Assembly: GCF_044704955.1 (NCBI RefSeq)
Contig: NC_091991.1
Span: 132,990,001-133,054,000 of the forward strand
From: Pristiophorus japonicus
Lineage: Eukaryota
Length of the DNA: 64,000 nt
Direction: 5' to 3'
The notes beneath the pieces are model-generated. The model saw only the letters and a list, made by a program, of their open reading frames with translations, was not told the DNA's origin and did not search any database. The position numbers were made by a program, and so were the translations under genes. The stretch's first letter is position 1. Every line of letters starts with the position of its first letter. Shown one piece after another: positions 1 through 64,000 of the stretch.

Positions 1-816
1 AGTGAGTGGCTAGTTCTGGAACACAGGTCTTCTGCACTACAGGATATTGTCAGGGCCTGTAGGCTGAACTATGTCCAGTGCTATCAGCCGTTTCTTCATG
101 TCATGTGGAGTGAATCGAATTGGCTGAACACTGGCATCTATTTTGGTGGGGACAGGAGGAGATTGAGAAGAATTATCGACTCGGCACGTTTGGCTGAAGA
201 GGGTTGTGATCACATCAGCATTGTGCTTTGCATTCACATGCTGGGCTCTGCTATCAATGAAGGTGGGGATGTTCATGGAACCTCCTCTTCCCATTAGTTG
301 CTGACTTGTCCACCACCATTTGTGACTGGATGTGGCAGGATTGCATAGCTTTGATCTGATCTGTTGGTCATGGGATCACTTGGCTCTGTCTATAGCATGT
401 TGTTTAGCATGTATGTAGTCCTGTGTTGTAGGTTCACTAGGTTGGCATCTTATTTTCAGGTCCGCCTGATGCTGCTCTCTCTGAAGACTCTTCTACACTC
501 CTCATTGAACCAGGGCTAGTTCCCTGGCCTGAAGGTAATGATGGAATGAAGGATATGCCAGTCCATGAGGTTACAGATTGTGCTGGTATACAATTCTGCT
601 GCTGCTGATGGCCCACAGTGCATCATGCATGCCCAGCTTTGAGCTGCTAGATTTGTTCTTAATCTGTTCCACTTAGCATGGTGGTAGATCCACATGACAC
701 AATGAAGGGTGTCCTCGGCTGAGGACGGTGCGGTGGTCACCCCTACCAAAGCAGTCATAGACAAATGCATCAGTGACAGGTAGGTTGGTGAGGACGAGGT
801 CAAGTAGGTTATTCCC

Positions 817-918
817 TCATAAGAACATAGGAACATAGGAACAGGGGTAAGCCATTTAGCTCTTTGAGCCTGTTGGGCCAATCAATAAGATCATGGCTGA
901 TCTGTGACTTAACTCCAT
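817..918 (-). mobile_element. CR1 3'-tail-only fragment
   Basis: cataagaacataggaacataggaacagg..gatcatggctgatc matches the 3' UTR and tail of the other CR1 copies in this window. Confidence 0.75.
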
Positions 919-945
919 AATCGTGTTGGTTCTTTCACCACTTGC

Positions 946-1330
946 TTTTTGTTGTTGTTTCGTATGACGGGAAAAGCTTAGAATGGGATGTCTAGTTTGA
1001 CTATCCAGTCAATGGCCTCCTGAGCTGATGACAACCTACATATGGTCTCCCTGTGCGTGCTCGTTCACCGAGAACCAGCCAGCTAATGTCATCAAGAAGA
1101 TGATCGAATGCCCGATCTGAAAAGCCTGAAAACGTCGAACATGTCAACCAAAGGCTCCTTTCAGGTCCAATCAAGCAAGACAGTTGGTCCAGCACTCCGT
1201 ATTTATCAACTAACGTTGAGGGGGAAAAATTCAGTTTCTACTGCCACTCAGCGGTACCGAATTCCGACCCCTGAATGTCTATCGAGAACGAAGTGTGAGG
1301 TCTTGTCAAAGGAACTTAGAAAATGAAACC
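946..1330 (-). mobile_element. Ingi/Vingi-like LINE 3' end
   Basis: Reverse strand ends ..AQEAIDWIVKLDIPF* then catacgaaacaacaac, paralleling the 3' end (ctatacgaaagaagaaga) of the 14640-15703 element. Confidence 0.55.
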
Positions 1331-1750
1331 CTCCAAGAAACCCACCTACCACCTGCGACAAGCCCAGTTTAGCAGCTATGTCACTCAGGACTCGGCTAGC
1401 TTGGTCAGTGGTGGTACTACCGAGCTACTCTTGGTGATGGACATTGAAGTCCCCTACCCAGAGTGCACTCTGTGTCTTGCGACCTGAAATGCTTCCTTCA
1501 AGTGGTGTTCAACATGGAGAAGTACTGGTTGATCAGCTGAGGGGTGGTGGGGGGTTAGGTGGTAATCAGCACGAGCTTTCCTTTCCCATGTTTGATCTGA
1601 AGCCATGAGGCTTCATGGGAATTGGATTCAATGTTGAGGACTCCCAGGGCCACTCCCCCATGACTGTGTACCGCAGTGCCCCACCTCTGGTGCGTCTGAC
1701 CTGCCGGTGGGACAGGACGTACTCAGGGATGGTGATCAAGGAGTGTGGGA

Positions 1751-3233
1751 CATATAGAAACATAGAAAATAGGTGCAGGAGTAGGCCATTCGGCCCTTCT
1801 AGCCTGCACCGCCATTCAATGAGTTCATGGCTGAACATGCAACTTCAGTACCCCATTCCTGCTTTCTCACCATACCCCTTGATTCCTCTAGTAGTAAGGA
1901 CTTCATCTAACTCCTTTTTGAATATATTTAGTGAATTGGCCTCAACAACTTTCTGTGGTAGAGAATTCCACAGGTTCACCACTCTCTGGGTGAAGAAATT
2001 CCTCCTCATCTCGGTCCTAAATGGCTTCCCCCTTATCCTTAGACTGTGTCCCCTGGTTCTGGACTTCCCCAACATTGGGAACATTCTTCCTGCATCTAAC
2101 CTGTCTAACCCCGTCAGAATTTTAAACGTTTCTATGAGGTCCCCTCTCATTCTTCTGAACTCCAGTGAATACAAGCCCAGTTGATCCAGTCTTTCTTGAT
2201 AGGTCAGTCCCGCCATCCCGGGAATCAGTCTGGTGAACCTTCGCTGCACTCCCTCAATAGCAAGAATGTCCTTCCTCAGGTTAGGAGACCAAAACTGTAC
2301 ACAATACTCCAGGTGTGGCCTCACCAAGGCCCTGCACAATTGTAGCAACACCTTCCTGCCCTTGTACTCAAATCCCCTCGCTATGAAGGCCAACATGCCA
2401 TTTGCTTTCTTAACCGCCTGCTGTACCTGCATGCCAACCTTCAATGACTGATGTACCATGACACCCAGGTCTCTTTGCACCTCCCCTTTTCCCAATCTGT
2501 CACCATTCAGATAATAGTCTGTCTCTCTGTTTTTACCACCAAAGTGGATAACCTCACATTTATCCACATTATACTTCATCTGCCATGCATTTGCCCACTC
2601 ACCTAACCTATCCAAGTCGCTCTGCAGCCTCATAGAATCCTCCTTGCAGCTCACACTGCCACCCAACTTAGTGTCATCCGCAAATTTGGAGATACTACAT
2701 TTAATCCCCTCGTCTAAATCATTAATGTACAGTGTAAACAGCTGGGGCCCCAGCACAGAACCTTGCGGTACCCCACTAGTCACTGCCTGCCATTCTGAAA
2801 AGTACCCATTTACTCCAACTCTTTGCTTCCTGTCTGACAACCAGTTCTCAATCCATGTCAGCACACTACCCCCAATCCCATGTGCTTTAACTTTGCACAT
2901 TAATTTCTTGTGTGGGACCTTGTCGAAAGCCTTCTGAAAATCCAAATATACCACATCAACTGGTTCTCCCTTGTCCACTCTACTGGAAACATCCTCAAAA
3001 AATTCCAGAAGATTTGTCAAGCATGATTTCCCTTTCACAAATCCATGCTGACTTGGACCTATCATATTACCTCTTTCCAAATGCACTGCTATGACATCCT
3101 TAATAATTGATTCCATCATTTTACCCACTACCGATGTCAGGCTGACCGGTCTGTAATTCCCTGTTTTCTCTCTCCCTCCTTTTTTAAAAAGTGGGGTTAC
3201 ATTGGCTACCCTCCACTCCATAGGAACTGATCC
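1751..3233 (-). mobile_element. 5'-truncated young CR1 LINE; RT reading frame open over 1845-3221
   Basis: 458-aa ORF with NYRPVSLTS, YLDFQKAFDKVPH, GVPQGSVLGP and FADD motifs; (tttctatg)n tail. Confidence 0.95.
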
Positions 3234-4254
3234 ATTCTGTAAGGATGGCTATGTCCAGCTGTTGATTGACTAAAATGTGGGACAGCTCTCCCAACTTTGG
3301 CACCAGCCCCCTGATGTTAGTGAGGAGGCCTCCACAGGGTCGGCTGGGCTGGGTATGCCTTTGTTGTGTCCTGTGAATTGTAATTCATTGAATTGTAAAC
3401 ATTGCACCATTTTGTAAATCTATTACTTAAACACAACTGGAATAGTTGCTTTCAGGTGTTTGTGCCATGTTAAATGTCTCAGTGAAAGTACAGATAAGAT
3501 TCTCAAAAATATCGTGGAAATATTGAATACAGTTTCTTAAAACAACAAGAACAATATTGCTAGAGATTAGGACATCAGAAGCTACTATATGTTTGCTATT
3601 GTAGAGCACTTTCACTCGGTTAGGAAACAAAACCCTTTATTATCAATTGCAGCCATGGTACTTCACTTATTAAATACAACTTTCCATTGACCACAATAGT
3701 CCTCAATTCAACATGGCTCCAAAGAGAAGGTAGATTTTTTTCTCCAAGTTCCTTCTCCAGTCTGCAGATTGATCCCGGCTGCGCATTTTTCTAGCCACTG
3801 CACAAAATGAGCTGCATCAATCCTCAATGCAGTCCCTGCCCAACTTTTCCTGACAGTAACACCATCAGCAACTTTCCTTATGACTCTTGAATAATGTGCC
3901 CACAGTTATCAATGTTCTAATAATCAGCCTCACCTCTGCTTTTTTTCTTGTGTTGGTTCATGGATTTGCTCAGTGCTCATCATTGTAATCCAATCTGATC
4001 TCCAGCATATATCTGTAGCACATTCCCAGAGAGGGGTGGAATTCACAGAGCGTACAATCCCTGCTCACAATTGGCTCGCTTTATGTCTTCACAAGAATGG
4101 CACTGCAAACAGTTGCTGTGACCACCCCTGCCCCTCCACAGAACTTGCAAAAAGCTCAGCTGACATCCCCTCACAATTTCACGACATGGCTCCGAGCAGT
4201 TAATCCACTAGGGGGCGATAGACAGAGAGTATGAGGGGAGCACTAATGTGGAAC

Positions 4255-4540
4255 CCCCCTCCTCCACTTCCCCCTCCCCTCCACTCTTCACTTCCCGCTC
4301 CTCTCCTAGCCTCCTGTCGCCTCACTTCCTTTCTTCTCCGAGACCTGCCCACCCTCTCATCTGGCCTTCCTATCCTACTCCTCCGACTCCTCACTCTCCC
4401 CTCTCCTCTCCTCACCCTGCCCTCCTCCCCATCCCATCATCCTCCTCTTCTCCTCTCCTCTCCAGCTCTCACCTTCTTCTCTCCCTCCCTTCTCCCTTTC
4501 TCCCTCCCTCTTCTCTCCTCCTCCAATTATTTCCTCTATG
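4255..4540. repeat. CT-rich low-complexity tract
   Basis: Near-pure polypyrimidine run; the overlapping ORFs are compositional artefacts. Confidence 0.85.
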
Positions 4541-5547
4541 CCCACTTGACCTACCAATGCACACTTGGCATTGAATTCCCCCGCACTCTTCCACCCCCCC
4601 TCGGTGCAACACCACGAAAGATTGACAGGTAACTTCAAAATGTTGGGAGAGCCCAAGTTGTAACAGTTAAGAATTGCACTTCGGATCAGCAACACAATTT
4701 TATGATTGCTCAGAAGCTGCTCCGTGGTGTTAAAAGTCTTTTTTGCAATTACGATCCTTCATTTAACTTCTTTGTTGTTTCAGCCATTTCATGTTATTAG
4801 ACTATCCAAGTAAATAATTGATAGAATTACAGATTTAATCATCTGGCCTAATATTGCCTGCAGTACAATTAGAGGCATTGCATTAGTTATTTCAGCTGAC
4901 CAAGACCTTTGTGTAAATCCCTTTGTAATGTTTGTAACCCAGGCTTTAACTGTTTACTGAAATAAAAACAGACAATGCTGTAAACACTCAGCAAGCCAGG
5001 CAGCAGCTGTGGAGAGTTAACGGGGGTAATTTGAACCCCAAAAATGGGTGGGTTTGGGTCGTTTGGGAAGCTAAAAAGCTTAAACATTTCAAACCCGGTC
5101 CAAACCCGCCCACTTCCGGTTTTAACAGAGGCAGGACGTGGGGTGGATGACCAATCCGCTCTCAGGAGATCTGTCGGTAAAATCTTTTAAGGAGGCAGTG
5201 TGCCTCCATTACAACAGGATTTCTATTTTTGACCCAGGTTGGCCGAGTTTCCCATGCCTCAGGAAACCCGGCAGATAAAAGGAGGCAAGAAGGGATGAAT
5301 CAATCAGGTAAATTCCTTTACAGAACAGCTTGTGGGTCAGGAGGAGCAGAAGTGCTTCATTTAGGCCCAATAAGCTACCTTGCAAACACCTCCGTGATCT
5401 GACCGACCCCCCCACCCCACCTTCACGAACTCGCAACCACAATCTCCCCCGAACCCCCACAATCACCAACCTCCCACCACATTCACCCTTCCCCGCCAAT
5501 CTCTCACCCCCGATCTCCCCCCCTCCAATCTCTCCACTCCCCCTCTG

Positions 5548-8113
5548 ATCTACATATAGATTGGGCTAACCAATCTGGTAGCAATGGTGGAGGAGGATTT
5601 CCTGGAGTATATAACGATGGTTTTCTAGACCAATATGTCGAGGAACCAACTAGAGAGCTGGCCATCCTAGACTGGGCTTTGTGCAATGAGAGAGGATTAA
5701 TTAGCAATCTTGTTGTGTGAAGCTCCTTGGGGAAGAGTGACCATAATATGGTAGAATTCTTCATTAAGATGGAGAGTGACACAGTTAATTCAGAGACTAG
5801 GGTCCTGAATTTAAAGAAAGGTAATTTCGATGGTATGAGACGTGAATTGACTAGGGTAGACAGGCGAATGATACATAAAGTGTTGACGGTGGATAGACAA
5901 TGGCAGACATTTAAAGATCACATGGATGAAGTTCAACAATTGTACATCCCTGTCTGGCGTAAAAATAAAACGGGGAAGGTGGCTCAACCATGGCTAACAC
6001 GGGAAATTAGGGATAGTGTTAAATCCAAGGAAGAGGCATATAAACCTGAGGATTGGGAGAAATGTAGAATTCAGCAGAGGAGGACAAAGGGTTTAATTAG
6101 GAGGGGGAAAATAGAGTATGAGATTAAGCTTGCATGGAACATAAAAAGTGACTGCAAAAGCTTCTATAGATATGTGAAGAGGAAACGATTAGTGAAGACA
6201 AATGTAGGTCCCTTGCAGTCAGAATCAGGTGAATTTATAATGAGGAACAAAGAAATAGCAGACCAATTGAACAAATACTTTGGTTCTGTCTTCACTAAGG
6301 AAGACACAAATAACCTTCCAGAAATACTAGAGGGTCTAGCAAGAAGGAGGAACTGAAGGAAATCCTTATTAGTCAAGAAATTGTGTTCGGGACATTGATG
6401 GGATTGAAGGCCGATAAATCCCCAGGACCTGATAGTCTGCATCCCAGAGTACTTAAGGAAATGGCCCTAGAAATAGTGGATGCATTGGTGGTCTGTATTG
6501 TATGTATTGAATCCATGTACTGAAGTTGCATGATCAGCCATGATCATATTGAATGGTGGTGCAGGCTCGAGGGGCCGAATGGCCTACTCCTGCACATATT
6601 TTCTATGTTTCTATGGTCATTTTCCAACATTCTATAGACTCTGGATCAGTTCTTATGGATTGGAGGGTAGCTAATATAACCTCACTTTTTAAAAAAAGGA
6701 GAGAGAAAACAGGGAATTATAGACTGGTTAGCCTGACATCAGTAGTGGGGAAAATGTTGGAATCAATTATTAAAGATGTAATAGCAGCGCTTTGGAAAGC
6801 AGTGACAGGATCGGTCCAAGTCAGCATGGATTTATGAAGGGGAAATCATGCTTGACAAATCTTCTAGAATTTTTTGAGGATGGAACTAGTAGAGTGGACA
6901 AGGGAGAACCAGTGGATGCGGTGTATTTGGACTTTCAAAAGTTTTTTGACAAGGTGCCACACAAGAGATTAGTGTGCAAAATTAAAGCACATGGTATTGG
7001 GGGTAATGTATTGACGTGGACAGAGAACTGGTTGGCAGACAGGAAGCAAAGAGTAGGAATAAACGGGTCCTTTTCAGAATGGCAGGCAGTGACTAGTGGG
7101 GTACCGCAAGGTTCAGTGCTGGGACCCCAGCTATTTACAATATACATTAATGATTTAGACAAAGGAATTGAATGTAATATCTCCAAGTTTGCAGATGACA
7201 GTAAGCTGGGTGGCAGTGTGAGCTGTGAGGAGGAGGCTAAGAGGCTGCAGGGTGACTTGAACAGGTTAGGTGAGTGGGCAAATGCATGGCAGATGCAGTA
7301 TAATGTGAGGCTATCCACTTTGGTGGCAAAAACAGGAAGGCAGAATATTATCTGAATGGTGACAGATTAGGAAAAGGGGAGGTGCAACGAGACCTTGGTG
7401 TCATGGTACATCAGTCATTGAAAGTTGGCATGCAGGTACAGCAAACGGTAAAGAAGGCAAATGGCATGTTCGCCTTCATAGCAAGAGGATTTGAGTACAG
7501 CTACAGGGAGGTCTTACTGCAGTTGTACAGAGCCTTGGTGAGGCCACACCTTGAGTATTGTGTGCAGTTTTGGTCTCCTAATCTGAGGAAGAACATTCTT
7601 GCTATTGAGGGAGTGCAGCGAACCAGACTGATTCCCGGGATGGCAGGACTGACATATGAAGAAAGATTGGATCGACTAGGCTTATATTCACTGAAATTTA
7701 GAAGAATGAGAGGGAATCTCATAGCAACATATAAAATTCTGACGGAATTGGACAGGTTAGATGCAGGAAGACTGTTCCCGATGTTGGGGAAGTCCAGAAC
7801 CAGGGGTCACAGTCTAAGGATAAGGGGTAAGCCATTTAGGACCGAGATGAGGAGAAACTTCTTCACTCAGAGAATTGTGAACCTGTGGAATTCTCTGCCA
7901 TAGAAAGTTGTTGAGGCCAGTTCATTAGATATATTCAAAAGGGAGTTAGATGTGGCCCTTACGGCTAAAGGGATCAAGGGGTGTGGAGAGAAAGCAGGAA
8001 TGGGATACTGAAGTTGCAAAAATGATCAGCCATGATCATATTGAATGGTGGTGCAGGCTCGAAGGGCCGAATGGCCTACTCCTGCACCTATTTTCTGTTT
8101 TTATGTTTCTATG
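5548..8113 (+). mobile_element. Degenerate CR1 LINE (end of endonuclease through RT and 3' UTR)
   Basis: Frameshifted ORFs 5727-6356, 6792-7355 (FADD) and 7382-7903; tail tttatgtttctatg; tgatct repeated at both junctions. Confidence 0.93.
6517..6615 (+). mobile_element. CR1 3'-UTR mini-copy inserted inside a CR1 ORF2
   Basis: gtactgaagttgcatgatcagcc..tttctatgtttctatg interrupts gcattggtg|gtcattttccaac. Confidence 0.85.
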
Positions 8114-8605
8114 ATCTCTCCACTCCCCTTCCGATCTCTCTCCCCACCCCCCCCCCCGATCTCTTCATTCCTCCTCTGATCTCTTCCACCCCCGATCTCC
8201 CCCCTCCAATTTCTTCACTCCCCTCTGAACTCTCCACTCTTTATGAACTCTTCACTCCCCCCAATCTTTCCACTCCCCCTCTGATCTTTTCACTCCCCCT
8301 CTGATCTTTCCCCCTCCCCCGACCTTCCCCCCAATCTTTCTCCCTAATCTCCCCCATGATCTCTCCCTTGATCTAATCGCCCATAATCTTTCCACTCCCC
8401 CGATCTCTCCACTCCCCCTGATCTCGCCACTCACTTTATTTTTTCTCTCCCCTAATTTTCTGCTCCCTCCCACACCCCAATCTCTCCGCTCCCCCCGATC
8501 TCTCCACTTCCCCCGATCACTCCCCCCACCGTTATCTCCACTCCCCCCCCCCCCCCCATCTTTCTGCTCCCTCCCATCCCATGATCTCTCCGCTTCTCCA
8601 CCACT
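8114..8605. repeat. Degenerate (gatctctccactcccc)-type minisatellite, continuous with 5400-5547
   Basis: Recurrent gatct/ccactcccc units on both sides of the CR1. Confidence 0.75.
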
Positions 8606-9659
8606 AGATCTTCCTGCTCTGGGCTGCGGCCTAGTACCCCACCTGATAGGCAAGCCAACTACAGGCTGTAGGGCGGGAAACCTGGATAAGAACATTTAAA
8701 GAAGGGTGTTGGACTTCCCGTCCATAACTCCACTCCTCTGCTCTGAACACATGCTTCAGTAAATATTGGGGCCAACGTTTCAGGTTGATAGTCTTTCATC
8801 AGAACTACAAGATGTTAGAGATGAACAGATTTCAAGCAAGTTCAGAACCAGGGAAAAGAAAGGGCAGGGAAAGAATGCAAGGGAGAGGTCCATGATAGCG
8901 TGGAGAGCAGGAGTGTTTAAATAACAGGATATGATGGTGCAAGGCAAGAGGAGATGTAATGGGATAGGTATAAAAACAAAAGCTGGGTTGAGAAGAGGTG
9001 TAACTGTTTTCTGCTTAAATTATTGTAAATGTTCAGCCTGGAAATCTGACAAAAAGGATAAATATCCTACAGTAAAGGTTGAACCTTAGGTGACAAGACT
9101 GTAGAAAGGGAACCATTGTTTAAAACTGTTGTTTGCAACATTTTAAAATGTAACCGAGCTGATTTATTCCATTGCATACAACAATTGTGTCAATATCTTT
9201 TAAGGATCAGTTCATGTCTGTATTCACTATCTAAATAGCATGGCAGTTTAAGCAAATCTCTCTTCTACTTTCAGATTGACACAAAGTGCTTATTGCATAT
9301 CTTCCCGCACCAGGCCTCAGCAGCTATTGACAATGGAGCAGACAGAATCCAGCTTTTACAGATTGTTGAGAATTGTCTCCGAATTCAGGAGAAGTACAAG
9401 TGCAGGGGAGTGGATGGATCTTAATTCCTGAATTCCGACAATGTCCTACATTAATCCTTGTTTGGAAGACTTTGTTGAAACGTTTATTTATTTTTTCAGC
9501 AACCTTTTCATAGGGAATGGTCCAAATCCAAACCCTTCAAATGCTGCAATATCCTGCAGCAAAACACAAGTTGTTTTTAAGTTCAATTCCAGAAATGTTA
9601 TGAATGACAGCCATACGTACTCACAGGTTTTATTGTTAAAGATGAATTTGGAAAATGAC

Positions 9660-10444
9660 GTCTAATTTTGAAGTTTCGACCGGTGGGCCCACTTAAACAG
9701 GCTGCAGGGAACGATCCCAGTGCCGGAACGGGTAGGCCAAGGCCCAATATCGGTTAGGGTAGTGAGGATCGCAATAGTAGTGAGAGTGGGAAATGCAGAG
9801 TGTGTGAGTAGGAGGAGAAGATGGAGTGATGTGTGGTTCAGTGATTGTAGGAGAATGGAGGGAAGAGGGGGAGGGGACTATTGTGAGTAGTGATGATGGA
9901 GGTGTGAGCAGAGAGTTAGAGAACAGAATTCATACCTTGACAACTCTGGTGAGGTCATTGAACATTTTTCTGCAATGTAACCATTTCCTGGGAGCTAAAC
10001 CCCAGGCATTAATCTCCTCTGCAATATATTCCCACTGGTGACCAAGGTGTTGCCTGGAGGGCTTTCTGCCCCACCTCCCATTGGAAACAGGATCACCCTC
10101 GCCCTGTCCATCGCCTGGGGCAGAGCATCGAAAGCAGCATCGGAGAATCTTGGTGTCTTACAGCCATTTGTTTCTTCGGACACCTTACTTCCTGTTCGCA
10201 GCCAGAGTGCACCTCCTCTTTAAAAGTTGCAGGAAGCCTTTAAGTGGTGTCAGTGAAGCCCGATTGCCCCCCTCTCCCTGTCCTCCAAACAGGAACGCAG
10301 CCAATGAATAGCACAAAAGGTACTGGCTGCATACCCGACTCATTACAGTGAGCTGGCAGCACCAATTTAACTTGGTCCCTGTGACCACGTGAACCCCCCG
10401 CCCCTTGCATGCCCAAAATCAGGCATGATCAAATTTCTAGTCCA
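9660..10444 (-). mobile_element. Harbinger remnant with Myb/SANT-like gene 5' exon
   Basis: ORF 9995-10183 KTPRFSDAAFDAL.. resembles the Harbinger Myb N-terminus; TIR-like end aaatttctagtcc. Confidence 0.5.
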
Positions 10445-11057
10445 TCGAGTTATTAGACTTAAGAAAATGAATTATATGGCACAGGAGCTGAAGCAACAAT
10501 ATCACACTGGCAAGATGTGCTGAGGTCAGCCCTATTTAGTTATTCATGGCGATCTCCTGGCCCATATTGATCCTGGTGCTGGGAGGTCACCAAGGGGAGG
10601 CAGGACGAATTGCAGCATCAACAGCCCTTGAAGGACTGCAACTAAAATTTAAAGGGGTGCTGATGCTGCAGTTAAAGATGAATGGCTGCATGGAAGATAA
10701 AATTATTTCAGATTTTACAAAGCTTGCAAATATTTCTAATATTTATCAGCCTATCCATGGGTCATTAAATAAATGATTGGCTTAATCCAAGAGAAATTAA
10801 AATAATGTGGAGGGAGAAAATGGATTCAATGCTGAATGGTAAGGTGGTCTCTTATTTAATGATTGGTAAGGTGAAGCTGCTTCTGCTCGATGTAAGTGCA
10901 AGACACATTGCCCAATTTGACACTCTCGGGCTCCTTCCCCATCGGACTACTGGGCAGCATGGCTGGTGGCGGCCGGGGTCAAACATGGTGTACACTATCT
11001 GCTGATCTGGAAACAGATGCAGAAGATGGCACACCCTCAGGAAGCTGCCATAGTAAG

Positions 11058-12153
11058 AATAGAAACATAGAAACATAGAAAATAGGTGCAGGAGCAGGCC
11101 ATTTGGCCCTTCGAGCCTGCACCATCATTCAATATGATCATGGCTGATCATGCAGCTTCAGTACCCCACTCCTACCTTCTCTCCATACCCCCAATCCCTT
11201 TAGCCGTAAGGGCCACATCTAACTTCATTTTGAATATATCCAACGAACTGGAGTCAACAACTTTCTGTGGTAGAGAATTCCACAGGTTCACAATTCTCTG
11301 GGTGAAAAAGTTTCTCCTCATCTCGGTCCTAAATGGCTTACCCCTTATCCTTAGACTGTGACCCCTGGTTCTGGACTTCTGCAACATCGGGAACATTCTT
11401 CCTGCATCTAATCTGTCCAATCCCGTCAGAATTTTATATGATTCTATGAGATCCCCTCTCATTCTTCTAAATTCCAGTGAATATAAGCCTAGTCGATCCA
11501 ATCTTTCTTCATATGTCAGTCCTGCCATCCTGAGAATCAGTCTGGTGAACCTTCACTGCACTCCCTCAATAGCAAGAATGTCCTTCCTCAGATTAGGAGA
11601 CCAAAACTGCACACAATACTCAAGGTGTGGTCTCACCAAGGCCCTGTATAACTGCAGCAAGACCTCCCTGCTCCTATACTCAAATCTCCTCGCTATGAAG
11701 GCCAACATGCCATTTGCTTTCTTAACTGCCTGCTGTACCTGCATGCCTACTTTCAATGGCTGATGTACCATGACACCCAGGTCTCGTTGCACCTCCCCTT
11801 TTCCTAATCTGTCACCATTCAGATAATATTCTGCCTTCCTGTTTTTGCCACCAAAGTGGATAACCTCACATTTATCCACGTTATACTGCATCTCCCGTGC
11901 ATTTGCCCACTCACCTAACCTGTCCAGGTCACTCTGCAGCCTCTTAGCATCCTCCTCACAGCTCACACTGCCACCCAGCTTAGTGTCATCTGCAAAATGG
12001 AGATATTGCATTCAATTCCTTCATCTAAATCATTGATGTATATTGTAAATAGCTGGGGTCCCAGCACTGAACCTTGCGGTACCACACCAGTCACTGCCTG
12101 CCATTCTGAAAAGGATCCGTTTATTCCCACTCTTTGCTTCCTGTCTGCCAACC
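11058..12153 (-). mobile_element. 5'-truncated CR1 LINE
   Basis: Frameshifted RT ORFs 11172-11528, 11553-12011 (FADD) and 11963-12151; tail (catagaaa)n. Confidence 0.93.
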
Positions 12154-12576
12154 TGTACTATTTACCAGACAGAAGGCCCAAGTGCGCAAGTCACAAAGCT
12201 TTGCCGAGCAATCTGTTCCACATTTGCTGCCGGCCCATACACTGCATTCACGCAACCTTACAGCCATTCTCCAGCAGAGTGCATTTCAAGCTGCAACTTA
12301 CGGTTGACACACTCACACCTTCACGGGACTCCACACTCTCTGCCTGCATGTGGTACGATCACTTACTGACTCACAAGGTAGGCTGCAGGATAGCCACAAT
12401 CTCATCATCAATGATCCCCTACAGTTTGGGAAATGAGCAGCATAATCCTGCTGCTGCTATTCAGAGGGAAAGGAGATGAAAGTGCTAGCCACACTCACCT
12501 CAATCACCAGCCTAATACATGCGTGCACAACGCATTGACTGACACTGCAGATGATTGCGTGCTAGCCTGAAAAGAG

Positions 12577-13010
12577 GCAACAACAACAACAACTTGTATT
12601 TATATAGCACCTTTAATGCAGTGAAACATCTCAAGGCGCTTCACAGGAGTATTATGAGAAAGAAATTTGACACCGAGCCGCATAAATAGAAATTAGCACA
12701 GGTGAACAAAAGCTTGGTCAAAGAGGTAGGTTTTAAGGAGAATCTTGAAGGAGCAAAGAGAGGTAGAGAGGCTGAGCGGTTTAGACAGGGAGTTCCAGAG
12801 CTTGGGGCCTAGGCAACCGAAGGCACGGCCACAATGGTTGAGTGATTATAATCAGGGATGCTCAAGAGGGCAGAGTTTGAGGAGCGCAGACATATCGGGG
12901 GGGGAATTGTGTGGCTGGAAGAGATTACAGAGATAGGGAGGGGTGAGGCCATGGATGGTTTTGAAAATAAGGATGAGAATTTTGAAATTGAGGCGTTGCT
13001 TAACCGGAAG
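12577..13010 (-). mobile_element. L2 LINE 3' end
   Basis: WLPVKQRLNFKILILIFKTIHGLTPPYL is the typical L2 ORF2 C-terminus; tail gctatataaatacaag(ttg)n. Confidence 0.8.
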
Positions 13011-13269
13011 CCAGATGCAAAGAAGTTGAAGGAGGAGGTGACTTTGACTGACAGTACAGGCCTTATAGTATAGGACTGCAGGTGGCCTTCTAACCAATAG
13101 CACAACTCTTCAACTAACTTTGTGCTGAGTTAGACCAAATGGAGCCAGTTCTTCAAGGTTGTTACAAGGTAGGTCAGATAATGCCAGTAGATATACTTGA
13201 TGACACTTATGGGGGTGAAGGCAGTCTGGATCTGATGCCTCACTATCTCCCTGGCATGTCTTATTTCAG

Positions 13270-13462
13270 AAAACAGCAGCATCTATGGAGAGAGAAACAG
13301 AGTTAACGTTTCGGGTCGATGACAATCACTTCCGATGAAGGGTCATCACCCTGAAACATTAACTCTGTTTCTCTCCCCACAGATGCTGCCTGACCAGCCG
13401 AACGTTTCCAGCATTTTCTGTTTTTATTTCAGATTGCCAGCATCCACAGTATTTCGCTTATG
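13270..13462. mobile_element. Short palindromic Penelope terminal-repeat remnant with degenerate minimal hammerhead
   Basis: Imperfect inverted arms 13275-13323 / 13342-13389, homologous to 33525-33650; ccgatga-agggt(catc)accct-gaaacatt. Confidence 0.7.
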
Positions 13463-14639
13463 CCTTATTTCATCTTGTATCAGTTCAGAAATGAAATAGA
13501 AGTGCTGAAATTCCATGGAGGTTTGACCAGTTTCTCAATGCAAATCTGGTGGAACCCCCCAGCAAAACCCTGTAAATGACTTTGCTTGACTTCAGTGCTG
13601 ATGAGTCTGAGAATTCCCCTCCACGTTCCCCTCGTGTTCCACTGGAGTTACCACTAGAGGCTGCTAGAATACCCACCGAATTTCAGGGCCACGTATTTAA
13701 GGTACTTCAAAACCCAACTCCTATCATTAATTTTAACTTGACTTGCCAACTTCCACAGAACTCCTCACTTACATTCTTTGTTGCTCCCTCGGTTCCAATA
13801 AATGTCCTTTTTTATGTCCCCTGTTTTCTTTTTCAGCTGTTCCTGTTTGCTGAAGTCTTGTAAATGCTTCAATTACAGTCGGCTTTCTGACAATTGGGCA
13901 ATATTTAGGTTCCACATAAACATTACACAGCATTTCCTTTCGTATCCTGAGTATCTTTTCATGAAAATGGCCGCAAAAAATTAGTAACAAAATTCAATGC
14001 TAAAACTATATAATGAAACTGGAAAATAAAAGGAAAAAATGCTAAAAGACCTCAGATCCATAAGCGCCTTCACTGTCCATACAGCTTCCCTTAGGCCTAC
14101 TCCAGATGGGTGAAAAGAACGGCCAGCAGGATTCCATCTCAAACAGATGGAAAATCACGCTCGGCATCATTTAAACGCAATGTAATATTTAAATGAAGCA
14201 ATGGCTCATTTTCGTCAAGATCACTTTCATCTAACAAACGCCTGATGTAAGTCTGCGCTTGTCACTAAGCTGCTGCACATCCAGCTATATGAATTTGAAT
14301 GAGATTTTCCAGTTTTCCATCTGTTCTGCTCCAGTATCATAATGACCAGAAAATATACTCTAAAGACTCCAGAGTCGAACCTAGAGGAAATTGCAAACAT
14401 TTATAGCAATTAATTACGATGGCTACAGTTAACACATTGGCAGCAGAATATTGTTCAAATCATCCATATAAAGGCGTACTTCTCAAATTGTGGTGAAGGC
14501 GCATCCATTAACATTAAATTTAGATTGATACACGTAGAGTAGCAAATGTCTCTAATAGTATCTCACACTGACCGCTTGGTCCTCAAAATGAAATAGGAAC
14601 AGATGCGAAATCTCGACTGGAAACATGATATGAATCCCT

Positions 14640-15703
14640 CCAACAGGGTTATCCCTGAGGCCGAAACAGAGTCCCGCAGATTCGTATACACTGATGACAT
14701 TGCCTTGGCCACGCAAAGCATGAATCTATCCATCACCGAGGAAACCCTGACCAGTGATTTACAGAGGATGGAGGCCTACTTCTGCCGATGGCGACTCCGG
14801 CCATACCGGTAAAAGACCGTCACCTCGACATTCCACCTTAACACCCATCAAGCAAACCAAGCTTTGAAAGTCTCCTTTTGCGACACAGAGGTAAACCATT
14901 TAGAAGTCATACTTGATCGCACCCTGTTGTATAGACATCATCTTCAGAACCTTGGGAAGAAACTAAAGAGCAGGGTCAACTCGATCCAGAATCTCGCCAG
15001 ATCCACATGGGGAGCAAACGCTCAAACCCTCCGTATGGCAGCACTCGCCCTGGTGTACTCTACAGCGGAGTACTGCTCTCCAGCATGGCTATCAAGTCCA
15101 CATATCAAATCCATTGATGTCCAGCTGAATTCTACTATGAGAATTATCACCAGTACGCTTTTATCGAAACCAACACCTTGGCTCCCCGTGCTTGCAAACA
15201 TCACACCACTACATCTACGCTGCGAATATGCAGTCTCCAGATAATACAACCGCTAAACCAGCAAAGACATGCCAATCCAGGCTGACTTGAAAAACCTTTC
15301 CAATCTAGAGGGCCATTTTGGTGATTTTCCCTCAGCCTTGATGACTGATGTGAAATGCTTGGAAGAACTGTGACATACGGAATGGATTCCTTATAGAGGA
15401 CCCTGCAGTACAACCTGAGGGTTAAACCTTCCTCGCAAACAGTGGACAACCATCAACCGCCTCAGAACTGGTCATGGTAGATGCTGCCACCTTCTCCATA
15501 GGTGGAAAATTAAAGCATTCCCATCATGTGACTATGGAACTCCTAATCAGACCCTGGAGCACATCATTGAGCATTGCCCTCACAGGAAGTTCACAGGCAG
15601 CCTACAAGATATCCACGCTGTTACACCGGAAGCTTTGGCCCGGTTATCTGACTTAGATATTGATATTTGATTTGCTTTGCTACTACTATACGAAAGAAGA
15701 AGA
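14640..15703 (+). mobile_element. Degenerate Ingi/Vingi-clade LINE (RT C-terminal half)
   Basis: FVYTDDIALA; TWGANAQTLRMAALALVYSTAEYCSPAW; zinc-finger-like CDYG..QTLEHIIEHC; (gaa)n tail. Confidence 0.8.
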
Positions 15704-15804
15704 TCCCTTAAGTCATGCCAATTAAAGCTGCTCGCTAAGATAACACCGCTAATATTAAGGGATTCACGTGAAGGAAGCATAGCAGAGATGGTAAAGGAGA
15801 AAAA

Positions 15805-16178
15805 AAAGAAAAAGAAAGACTTAAATTTATATTAAGCCTTTCACGACCGCAGGATGTCCCAAAATGCTTTACAGCCAGTGAAGTGTTTTTGAAGTATAAT
15901 GTGGGAAATGCGGCAGCCAATTTGCGCACAGCAAACTCTCACAAACAGCAATGTGATAATGACCAGATAATCTGTTTTGGTGATGTTAGGTGAGGGATAA
16001 ATATTGGCCAGGACATCAGGGATAATCCCCCTGCTCTTCTTCAAAATAGTGCCATGGGATCTTTTACATCCACCTGAGAGAGCAGATGAGGCCTTGGTTC
16101 AACATCTCATCTGAAAGACAGCACCTTCGACAGTGCAGCACTCCCTCAGTACTGCATTGGAGTGTCAGCCTAGATTTA
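15805..16178 (-). mobile_element. SINE (SacSINE1/DeuSINE-like), head missing
   Basis: Reverse complement of the 19750-20073 body, plus tail ..taaatttaagtctttc. Confidence 0.8.
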
Positions 16179-16902
16179 ACTGTTCAAGCAATTATAACTT
16201 TCATCAATAACTGATCAACTTGTGGGAATTTAACAGAAATCAGAACTACATTTCAGGATGTAATGCTGGAGTAAAACTCCTGGTAGATGCTACCAACCCA
16301 CATCATGTTCTCCAGCACTCTCACCATATTCCATTAATCTATTGGGACAGTGTGGGAAAATCATCAAAACAAATTCCATTGGCTCTTCTCTTGAGCTGTC
16401 TCTTGTAATCTTCCTCGTGCCTCCAGGTGCACCCTGGGGAGTATATGATTAACTTAATGTCAAATGATAATGGCTGTCAGGCAATCGATGCCACCGTTCA
16501 GAGTAATGAGCACTTAATGTGAAGCAAAGCCATTAATTAAAATATAAAGTAATATGGTCCCCTGAAACAATCTCCTACAAATTAGTGTGAATCGAGACTC
16601 AGTGGAGGCACAACAATCAAGTAATGCATATATATTAAGCAAACAACACAGATATATTGATGAGAAATCATGCCCCCTGAACAAAAAACGAAATTGCCCA
16701 AAGCGCAACAAAGACGATAAGGAAAATGAATTAATGTAATGTATTTTACAGGGGTCAGGCATGTCTAAACCCACAAGCCTAAGTACTCATGCAATTCAGA
16801 CCACACCACACCACAGTAAGGTGGCCTGCGAAACTCGGCTGGATTTGGAGCTTTATCAAGCAGGAAAGGTTGTCAATGTGGAGTCTCTGCTGTATTTACA
16901 AC

Positions 16903-18689
16903 AGTAATGTATGCACCTGTGAGTATGCTCACAGGTTTGTAGAGCTGTTGCCACCCTGTGCGGAGGGGAGCGGGTAGGTCCGAGGGCCTCCTCGTAGGAC
17001 TGCTCCTGGGCACGGCCAAGGGTGCCATCAGCCGGTCCAGGCAGGGGCGGTCGAGGGGGTCATTCATCCTGACTGCCTGACTCTCTTCCGCGCGTACATC
17101 CGCGCCAGGGTGTCCTTGGAGATGGAGCACGCGGTGTCCACCGGTACGCTCGCAGCCTTCCGTGAGAGGTGGGCGCCGGCGGGACTGGAGTGCATTGTCA
17201 CCCCCGGCAACCAAATTTTAATTTGATTTTATGTTTTAAAGTTTAATTTGTTTTAATTGCTGGAGTTTTAGTGTCCCCCTCCACTTTTATAGGGGGCACT
17301 TGTAAAATATTGAATTTTAATGCCCTAAAAAAACCCCACAAAAAACAACCTACAAAAATACAAAAAAAAACAAAAAAAGAAACAAAAAAAAGAGGGCTGT
17401 TATAAGTGTCTGGAGTGTCCCCCAGATCGGGGGGCACTCGATCTAATGTTGATTTGTACTCCCCAAAATGAGTTGTAGAGCTGTTGCCACCCTGTGCGGA
17501 GGGGAGCAGGCAGGTCAGAAGGCCTCCTCGTAGGACTGCTCCTGGGCATGGCCAAGGGGGCCATCTCCCGATCCAGGCAGCGGGCGGTCGAGGTGGCCGT
17601 TCAGCCTGACTGCCTGCCTCTCTTCCGCAATTACATCTGAGCCAGGGTGTCCCTGGAGATGGAGCACGTGGTGTCCACCGATACGCTCGCAGCCTTCCAT
17701 GAGGGGTGGGACTGGAGTGCATTATTACCCCCGGCAACCAAATTTTAATTTGATTTTATATGTTTTAAAGTATAATTTGTTTTAATTGCCGGTTTTAGTG
17801 TCCCCCTTCCCTTTTATAGGGGGTAGTTTTATATATTCATGTTTTAGAGCCCCCCAAAAAAACACAAAAAAACCAAAAAAGGGCCTGGAAAAATGTTTGG
17901 AGTGTCCCCCAGAGTGGGGGGCACTTGATTTAATTGTTTATTTATTGTTTCTTAACGAAAAGAGTTGTAGAGCTGTTGCCATCCTGTGCGGAGGGGAGCA
18001 GGCAGGTTGGAAGGCCTCCTCTTAGGACTGCTCCTGGGCACGGCCAAGGGGGCCATCTCCCGATCCAGGCAGCGGGCGGTCAAGGGGGTCGTTCAGCCCG
18101 ACTGCCTGCCTCTCTTCCACAGTTACATCTGAGCCAGGGTGTCCCTGGAGATGGAGCACGCGGTGTCCACCGGTACGCTCGTGGCCTTCTGCAAGAGGTG
18201 GGCGCCAGAGGGACTGGAGTGCATCACCACCCCCGGCAACCAACTTTTAATTTGATTTTAATGTCGAAAGTTTAAGTTATTTAAGTTGTTGATTTTCGTG
18301 CATCCCCCCATCCTTTTAGCCAGGGGGCACTTGTATAATTTGTGTTTCTAACGCCCTCAAAAAAAAACAAAGGGGCACTTGAAAAGTTTTTGCGGTGTGC
18401 CTCCCCCTTTAATCAGGGGGGCACTTGATTACTGATACAACTAAAATAGTTGTAGAGCTGTTGCATTGTGAGTGGCTTAGCCAGTCATGTGATGTTCACA
18501 AGATTCAATAAAACCCCAGTCAGTTGGGTCTAAGTCATCCATGATGAGGTATGCAGTTGTGAGCCCGGTGGATGAACTGGTAATGTGCAGTGTGATTGCT
18601 AAACCTTTGTTAATAAATCAACTAGTTCTTAATAGCAACGTGTTGCTATGAATTCTTAAGCAAAGAACCTATGAAGCAAATACATTACA
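16903..18689 (+). mobile_element. Solo LTR interrupted by the Tx1 3'-end array
   Basis: Ends (a)gtaatgtat..atacattaca are inverted; aataaa at ~18507; near-TSD acaac/gcaac. Confidence 0.7.
16952..18449 (+). mobile_element. Three tandem 5'-truncated Tx1 copies (16952-17472, 17488-17964, 17980-18449)
   Basis: Each is homologous to 28380-28890. They are separated and flanked by ttgtagagctgttgc at 16937, 17473, 17965 and 18450. Confidence 0.92.
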
Positions 18690-18794
18690 GCAACAGTAGG
18701 AGCAACAGTGGTGGCTAGACAATTCCTGACAAGTTACACAGTGATTGTATAAAGGCCCCGAATTCTCCAATTTTTATCCCACAACCACCATCAC

Positions 18795-18990
18795 TAAAAT
18801 AGATTATCTGGTCATTATCTCATTGCTGTTCATAGGAGCATGCTTTGCACAGATTGGCTGCCACGTTTGCTACATTACAAGAGTGACTACACTTCAAAAA
18901 GTGCATCATTGGCTGTAAAGCACTTGGGGGCGCCCTGAGGTTGTGAAAGAGGCTATATGAATGCAAGTCTTTCTTTTTCCCTTTTCTTTC
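18795..18990 (+). mobile_element. SINE 3' fragment
   Basis: Matches 19960-20073, plus tail gaggctatatgaatgcaagtctttc. Confidence 0.75.
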
Positions 18991-19481
18991 CAAGTCAGAT
19001 AAAATTGCTGTTTGACAACGGAGGCTTAGGTCCCTCATGGAGTGGCAGGGTGGGGGTTGTGCGAGATGGTCACAGGAGTGAATTTTAATTAAGAACTGCT
19101 ACACTTTGCAGCACAAAGACCCCCTTCAGAAGCAGAGATGAAAATAAATTTCGAAAGTGGGTGCAACAGAGCAATTATTTCCAGTCTGGACGTGGCAGTT
19201 GTAAAAACATGATCTGGAGCTGGACGCAAAACTCTGTGATTTGTTTCATTTATTTTACTCTAAATCTTTGAATTTTGTGGAGAGAATATTAAAAAAAGTA
19301 TCTCCGGCCAGAAAAGATAGCAGTTTCTCCCGCTGGCCTGCTGATAGTCACAATATCACGGAGTGGGTGTTTGTAACTGGAGGCTATTCACCGAAAAGGG
19401 AATGCTCCTTAATTTGTTCACTGATCAGTTGCAGCACATGAATCACTTTGTACCATACATGTACGAAGCTACAGAAACACA

Positions 19482-19662
19482 AAATCTAGGCTCCAGTGCA
19501 GTACTGAGGGAATGCTGCACAGTCCGAGGTGCCAACTTTTGGATGAGACTTTAAACTGTGTTCCCATCTGTCTTCTCAGGAAGACCTAAAATATTCCATG
19601 GCATTATTTCAAAGAACTCCAGGGGAGTTCTTCCTGATGTCCTGGCCAATATTTATCCCTCA
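19482..19662 (+). mobile_element. SINE internal fragment
   Basis: Diverged copy of 19751-19936. Confidence 0.7.
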
Positions 19663-19664
19663 AG

Positions 19665-20073
19665 TGTCAGCTGTGGCTCAGTGGGTAGCACACTTGCCTC
19701 TGAGTTATACGGTTGTGGGTTCAAGTCCCACTCCAGGAACTTGAGCACATAAATCTAGGCTGACACGCTAGTGCAGTGCTGAGGGAGTGTTGCACTGTTG
19801 GAGATGCTCTCTTTTGGATGAGACATCAAACTGAGGCCCCGTCTGCCCTCTCAGATGGACATAAAAGATCCCATGGCACTATTTCAAAGAAGAGCAGGGG
19901 AATCATCCCCGGTGTCCTGGCCAATATTTACCTCTCAATCAACATAACAAAAAAAAACAGAGTATCTGGTCATTATCACGTTGCTATTTGTGGGAGTTTG
20001 CTGTGCGCAAGTTGGCTGCCACGTTTCCCACATTACAACAGTTGCTACACTTCAAAAGTACTTCATTGGCTGT
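19665..20073 (+). mobile_element. tRNA-headed SINE (SacSINE1/DeuSINE-like), cut at its 3' end by a Gypsy LTR
   Basis: Pol III A box tggctcagtgg and B box ggttcaagtcc; body shared with three other copies in the window. Confidence 0.85.
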
Positions 20074-20240
20074 TGTGATACATTCTTTACATCACAAACA
20101 CACACATACAAGATGGATCTACAAGAACTTGTCAGGTGACCTTGTGAAACGATGCTTTTATTGAATATTCACCAGCAGTTGCATTACCACATTAGTCCAC
20201 TAGGTGGAGCAGGAGGTCCACTGGATGGAGCTCTATGACA
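20074..20240 (-). repeat. Gypsy 3' LTR (about 167 bp) with adjacent polypurine tract at 20241-20253
   Basis: Minus strand reads aaggagggagaag|tgtcatag..aataaa..tatcaca. Confidence 0.8.
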
Positions 20241-22633
20241 CTTCTCCCTCCTTGATGAAGAAGTAATCATAACAAAATAATCATTACATATAACTTGCAT
20301 GGGTTATACACAACAAAAGATATGGACTTATTTTGGCATATTTACAAATCAAGCTTAACCACTGGTTTTCTGTTTCGAAGAGGATACCTTCGCTCTCGAA
20401 CAGAACTTTCCAAACATGGTGTTGAACTGAGGCAGAGCCTGAGGAGAGTTTGTTTCTTGATCTACATTTTGACTCTCTACAACTTCATACTGTTTGACTG
20501 CCTGACTCGTGAGACTTAAATTCTGACTTTCTCTTGGACTTGTTTCTAGTACATCTGATGTAGGATTTGCTACTGGTACTGTACTTGTAACAAGATTATC
20601 TGACTCATCAGAAATAATCGAATCATTCCAACTTTCAACTCCTTCCACATCTGTAGGTAAAATATGATCAATGTGAACAAACCAAACCTGTCCATGATCA
20701 AACATCTTGACCAAATATGTGCGAGGACCACATATCTTCACTATTCTTCCTGGTAACCACTTTAACCATTTATGGTGATGATTCTTCACTCTAACCTTCT
20801 GATTTAATTTCACACTTCTCTCTCTTACTCTACCTCTATCATGATTCTCTTTCTGCTTTTATTGTTTCTCTTCGACTGACTGTGCCAAGTTTGGCTTTAA
20901 CAACGGGAACTTGGTTCGTGGCTGTCATTTGAGAAACAACTCTGCTAGTGTTGTACCAGTAGTTGTATGAGGAGTATTGCGATAACATAAGAATATAAGA
21001 ATTAGGAACAGGAGTAGGCCATCTAGCCCCTCGAGCCTGCTCCGTCATTCAACAAAATCATGGCTGATCTGGCTGTGGACTCAGCTCCACTTACCCGCCC
21101 GCTCCCCATAACCCTTAATTCCCTTATTGGTAAAAAATCTATCTATCTGTGACTTGAATACATTCAATGAGCTAGCCTCAACTGCTTCCTTGGGCAGAGA
21201 ATTCCATATATTCACAACCCTCTGGGAGAAGAAATTCCTTCTCAACTCGGTTTTAAATTGGCTCCCCCGTATTTTGAGGCTGTGCCCCCTAGTTCTAGTC
21301 TCCCCTACCAATGGAAACAACCTCTCTGCCTCTATCTTGTCTATCCCTTTCATTATTTTAAATGTTTCTATAAGATCACCCCTCATCCTTCTGAACTCCA
21401 ACAAGTAAAGACCCAGTCTACTCAATCTATCATCATAAGGCAACTCCCTCATCTCTGGAATCAGCCTAGTGAATCGTCTCTGTACCCCCTCCAAAGCTAG
21501 TATATCCTTCCTTAAGTAAGGTGACCAAAACTGCACGCAGTACTCCAGGTGCGGCCTCACCAATACCCTGTACAGTTGCAGAAGGACGTCCCTGCTTTTG
21601 TACTCCATCCTTCTCGCAATGAAGGCCAACATTCCATTCGCCTTCCTGATAACCTGCTGCACCTGCAAACTAACTTTTTGGAATTGAGTTTCATGCACAA
21701 GGACCAATTGTGGAGCAGTGGAGGCGTGTCCTGCTCAGTTGGAGCTGTGAGCAGTGAGAGGAGCAGCTACCAACTTGAGCTCCTGCCTGGAGAGCCCTGA
21801 GAACAGCCCAGGAAGAGAAGGAAGGAAGGGGCTTCACCACCAACTTTCACCCAGAGGGAGAGGAGGAGAAAAGGAAACTTTTTAACAACTTTTTGCCATT
21901 CTGCAATGAGTTGGAGAGAGGGGGAAAGACCAACAAACATCCAGTGTGGAAGGAGGGAGACTCTACCATTCAACAGGTGGGTGTGGGTGCATTTCCCAAA
22001 AAGACTTTGTTATATCGGTGGGGGGAGGTAAGAAGACCACTGAGGGCTGGAACATCGCGGGGGGTGTGTGTGTGTGTGGAAGTGTGTGTGGGGGCCTTGC
22101 TTACAACTAGGCCCCCCCCCCACAATTAGAACCCCCCCCCACCCCCCCACATTTGCCTAGCCTGGGATAGCTGGAGCTACCAGGCTGAAGATTTTTCTTA
22201 ATCACCCTATTAACATCGTTAGGAGTGTGTGCCTGGTGGCTCTAGCTGCCCCAGGTGAAGACGTCTTCCCCCCCCACCTGAAGACCAATCCAAAGACTGT
22301 GTTTTTTGTGTTTTGCCATCTGGGGAGTGCACCCACCCACAGCTGCGAGGGGAGACCTGCCCTCGCAGTTCCCCCCCCCTTCCCACCCCCCTCTCTCTTT
22401 CTCCGTTACTCCCTGTTTCTCCCCTCTCTCTCTGAGAGCCCTTTTCTTCCCAAATCAATTAAAAAAAAAACAATTGAGACAACTGAGCAGAGGGAGCAAG
22501 GCCCCTCCCCAATTGCCAACTAGGGGAGAGGTGCCTCGTTAAGGGCTCCTCTGCTCAGTTAATATACGAGGCCAATAAAGACCATTAAGGCCTGTGACTT
22601 TGGGGTGGGTGTAGCCCTTAAAGGGACCCCGTG

Positions 22634-24733
22634 ATGGCGACCCCATCCACGCCGGTGGCAGGGCCAGCGAGGACATATGCGCAGGTGGCAACCGCTTCCA
22701 CGGCACCTCCAGCGCCACCCGCTGCCCTGCCACCATTCAGATTAATTACAAAAAAACACGGGGTCAAGAGCTACACTCACCCCACAATGAGCATCGAGGA
22801 GTGCGTGCGGGCGATGGCTGGGGTAGTCGGCCCCTCGGCCATTGTCGCAGCCTCCAAGATGTCTGGGAAGGCCGTGTTCTTCCTGGGGTCGGAGCGGGCG
22901 GTGTCCCTGGCCCTTGAAAAGGGGCTCACGGTGGGCGGGACGTTCCTGCCGGTGGACCCTCTCGAGGCCACCGCGCAGAGGTTCATCATTTCAAACGTCC
23001 CTCCCTTTGTTCCCGCTGAGCTCCTCCTCCCTCACCTACAACAACTGGGGGAGGTAAGGTCGGGGATCAACCCCATACCGCTCGGCCTCAGGGAGAACAG
23101 CCTGCGCCACGTGTTCTCCTTCCGCCGCCAGCTCTTTGTCCGGCTGGCGCGGGAGGACATGACGGAAGGGCACTTTAATGTGGTGCACGAGGGGACTGCC
23201 TACCGCGTCTTCTGGACGTTGGACGGCGTGCGGTGCCATGCCTGCAGAGAGGTGGGGCACATTCGCAAGAACTGCCCCGCCTCCAAGGCCGCCAAACCAC
23301 CGAAGGCGGCCAAGGCTGGCGCCGCCGCCACCCCTCCCCCAGTTGCGTCCGCGTGCCGGGAGCCATAGGTGCGCGGGCATCGCCGGGGGCCCTTGCTATT
23401 ACGGCCTCCGGCGGGGGGGAGGAAGAGCATCCGATCGGAAGGAAGGCGCGGGAGAAGGCAAAACATCCAGAGGCGGGTCCCCTCGGTGCGCCAGACAATT
23501 TGTTTACCGCGCTCGGCCCAACCCAGTCACCGGCGAGCGCGGGGTGCCCCGAGCCCGTGCCCGAGCCCTTGAACAACACCACAGAGGGGCCCGGGCGCGG
23601 GCAAGAAAAGGAAAAGGGGGGGGCGGAGCGGGAGGCCTCGGCAGACATGGAGGTCTCCCTGCCTCCGCGCACCCCCAGGAACAAAAGGAGGCGTGGCTCC
23701 GATGAGGGGGAGGGGGAACAACATCCCTCCACGGAGGAGTCGGTGCCCGCCGCGTGTCCCGCGTCCCCAACCAGCGCCCCCAAGCTGCGCTGTAGGCGAG
23801 AGGAGTCTGTCCCCGGGGAGGGTGAGACAGTCGAGACTGCCCAGCCTCTGCCTCCCGGGGATGGCGTGGAAGATCTACCTGTCATGGGGGGGCATGGGGA
23901 TCGCGGAGGAATGCATTGCCGCCGGGCCGGGCGTCCCGGGGACTGAGGCGGGCGGGGCCGAAAAGGCCGAACCTGAGCCCGCCCAGCCAATACCCAACTT
24001 CCCCCGGGAGTCGCTCAACCCGGCAGAAAATGAAACGATTGTTTATAATGACACTGTAGATGCTGGGCCGGGGGGTGGCAGCGGGGAGGGGGAGGAACAC
24101 CCACCCTCGCCTCTTGCTGTGGAGCTGGAGCACTTGGAGAGCCTGGGGATTTCCTATGGCCGGGTCTCTCCTTGTTCCCCGGTTCCTGGGGCGGAGGGGG
24201 AACCCCTTCCGCTGTCATTTCCCGACCCAGCACCATTTTTAAAAGAGCCCAGTGGGGACTCCTCTGCCGACGATCCTGGGGGTGGGATCGGGGCAGAGCC
24301 AGGGCCGGTTGGAGCGGCCGGTTCATTTGCCCTACCTTGTGCGGTCGATGGGCCGGCTGCTGGCGGCCACCTCCCGGAGGAGGACGGGGACTCGGTGGGG
24401 GACGCGGGTGAAGACCTAGAGACCACCGCCAGCGAGGCGGTGGATCTGCTCGCGGCCGCCGCCGAGACCATCCTCATTCCTGCAAAGGAACTCCGGGACT
24501 TTTTGGCCCAGAGCCGGGGTCACTGCAACCAAGCCCGACTGGCCCTGGAAAAATGGTCCGAGCCAGAGCTGATCAAGGGGTCCGTCCGCGCCGCCGTTAA
24601 AACCTTGGCCGCGGGCGGGCCCTTGACAAAGGCGCAACACCTTGAGCTGCGCGAGCTCGAGGGACTCCTCGCTGGGCTGCGGAGGGAGCGGAGTTCAACA
24701 AAAGACTCCGCTCCCTCCCCCACAATAGGTTAA
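22634..24733 (+). pseudogene. Tx1 ORF1 (RNA-binding region, CCHC knuckle, Pro/Glu-rich tail), frameshifted
   Basis: IISNVPPFVPAELL; CHACREVGHIRKNC; the reading continues through overlapping ORFs 23233-23946 and 23693-24733. Confidence 0.82.
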
Positions 24734-24759
24734 GGTAGAGGTTGCACTATGCTTTTGCC

Positions 24760-27700
24760 ATGAAGATAACCATAGCCAGCCTCAACATCAACGGCGGCAG
24801 AGGGGCACGCCGTAGATTTGACAATTTTTCGCTCCTGCGGGAGGGGAAATATGCGGTGTGCTTCCTGCAAGAAACCCACACCGTTCCGGGAGACAAAGCC
24901 ACGTGGCTCCTGGAATGGCAAGGAGAGGTCCGCATGAGCCACCTCACCGCCATTTCTAGTGGGGTGGCCATCTTGCTGGGCCCGCATTTTCAGCCGGAGA
25001 TCTTGGGGGTCGAGGAGCCCGTGCCAGGCCGCTTGCTGCACGTAACGGTTCGCCTGGGGGACGTGCCGCTCCATCTCGTGAACGTGTACGCCCCTCAGCC
25101 CGGCCCGCAGCAGACGCGCTTCTTTGAAGAGGTGTCCGCTCTTCTTGGCTCCGTCGACGTCGGCGACTGCATTGTCCTCGGGGGGGATTTTAACTGCACC
25201 CTCGAGGCGAGGGACCGCTCCGGTGCCCCGCAGTGCATGACGGCGATGGAGAAGTTGAGGGACCTGGTCAGGTCCTTCGACTTGGTGGACGTCTGGCGAA
25301 ATCTCCATCCCGACTCCAGCGCCTTCACTTGGGTGAGGCCTGGAGTTGGATGGTCTAGAGTCGACCGCCTTTACGTGTCTCGGGCGTACGTTTCCTGCGT
25401 CCCGGCGGCCTCCATGCGGCCGGTGCCGTGTTCGGACCACCACCTGGTGTGGGCGGAGCTCGCTTCGCTCCGCGCGAGGACGGGGTCCGCGTACTGGCAC
25501 TTTAACAACCGACTGCTGGAGGACGTGCGGTTCCAGGACTCGTTCCGTCGATTCTGGTCCGACTAGAGAAGGAAGCAGGGGGGCTTCCCCTCCTTGAGGC
25601 TATGGTGGGACGTGGGCAAGGCTCACGTCCACGTCTTCTGTCAAGAGTACGCGAGGGGGTCGACCAAGAGGCGGGCGGCCAGAGTCGGGCGCCTAGAAAA
25701 AGAGGTGCTCGACCTGGAAGCCCGTCTCGGTCAAGTCGTCCAGGACCCGGCCCTGCGGACAGTGTACGAAGCGAAGAAGGCCGCGCTGAAGGACCTGCAG
25801 CTCGCCGGGTCCCGAGGCGCGTTCGTGAGGTCGCGGATCCGGTTCCTGCGGGATCTGGACCGCGGCTCCCCCTTCTTCTACTCGCTGGAAAAAGGCAGTG
25901 TCCGTAAGCAGCTCTTGACGCTGCTGGCCGACGACAGCTCTCTCGTCTCGGATCCAGAGGGCGTCAACAACAGGGCCCGTGAATATTACGGGGCTCTGTT
26001 CTCTCCGGATCCGTCCAGCGAGGAAGCGCGTAGAGTTTTGTGGGAGGACCTGCCGAAGGTCAGCCCGGAGGGCGGCGAAAATCTGGAAGCTCCGCTAAGC
26101 CTGGCGGAGCTGACCGGTGCCCTCGACCGGCTCTCGAGGGGAAAATCCCCGGGGCTGGACGGGCTGACTGTGGAGTTCCACAGGGCGTTCTGGGACGTCC
26201 TGGGGAGCGACTACGCGCGGGTCCTGGGGGAAAGTCTGGCGACCGGGGAGATGCCCCTCTCTTGGCACAGGGCAGTCATCGTCCTGCTGCCTAAGAAGGG
26301 CGATCTCCGCCTCCTTAAGAACTGGCGCCCGGTCTCCCTCCTCAGCACGGACTACAAAATTTTCGCCAGGGCGATGTCTGCTCGCCTTGGTGCCGTGCTG
26401 GACCACATGATCCACCCCGACCAGTCCTACACGGTCCAGGGCCGGACAATCCACGATAACATCCATCTGGTCCGGGACCTCATCCATTGTTCCCAGGAGG
26501 CTGGTCTGTCGGTCGCCTTCCTATCCCTCGACCAAGAGAAGGCGTTCGACAGGGTGGATCACGACTATCTGCTCGGAACTCTGCGCGCTTTCGGGTTCGG
26601 GACGCATTTCGTCGCCCGGATCCAACTTTTGTACGCCGCCGCGGAGTGTCTGATTAAGGTTAACGGGTCCTTGACGGCGCCCCTTCGCTTTAGGAGAGGG
26701 GTGCGCCAGGGATGCCCCATGTTCGGCCAGTTATACGCCGTTTGCGTGGAGCCTTTCCTGCGCCTCTTGCGGACGAGGTTGACGGGACTGGCTCTGCAAG
26801 GGCCGGGCGTGGAGGTCGTCCTCTCGGCTTACGCCGATGACGTGCTCCTCGCGGTAGAGGATCCCGCTGACCTGCGGAGGATGCGTGAGTGCCAGGAGAT
26901 TTACTCGGCCGCGTCCTCCGCCAGGATCAACTGGGAGAAATGTTCCGGACTCCTGGTGGGTCAGTGGCGGGTGGACTCCCTGCCGGGGGAGCTCAGGCCT
27001 TTTGCCTGGAGCACGACCCATCTCCTCTATCTGGGAGTCTACCTTAGCCCCGACGAGGGAGCCTGGCCGGCGAACTGGCAGGAGCTGGAGGCCAAGGTCG
27101 CCGCTCGCCTAGGGCGCTGGACAGGACTGCTCCGAGTGCTGTCCTACAGGGGTCGAGCGCTAGTCATAAACCAGCTGGTGGCCGCAATGTTGTGGTACCG
27201 GCTGGTCACTTTGACCCCTCCCCCTGCGTTTGTCGCCAAGATACAGAAGAAGCTGGTGGACTTCTTCTGGAACAACAGGAAGCACTGGGTCTCTGCTGCG
27301 GTCTTGAGTCTCCCGCTTGAGGAGGGCGGTCAGTCGTTTGTGTGCGTCAGCGCCCAGCTCGCGACTTTCCGTCTTCAGACCCTGCAGAGATACCTTTACG
27401 TCGAGCCCCCTCCTAGGTGGTGCGCTCTGGCGAGGTATTTCTTCCGCCAGCAGCGCGACCTCAATTATGACACGCAGCTCCTGTTTGTGAACTTGGGGGG
27501 TGCCAGGACCGCCCTCCGGGAGCTGCCTGTCTTTTACAGGGAACTCATCAGGTCTGGAACAAAGTCTCCACCAAGCGCAGCTCTCCGCCGGCTGGAGTGG
27601 CGGCCGTCCTGCAGGAGCCGCTGCTCGGGAATCCGTACCTCCACGACCGAGGTTTTATGTGGCGGTCGGAAGAGAGGGCTGTGGCTGGTGAGGTGACCAG

Positions 27701-28655
27701 GGTCAGGGACCTGCTCGATGGCGGAGGAGCGGGCTGGATGGCGCCAGACACGCTGGCGCGGCGCCTAAATTCTGCCAACGTCCGCCACGCGGCCGATGCC
27801 ATCGAGTCGCTAAAAACAGCTCTGGGCCCTGACTCCGTTAGGTGCATCGAGGAGGCTCAAGCACGTGGGGAGATCCCGTCCGAACTGACCCCCGTCCGGA
27901 CGGAATTCCTCATCGGCGCCAAACCCTGGAACCTCCCTCGGGGGCCGGCGCCTCACAACTTGAGCCGCCTCGGGGAAATCCCCTCCGTGCCTTTCAGTTC
28001 CGCGCGGAGGGGTTTCCTGTACGGGCTGCTCCTGCACACTCTCAACTTTGCCATCCTCGCCGGCCGTCCGGACACGCCATGGCGTACCATCTTGCCGTCC
28101 GGAGGAGGCGGGGGTCCCCGATGGAGGGCACTCTACGCAGGGGTCCTCCCACTATTCATCGGGGACTTGGCCTGGAGGGTGGTGCACGGAGCAGTGCCGT
28201 GCAATAAATTTTTAAGCCGGTTCACGGACTCCCAGGCCGCCTGCAATTTCTGCGGTCTGGAAGAGTCCGTGTTCCATGTTTTTATGGAATGCACAAGGTT
28301 GCAGCCCCTGTTTTATTATTTGAAGGGGCTGCTCCTGAAATTCTGGCTGCACTTCAGTCCCACTCTCCTGATCTTTGGGCACCCTGTGCGGAGGGGAGCG
28401 GGTAGGTCCGAGGACCTCCTCGTAGGACTGCTCCTGGGCACGGCCAAGGGTGCCATCAGCCGGTCCAGGCAGCGGGCGGTCGAGGGGGTCGTTCAACCTG
28501 ACTGCCTGCCTCTCTTCCGCTCTTACATCCGGTCCAGGGTGTCCTTGGAGATGGAGCACGCAGTGTCCACCGGTACGCTCACGGCCTTCCGCGAGAGGTG
28601 GGTACCGGAGGGACTGGAGTGCATCATCACGCCCGGCAACCAAATTTTAATTTGA
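24760..28655 (+). pseudogene. Tx1 ORF2 (APE endonuclease, RT, C-terminal zinc finger) with one stop (25564) and one clear frameshift (~27550)
   Basis: SLNING, FLQETH, GDFN, SDH; KNWRPVSLL, LDQEKAFDRV, GVRQGCP, YADD; CNFCGLEESVFHVFMEC. Confidence 0.92.
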
Positions 28656-31317
28656 TTTTACGTTTTAAAGTTTAATTTGTTTTAATTGCCGGTGCTTTTA
28701 GTGTCCCCTTCCCTTTTATAGGGGGCACTGGAAAAATGTGATTTTAGCGCCCAAAAAAAACCCCAAAAAAATGAAAAACACAAAAAAAAAACCAAAAAAA
28801 GGAAAAAAGGGCCTTGTAAATGTCTGGTGTGTCACCCAGGTCGGGTGGCACAGTTTAATGTTTTATGTTTTTGCAGGTGAACTCCAAAAAGAGTTTCATG
28901 CACAAGGACCCCCAGGTCCCTCTGCACCGCAGCATGTTGTAATTTCTCCCCATTCAAATAATATTCCCTTTTACTGTTTTTTTTTCCAAGGTGGATGACC
29001 TCACATTTTCAGACATTGTATTCCATCTGCCAAACCTTAGCCCATTCGCTTAACCTATCTAAATCTCTTTGCAGCCTCTCTGTGTCCTCCACACAACCTG
29101 CTTTCCCACTAATCTTTATTTCATCTGCAAATTTTGTTACACTACACTCTGTCCCCTCTTCCAGGTCATCTATGTATATTGTAAACAGTTGTGGTCCCAG
29201 CACCGATCCCTGTGGCACACCACTAACCACCGATTGCCAACCTGAAAAGGACCCATTTATCCCGACTCTCTGCTTTCTGTTAGTTAGCCAATTCTCAATC
29301 CATCTTCTGACTCTGCGTACCTTTATCTTCTGCAGTAACCTTTTTGTGGCACCTTATCGAATGCCTTTTGGAAATCCAAATACACCACATCCATCAGGAC
29401 ACCTCTATCCACCATGCTCGTTATATCCTCAAAGAATTCCAGTAAATTAGTTAAACATGATTTCCCCTTCATGAATCCATGTTGCGTCTGCTTGATTGCA
29501 CTATTCCTGTCTAGATGTCCCGCTATTTCTTCCTTAGTGATAGCTTCAAGCATTTTCCCCACTACAGATGTTAAACTAACCAGCCCATAGTTACCTGCCT
29601 TTTGTCTGCCCCCTTTTTTAAACAGAGGCGTTACATTAGCTGCTTTCCAATCCGCTGGTACCTCCCCAGAGTCCAGAGAATTTTGGTAGATTATAACGAA
29701 TGCATCTGCTATAACTTCCGCCATCTCTTTTAATACCCTGGGATGCATTTCATCAGGACCAGGGGACTTGTCTACCTTGAGTCCCATTAGCCTGTCCAGC
29801 ATTACCCCCCTAGTGATAGTGATTGTCTCAAGGTCCTCCCTTCCCACATTCCTGTGACCAGCAATTTTTGGCATGGTTTCTGTGGCTTCTACTCTGAAGA
29901 CCGAAGCAAAATAATTGTTTAAGATCTCAGCCATTTCCACATTTCCCATTATTAAATCCCCCTTCTCATCTTCTAAGGGACCAACATTTACTTTAGCCAC
30001 TCTTTTCCGTTTTATATATCGGTAAAAGCTTTTACTATCTGTTTTTATGTTTTGCGCAAGTTTACTTTCATAATCTATCTTTCCTTTCTTTATTGTTTTC
30101 TTAGTCATTCTTTGCTGTCGTTTAAAATTTTCCCAATCTTCTAGTTTCCCACTAACCTTGGCCACCTTATACGCATTGGTTTTTAATTTGATACTCTCCT
30201 TTATTTCCTTGGCTATCCACGGCTGGTTATCCCTTCTCTTACCGCCCTTCTTTTTCACTGGAATATATTTTTGTTGAGCACTGTGAAAGAGCTCCTTAAA
30301 AGTCCTCTACTGTTCCTCAATTGTGCCACCATTTAGTCTGTGTTCCCAGTCTACTTTAGCCAACTCTGTTACCAACTAAGTTATCAGAAAATTTGCCAGT
30401 TTGTGATCCAAACACAACTGCCGTTTCTTTGGATATGGATCCAAAATTTGCTTGATAGGGCATGTTTTACAATTTGTACTGTGCGCTCTGCTGCACCATA
30501 TGAAGCAGGGTAGTACGGTGGAACCATTTCTGCTCATAAACTGTGCAATTTCTTCTGAACAACATTGTGGCCCATTATCAGACACAATTTCTTCTGGGAG
30601 GCCATATGAAGAAAACAATCTTTGCAAATTGTCTAGTGTTTTACTTGTTGTTATTTTCTGCAAAGGAAACACCTCTACCCGTTTTGAATGGCTATTACTC
30701 ACAATGAACAACTGTTGTCCTTCTAACTCAGCAAAATATACTTGTAACCTTTGCCACAAACTGGGTGGTCATTTCCATGGCTGTAATGGTAGTGATGGTA
30801 GTTTCTTGATTTCCGATTGACATGTTGTACACTGACTAGCGATGTACTTTATATCTTTACCTAAACCTGGCCACCATAAGTAACTCCATCCAAACTCTTG
30901 GTCAAGCATATTCCCAGGTGCTGGTAATGAAGATCTGCTAATAATTTGGACCTGAATTTATCTGGAATAACTACTCTTGTATCCCACATGATACAATCTT
31001 TATCCACTGATAATACGAACAAAATATGGATGAATATCTTTCTTTGATGCCTAGTTTGGCCAGCCATTTGCTATGTAATGATACACCTTTGACATAACTG
31101 GGTCACACTTGGTTGCTCTGCCAATCTCTTCAGCTGTGACTGGGTGTAACTTGTGATGAGGAACCTGGACATAGCATCAGCATTACTGTGAAGAGCTGAT
31201 CATCCGTATTCAATGTCACACATATAGGCTGACAAAATCAAAGCCGATCTCTACATTCGGGCTGGAACTAGGGACTTTGGATGGAGGATTGCTGTCAGGG
31301 GCTTATAGTCAGTAACG

Positions 31318-31833
31318 TCTCTGAGCCATATAGGAGGGCAGGTATCACTACTGCCCTGCAGACCATAAGCTTGGTGCCAGATTTGATGTCCTGGTCTTCA
31401 ACCATTCTCTTCCTCAGGCGACTAAAGGCCACACTGACACACCATATGCCTAACAAGTGCTCTACTTGGAACTCCTACATGGCAAGTGAGCCACAGGTGG
31501 GCAGAGGAAATGCTTCAAGGACACCCTCAAAGCCTCCTTGATAAAGTGTGACATCCCACCAGCACCTGGGAATCCCTGGCCCAAGACCACCCAAAGTGGA
31601 GGAAGAGCTTCCGGGAGGGTGCTGAGCATCTTGAGTCTCGCTACCGAGAGCATGCAGAAACCAAGGAACGTGCGGCAAACCAGACTCCCCACCCACCCTA
31701 TCCTTCAACCACTGTCTGCCCACCTGTGACAGAGACTGTAATTCCGCATCGGACTGTACAGCCACTTGAGAACTCACTTTTGGAGTGGAAGCAAGTCTTC
31801 TTCGATTCTGAGGGACTGCCTATGATGATGATG
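31318..31833 (+). mobile_element. RTE-clade LINE 3' end with inverted 5' segment
   Basis: TSD gtcagtaacg at 31308 and 31834; (gat)n tail; 31318-31430 reads AFSRLRKR..TKLMVCRAVVIPALLYGSET on the minus strand. Confidence 0.85.
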
Positions 31834-32619
31834 GTCAGTAACGATGGTAAACTTATGACCATACAAGTATTTGTGGAACTTCTTGACTCCAAAAATCAAT
31901 GCCAAAGCTTCTCTTTTGATTTGCACATAATTACACTCACTGGCACTGAGAGTGTGTGAAGCAAAAGCAATTGATCTCTCCTCCCCACTAACTATTACAT
32001 GAGAGATCACTGCCCCAACTCCATATGGATGCCTTAGGGTGTCCTAAGGATGCAATGTCTTGGCCAATATATCTCCCTTACATCACCACAATAGATAAGG
32101 TAACTGATCATTTATGTCAGTGCTGTTAATTACTAGCTTTAACTCTCTGTGGCATGTATAACAGGCAATTAATGTGAAAGTGTAGCAACTTCTTGAAAAT
32201 CACAGGGAGGTTAAGGGCGAGTTGTCATTTTAGTGAAACGGAAGCAGCATAATTTGGCCAGCAATCTGTGGTGATTGGCAATTCACTCTTATCGCTTCCT
32301 CGCTACAAACCGCTGGCAAATTTACACATTAATAACAACGAGCGTCATCCACGTGCTCTTATTTGTTCAGCAAAATCTGGGCCAATGAAAGAATTGGATA
32401 TGCGCTAGGAACTCCACGAGTAATGCTGCTAGCTAAAGGTGGGATTAACTTTGTGTCATTCGTTAACATTTCTCAGAACAAAAATCTGAACATTTAACAG
32501 CTCAGAATACATTTTTTACCACCACTGACTGACATATATTCTGTACTGGCAAAAGAAACTCAGCTAGTTATCACTGACTTTGCTGCATCTGAATTGCAAT
32601 TTAATTTTTTTTTGCAGAT

Positions 32620-33140
32620 ACGAATAGCCAAAACCTATCAGTTTGTTTGCGACCACAGGCAGCGCATCACGCACGTCTGTGCCCTGTTTGCTGGCAGCAG
32701 TCATGATTCATTCATCCTACGCTTCTGTGTGTCATTTATATTCCAACCAGGCTGTCAGGTCACAGGTTGGCTATTGAGTGACAAGGGCTGTCACCTCCAG
32801 ATATGGTTCGTGACATCTGTCAGGAACACAGCCACAGTCACAGTGCTGGCCCATAATGAGAGCTATGCTGCCATCAGAAATGTCACTGAGCAAACTGTTG
32901 GCGTGCTCAAACAACACTTCCGCTGCCTGGATCATTCAAGAGGAGTTCTGCAGTACACCCCTGACCGTGTTTCCAGATTTGTGATCGTGTGATGTATGAT
33001 GCATACTGAGGAACTAGCCCTTATCACCACCTGGACAACAAGAAGTGTAAGAGGAGGAGTAGCACAAAGCTGAGCAAGAGCAGGAGCAGCATCGACCACC
33101 AGTGCCACAGCAGTCCCTCTGTGGTGTATGAAATGATACA
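32620..33140 (+). pseudogene. Harbinger (HARBI1-like) DDE transposase remnant
   Basis: QFVCDHRQRITHVCALFAGSSHDSFILR..LLSDKG..RNVTEQTVGVLKQHFRCLDHSRGVLQYTP. Confidence 0.85.
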
Positions 33141-33514
33141 ATGAACTCCGTACTGTGAGCCAGTGACCAGGTGACCTGGTCAGTCTTTAATGGCTTCCAG
33201 AAATGAAGATACAAAAAATGAAGTTCAGGTTAAATACCAGGCCCAGCACGAGTGTACCTATGACCCTAGGACCTCCGACGGTAGTGCTCCCTGGTGGTGG
33301 GCAGACCTTATGTACATATATTACATCCTCAAGTGCACTTCAGCTGAACTATTACTCTCATCCCGAATGTACCAATAGTCCCACAATCCATTTCACCACC
33401 ATCTTTATTACCACTGTCTGATTGCCTTCCTTCAGTCCAGCCTTAAGGGTTTTGTCCTTACTTATACCAACACCGAATTCAGACAAGAACTTTACTCTAA
33501 CAACTCTATTCTTT

Positions 33515-35070
33515 AATACAAAATACCGCGGATGCTGGAAATCTGAAATAAAAACAGGCAATGCTGGAAATATTCAGCAGGTCAGGCAGCATCTGTGGAG
33601 AGAGAAACAGAATTAACATTTCAGATTGATGACATTTTGTCAGAACTGAAATAAGTTAGAGATGTTACAGATTTTAAGTAAGTGCAGGGGCAGGGAAAGG
33701 GGGAGGGAAGAAAGAACAAAAGGGAAGATCTGTGATGGGGTGAAAGGCAAGAGGGATTAAATGACAAAAGGTATGATTGTACGAAGCAACAGTAATGGGA
33801 CAAAGTAAAGAAACAAAAGATGGGTCTGGAAGAGATGTAAATGGGTATAGGAGAATCATCAACAGTTGCCATCTAAAAAAATAGGGGCAGAGGTTATGGT
33901 CTGAAATTGTTGAACTCGATGTTGAGTCCAGAAGGCTGTAAAGTGCCTAATCGAAAGATGAGGTGCTGTTCCTTGAGCTTGCGTGAGCTTCGTTGGAACA
34001 ATGTAAGAGGCCAAGAACGGAGAGGTCAGAGTGGGAGCGGAGCGGAGAATTAAAGTGACAGGCGACCGGAAGCTCGGGGTCATGCTTACGGACTGAACGG
34101 AGATATCCCACAAAGCGGTCACCCAATCTGTGTTTGATCTCCCTAATGTAGAGGAGACCGCATCGTGAGCAGCAAATACAGTATAGTAAATTGAATGAAG
34201 TACAAGTAAATCGCTGTTTCACCTGGAAGGAGTGTTTGGGGCCCTGGACGGTGGGAAGGGAGGAGTTAAAAGGGCAGGTGTTGCATCTCCTGTGCTTGCA
34301 CAGGAAGGTCCCGTGGGAAGGGGAGGGGGTGCTGGGGGTGACTGCGGAATGGACCAGGGTGTTGCGGAGGGAGCGGTCCCTTCGAAATGCTGAGATGGGT
34401 GGGGAGGGGAAGATGTGATTGTTGGTGGGATCACGCTGGAGGTGGCGGATCCGTTCAACGTGGAGGCTGATAGGGTGAAAGGTGAGGACAAGAGGAACCC
34501 TTTCGTGGTTCTGGGAGGGAGGGGAAGGGGTGAGAGCAGAAGTGTGGGAAATGGAGCGGACACGGTCGAGGGCCATGTTAACCACGGCGGAGTGGAATCC
34601 TCGGATGAGGAAAAAGGAAGACATGTCAAGGGTACTAGTATGGAAGGTGGCGTCATCAGAACAGATGCAACAGAGACAGAGAAACTGGGAGAATGGAATA
34701 GAGTCCTTACAGAAAGCAGGGTGGGAGGAAATGTAGTCCAGGTGGCTGTGGGAGTCAGTGGGCTTATAGTGAATGTTTGTCAATAGCCTATCCCCAGAGA
34801 TGGAGACAGAGAAGTCGAGGAAGGGAAGGGAAGAGTCGGAGATGGACTATATGAAGGTGAGGACAGGGGTGGAAATTGGAAGCAAAGTGAATGAAATTTT
34901 CTAGTTCAGTGCGAGAGCAGGAAACGGCACCGATACAGTCATCAATGTACCGGAAAAAGAGGTGAGGGAGGGGACATGAGTAGGGAATGTTCTGCATATC
35001 CCACAAAAAGGCAATCATAGCTAGGACTCATATGGGTTCCCATAGCAACACCTTTTATTTGGAGATTGTG
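33515..35070 (-). mobile_element. Penelope-like element (RT C-terminal part, GIY-YIG endonuclease, terminal repeat), degenerate
   Basis: QIKGVAMGTHMSPSY, FRYIDD, YKPTDSHSHLDYISSHP, LYCICCSRCGLLYI..RLGDRF..PVACHFN. Confidence 0.9.
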
Positions 35071-35229
35071 TTGCTGCGTATTCAGGAAGGCTGGCCTCCT
35101 CTTTCTGAAGTGGTACAGGTCCCTCGACATTTCCAGCAGTGAAGGGATAAGGGTTAGCTTTTAGTGTGAATGGAGAACAGGGAGTAATGCGTGGCTTTTG
35201 AAAGCAGCTGCAGTTTGTCATGCAGAGAG

Positions 35230-36195
35230 CGTAGGGTGAGATAGACGTAAGCAGGGAAAGAAAGGATTAGGTGTGAAGAAGCCTGGGGAGTTACCATTCA
35301 CCATGGCCATGACTCGCCCTCTGCCCATGATGGCTAGCACCTCTTCCTCGAGGGGAGAAAGAGTGTACAGTTGGGCTTAGCTCCCTCGGTACCACCCTAC
35401 TGTCTCAGGTTGTGATCTTGCCCTGCAAAAAAGTATTGTGTCTGTTAGTGACAGCTTCGTGAGCTGTTTTGAGAATGAGACTGTCATGGTCGAAAAGTGC
35501 AAATGTTGTGTGCAAGATATGAGGTGTGGGGAAGTGAGGCTTGCAATGGTGTTGAGAGCAGGAGGTACAGAGTGTGTAAGTAGGAGGAGTAGGGGGTGGA
35601 GTGATGTGTGGTGCAGTGATTGCAGGAGGGTGAAGGGAAGCGGGGAGGGGAGTGTTGTGAGTAGTGGGGCTCCAGGTGGCAGAGTAGTTGAGGTGAGAGG
35701 CAAGATTCTTACCTTGATAACGCTGATGAGATTATTCAAGCTTTTCCTTGGAGTTACATTGATCTCCTCAACTCCCTCTTCCCACTGGCACTGGAGGTGT
35801 TGCCTGGATGGCTTACTGCCCCTCCGCCCCCTCCCCGGGGAACTGGTTCTTCCTCCTCCTGTGCCAGGGTCTCCAACGCTGCATCTGAGAATTTTAGTGC
35901 CCTGTCTGGACCTCTTGCAGCCATTTTTAAACTTACAAAGATGCTTTGTTGTCTGCAGTCACAGTCACCTTTAAGAGTTGCTGGTTGAATTTAAGTGGCG
36001 TCAGAGACAGCTGATATATCAACCCCCCACTCCCCCATCCCCCCAAACAGGCGCGAAGCCAATAAGCACTGTGGGTAGCGAGGAGCGCATGCCTGCCACA
36101 GGATAACATGGATGCTGTGCCCACGTGAACAGCCGTCTGCAGTAAGCATCCTGCCACCTGCAAGCCCCTTTTGGGTTGCGATAGAATTTCAAGGT
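35230..36195 (-). mobile_element. Harbinger Myb/SANT-like gene remnant
   Basis: Minus strand ~35320-35375 reads LSPLEEEVLAIMG, compared with LTPLEERVAALMG at 45990; layout resembles 9660-10444. Confidence 0.45.
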
Positions 36196-36198
36196 TAC

Positions 36199-37709
36199 TG
36201 TACTTTGCTGTTGCAAGATTCCAAAATTCGTGGAAACCCCCCAGTGTTTGGACTCATTGAAAAGGAAATTCGATTTGGGACTATGAAGCAGAAAGTTTTG
36301 GATCCTAAAATGCTTATGGAAGAAATCTATGAGTTTTAGCCAAGTTTGTGATTTTTAAAAGGTGAATGTTGGGTCTTTGAGAAAAGGGCTGCAAGAAAAG
36401 GAGTGGGTTCAACCTCTAAAAGGCCAGTTTGGATATTGGAGCTAATCAAGCTGTCTGGGGCCATATTGAATGAATCAAATTGTCTGGGGAACTGTTTACT
36501 CTCGAAACCTGCCTCTAGAAGACATTTACATTTCAACAATCAATCCAGGGAAGTACAGTTTCAATCCAAGTACAAAAACCCAACTAACACATGCATAATG
36601 CTAATCACCTTTCCGGCCTGCATCGAAAGCTGGGACCCAGGCAGACAACTCGACACCAGAGACTAACTTTAACAATTGCAACTCGAAACCCACAGATAAT
36701 TCCAGCAATTGACACATTTTTCAATCCAGTTACCAGTAACGAGCCCGCCAAAACTCAACGAGCCCGCCAAAGCTTAAACAAAGAACCAAGGTTGATTTGG
36801 CACGCAGATAAGGAAGCCTCTACGGGTATAAGTGAGGCCTGTTTTTACAGTCAGGACTGCACTTTGCTTCTACACCAGCTTAGTATGCTTCAGACCTGGC
36901 AGACTTCAAGATCAGCACATCAGCTTCGTTAACCTGGTTCTTCAGAATATCAGCCAAGATAGTATCACCAGCAACCAGGACACCATGCATGCCATGGCAG
37001 CAAGAGGCTCACGAAACAACCACCGAGATATTGGTAATATTGAGCCACCACGACCAACGATTTCAAAACCGAAGTCAACTCGACGAAAACTCGAAGATTC
37101 GCAAGGTGTTTCCACTCTACAAGCTATCCCCGAGTTACCAACATTACCTAACATTACCTAAAAGAACTTTGAAACCTACTGCGGAAGGAAGAAAGTGGGT
37201 ACTTACCCCATAGATCCAATACGCGCTCTACCGCATCAGCGGACACCACCCAACTGAGGAACACGCAGCAAGAAGTCCTCTCCTACGTTCGGGGGTACGG
37301 CTAGCAGAATCGACCAAATCCAACGAACCCTGAAACCGCGACCCATTACCGACTGTCAAGAAAGGATTGGTGAGCATAGTCCCTGAAGCCCCAGAGCCTA
37401 ACTTAGTTAGATAGGGGAATTGGGAGGTGGGAGGTATTATACTGCTGCGTATTCTCTTGTGTTTTAATAAAGGATTCCACATTAGAGTGATAAGTTTTCT
37501 CTCATTTAAAGTGATGTTTTCTCAGTTTTTAATAAAAGGTGTATTAATTCTTCTTGAATAAAACCCAAACCTTCTTTGTACAAAACGGTTATCAGCTGCA
37601 CTTTATCACACCCTGATTAATAAATCCAAGCTCGAGAACCAGGGAGTGGGAGTGACTCGCAACAGCTCTGGGTCAGGAAGGCAAGCTGACAGACCCACCA
37701 CCCCTTACA
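36199..37709 (+). repeat. Candidate long 5' LTR (about 1.5 kb)
   Basis: Starts tgta (left boundary uncertain), ends ttaca just before a PBS, and contains several aataaa. No second LTR in the window to confirm it. Confidence 0.55.
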
Positions 37710-37712
37710 GAA

Positions 37713-37730
37713 TGGCGAGCCAAGTAGGAG
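37713..37730 (+). promoter_or_regulatory. Primer-binding site, tRNA-Arg(ACG)-like
   Basis: tggcgagccaagtaggag matches 15/18 of the recalled complement TGGCGAGCCAGCCAGGAG. Confidence 0.65.
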
Positions 37731-37782
37731 CTTGGTCAAAAGGATGTGATGCAGTAGACACTGTTTTTGAGGAAAGAAGCAA

Positions 37783-39810
37783 AATGGAAGAGAGGATTTT
37801 CTCTAACATATTCAAGAAAGTCAATATAACAAAGAAATAGGTACTGAACCTATTGTGCGCTGAGCGTCCTGTGGACGCTGCAGCCAAATGGACTGAGAGT
37901 AAGGAGCATATGCGCTCTGTGGAGAAATCAATATGGGGGTTAGGCTGCCTATAGCGGCAAGTCCAGCAATTGGACAAGAAAGTCGAGTCACTGGAGGCAG
38001 ACCTCAGGGAGTCCGAGGAACACTCGAGTGCCAGAGCTATCATGGGGGAGAGATTATTTGAGGAGTTAGGCAAGTAAAAGCAAGGGAAACTATGGTTAGT
38101 GGAAACACATAGAAACCGCCAGGATTACCTTCTGTGCCAGGGTCAAGAACTGGTGCTACGGGAGGAAAACACCCACCTCACCAGGATAATTAAAGAGCAG
38201 GAGGAGACGTTAAGGGATGTACAGCTCCTTATAAGGGAGCAAGCAGCAGAGGGTTTGAGACTGGAGACCACGGTCCCTGCAAAAAGCAAATTGAGAGTCT
38301 GAACCTTGCTCTTTCCAAGGCCAAAGGCATGTTCTGCCTAATAAACCCGAGTACGGCTCGGGCAGACCTGGAAGAGCAGGGGGAAAATGTTCAACCAGTA
38401 CCTGCGACGCCGGGGCTCAGCCCGGTTCGGTAGTAGGAGGGGCGAACGGAGAGGGACATTCACCCAGTACCTGTGACACCGGGGCTCAGCCCGGTTCGGC
38501 AGTAGGAGGGGTGAACAGTTTGCGGGGCAGACGGGACGGTGCACCACTACCTGTGGCGTCGGGTTGTAACTCGGCTTGGCAGCAGGGAGAGGTGGGAGCG
38601 ACACCAGTATGACAAGGGCCGGGACCGGGGCCGATGTGTCCGGTGCGGTAGCAGAAGTACGGTGCGCACACTCTCGGTGGGCAGCAGGGCCCCTCGAAAG
38701 TAACTTTGTGGTCCCTCACAGCACCCAGCAGCTTAGAACCATAGTAGCCCACCTGGACAAGCTCACCCATAAAGGGGACCCTTCGGTTCACTTTATGGAA
38801 GTAGACCAAGTGGCAGGCATTAATGGGTGCGACGACTCCGAAATGGCAAAAGTGCTCCTATTCTCCCTAGACAGTAGAGTATACCAGCCTTTCTCTGCGG
38901 AAAGCAAGAGAGGACAGAGTACGTACGCTGCAATCAAGGAAGAAGTCTTGGAAGTTGTGGGCCTAAATGACGGGAGTCCCTTCTCCCGAGTGGAGAAGAC
39001 GATGCAACAGGCAGGGGAAACCCCACAAGCTTTCGCAGACAGGCTGTGGCCCGTCTATGAGAGTGCCTGCAGTGGGGCCCTCATCCGGGATCACTTGACC
39101 CAGGATGAGAGGGTTCAGGAGACTAGTGGCAAAGGCCAAAGCCAAGCTGTGGTTTGACCCAATGCCACCCAAGGAGTCAGTGATTAGACAACTAACCCTG
39201 GCTTTTAGGAGCAGTCGAGGGGCGGAGGAGAACCCACCCAAGGAGAGGGTACATGAGTTAAGGCCCCACCAAGCAAAGCAGGAATGGCACGAGGAAGGGG
39301 GTATCTCCTCCGACACCAAGCGTAACTGCTTTGGGTGTGGGAAAAGTGGGCATTGGAGAAAGGATTGTCGGAACCCTTGGGAGGATAACATAGCTAAGGA
39401 ACCCCCAGCACCTGCCCAAAAAGTTGGACCCAGACCCGGAGCGCAGAACTGTCCCTCTTCCTTCGAGGAGATCGTGGCCGCGCTCCAGTCCGTATTGTAG
39501 CTACGGCCATTGAGAGGGAAACCCCATTCGCCCCGCCAAATCACGACCCATGACTAGAACTGGCGCCGCCTGTGTACCTGTGTCCCCTGTGTACCTGTGT
39601 CCCCTAGGATACGATGCACACAAGAGACCGTGCGTTAAGATGGAGGTGGAGAAGGTGACAAGGACCTAACTGCTAGATACTGGAGCTTCAAGCACCATTG
39701 TATATGCAGATAACCCAGCCGCCTCACCTGTATCTAACGGGTTCCCGTACAGTCTAGTGGGTTTCACAGGGAACGAACAGGCTGGGTCGTTCTCCATCCC
39801 GCTACCATTG
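37783..39810 (+). pseudogene. LTR retroelement gag (coiled-coil, capsid, CCHC) and aspartic protease; RT/RNase H/integrase not seen
   Basis: MHR-like QQAGETPQAFADRL; CFGCGKSGHWRKDC; LLDTGASSTIV at ~39670; several stops and frameshifts. Confidence 0.85.
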
Positions 39811-40659
39811 GGAACAGTGAACCGTTTTCAGGACAGGGATCCTCAGCCAGCAGTCTCCGACTGTGGAAGGCCCACAGGGGACGTTGCAGACTCACAGACC
39901 GTACAGATGGGGGCGGTGAATTGTATTACTGGAGGGGCTATCCTACCAATTGTTTGGGACTCGGACGCACCCTCAGTAGCCGGAGCCCTAAGAAGGACTC
40001 CCCGTACACCACGGCCAAAGACACCGTGGTCACCAGCACCCCAGTTTCAGTGGTTCAGCCCCAGGAGGGTTACACTGTAGAGTAGTTAGAAACATCTTAA
40101 AAGATTTTGTAGGCAATTTTCCGCCAGATATTTAAGGTGCTGAAAAGTCTTCAAGGTGGCCAAGGTGGGGTCCTGAACTGCAGAGCCAGTTTAGCCCGCC
40201 ATTAACACAAGACGCCATCTTGGTAAAGGAGTTGAAGTACATGCTAGAAACAGCTGCCCTGAGGATCGCTAAGGCTCTGACTAACAATTAAATAGCCTGC
40301 TAACACTCATTAAAGAGGCTACAAACCATTTTGCTGCCTAGCGCTGCAATGAATGACCTCTGCTAACAGCGAGCAGCTGAATAGGAGTAAAGTCGTCGTT
40401 GCTGAGGATTAAAGCCATGCTCACCTTTCACTGTTCATTTGTTGCTGGAGATTGACTGAATACACTGTGCTTGAAGAGGGCTTTCGATCCTTGGGAGACT
40501 TTCTGGGACACTTTGGCAATCAACATTTATTCTGGAAATTCCCTGAGGACGTCACCTAAAAAGAATAAGTGCTGTGCTACTCCACCTTATAGGAGTCACC
40601 AGGAGAAAGGGAGTGCTTGGTCATGGTTCTTTTGTTCGGGGTCCCCCTTGGTCTGCAGG

Positions 40660-41825
40660 AGGAATGGGAGGAGGAGAGGAGGGACAGAAGAGACAGGAGG
40701 GCGAGGAGGGCAAGGAGGGTGAAGAGGGACAGGAGGGACAGAAGGATGAGGAGGGTGAGGAGGGCGAGGAGGGACATAGAAAATAGGTGCAGGAGTAAGC
40801 CATTCGGCCCTTCGAGCCTGCACCACCATTTATTAAGATCATGGCTGATCATTCACCTCAGTACCCCATTCCTGCTTTCTCTCCATACCCCTTGATCCCT
40901 TTAGCCATAAGGGCCATATCCAACTCCCTCTTGAATATATGTAACGAACTGGCCTCAACAACTCTCTGCGGAAGAGAATTCCATGGGTTAACAACTCTCT
41001 GAGTGAAGAAGTTTCTCCTCATCTCGGTCCTAAATGGCCTACCCCTTATCCTTAGACTGTGTCCCCTGGTTCTGGACTTCCCCAACATCGGGAACATTCT
41101 TCCTGCATCTAACCTGTCCAATCCCATCAGAATTTTATATGTTTCTCTGAGATCCCCTCTCATTCTTCTAAACTCCAGTGAATACAGGCCCAGTCGATCC
41201 AGTCTCTCCTCATATGTTAGTCCTGCCATCCCGGGAATCAGTCTGGTGAACCTTCGCTGCACTCCCTCAATATTAAGAACGTCCTTCCTCAGATCAGGAG
41301 ACCAAAACTGAACACAATATTCCAGGTGAGGCTTCACCAAGGCCCTGTACAACTGCAGTAAGACCTCCCTGCTCCGATACACAAATCCCCTAGCTATGAA
41401 GGCCAACATGATAGGAGAGTGAGGAGGGACAGGAGGGACAGGAGGGCGTGGAGGGACAGGAGGGCAAGGAGGGTGAGGAGGGACAGGAGGCGAGGAGGGA
41501 CAGGAGGAACAGGAGGGCGAGGAGGGACAGGAGGGCGAGGAGGGCGAGGAGGGCGGGGAGGAACAGGAAGGCAAGGAAGGTGAGGAGGGCGAGGAGGGAC
41601 AGGAGGGCGAGGAAGGCGAGGAGGGACAGGAGGGACAGGAAGGCGAGGAGGGCGAGGAGAGACAGGAGGGACAGGGAGAGTGAGGAGGGACAGGAGGGAC
41701 AGGAAGGCGAGGAGGGCGAGGAGAGACAGGAGGGACAGGGAGGGCGAGGAGGGACAGGAGGGACAGGAGAGTGAGGAGGGACAGGAGGGCGAGGAGGGAC
41801 AGGAGGGACAGGAGGACGAGGAGGG
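40660..41825. repeat. GA-rich 9-bp minisatellite (ggagggaca / ggagggcga), split by a CR1
   Basis: Dozens of 9-bp units at 40660-40776 and 41411-41825. Confidence 0.92.
40776..41410 (-). mobile_element. 5'-truncated CR1 LINE
   Basis: MLAFIARGF..EKAGMGY* plus CR1 3' UTR. Confidence 0.92.
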
Positions 41826-42361
41826 CTCCAGGTTCGAGGTGATTTGCTGCGTGCTCCACAGTCTGGCGATCCTGGGAGACCAGGCGTTATCACCAGCAAT
41901 GGTGCCAGAGGGACAAACTCAGGAGTCACAAGGAGCAGGAGGAAGAGGATCTGGTGAAGGAGGAAGACGAGGGGTCCAGGGGGAGCACCAGAGGGTTGCA
42001 GGTCGACGGCCCACACTCGGGAGGGACGCGGGCAGCCATCTAATTGAAGATCGCTTTTGATAGAAGCCCTCCACCATCAGACTGCGGGGCACTGTTCCCA
42101 TGTGCCTTAACTTCCACAACTCAGGATCCCCCCAAAACTCCACCATCTGCACTCAATCCTTTCAATACCTTCCCCATGAACAACACAATAAAAAAAGCAC
42201 AAATTCCTCCACTACTCAATTACCAAAATCATTCTTTATCAAGAGCAAAAACAAACAATGAAACATGACATAACCAACAGCACTTACAGATATAAAACTA
42301 TTCATCCTGGTGCTTACCATTAGTGGCGATCTCGAAGTGCTCTTGCCGACTCTGGTGCTTC

Positions 42362-42740
42362 GCTCTACTTGGAACTCCTACACGGTAGGCGAGCCCCAGG
42401 TGGGCAGAGGAAATGTTTCAAGGACACCCTCCAAGCCTCCTTGATAAAGTGCAACATCCCCACCGACACCTGGGAGTCCCTGGCCAAAGACCGCCCTACG
42501 TGGAGGAAGAGCAGAGCACCTCGAGTCTCATCGCCGAGAGCATGCAGAAAACAAGCGCAGGCAGCAGAAGGAGCGTGTAGCAAACCAGACTCCCCACCCA
42601 CCCTTTCCTTTAACCACTGTCTGTCCCATCTGTGACAGAGTCTGTAATTCGCGTATTGGACTGTTCAGTCACCTAAGAACTCACTTTTAGAGTGGAAGTA
42701 AGTCTTCCTCGATTTCGAGGGACTCCCTATGATGATGATG
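42362..42740 (+). mobile_element. RTE LINE 3' end
   Basis: ELLHGRRAPGGQRKCFKDTLQASL; cctatgatgatgatg tail; homologous to 31460-31833. Confidence 0.85.
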
Positions 42741-43749
42741 CTTTTACGAAGTGCAACTCGAGTGGCAGCAGCAGCAGGAGGAGGAGGATGGCTGCTGAGA
42801 ATCTGAAGAGAGCAGTTCGCATGTCCTCCTGGGCCACCATCGAGAGGCTGTGGGCCGTGATGGCCCCTCCTCAGACTGCACTATCTCAGCATGGGCTTCA
42901 GCAGTCTGTGCTGCCTGGCTAGTGGTGGAGTGCTGGGGAAGGAAGCAGTAATGCTGCCATTCGGAGAGAGGCCAGTAGGTTCCTGCTTCCTGATTGCCAC
43001 ACCACTACCCCGGGGCGTCTCTTCAGCTAGCCCAGGTTTCTGCTGGAGGACAGATCTCCGGCCAGCTGAAACATTCTGCAAGCCCCTTTCAACCAAGGAG
43101 CCCAGAGCCACCCAGGCAGCAGCCTGGGCTTCCACTGCAGCACTTTACCATTCCATGGAAGATGCTAGTAGTGCAATGGCAACTGTTTGCCGCTCCATGG
43201 AAGCTGCTATGACAGCAATGGTGCAGTGGTGGGGGTGGCAGCAGAAATGCTACCCTCCGGAGAGAGGCCAGTTGGTTCCCGCAGTGACTGCAGTGGAAGC
43301 TGCGACCTCAGTCAGCAAACGGTGCATGATGTTGGGCTCCACAGGTCGCTGGAGGGGATGGGTCCCAGGCTCTGCGTCCAGCCACAGGTCAAGCTGGAGG
43401 CGGACTCATCCATCACACTAGCCACGGCCCATAAGCTTACAGGCAGGCTGTCCATTGCACCAAGCATTTGGTTTGTCAAACCCATCAGCCTTCTTCTGAA
43501 GCTTGGCCCTGTGCAGTCCTCCTCTACAACAGAACTAGGAGATGACCTTGGTCCCCGGCAAGGTGGCACCTTTAGGGCCAGATTTTCGGTTCTGCTCATT
43601 TCGGGGCGGTAATGGCGGCAGGGCGGTAAAGTTTGCGCCCGAGAACAGTTTGCGCCTCAGTCAGCAAAATTCATCAGCTGGTCCCTGAGTGTGGGGCGAG
43701 CACTAAGGGGGGCATCACACACCTCTCTTAGGGTGCTAGCCTTCTTCTG

Positions 43750-44273
43750 CCATAAAAGGAGCGCAGGTGCGGCGGCCCGGGAGCAGCGTGGAGGCATGCC
43801 ACTTGAGGGAGCAGCGCGAGCTGGTGCAGGGGGGCGACAGCAACAAAGAGTGACATCGTCAAGGTCCAGGTCGGTGATTGGAGCATGGGCAAATACAGCA
43901 GGAACAGCGAGAGACTGTGGAGGGAAGTGATCGGGGCCCAGCAGGGGGGATGAGTTCGGGGCCAGTGGCCCAGGGGCAGCACGGACCAGCTCACACTGCG
44001 ATATGTGCACACACTAGGTCCGTGCAGCAGAGCTGGTCTCCAGTCATCTTGGTTAATCCTTGCCACTGGACCAAGACCTAGCTCTGTCAAGCCCGTGGCT
44101 GGTGTGCAACGGCCACCACACATTAAAAAAATCCACGTACAGGCATCTTCCACCCTTCAAGATATAGGTCAGGACCTGGAATATTAGGTCCTTCATTGAA
44201 ACACCTGTGAACTCATCCTTTTTTGGCGTAGAAGCAATTCATCCTCATTTTGAGGGACTGCCTATGATGATGA
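43750..44273 (+). mobile_element. Non-coding element with RTE-type 3' tail (non-autonomous or bipartite RTE derivative)
   Basis: Ends gagggactgcctatgatgatgat like the RTE copies; tcttctg repeated at both junctions; no RT-coding similarity seen. Confidence 0.6.
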
Positions 44274-45434
44274 TCTTCTGAAACATGGCCCTGTAAGGTC
44301 CTCATCTGACTCCTCTACAGCAGAACTAGTATGTGACCTTGACCCCCAGCGAGGTGGCACATGGGATGTCCCTTCCACCTGGTGAGGCTGCCTGTGGCCC
44401 ATTAGTCCCCAGTTCATCCCACTTTGAGGATTCTTCTTCTACCTAGCCTGTAAGGTGCGCGTGGTGTCGGTCTCTGAGCTGGTGCCTGCGACAGTGGTTT
44501 CAACTGATGCAGTGCCATTTTCATTGCTCTCTTCCTCCTCCTCCTCTGGGAGGTGGGTGGGGTGAGGTGTCTCTTCCTCCTCTTCCAGTTCCTCCGAGAG
44601 GTGAGGTGGATCTTACTTCTGGGAGCCTGCAATGATAAAGCTAGTAAGGTTAGGGTGCAGTGCGTGTGGCCACTATCGGAGGATGTGTGTGATGAGACCA
44701 TATGGAGCTTGTGAGGGAGGATAGGTTTGGGGGATTAGAGATCAGGAGTAGTTGTGGATATGTAAGGAAGCTGGAGTGGCCATATACCTCTCAGCCATCT
44801 GCCCCCAATTTTGACTGTGGCCACGGCGTCTGCCACTCTCCACCCGATCACCACCAGTAATCAAGGGGCATAATCTCATGGAGTCATGCTACCCCTCATG
44901 AGGTCAGGTCCTGTTGGTGCCACTTATGTGCTATCTTGTCCTGGAAGAGAAAGAGTGGTGATTGTGAATGAGTGTGTTGGCAGGTGTGTTTGTGTGTGAT
45001 GGCTCACATGGTTCAAGAGCTGTGAGATATGTCTGAGGTGTGAGTAGCGCCTGTGAAGATCCAATGGGCTCAATTTTACCCAATGCCGTTTTTTGGCGTA
45101 TTGCCAGAGTTACGCACATTTTTTCTGGCCCGACTACTCCAAAAAAATAAGTTACAGGTTTACCCGTTCTATTTTTTGAAATTGGCGCCACGTAGTTTGT
45201 CCTGTAGCCTCGGGGGGGGTGGGGGGCGGGGGGCGGGGGTGGAGCCTAATGTCTGCGCTGAAAAAACAATGCCCACCCCTTGGGCGCATGCGTGATATAA
45301 AGGACATTTTTGACGTGATTGCTATGGGCACGCATGCCGAGTACAGCTCCCGGTCTGCATTCGGACATTTTTAAAGAGCCAATTGTGTGTGTGAACTTTA
45401 ATTCACATTGGAAAAATTGCAGCTGCAATACAAG

Positions 45435-47265
45435 ATGCACCGCAGCTCAAGGACCAAGAATTTATCACAGGATGAAGTGGAGACACTAGTTACTGTAATT
45501 GAGGCCAGATGGCACGAGCTGGACACCAGCAGAGGTCACATAAAAGTTTCACCAAAGAAAATGAAGAAACGCTGGAACCAACTTGCAGAAGATTACTGTG
45601 CAATGGTGACTACCCCGAGCTCTCAAGGCCAGTGCAAAAGAAGTGGCTGGACCAATAAGGGAATTAAGGGTTATGGGGAGCGGGCGGGTAAGTGGAGCTG
45701 AGTCCATGGCCAGATCAGCCATGATCTTGTTGAATGGCGGAGCAGGCTCAAGGGGCTAGATGGCCTACTCCTGTTCCTAATTCTTATGTTCTTATGGTCA
45801 AGTAGTTAGTGTAAGTAACATTTTCATTCATTCAATGGAATTGCAATTGTAAATGTGACCATCTGTATATGTCCCACCTAGCAGAGAGACATCCTCCGTA
45901 AACATTATGTTTCCATCTTTGCAGAGGAAAGTGGCACACAACAAATGGGAAAGAACACGAACAGGAGGCCCGGCAAATCTGCAACCACTGACACCCTTGG
46001 AAGAGAGGGTCGCTGCTTTGATGGGTCCTGCCTGGAGAAAAGCAACCACAACTGCACAAGCTGGGCCCACACTCGAGGGAGAGGGTAAGTCCTGCAAATT
46101 CCACAGTCTGACTTTGCTAAATGTTAAGTACTGCGCAGGCTAGCCATGCTTCCGTTCATGGGGATGCCTCCTTCAGCTACGCTTCCATTGATGCAATGTG
46201 CTATCATTCATCGTGGTCCTTCAAACCAGCCTGCTGCCTGCGTTGTGTGAGTCTATTTATGCCACCCACCCTGCCCCCTCCTCCGCTGCTAACCATTTGC
46301 CTGTTCTGTTATATTTTGCAGAACTTGAGGCCCAACCCTGATGATACAGAAGAAGATTCAGACACGGACGACCCTGAAGAGGAGAACATCTTCCAATCCC
46401 ACCTTCCTGACCAAGAGCATGGGGCTGAGGGTGAGAGGGAGGGGCAGGGGAAGGGATGGATGAAGCCTCCACTGTTGTACTCATTCTGGAGGAGGTGCAG
46501 GGGCGGCCATTGAGGTGCGAGCCCCTTTCCTGAGTGGTATGAGTGTTGCTGGGCCATTCCATGGCTTCTCACCATCTGAGGCTGGGTATTCTAGTGGGGT
46601 GCAGCGAGGCACACCCAGGGCCCCACCGTCCGAGGCTGTGGGTCCCAGTGAGATGCATCGAGGCACACCCAAGGTGAGAAGGAGAAGGAGAGCTCGACAG
46701 CACTCTACTGAGGTGCAGGATCTAACAGATGTGGTTCAGATGATGGCAATGAGTGAGGAGAGCATTGACCTTACGCAATCACTCCTGGATACCAACAGTG
46801 GGGTGGGTGATGAGGTATCGGGACTGTCGGGAGAAGTAACAACACTCTCACAAGAAATGGAAACACTGTCTGGGCACATGAGGGAGGAATGTCTCAGGCA
46901 GGAGATACATGACGGTGCACATGAGGGAGGGAATGTTGCAAGTAGTTGAGACACTGTCAGGGCACATGAGGAAGGGAATGTCGGAGTTAGCTGCTGCAAT
47001 AAGGGAACATGCCCAGACCCCACGGCCATTAACAGAATCAACTGCCACTCCCACTCCAATCCCCAGACCAGCCTCTGAAGAGACCCAAGCGGGCCTTCCA
47101 CATTACTGGCTGCCCCCCTCCCCCGCCCCCCACCAATCAAGAAATGCGCATTACCCGAGATGTTCGAAAGAATAAGCTTGGTACCAACCCGAGAAATGCT
47201 GCACCACCGCCTGTGGGCAGGGGTGGAGTCAACAAGACCACGCGTAGTGGGAGATCTTAGAATAA
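45435..47265 (+). pseudogene. Harbinger Myb/SANT-like DNA-binding gene, three exons (45435-45810, 45925-46084, 46322-~47265)
   Basis: RTKNLSQDEVETLVTVIEARW..KKRWNQLAE; RTRTGG..LTPLEERVAALMG; GTAAGT donors at 45811 and 46085; ttgcag acceptors; CR1 tail inserted in exon 1. Confidence 0.78.
45650..45796 (+). mobile_element. CR1 3'-end fragment
   Basis: NKGIKGYGERAGKWS* and (ttcttatg) tail; same subfamily as the 20986 copy. Confidence 0.88.
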
Positions 47266-47663
47266 GGTGGAGGAGAGATGGGTGCAGCCTTTCTTTGCTG
47301 CTGTTGTTGTCATTGTTATTATTATTGTTGTTACTGTTGTAACTGTTCTCAAATTTAAAGTTTTTTGTAAGTTATATAAATTTACAGGTTTAAAAGCTTG
47401 TAAGTGATCTTAAAAATTTTAAGTGATCTTAGAGTTTGTAAGTGATGTTAAAGTTTGTAAGTGGTCTTAACTGAAAAGTTTAAAGTTTGATGCCAGAATA
47501 TTTTTATTAAAGTTAATTTAAGTACAAACAAATGTCAAACTTTTAAATAAAATCTATTTTAAATTATAACGGAACCATTATTTGTTACATTAACACAACA
47601 CAACATTACGGAACAGGTCCAAACAATAAACATGGTCCATTTGGAATAGTTGCTGCTGAGCCT

Positions 47664-48828
47664 TCAGGCAACAAAGTGTTCACGGATGAACTGCTGGCAC
47701 AAGGCTTGAGCAATCATTTAAGGGACACGAAGGCCCGCCCTCCTCTACCGACATGCTCCGGGTTCCAGCTTCCTCGTCCTCCTCCTCCTCGTCATCGCCA
47801 CTCTCACCTCAGGTGGGTCTTCTATTACCAGCTGCTGCTGCCTCATGATGGCTAAGTTATGCAGCATGCAGCACACAACAGTGAACTGACCTACAATCTC
47901 AGGGAAGTATTACAAGAAGCCTCCGAAGAATGGTCCAGGCATTGGAAACACTGTTTCAAGATGCCAATGGCCCTCTCTATTATGCTGTATGTCGCAATGT
48001 GTGACATGTTGTACTTCCGGTCAACTTCCGTCCGGGTTTTGCGTAGGGGCATCATGAGCCAGGTGGCAAGGCCATACCTTTTGTTTCCCAGCAGCCAGCT
48101 CTGCCCTTCTGGCTGCTGCTGAGACATGGCAGATATAACGCTCTCACGTAGGATGAATGCATCATGGGTGCTCCCAGGGTATCTTGCATCAATTGACATG
48201 ATGCGATGCTTGTCGTCACACACGGATTGCACATTAATGGAGTGGAAACCTTTTCTGTTCCTGTACATCTCGGAATCCTCCAAAGATGCTTGCAAAGCGA
48301 TATGGGTACAATCAATGCAGCCCTGTATCTTTGGGAAGCCAGCAATCCTGGAGAAACCCACAGCCCTTTCATGCATTGCCTGGGCGGTCATGGGGAACTT
48401 TATGTAGTCATTCCCCTGGGCATATAATGCAGCAGTCACCTGCTGAATGCAGATATGTGTTGCATGTTGAGAAATGGCACACACATCCCCAGTTGTGGCC
48501 TGGAACAATTCAGATGCATAGAATGAAAGTGCAGCTGTAACCTTCATTTCAACTGACAAAGCAGTTCTCGTGATGCTTTTAGGTTGCAGGTCTGCTTTTA
48601 CTAACTCACAGATCTCAATTACAACTTATTTGTGTAAACGCAGCCTTCTGACCCAGTCTGCATCACTCAGGTGCAGGTATGAACGCCTGTCTTGATATAT
48701 CCGATGTGGGTAAGGCCTCCTGCCCATCATTCTATGTGCTCTGAGGTTCCTCAAATCAATTGTCGTCTCCGCAGCACTATCTTGCAGAAGGCTTGCACAA
48801 GGAATGGCATTGTCAGTATGGCCCCCAT
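47664..48828 (-). pseudogene. Harbinger (HARBI1-like) DDE transposase, disrupted
   Basis: GFPKIQGCIDCTHI, YRNRKGFHSINVQSVCD, ARYPGSTHDAFILRES, IIERAIGILKQCFQCLD. Confidence 0.9.
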
Positions 48829-49861
48829 GTTTAAATTGTACATTTGCAAGAAGCTCAAAGCAGCAGGCAGGACAAGCTTCTTTGTTGCCCCTCTCCCCAA
48901 AGTCGATGCCCTAGTATGGACCACACCCAGGTCTGAGCATGTGCAATGGGCTTGCTTAGATCGGGAAAACCCCCGGGCTTCATTTGATGCTGCTTGCTGC
49001 ATGGTGGCATTGTGTAAAGCTTCTCACACCTTCAGTTTGGCCCTCCTCCTCAGGACTTTCTCCACCAAGACCTCCAGTGCAGTGTCCGAGAACATGTGCG
49101 CCCTTTCCCTTGGTCCCTGAGTCATCCAGAAATGTTCCATTCTGTGTCAGCCAGCATACTCCACACTGGCTACATATACCACTCCGAATCAACGCTTCAG
49201 TACTAAACATGGAAGTGTCTGTTTTAGCGCCTCCAGGCACGTTTAAGTTTTGGTAATCACCAATTAGCCCCAAAATTGCAGGCCAGAACCAGATTTTTAA
49301 ACAGGCATGTCTTATTAGCACAGCAGCCACTTAGTGCCTGTTTTCATCCTTTCCCCAAAATAACCTCCTTTTACTACATAAAATGCAAGTTTAAAGTTTA
49401 TAAAACACACACTGGAAGAATTGATGTGTAAGTTGGTCCTTTGTTGCAATAATCTATTTATACTGTGCAAAATAATGGAGACAGAGAGAGTTATGATTAT
49501 CATGGATGAACATTTACTACACCAAACCCAACACACTAAATCTAACCAATGATTTCATGCTAATTAAATATTATCAGCAGAGACATGCGAGGTGCCACTA
49601 AATTATGATCTTTAAATTCGCTCTTCATTAACTATGTTCTTTAACTGGTGTCATAGAAATGATAGGATTAATGGTGTTCTCTTTACAAATGGCATCAGGG
49701 GATGGAAAGGTTGCATTCCTGTAAAATTGGATAATTGATACCAATAGGAAATACAGACAAAACTGTTCAAATTCAGGGGAATAAGATCAGAGTGGTTCAG
49801 CATCTGCATGGTTTTCTGCCCAAAAAGGCAAATCAATTTAATTTCCAGCAAGGTCTGTCAA

Positions 49862-50092
49862 GGTCTGAACCTTGGTTAGATCACACTTGGAATACTGTGC
49901 ACCATTCCCATCTCCGTATTATAGAAAGGGCATAGAGTCACTGGAGAAGGTGCAAAAAAGATTTACAAGGATGATATCAGAACTGAAAGGATATAATTAC
50001 CAGGTAAGGCTAAACGAACTGGAGTTCTTTTGTCTAGAAAAGAGAAGGCTCAGGGGTGACTTGATCGAGGTCTTTAAGATTATGAAAGAGTT
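49862..50092 (+). mobile_element. Old CR1 fragment
   Basis: VRSHLEYCAPF..LEKVQKRFTRMI..RRLRGDLIEVFKIM. Confidence 0.8.
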
Positions 50093-50355
50093 TCAATCGC
50101 AGCTAAGGCCATCTCTGACCACGTATTCATATCGCATCCCTCCTCTATTCTTCAGATTTCATTTCAACCCCTAAACACTGTTAACGAATATTGCAAAGTG
50201 GCAGAGAATAGACATAGAAGATGGTGCCTGTGAGAATAAAGGTGAGAATTGTTCCCCTTTTGGAGTAACCATTGAATTTCTTAGCACCTTCTTGATTTAT
50301 TTTCCTATGTCCGGTATGGAACACACATAGGAGACATGGTAGTCCAGAAGTCAAT

Positions 50356-51821
50356 GGGCTCAATTTTCCCCAGTTATCTGTGCCGTTTTTTTGGCATAAC
50401 TTAAAATATCCAAGTTTCCCCAACATTTCTGTGCCAGCGTAACTCAGTTAGTTACAATTTTTTTAGGTTAGGATTTTGTTGCGTCATAGGAAACCTGATG
50501 TTTGTACCAGTTTTTCACATTTAAGCAAATTTGACCAACTTACATTTTTCCAAGGACGACGTATGTGACCACTCCCAAAAAACCTTCTGCGCACTTAAGA
50601 AAAAGCAATGCACATTAAAAAAATCACGCAGAAAGTCGCCATTGTTTTTAGGCAAAGTTTTGGAGGGAGTCAAGAAGTCAAAGAACACGCATCAAAAAGC
50701 TTAATTTTTTCAAACTCAAAAGGAAGAAAATAGAAGTCTAATGCAATTCTTTAATTGCATTGGAGGAGGGGCCAGGTTGGGTGGTATGAGTCGGCTCACA
50801 CAGTGCAGGCAGCAGGCTGATTTGAAGGACCACGATGAATGATAGCACATTGCATCAACCGAAGCGTAGCTGATGGAGACATCCCCATGAACCGAAGCAT
50901 GGCTAGCCCGGCAAGTACTTAACATTTAGCAAAGCCAGACGATGGAATTTGCAGGACTTACTCTCTCCCTCGAGTGTGGGCCCAGCTTGTGCAATGGTGG
51001 TTGCTTTTCTCCAGGCAGAAGCCATCAAAGCAGCGACCCGGTCTTCCAAGTGTGTCAGTGGGTGCAGATTTGCCGGGCCTCCTCCTGTTCGTGTTCTTTC
51101 CCATTTGTTGTGTGCCACCTTCTTCTGCATATATGAAAATCTAACTTTTTAGAGAGGGTGTCTTTCTGCTGGGTGGGACATACAGATGGTCACATTTACT
51201 ATTGCAATTCCAGTGAATAAATGAAAATATTACTTACACTAACTATTTGACCGAGATCCTGCCACTTCTTTTTACACTGGCCTCCAGACTCGGGGTGGTC
51301 ACCATTGCACAGTAATCTTCTGCAAGTAGATTCCAGAGTTTCTTCATTTCTTTTGGTGAAACTTTTATGTGACCTCTGCTGGTGTCCAGCTCGTGCCATC
51401 TGGCCTCAATCACAGTAACTAGTGCCTCCACTTCATCCTGTGAGAAATTCTTGGTCCTTGAGCCACATTGCATATTGTATTGTAGATCCGATTTTTCCAC
51501 TGTGAATTAAAGTTCTCACACACAACTGGCTCTTTAAAAATGGCCGAATGCGGACCGTGAGCTGTACTGGGCATGTGCGCCCATAACATTCACGTAAAAA
51601 AACGGCCTTTTTTTTCACGTATGTGCAAAAGGGGTGGGCGTCGTTTTTTCGGCGCAGACATTAGGCTCCACCCCCTAAAGCTGAAGGACAGGCTGCGCAG
51701 CACCAATTTCAAAAATAGAACGGGGAAACTTGGTACTTTTTTTTTGAAATAGTCAGGGCGAAAAAAAACGGGCATAACTCTTGCAACACGCCAAAAAATG
51801 GCATTGGTGAAAATTGAGCCC
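50356..51821 (-). mobile_element. Internally deleted Harbinger of the same family as 45066, opposite orientation
   Basis: TIRs gggctcaattttc / gaaaattgagccc; flanks aat/aaa; retains Myb exons 1-2 without the CR1 insert. Confidence 0.88.
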
Positions 51822-51859
51822 AAAGAGTGATATATTTCCAAGTACCCTGTAGATCGGTG

Positions 51860-52172
51860 CTAGCTTGGCCACAGTACGGTGATTGTAGAAAGCGTCCTTA
51901 CATTCACCAAACTATTTATTTCCAAGGTGGTGGAGGTCACGGGTTTGGGGAATTGTGCCTCGTAGGTGGTGGAGAGGCTTTGGGGAATCAGGAGGTGAGA
52001 CACTTGCTGTAGGATACCAACCATCTGACCTGCTCTTATGTGGCTGGTCCAGTTGAGTTTCTGATTAGTGGCGACCCCCGAGATCTCGATACTGCGGAAT
52101 TTCATGATGGTAAAGTCATTGAATGTCAAGGAGAGGTGGATAGGCCCAATCTTGTTGGAGATTGTCACTCAC
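51860..52172 (-). mobile_element. Degenerate CR1-group RT C-terminal fragment
   Basis: ISGVATNQKLNWTSHI..GILQQVSHLLIPQSLSTTYEAQ. Confidence 0.6.
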
Positions 52173-52285
52173 TCCCCTTTAATTGTACACAGCTCTTTAA
52201 ATTTTGCATTACTTCAAATGTAATCCACCAGTTATAATGCATGTCCTGAGGACATGATGCATTGCTCTATAAATGCAAGTTCTTT

Positions 52286-52976
52286 GGGGTCGAAATTGCC
52301 CTGCGTCCCAATTGGGGGCGGCAACCAGCTGCACTGGGCCCATGCTGCTGAATTAGGCTTACCGCCCCTCAAAGGAAGGGGAACGCTAACAGGGCGGAAC
52401 AAACTTTCTCGCACTTCACCTCCTTTAGGGGCAGTTCCTGGGGCGCTACTGGGGCAGTGAGTGAAGCGCTAGGCAGAGGTTTCTTCACGTAAAGGGGTGG
52501 GCCAGTGCGCACTCTGCCCCTAGGCCACCAGGGCAGCGTGGTACCGGGCCTGCAGCCTGGCACCCAAAACTGAATGCCGGGATGCACGATGGCGGCCCAG
52601 ACCACACTAAGGCCACCATCCTGGAGCCAACTCGAGAGTCGGCAATCCAGAAAAGATGGTGGTGCGGGGCGCTGGCGCTCTCCCCTTTAAGTACTGCCCT
52701 GCGAGCAGATGTCAGCCAGCTTTGCGACCCATGGGCAATTCCCCCCCTTTGGGCCGTAAGCGGTCAGGGGTCAGCGCACATGGCGATGACACCATCGCCG
52801 GTTGCGCGGCGGCTCAAGATGCTAAACACGGCGATGCCATGGCAGCGCTTTTTCAAACTCCCAGGCAATATCCCGGGAGCCAGTAGCCCCCCACCCCCGG
52901 GCAAAAAGTTTGTTCCGCCTGTTAGCGCCCCCCGAAGGTGCTAACTGGCCTCTATAAAAGGGGTAATTTCGCCCCC
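52286..52976. mobile_element. Harbinger-type MITE
   Basis: TIRs ggggtcgaaattgccc / gggtaatttcgccccc; GC-rich non-coding interior; flanks ttt/tta. Confidence 0.75.
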
Positions 52977-55067
52977 TTAGTTTCTAATTGTTGCCTAAAT
53001 TGTAGCTGTATCAGAAAATCTAGGCTGTACCGTGTCCTAGAAGTGCTATTTGCTTTCTCAAAAATTTAGATATGTTTTTGTTTTACAGTCAGTCCTGCTT
53101 TATGCAACCAGGAGTGCACTTGCTGTAGATCCTTCAGGTAGTCCACTGTCATGGGTAATATCATCTGTGTACACAATAAAATAACTGTAAATTAAATTAA
53201 CCAGCACAGAATTCATAGCCTGCTGAAAACACAGTAGGCTAAATGCTGCTGCCTTGAATTAGAACAAACCTAGGCTGGAGTGAAATGCCATCTCGGACCT
53301 CCTGTCAGGATGTACAGCCACTTAACAATATCCAGAGGCCAAGTCCCGTGTACTAATCATTCACTTGAGACAAATAATTTTTTGTCCTACACAGTATTCG
53401 CATCCTACTTGGCAACAAATTCAAAGTGTTCTTCAATGTCCTTGGATAAAGGCAGGTTTCTACATAATTGCCCCCTACCTTACTTTGCACCTCCCCAGTG
53501 TGTTGTGCAGTAAACATAGCTAAAGGGTTCTGTCTTTTGATGGCTCTATCTACAGGTTTCTGTCTGATGGAAACCATGCCTATACTGAAAAATGAAATCA
53601 TGACCGAGCAGGGAAGATGCTGAAAAATTCTCAATTGATAGACAGCCCTGACTGAATTTTCCCCGCCAGCATTCAAATTGTATACCAGCCATCTAAGTGG
53701 GTCTGGTGCTCGGGGGATTTCCCATTATAATGGCTGATCAATCCTGGAATATCCTTGACAAGTTCTTCCCTTATCACAAAGAATATTGCACATGTCCAGT
53801 AGGGCGATGAATTATCGAATATTAATGTGGATAGTCAGGTGTGGGCTCTGTTTGTGAAGTTGTCATTTTCCTTCAAGACTGCAAATAAAGTTGAATTCTG
53901 TTGTTCGACTATGATCAATCACAGTTTTTGTATTGGTTCTCGCTTGCTGCAAAACCTTAAAGGGAGTCATTGTCCTTTCTCTGGCTATGATTAACTTTTC
54001 CCCTAGGCAAAAATGGTTCTGAGGAGTTGTTCTGTGTAATGTATGTAAACTTGTAATGTTTGTAGCTCCACACTGTGGATGTGGACATATTGTGTACTGC
54101 AACAACAGAGTTAATAATAAACAGAACAAATAATATGTTCCGGAGGCTTCCGACAGAGCTGCCTGCCATGTTAGAAGCTGTGTGTGCTGTGCTGTGTGAA
54201 TATATCACATACTGCAATTGCAAGGTTGTGTACACTATAGCCAAAATATTTCAATGTATTTTGGTATTTCAAGGTAAACCTGGGAATTACTGAGATTTGA
54301 TATGTCTGCAGGGGGTGATGACAAGCTTATGAACAGTGCTAGCAGGAGTACTCAAACAGTGGGTAGTGATGCAACAGGCCATAGCTTTCTTGCTAGGATT
54401 TCCTGTTGGACAACAACATCTTTGCCAGGAGTTCAAAACATCTGTTTAAATAATTTGGATCATTCCTCCCCAATCCTAATTTTACCTTGGCAAACTGCAA
54501 ACCACTGGTGAGGTTTCCCTTCCAGATAACAAATGACTTGGGAAATGATTCAGGAGTAACTTATCCGCACCCTTTCTTTACATATTCGCATCTGAATAAG
54601 CCAGCCACTTGGAGACTGTGTTCCATTGATATCCATTTCTAACGAGAGGTTGCTCTATCAGGAAGCATGCCTGGACTTGGGTATCAAACTGGGTCTGCCT
54701 ACTGGCCAGGCTTCCTCGGCAGGGCTAAGGTAGATACTCACAGGTGCATACATTACACCATCTCCACCATATCAATCGCCAGGTTTACAGCAGAACAAGC
54801 AGAAATAAAACATCTCTACCAGGCTTAATGTTAACGTTAAACAAAGACTAAACAAAAAGAGATTCCGTTTTAGCTCTGGCTGCATCCAGTGGTACTTTAA
54901 CTGATCCTACAATTACATGGAAATTTGTATCCAAATAACTAAGATTCCAAACAACCCATCAATGGATATAGCTATGCTCTTTCTCTCCCCAGCCCCTACT
55001 CTACATAAAAATAATGACCATTTCGAAAGTAATTATTTGGCTCTGAAGTGCTGTGAGATGTCCTAAA

Positions 55068-55482
55068 CTTGCACTGAATGTACAGCACAGAAACAGGCCT
55101 TTCGGTCCAACTGGTCTTTGCTGGTGTTATGCGCCACACCAGCCTCTTTCCACCTTCAACCAACCCTATCTGGATATACTTCAATCTCTTTCTCCCTCAT
55201 CTACTTATGTAGCTTCCCTTTAAAGGCCCCTTTGCTATTCAGCTCAACTACTCCATGTGGTAGCAAGTTCCACATTCTAACTGGGTGAAGAAGCTTTTCC
55301 TGAATTCTTTACTGGATTTATTAGTGACTATCTTATATTTATGGACCCTAGTTTTGGGCTTCCCTCCAGAGGAAACATCTTCTCTACATCTACCCTATCA
55401 AGCTCCTTCATAATGTTAAAAACCTCTATTAGGTCTTCCCTCAGCCTTCTCCTTTCTAGAGTGAAGAGCCCCAGCCTGTTCA
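55068..55482 (-). mobile_element. CR1 3' fragment (third, older subfamily), followed by a SINE/L2-type tail at ~55490-55530
   Basis: LNRLGLFTLERRRLREDLIEVFNIMK. Confidence 0.75.
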
Positions 55483-55810
55483 GTGTAACAAACTTGTGAA
55501 AGGTGCTATATAAATGCAAGTTCTTCTTTCTTGGAGTAGAATCTACCAGATGTACCAAACTGTAATACCCAGTACCTTAACTGTTATAATGCCTGATTTG
55601 CCAGCAGTCATTTTTCAGCCTGTAATGAGTGGTTTAACATTTTCACCAAACATCAATCCTACGTTTTAGAAAGTACAGTTTTATACATTCCACAATAATT
55701 TGGCCTTCTTCTGTATCACATTTCAAACATGCAAGACTGTCATTCTGAGGAGATTTAAAAGTTTGAATATGCCAGAAATAAATGTTAGAAAGCAGTCTAT
55801 ATGTGACAAT

Positions 55811-58800
55811 GGGCTAGAACCTCCACTTTTTTTGTATGCTTAACGCCCACTCAAAGCCCATTTTACTGCTGAAATGACACAAAATGGAAACTGACGGGCT
55901 TTTTTAGGAGACTTATCGCCGAGCGTTATCTTCCCAATGGGCTTAACGGCGGAAAGAAATATTACCACCCGCCCACTTTTCTTCGACGGAATCAGCAGAA
56001 TGGGCGAAAGCAATGGCTATAATATCGCCCAGCGTTACTTTCCACACGGAATTAACGCCGAGATTCAATGCCTGCTCACTGTTTTTTGTCATGAAGAGCA
56101 TATTTACCCAAACTAGCGGCCATGGAGATCGCCCATCGTCAATTTCACCACCTCGCTCACATATCGCCCATAATATCGCTCGCTCAAAAAGCTGCCCACA
56201 AAAAGTGGAACTAACCGGAACGAATGCCAGCGCTGTGGCTGGAATTTGTTAAATCCCACTCTTATGTGAGGAGCTGTTATCGGAAAGATTTGCCTGAAAG
56301 AGCGCTGATGTGGGAGACAACGCTGACACACTGCTGTTTGTGTGCACCTCAGACATCAATGGTGCCCATCACCTTGGTGCCAGTTAAAGTTTACATTGAT
56401 TGATGTTAAGTTGGTTTTAACCCTTTCCTGGTAAGGAACCACCAGTGTGTAACGGTCCAGCTATCTGAGACAATGCGCAACAAGGTTATGTTCAATAACA
56501 AAACTTTAATACCGACATTGGTCTGAAATCATAAGTATTACAGCCAATAACACCCAACCCCCGCCCACACCCCATTGGTTAAAGAGGAGATTAATGCAAT
56601 AGTTAGGAAGGACATTAGCTTGGATGATGTGGAATCTATATGGGTAGAGCTGCTGAACACCAAAGTCAAAAAACGTTAGTGGGAGTTGTGTACAGACCTC
56701 CAAACAGTAGTAGTGATGTTGGGGGGGGGCATCAAACAGGAAATTAGGGGTGCATGCAATAAAGGTGCAGCAATTATAATGGGTGACTTTAATAGGCACA
56801 TAGATTGGGCTAACCAAACTGGAAGCAATACGGTGGAGGAGGATTTCCTGGAGTGCATAAGGGATCGTTTTCTAGACCAATATGTCGAGGAGCCAACTAG
56901 GGGGGAGGCTATCTTAGACTGGGTGTTGTGTAATGAGAGAGGATTAATTAGCAATCTCGTTGTGCGAGGCCCCTTGGGGAAGAGTGACCATAATATGGTG
57001 GAATTCTACATTAGGATGGAGAATGAAACAGTTAATTCAGAGACCATGGTCCAGAACTAAAAGAAGGGTAACTTTGAAGGTATGAGGCGTGAATTGGCTA
57101 GGATAGATTGGCGAATGATACTTAAGGGGTTGACTGTGGATGGGCAATGGCAGACATTTAGAGACCGCATGGATGAACTACAACAATTGTACATTCCTGT
57201 CTGGCGTAAAAATAAAAAAGGGAAGGTGGCTCAACCGTGGCTATCAAGGGAAATCAGGGATAGTATTAAAGCCAAGGAAGTGGCATACAAATTGGCCAGA
57301 AATAGCAGCGAACCCAGGGACTGGGAGAAATTTAGAACTCAGCAGAGGAGGACAAAGGGTTTGATTAGGGCAGGGAAAATGGAGTACGAGAAGAAGCTTG
57401 CAGGGAACATTAAGACGGATTGCAAAAGTTTCTATAGATATGTAAAGAGAAAAAGGTTGGTAAAGACAAACGTAGGTCCCCTGCAGTCAGAATCAGGGGA
57501 AGTCATAATGGGGAACAAAGAAATGGCAGACCAATTGAACAAGTACTTTGGTTCGATATTCACTAAGGAGGACACAAACAACCTTCCAGATATAAAAGGG
57601 GTCAGAGGGTCTAGTAAGGAGGAGGAACTGAGGGAAATCCTTATTAGTCGGGAAATTGTGTTGGGGAAATTGATGGGATTGAAGGCCGATAAATCCCCAG
57701 GGCCTGATGGACTGCATCCGAGAGTACTTAAGAAGGTGGCCATGGAAATCGCGGATGCATTGACAGTTATTTTCCAACATTCCATTGACTCTGAATCAGT
57801 TCCTATCGAGTGGAGGGTAGCCAATGTAACCCCACTTTTTAAAAAAGGAGGGAGAGAGAAAACAGGGAATTATAGACCGGTCAGCCTGACATCAGTAGTG
57901 GATAAAATGATGGAATCAATTATTAAGGATGTCATAGCAGCGCATTTGGAAAGAAGTGACATGATAGGTCCAAGTCAGCATGGATTTGTGAAAGGGAAAT
58001 CATGCTTGACAAATCTTCTGGAATTTTTTGAGGATGTTTCCAGTCGAGTGGACAAGGGAGAACCAGTTGATGTGGTATATTTGGACTTTCAGAAGGCTTT
58101 CGACAAGGTCCCACACAAGAGATTAATGTGCAAAGTTAAAGCACATGGGATTGGGGGTAGTGTGCTGACATGGATTGAGAACTGGTTGTCAGACAGGAAG
58201 CAAAGAGTAGGAGTAAATGGGTACTTTTCAGAATGGCAGGCAGTGACTAGTGGGGTACCGCAAGGTTCTGTAATGGGGCCCCAGCTGTTTACACTGTACA
58301 TTAATGATTTAGACGAGGGGATTAAATGTAGTATCTCCAAATTTGAGGATGACACTAAGTTGGGTGGCAGTGTGGGCTGCGAGGAGGATGCTATGAGGCT
58401 GCAGAGTGACTTGGATAGGTTAGGTGAGTGGGCAAATGCATGGCAGATGAAGTATAATGTGGATAAATGTGAGGTTATCCACTTTGGTGGTAAAAACAGA
58501 GAGACAGACTATTATCTGAATGGTGACAGATTAGGAAAAGGGGAGGTGCAACGAGACCTGGGTGTCATGGTACATCAGTCATTGAAGGTTGGCATGCAGG
58601 TACAGCAGGCGGTTAAGAAAGCAAATGGCATGTTGGCCTTCATAGCGAGGGGATTTGAGTACAGGGGCAGGGAGGTGTTGCTACAGTTGTACAGGGCCTT
58701 GGTGAGGCCACACCTGGAGTATTGTGTACAGTTTTGGTCTCCTAACTTGAGGAAGGACATTCTTGCTATTGAGGGAGTGCAGCGAAGGTTCACCAGACTG

Positions 58801-60205
58801 ATTCCCGGGATGGCGGGACTGACCTATCAAGAAAGACTGGATCAACTGGGCTTGTATTCACTGGAGTTCAGAAGAATGAGAGGGGATCTCATAGAAACTT
58901 TTAAAATTCTGATGGGTTCAGACAGGTTAGATGCAGGAAGAATGTTCCCAATGTTGGGGAAGTCCAGAACCAGGGGTCACAGTCTAAGGATAAGGGACAA
59001 GCCATTTAGGACCGAGATGAGGAGAAACTTCTTCACCCAGAGAGTGGTGAACCTGTGGAATTCTCTGCCACAGAAAGTTGTTGAGACCAATTTACTAAAT
59101 ATATTCAAAAAGGAGTTAGATGAAGTCCTTAGTACTAGGGGGATCAAGGGGTATGGCGAGAAAGCAGGAATGGGGTACTGAAGTTGAATGTTCAGCCATG
59201 AACTCATTGAATGGCGGTGCAGGCTAGAAGGGCCGAATGGCCTAATCCTGCACCTATTTTCTATGTTTCTATGTTTTCCTCCATTGACATAAATTACATG
59301 TTCAACATGTCCAGCAACACAGAATACAAAAGCAAAGCAGGAGCATGGTCTCCAGCCCCCATACATTGCAACAAATTGCATACACACAAATGGAGAGATA
59401 ACAGAGCCATCACCTGCGCACATGCACCTCACCTTCCTTCCCCCCTCTCCTTCTTCTCCCCACCTCTACCTCGTCCCCTCCTCGCTCCATGGTGCCTGGC
59501 CAAGGAGCACCTCAAGCGGTGCCTCATTGGGGGGGGTGAAGGTAGATGTGGTGGTTGCACGGGTACGGGCGCGGTGGGTGCCGAGGGGGCAACATTCTCT
59601 GATGCAGAAGCAGGATCTTGGTCCTTGTTCTCATCTGCCATTCGCAGTGGTGGTGCGGAACCTAGGGGTGGAGTGCCGCGCTCAGGGACCACTGGGAGGT
59701 CTGTGGCAGCAGTGTTCTTGGCTACCAGCTAAAGGGCCTCCTCCATCCCTTCCATGTTATATCTTAATTGTTGGACAAAAACTCGGTGCCAACTATGTTC
59801 TTGGTGCTTAGTAGGCTTTTTGCTCCTGATGAATCTCTGTTGTGCTGCCCACAACAGCCTGACAAACACACACCACAGCCACAGATGCTTTCAGTGCCTC
59901 TGAGCTCCCTCTCACTCTGTCTCCTCTTCTGCGCATGTCATGATGACCCTTGATCTTCTGAAATGTGGGAATCGAGCATTGCCATGCCGTTGCTAAGGAC
60001 GGCCATACTTTAAGGCAGAAGGTCCAAAAAAGTTAACGCTACTGCCCACTTGATATCGCTCGCAGTAACGCCCATTTTCAAAAATATAAACTAGGTGTTT
60101 TGAGAATGAGCGAGAAGCCGGCAATCTGAAAACCCTTTTTCAACGCCCATGCCGGAAATAATGCCCATTTTAGGGCGCTAAGCACAACAGTGGAGGTTCT
60201 AGCCC
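55811..60205. mobile_element. Non-autonomous Harbinger with nested CR1
   Basis: Perfect 17-bp TIR gggctagaacctccact / agtggaggttctagccc; perfect 3-bp TSD AAT. Confidence 0.9.
56575..59273 (+). mobile_element. Young CR1 LINE, 5'-truncated within the endonuclease; 699-aa open RT frame at 57082-59181
   Basis: All CR1 RT motifs are present but FADD reads FEDD; stop at 57058; near-identical to the 1751-3233 copy. Confidence 0.95.
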
Positions 60206-61016
60206 AATGTATTTCAATAAGAAAATGATTTTCTGCCTGCTTCTTCATGAGTCAAAAGGTCACTTGACTAAACCCAACTTGCTGGTTGAAAACTATTGGC
60301 CTCACTATCTGCCCACATTGAATAAAGTTATTTTTCTTCAGGTGCCAGTTTTAAATATCAATGTTAGCACTCGATAACAGGATCTTCAACTTCTTCCAGT
60401 CAAAGCGGTAACTCTGGTGTATTGAATGCAAAAAGACCACTAGACAAATGCTGGGAGCTGTAGTTTTTTGACACTTTCAAGGCCAACGGTTAGCTCTGAC
60501 CTTCTCCACAGCAACACAAACCAGGTCAATTGTGAATGACCAGACTAATCCATACAGAAAATACAGGGATATATGTTCCTGGTCCTGCACTTGGGCACAG
60601 TGAATGCAGGAAGATTGGACATAGCGGAGCACATGCCTATTAGGGAACCAGGTCTATTATTGTCCATGGACGGAACATAGGGTGGACTCCCTTATAAGGC
60701 CGTACTCCCCTCCGATGCAAGCCACTCATTGTGCAGGGGGTGGGGCTTATACGGCATGTGCCTGTTCACATAGTCCCAGTCAGCACGGTAAATTCGTGCT
60801 GTGATCTGATTAAAATAATTCAGATGTGCAGTCAGCGATATCCACGCTATTCTTTGGCTGCCGGCCTGTTTGGGTGGGACCGGCAATTGGGCATTTCTGA
60901 CGTCATTTAAAGGCAGCCAGCACCGCTTAAAGAGGAGGTGCACTTTGGCTGCAGGCAGGAGGAAATGCTGTCAAATGGCTGTGAGGTCCAGACAGGGCAT
61001 CGAGGTTCTCCGATGT

Positions 61017-61370
61017 TAGAAACATAGAAACATAGAAAATAGGTGCAGGAGTAGGCAATTCGGCCCTTTGAGCCTGCACCACCATTCAATAAGATCATGG
61101 CTGATCATCACCTCAGTACCCCTTTCTTGCTTTCTCTCCATAGCCCTTGATCCCTTTAACTGTAAGGGCCATGTCTAACTCCCTCTTGAATATATCCAAT
61201 GAACTGGCATCAAACAACGGTCTGCAGTAGGGAATTCCACAGGTTAACAACTCTCTGAGTGAAGAAGTTTCTCCTCATCTCAGTCCTAAATGACTTACCC
61301 CTAATCCTTAGACTATGTTCCCTGGTTCTGGGCTTCCCCAACATCGGGAACATTCTTCCTGCATCTAACT
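61017..61370 (-). mobile_element. CR1 3' fragment
   Basis: (catagaaa)n tail and ORF2 C-terminus. Confidence 0.9.
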
Positions 61371-64000
61371 GTTGAGGGGGATGACTCATCAGGGGAGAGC
61401 AGCAGCAGCCAAGTTCATGGCACCATGGGTGGCTCTACTGCACAGGAGGGCAGGAAAAAGAGTGGGAGAGCTATAGTGATAGGGGATTTGATTGTAAGGA
61501 GAAGAGATAGGTGTTTCTGCGGCCGCAACCGAGACTCCAGGATGGTATGTTGCCTCCCTGGTGCAAGGATCAAGGATGCCTCGCAGCAGGTGCAGGACAT
61601 ACTGAAAAGGGAGGGTGAACAGCCAGTTGTCGTGGTGCATATAGGTACCAAAGATATAGGTAAAAAATGGGATGAGGTTCTACAAGACGAATTTAGAGAG
61701 CTAGAAGCTAAATTAAAAAGTAGGACCTCAAAAGTAGTAATCTCAGGATTGCTACCAGTGCCACGTGCTAGTCAGAGTAGGAATCGCAGGATAGCTCAGA
61801 TGAATACGTGGCTTGAGGCATGGTGCAAAAGGGAGGGATTCAAATTCCTGGGACATTGGAACCGGTTCTGGGGGAGGTGGGACCAGTACAAACCGGACGG
61901 TCTGCACCTGGGCAGGACCGGAGCCAATGTCCTAGGGGGAGTGTTTGCTAGTGCTGTTGGAGAGGAGGTAAACTAACATGGCAGGGGGATGGGAACCTAT
62001 GCAGGGAGACAGAGGGAAATAAAATGGAGGCAGAAAAAAAAGATAGAAAGGAGAAAAGTAAAATTGGAGGGCAGAGAAACCCAAGGCAAAAAACAAAAAG
62101 GGCCACATTACAGCAAAATTCTAAAGGGGCAAAGTGTGTTAAAAAGACAAGCCTGAAGGCTCTGTGCCTCAATGCGAGGAGTATTCGGAATAAGGTGGAC
62201 GAATTAACTGCGCAGACAGCAGTTAACGGATATGATGTAAATGGCATCACGGAGACATGGCTCCAGGGTGACTAAGGCTGGGAACTCAACATCCAGGGGT
62301 ATTAAACATTTAGGAAGGATAGGCAGAGAGGAAAAGGAGGCGGGGTGGCGTTGCTAGTTAAAGAGGAAATTAATGCAATAGTAAGGAGGGACATTAGCCT
62401 GGATCATGTGGAATCGGTATGGGTGGAGCTGCGGAATACCAAAGGGCAGAAAATGCTAGTGGGAGTTGTGTACAGTCCACCAAACAGTTGTAGTGAGGTT
62501 GGGGACAGCATCAAACAATGAAATTAGGGATGCGTGCAATAAAGATACTGCAGTTATCACGGGCGACTTTAATCTACATATTGATTGGGCTAACCTAACT
62601 GCTAGCAATGCGGTGGAGGAGGATTTCCTGGAGTGTATTTGGGATGGTTTTCTCGAGCAATATGTCGAGGAACCAACTAGAGAGCTGGCCATCCTAGACT
62701 GGGTGATGTGTAATGAGAAGTGGCTAATTAGTAATCTTGTTGTGCGAGGCCCCTTGGGAAAGCGAGTTCATAATATGGTAGAATTCTTTATTAAGATGGA
62801 TAGTGACACAGTTAATTTGGAAACTAGGGTCCTGAACTTAAGGAAAGGTAACTTCGACGGTATGAGGCGTGAACTGGGTAAAATAGACTGGCGAATGATA
62901 CTTAAAGGGTTGACGGTGGATAGACAATGGCAAACATTTAAAGAATACATGGATGAACTTCATCAATTGTACATCCTGATCTGGAGTCAAAATAAAATGG
63001 GGAAGATGGCTCAACCGTGGCTAACAAAGGAAATTAAGGATAATGTTAAAACCAAGGAAGAGGCATATAAATTGGCTAGAAAAGGCAACAAACCTGAGGA
63101 CTGGGAGCAATTTAGAATTCAACAGAGGAGGACTAAGGATTTAATTAAGAGGGGGAAAATAAATTACAAGAGAAAGCTTGCAGGGAACATAAAAACTGAC
63201 TGCAAAAGCTTCTATAAATATGTGAAGAGAAAAAGATTAGTGAAGACAAACGTAAGTCTCTTGCAGTCAGAATCAGGTGAATTTATAATGGGGAACAAAG
63301 AAATGGCAGACCAATTGAACAAATACTTCGGTTCTGTCTTCACGAGGGAAGACACAAATAACCTTCCGAATATACTAGGAGATAGTGGGTCTACTGACAA
63401 GGAGACGGGAAATTGTGTTAGGTGGGAAATTGTTTTAGGGAAATTGATGGGATTGAAGGCCGATAAATCCCCAGGGCCTGATAGTCTACATCCCAGAGTA
63501 CTTAAGGAAGTGGCCCTAGAAATAGTGGATGCATTGGTGATCATTTTCTAACAGTCTATCGACTCTGGATCAGTTCCTATGCACTGGAGGATAGCTAATG
63601 TAACACCACTTTTTAAAAAAGGAGGGAGAGAGAAAACGTGTAATTATAGACCAGTTAGCCTGACATCAGTAGTGGGGAAAAAGTTGGAATCAATCATTAA
63701 GGATGAAATAGCAGCACATTTGTAAAGCAGTGACAGGATCGGTCCAAGTCAGCATGGATTTATGAAAGGGAAATCATGCTTGACGAATCTTCTGGAGTTT
63801 TTTGAGGATGTAATTAGCAGAGTGGACAAGGGAGAACCAGTGGATGTGGTGTATTTGGACTTTCAAAAGGTTTTTGACAAGGTCCCGCACAAGAAATTGG
63901 TGTGCAAAATCAAAGCGCATGGTATTGGGGGTAATGTATTGACGTGGGTAGAGAACTGGTTGGCAGACAGGAAGCAGAGAGTCGGGATAAACGGGTCCTT
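61371..64000 (+). mobile_element. CR1 LINE including ORF1 SGNH esterase domain (61425-61976) and disrupted ORF2; runs off the window end
   Basis: IVIGDLIVR, CLPGARIKD, VVHIGTKD, DGLHL; then LNARSIRNK, ITETWL, GDFN and RT motifs. Confidence 0.92.

Follow-up and report, generated by a model that had tools for sequence, protein, structure and literature searches.

Stacked Tx1-like LINE insertions in solo LTRs of Pristiophorus japonicus probably take over the 5' end of their older neighbour

In a 64,000-nucleotide stretch of the Pristiophorus japonicus genome, hereafter the window, three 5'-truncated units of a Tx1-like LINE stand one behind the other in a solo LTR, begin at the same base of the element and carry different 3' UTRs. 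Such stacks are most probably the product of repeated target-primed insertion in which each new unit captures the 5' end of its neighbour. They resemble duplications but would be a dated series of separate insertions, which shows how the integration of a LINE finishes.

All parts of the array lie on the forward (+) strand. The left 49 nt of the solo LTR (16903..16951) end with copy 1 of a 15-nt target duplication (16937-16951). Unit 1, the youngest (16952..17472), is composed of the 3' end of ORF2, starting at the equivalent of position 28380 of the full-length copy present in the window, and of a 246-nt UTR with two hairpins. It is followed by target duplication copy 2 (17473..17487), by unit 2, a chimera with a UTR of 211 nt (17488..17964), by target duplication copy 3 (17965..17979) and by unit 3, the oldest unit and founder of the breakpoint, with a UTR of 194 nt (17980..18449). 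The right part of the LTR (18450..18689) begins with target duplication copy 4, has an AATAAA at 18507 and contains the terminal inverted repeat. The 5-bp duplication around this LTR (16898-16902 and 18690-18694) matches at four of its five bases.

The sequence-only reading of this DNA had described three units with a common start and a 15-mer occurring four times around them. All three do begin at the base equivalent to 28380, and the 15-mer is found exactly four times in the window (starts 16937, 17473, 17965 and 18450), the average in shuffled sequences being 0.17. The same reading placed unit 1 nearer to the full-length copy, whose alleles unit 1 indeed bears, and named diagnostic bases common to units 2 and 3, which we also find; the strong UTR differences that it saw correspond to pairwise identities of 0.75, 0.70 and 0.67 after homopolymer collapse. 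One refinement concerns the full-length copy used as reference, which is a member of a sister subfamily and goes to another target.

The units of the window array differ by 7-14%. Among 155 units, units 2 and 3 are mutually nearest in their first 166 nt, and in the last 110 coding nt they rank 122 and 140 relative to each other. Unit 2 is a chimera, its first ~165 nt being closest to unit 3 and its last 110 coding nt and UTR coming from a younger subfamily. The 5' likeness of unit 1 to unit 2 is shorter than 20 nt, the two differing from position 20. The UTR of unit 3 represents a dispersed subfamily, with 39 scored places at other loci and 85-90% identity. Among the short contigs from four public runs none covers the whole array, and one covers the left flank (16800-16931).

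The target repeat is about 274 bp long, has TG...CA ends with 10-bp inverted termini and receives the units 34 bp in. A perfect 5-bp duplication flanks 16 of 46 copies and no other length was found. Moreover, in 33 of the first 100 matches listed for LTR ends followed by TGG, one common motif starting with TGG occurs 3 nt past the LTR end, and this motif is presumably similar to the 3' end of tRNA-Ser. Because of its ends, its inverted termini, the flank duplication and the primer-site-like motif, the target can be classified as a solo LTR, and the LTR target of the earlier reading is thereby borne out. In the host genome (5.9 Gb) a 30-mer across the insertion site is matched exactly at 1,514 places, and the end of the element joined to the LTR-site duplication (the 3' junction) at 9,018. 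A target duplication of 14-18 nt was found at 120 of 120 unit starts.

The full-length Tx1-like LINE of the sister subfamily (21706..28893, + strand) lies inside a CR1-type LINE and is flanked by a 17-nt target duplication (21689-21705 and 28894-28910). Its ORF1, which starts at 22634, is frameshifted and encodes a CCHC knuckle, seen as a CX2CX4HX4C motif in the translation; a Pfam search with this ORF1 gave no match. A separate ORF1 with a CCHC zinc knuckle is a feature of the Tx1 clade. ORF2 has the order APE-RT-zinc (PF03372, PF00078 and PF13966, the last just under the cut-off) and is interrupted twice, by a stop codon at 25564 and, close to 27550, by a frameshift. Its best matches are vertebrate LINE proteins, one of them named TX1 149-kDa protein (45% over 640 aa), and against structures it is nearer to L1 ORF2p (E 1e-53) than to R2 (1e-20). 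A search of NCBIfam returned generic matches only. We call the element Tx1-like, a designation suggested by its domains and best protein matches. It has no terminal poly(A) tail, and the AATAAA of the LTR is placed just downstream of the array. Some copies of the element lie off target. Along the series of subfamilies the 3' UTR becomes longer, the early form having a single hairpin (~70-120 nt) and the later form two (~190-260 nt), as for example at window 17227-17472, L111 and L198.

Two samples of loci were used. The target-chosen sample comprises the first 100 LTR sites listed on contig C1, of which 99 were parsed (L169 was dropped), and loci L001-L090 were selected by likeness to the window units. 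L027 was left out as a flank-sharing copy of L018, and 13 duplicate loci were merged. Among the 99 target-chosen sites 44 are empty, 51 are filled (50 by script and L170 by hand) and four are unclear; the filled sites consist of 16 with a single unit and 35 stacks of two to seven units. A breakpoint was counted as shared when adjacent coding units started within 6 nt in the automatic parse. This is the case for 45 of 58 adjacent pairs in the target-chosen sample, against 119 of 6455 (1.8%) between loci, and for 93 of 137 adjacent pairs in all 140 loci, against 661 of 38834 between loci. In the hand lists, which include UTR-only and SINE units, the breakpoint is shared by 47 of 80 adjacent pairs, one of them full-length, and 54 of the 80 share it with some unit to the right. 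The sequence-only reading had a single locus before it; across filled sites a shared breakpoint is what is usually found.

In the hand lists there are 69 pairs whose right unit has its start upstream of the stop codon; the left unit shares the breakpoint in 47 of these 69, is shorter in 22 and longer in none. The lists stop at an interruption in L146, after which further units follow, including one longer-left pair. About ten left units extend past a shorter neighbour, which speaks against neighbour capture; the first unit of L191 runs past a non-adjacent neighbour and about eight further cases are found in the likeness-chosen loci. Transduction, by which whole stacks would have moved to new sites, was rejected because only 1.8% of pairs between loci share a breakpoint. 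The same junction and flank occur on two contigs in two instances (L201 and window 21610-21720; L018 and L027), which may be duplicated segments or host-amplified insertions.

A genome search for the window junction, proposed in the sequence-only reading, gave six occurrences, two of these in the window, against the 9,018 exact 3' junctions. The distribution of 5' breakpoints, likewise proposed there, shows 77 founders scattered over the element and differing between loci. These results bear on one explanation put forward in that reading, a non-autonomous derivative of fixed length with this LTR as its target. Recurring fixed-length fragments at the second, CR1-type target site (9 of the first 30 matches listed) would suit such a derivative, but they have common flanks, so that it was the host repeat that amplified them. 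Since breakpoints are specific to each locus and the window junction occurs only six times, a fixed-length derivative is excluded; no single 5' start was found at many unrelated loci.

The UTRs set the units of a stack apart. For all 69 shared-breakpoint pairs in which both units have a UTR, including 34 of 34 target-chosen ones, each UTR has a closer relative at some other locus than in the adjacent unit, and plain tandem duplication, already judged insufficient for the UTR divergence when only the window had been inspected, is indeed inadequate. The coding parts show a gradient. Private alleles of the right unit are also present in the left unit at 50 of 165 positions less than 60 nt from the breakpoint, at 30 of 212 between 60 and 150 nt and at 37 of 815 beyond, and for the target-chosen loci only the same bins give 20/83, 9/109 and 16/422; the expected sharing is about 2%. 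An exponential fit has a decay length of 63 nt (95% interval 39-100, locus bootstrap), and a steep fall improves the log-likelihood by 46 over flat sharing. Two results blur this picture. Pairs scored as non-sharing still have 11 of 71 private alleles in common near the start. In triplets, alleles confined to the left and right units were seen 7 times, and the two neighbour-only patterns 12 and 9 times.

Uniform divergence across coding and UTR parts, with no UTR subfamilies elsewhere, had been named as the sign of a simple old duplication; what we find is a steeply declining allele sharing and UTRs that match dispersed subfamilies. An old plain tandem duplication with fast-changing UTRs, or an artefact of the assembly, would give units with a common breakpoint and junction, and no read spanning the array was seen. 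Nevertheless the gradient of shared alleles is steep rather than flat, the UTRs have their relatives at other loci, the units are 7-14% apart and 35 of the 51 filled sites are stacked, and we hold this explanation to be very improbable. A tandem duplication array was rejected, as neighbours are not nearest relatives along their whole length and the allele gradient removes duplication.

The order of the units within a stack was examined through their UTRs, which were put into four classes after inspection, ranging from a short form with one hairpin to a long form with two, 55 of 288 units staying unclassified. The CpG decay of these classes is 220/638, 299/1145, 63/372 and 312/2153 (0.35, 0.26, 0.17 and 0.15). 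The younger UTR class lies on the left in 56 pairs, on the right in 7 and is equal in 27, the corresponding target-chosen counts being 26, 2 and 13. CpG decay calculated pair by pair agrees more weakly (46 versus 23 of 76 pairs, P=0.005; target-chosen 21 versus 10 of 32, P=0.08). In addition, rare alleles number 69, 91 and 139 in left, middle and right units, and in the clusters with both end types among the matches listed the young type is on the left in 10 of 10 (one already sampled). The 7 of 63 ordered pairs that are reversed count against the explanation we favour.

The direction of transfer was followed at 10 subfamily-diagnostic sites in 19 pairs with a young left and an old right unit. 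Young left units bear the old allele at 13/18, 13/24 and 5/51 in order of distance, and lone young units at 2/10, 3/17 and 6/82, whereas right units near the breakpoint keep the old allele in 16 of 19 cases. As old alleles are found in the 5' ends of young left units while the right units stay old, the transfer goes from old to young: information passes from the old unit to the 5' end of the new one.

This order is also where the 3'-end replacement suggested by the sequence-only reading fails as the main route. According to that explanation a unit would be duplicated in tandem and then replaced from RNA beyond its first ~60 nt, a route that likewise leaves chimeric units with old sequence at the 5' end. 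It could accommodate L191, where two units have one UTR as unequal crossing-over would yield, and L033, with an A-B-A-B order and four different UTRs. Unreplaced duplicates should then be common, yet the neighbour has the nearest UTR in none of 69 pairs, and the last unit should also be hit, yet the younger class is on the left by 56 to 7. We consider this route quite improbable.

The other proposal of that reading, the re-targeting of a rebuilt site with homology-guided 5' joining, is supported and accounts for breakpoint sharing, allele decay, lack of kinship between UTRs, direction and the pattern at the CR1-type site. The LINE inserts at one site of the LTR, and the 14-18-nt duplication restores that site at the left junction, as the junctions themselves display. 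The enzyme would cut the restored left junction again; order and age show that later subfamilies insert there and that the stacks extend leftwards. Most new units are chimeric, with a 5' tract of ~60 nt on average corresponding to the older right neighbour and the remainder coming from the new RNA; the old tract brings along the neighbour's breakpoint, extra junction bases and private mutations, all visible in the structure of the units.

The joining step is inferred from the end products. The upstream target end may be extended over the 5' part of the old copy, or paired with it, and then anneal to the new cDNA where the two are homologous, after which surplus cDNA would be trimmed and second-strand synthesis primed at the annealed stretch. 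A brief stretch copied from the DNA of the older neighbour's 5' end would form the join and amount to a long target duplication, and cDNAs stopping short would give a new, shorter breakpoint. As for the invading strand, an extended target end would suit the block duplications and a template switch of the cDNA the A-B-A stacks. L1 cDNA is reportedly able to pair with nearby or endogenous homologous DNA (Gilbert et al. 2005).

Extra junction bases are repeated in neighbours at L011, L015 and L087. At L191, L197, L199 and L172 the repeated block comprises an unrelated mini-unit and the beginning of the unit after it; the blocks are 88-99% alike and the UTRs behind them 59-83%. In L197 the mini-unit is a 5S rRNA-derived SINE, so its repetition must stem from DNA copying. 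Of 120 unit starts not one has more than 18 target bases. The default cut therefore leaves no long target tail, and long copying is seen only where homology is reached. L012 and L079 are A-B-A stacks in which the young left unit matches a non-adjacent old unit. The SINE of L197 (348-466 and 1278-1394) ends in the tail of the LINE, has the same insertion site and was apparently mobilised by the LINE. At L172 the copied block includes only ~17 nt of the neighbour before a shorter cDNA follows, which is copying without full capture. The left flank at L012:1300-1351 looks like a hybrid of LTR and middle-unit tail, as if copying had overrun the duplication.

The main rival is conversion at a later time: a copy would insert independently at the left junction, and its 5' junction would afterwards be converted from the neighbour when a nick or break at the restored site is repaired. 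The end product would be the same, and so would the direction if breaks begin at the left junction; the A-B-A stacks L012 and L079 show copying from a non-adjacent unit. However, the first insertion would have to reach the neighbour's breakpoint. With first insertions only as baseline, because the whole set of founder breakpoints is biased short by capture, 31-44 of 69 new cDNAs are predicted to do so and 47-49 are observed in the hand-curated lists (P<0.01 up to a tolerance of 150 nt, P=0.10 at 250 nt; P<0.005 with one pair per locus). Moreover, stacks only 1.3-3.5% diverged already share the breakpoint, and the homology anchor on the left side is just 15 nt. Later conversion therefore appears unlikely.

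With its hand lists and older-subfamily baseline, the same comparison hints that cDNAs are longer than the part that is kept. To our knowledge, the joining of LINE 5' ends and the cause of truncation in most copies are still unsettled. We tentatively put forward, as a possibility with somewhat less than even chances, that 5' truncation is set at joining, by the homology of the upstream target end on a cDNA usually longer than the part kept, and not by the polymerase falling off. If this were true, a resident copy would capture nearly every cDNA that reaches its breakpoint, and each site would be a one-way record of subfamily succession, here including the change of target from LTR to CR1-type.

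For the younger subfamily, to which the full-length copy of the window belongs, the end plus duplication has 14,553 exact matches, a number that is overstated because of the fragments amplified with the host repeat (the 9 of 30 mentioned above). Among the matches listed, nine of ten pairs in truncated clusters at the CR1-type site were examined and seven share a breakpoint. The shared breakpoints lie 1.2-2.5 kb from the 3' end, the UTR variants differ and the divergence is 1.3-3.5%. Right-unit alleles are common to the left unit at 4 of 144 positions, and identity to the window copy declines from left to right in five of five stacks, four of which had been selected by junction spacing. In L240 and L237, also at this site, the breakpoint is not common.

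A decayed LTR-site target duplication (21706..21719, + strand) forms the 5' end of the CR1-targeting subfamily and makes up the first 14 nt in 20 of 20 fetched 5' ends of this subfamily; full-length copies at the LTR site begin directly after the true duplication. The retained 14 nt are a trace of the ancestral target, the element having switched from the LTR to a CR1-type LINE. In L222-L235, CR1-type LINEs carry a fixed Tx1 3' fragment of ~300 nt (5 loci) or ~30 nt (4 loci). Full-length copies also occur head to tail with ~7.2-kb spacing at C1:9710119-9765228 (8 consecutive junctions) and C22:39278787-39300560. Within such stacks locus-private 5' junction variants are common to the copies (L249/L250; L206, L207, L212, L213), and in the C22 stack the 3' ends differ.

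Target-specific LINEs of the Tx1 clade include Tx1, Keno, Kibi, Koshi and Tx1-Mar, and Tx1-8_Crp and Tx1-4_AMi are found on LTR retrotransposons (PMC4494074, accessible text). The present element resembles them in being an APE-RT LINE that targets a repeat and makes a duplication of ~15 nt, and its LTR-element target has precedent there; tandem SINEU-3 copies flanking a duplication were attributed in that paper to sequential insertion. Shared truncation points, chimeric units and age order in stacks are, in contrast, not reported in the accessible text of that source. In the Drosophila rDNA R1 arrays, too, an existing copy receives new ones in the duplication at its 5' end (PMC2718515, accessible text), and in our stacks the copies are likewise split by the target duplication and added at the 5' junction. 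There too cDNA annealing to the upstream target primes the second strand, although by microhomology or rRNA sequence borne on the transcript and not through a neighbouring copy, and identical tandem junctions were interpreted as amplification of a single event. Double-insertion TE dimers resemble our stacks in that site preference leads to head-to-tail dimers with a duplication in the junction; distinct 5' truncations marked independent insertion in that case (6/10 jockey dimers; PMC5932611, accessible text), whereas here they are mostly shared.

L1 cDNA can join through 25-150 nt of homology, templated insertions of <250 bp come from beside the site and long duplications appear as large target duplications (10.1101/2024.08.27.596794, PMC13526784, 10.1101/2024.12.14.628481; accessible portions). 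These portions present such pairing as rare side events in tumours or cell lines, suppressed by mismatches, whereas for the present LINE it would be the majority germ-line outcome, across several percent of divergence and through a long succession of subfamilies. In R2, pairing of cDNA and target is the favoured priming (PMC13580325, accessible text). Re-insertion has been described before, as has homology-primed joining; no account of breakpoints that are usually inherited was found in the literature searched (without Repbase and most subscription papers).

The thousands of stacks amount to one experiment repeated many times by nature, in which a given site is seen both with a homologous copy beside the nick and without one; capture rate and tract length can be read from the sequences alone. 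A shared truncation can no longer be taken as a sign of duplication, as has been the working rule, and subfamilies can be put in order without a clock. The stacks also suggest that a short homology already present at the site determines the 5' junction, which is relevant to RNA-templated gene insertion. If the truncation is set at joining, equal-length LINE tandems in other genomes, usually called duplications, may be neighbour-captured insertions.

Elsewhere in the window we also observed an inverted pair of 1,488-nt LINE fragments (1747-3234 and 57792-59279), 97% alike, an RT frame of 706 aa at 57061-59181 and a tract of 9-nt tandem repeats at 41386-41843.
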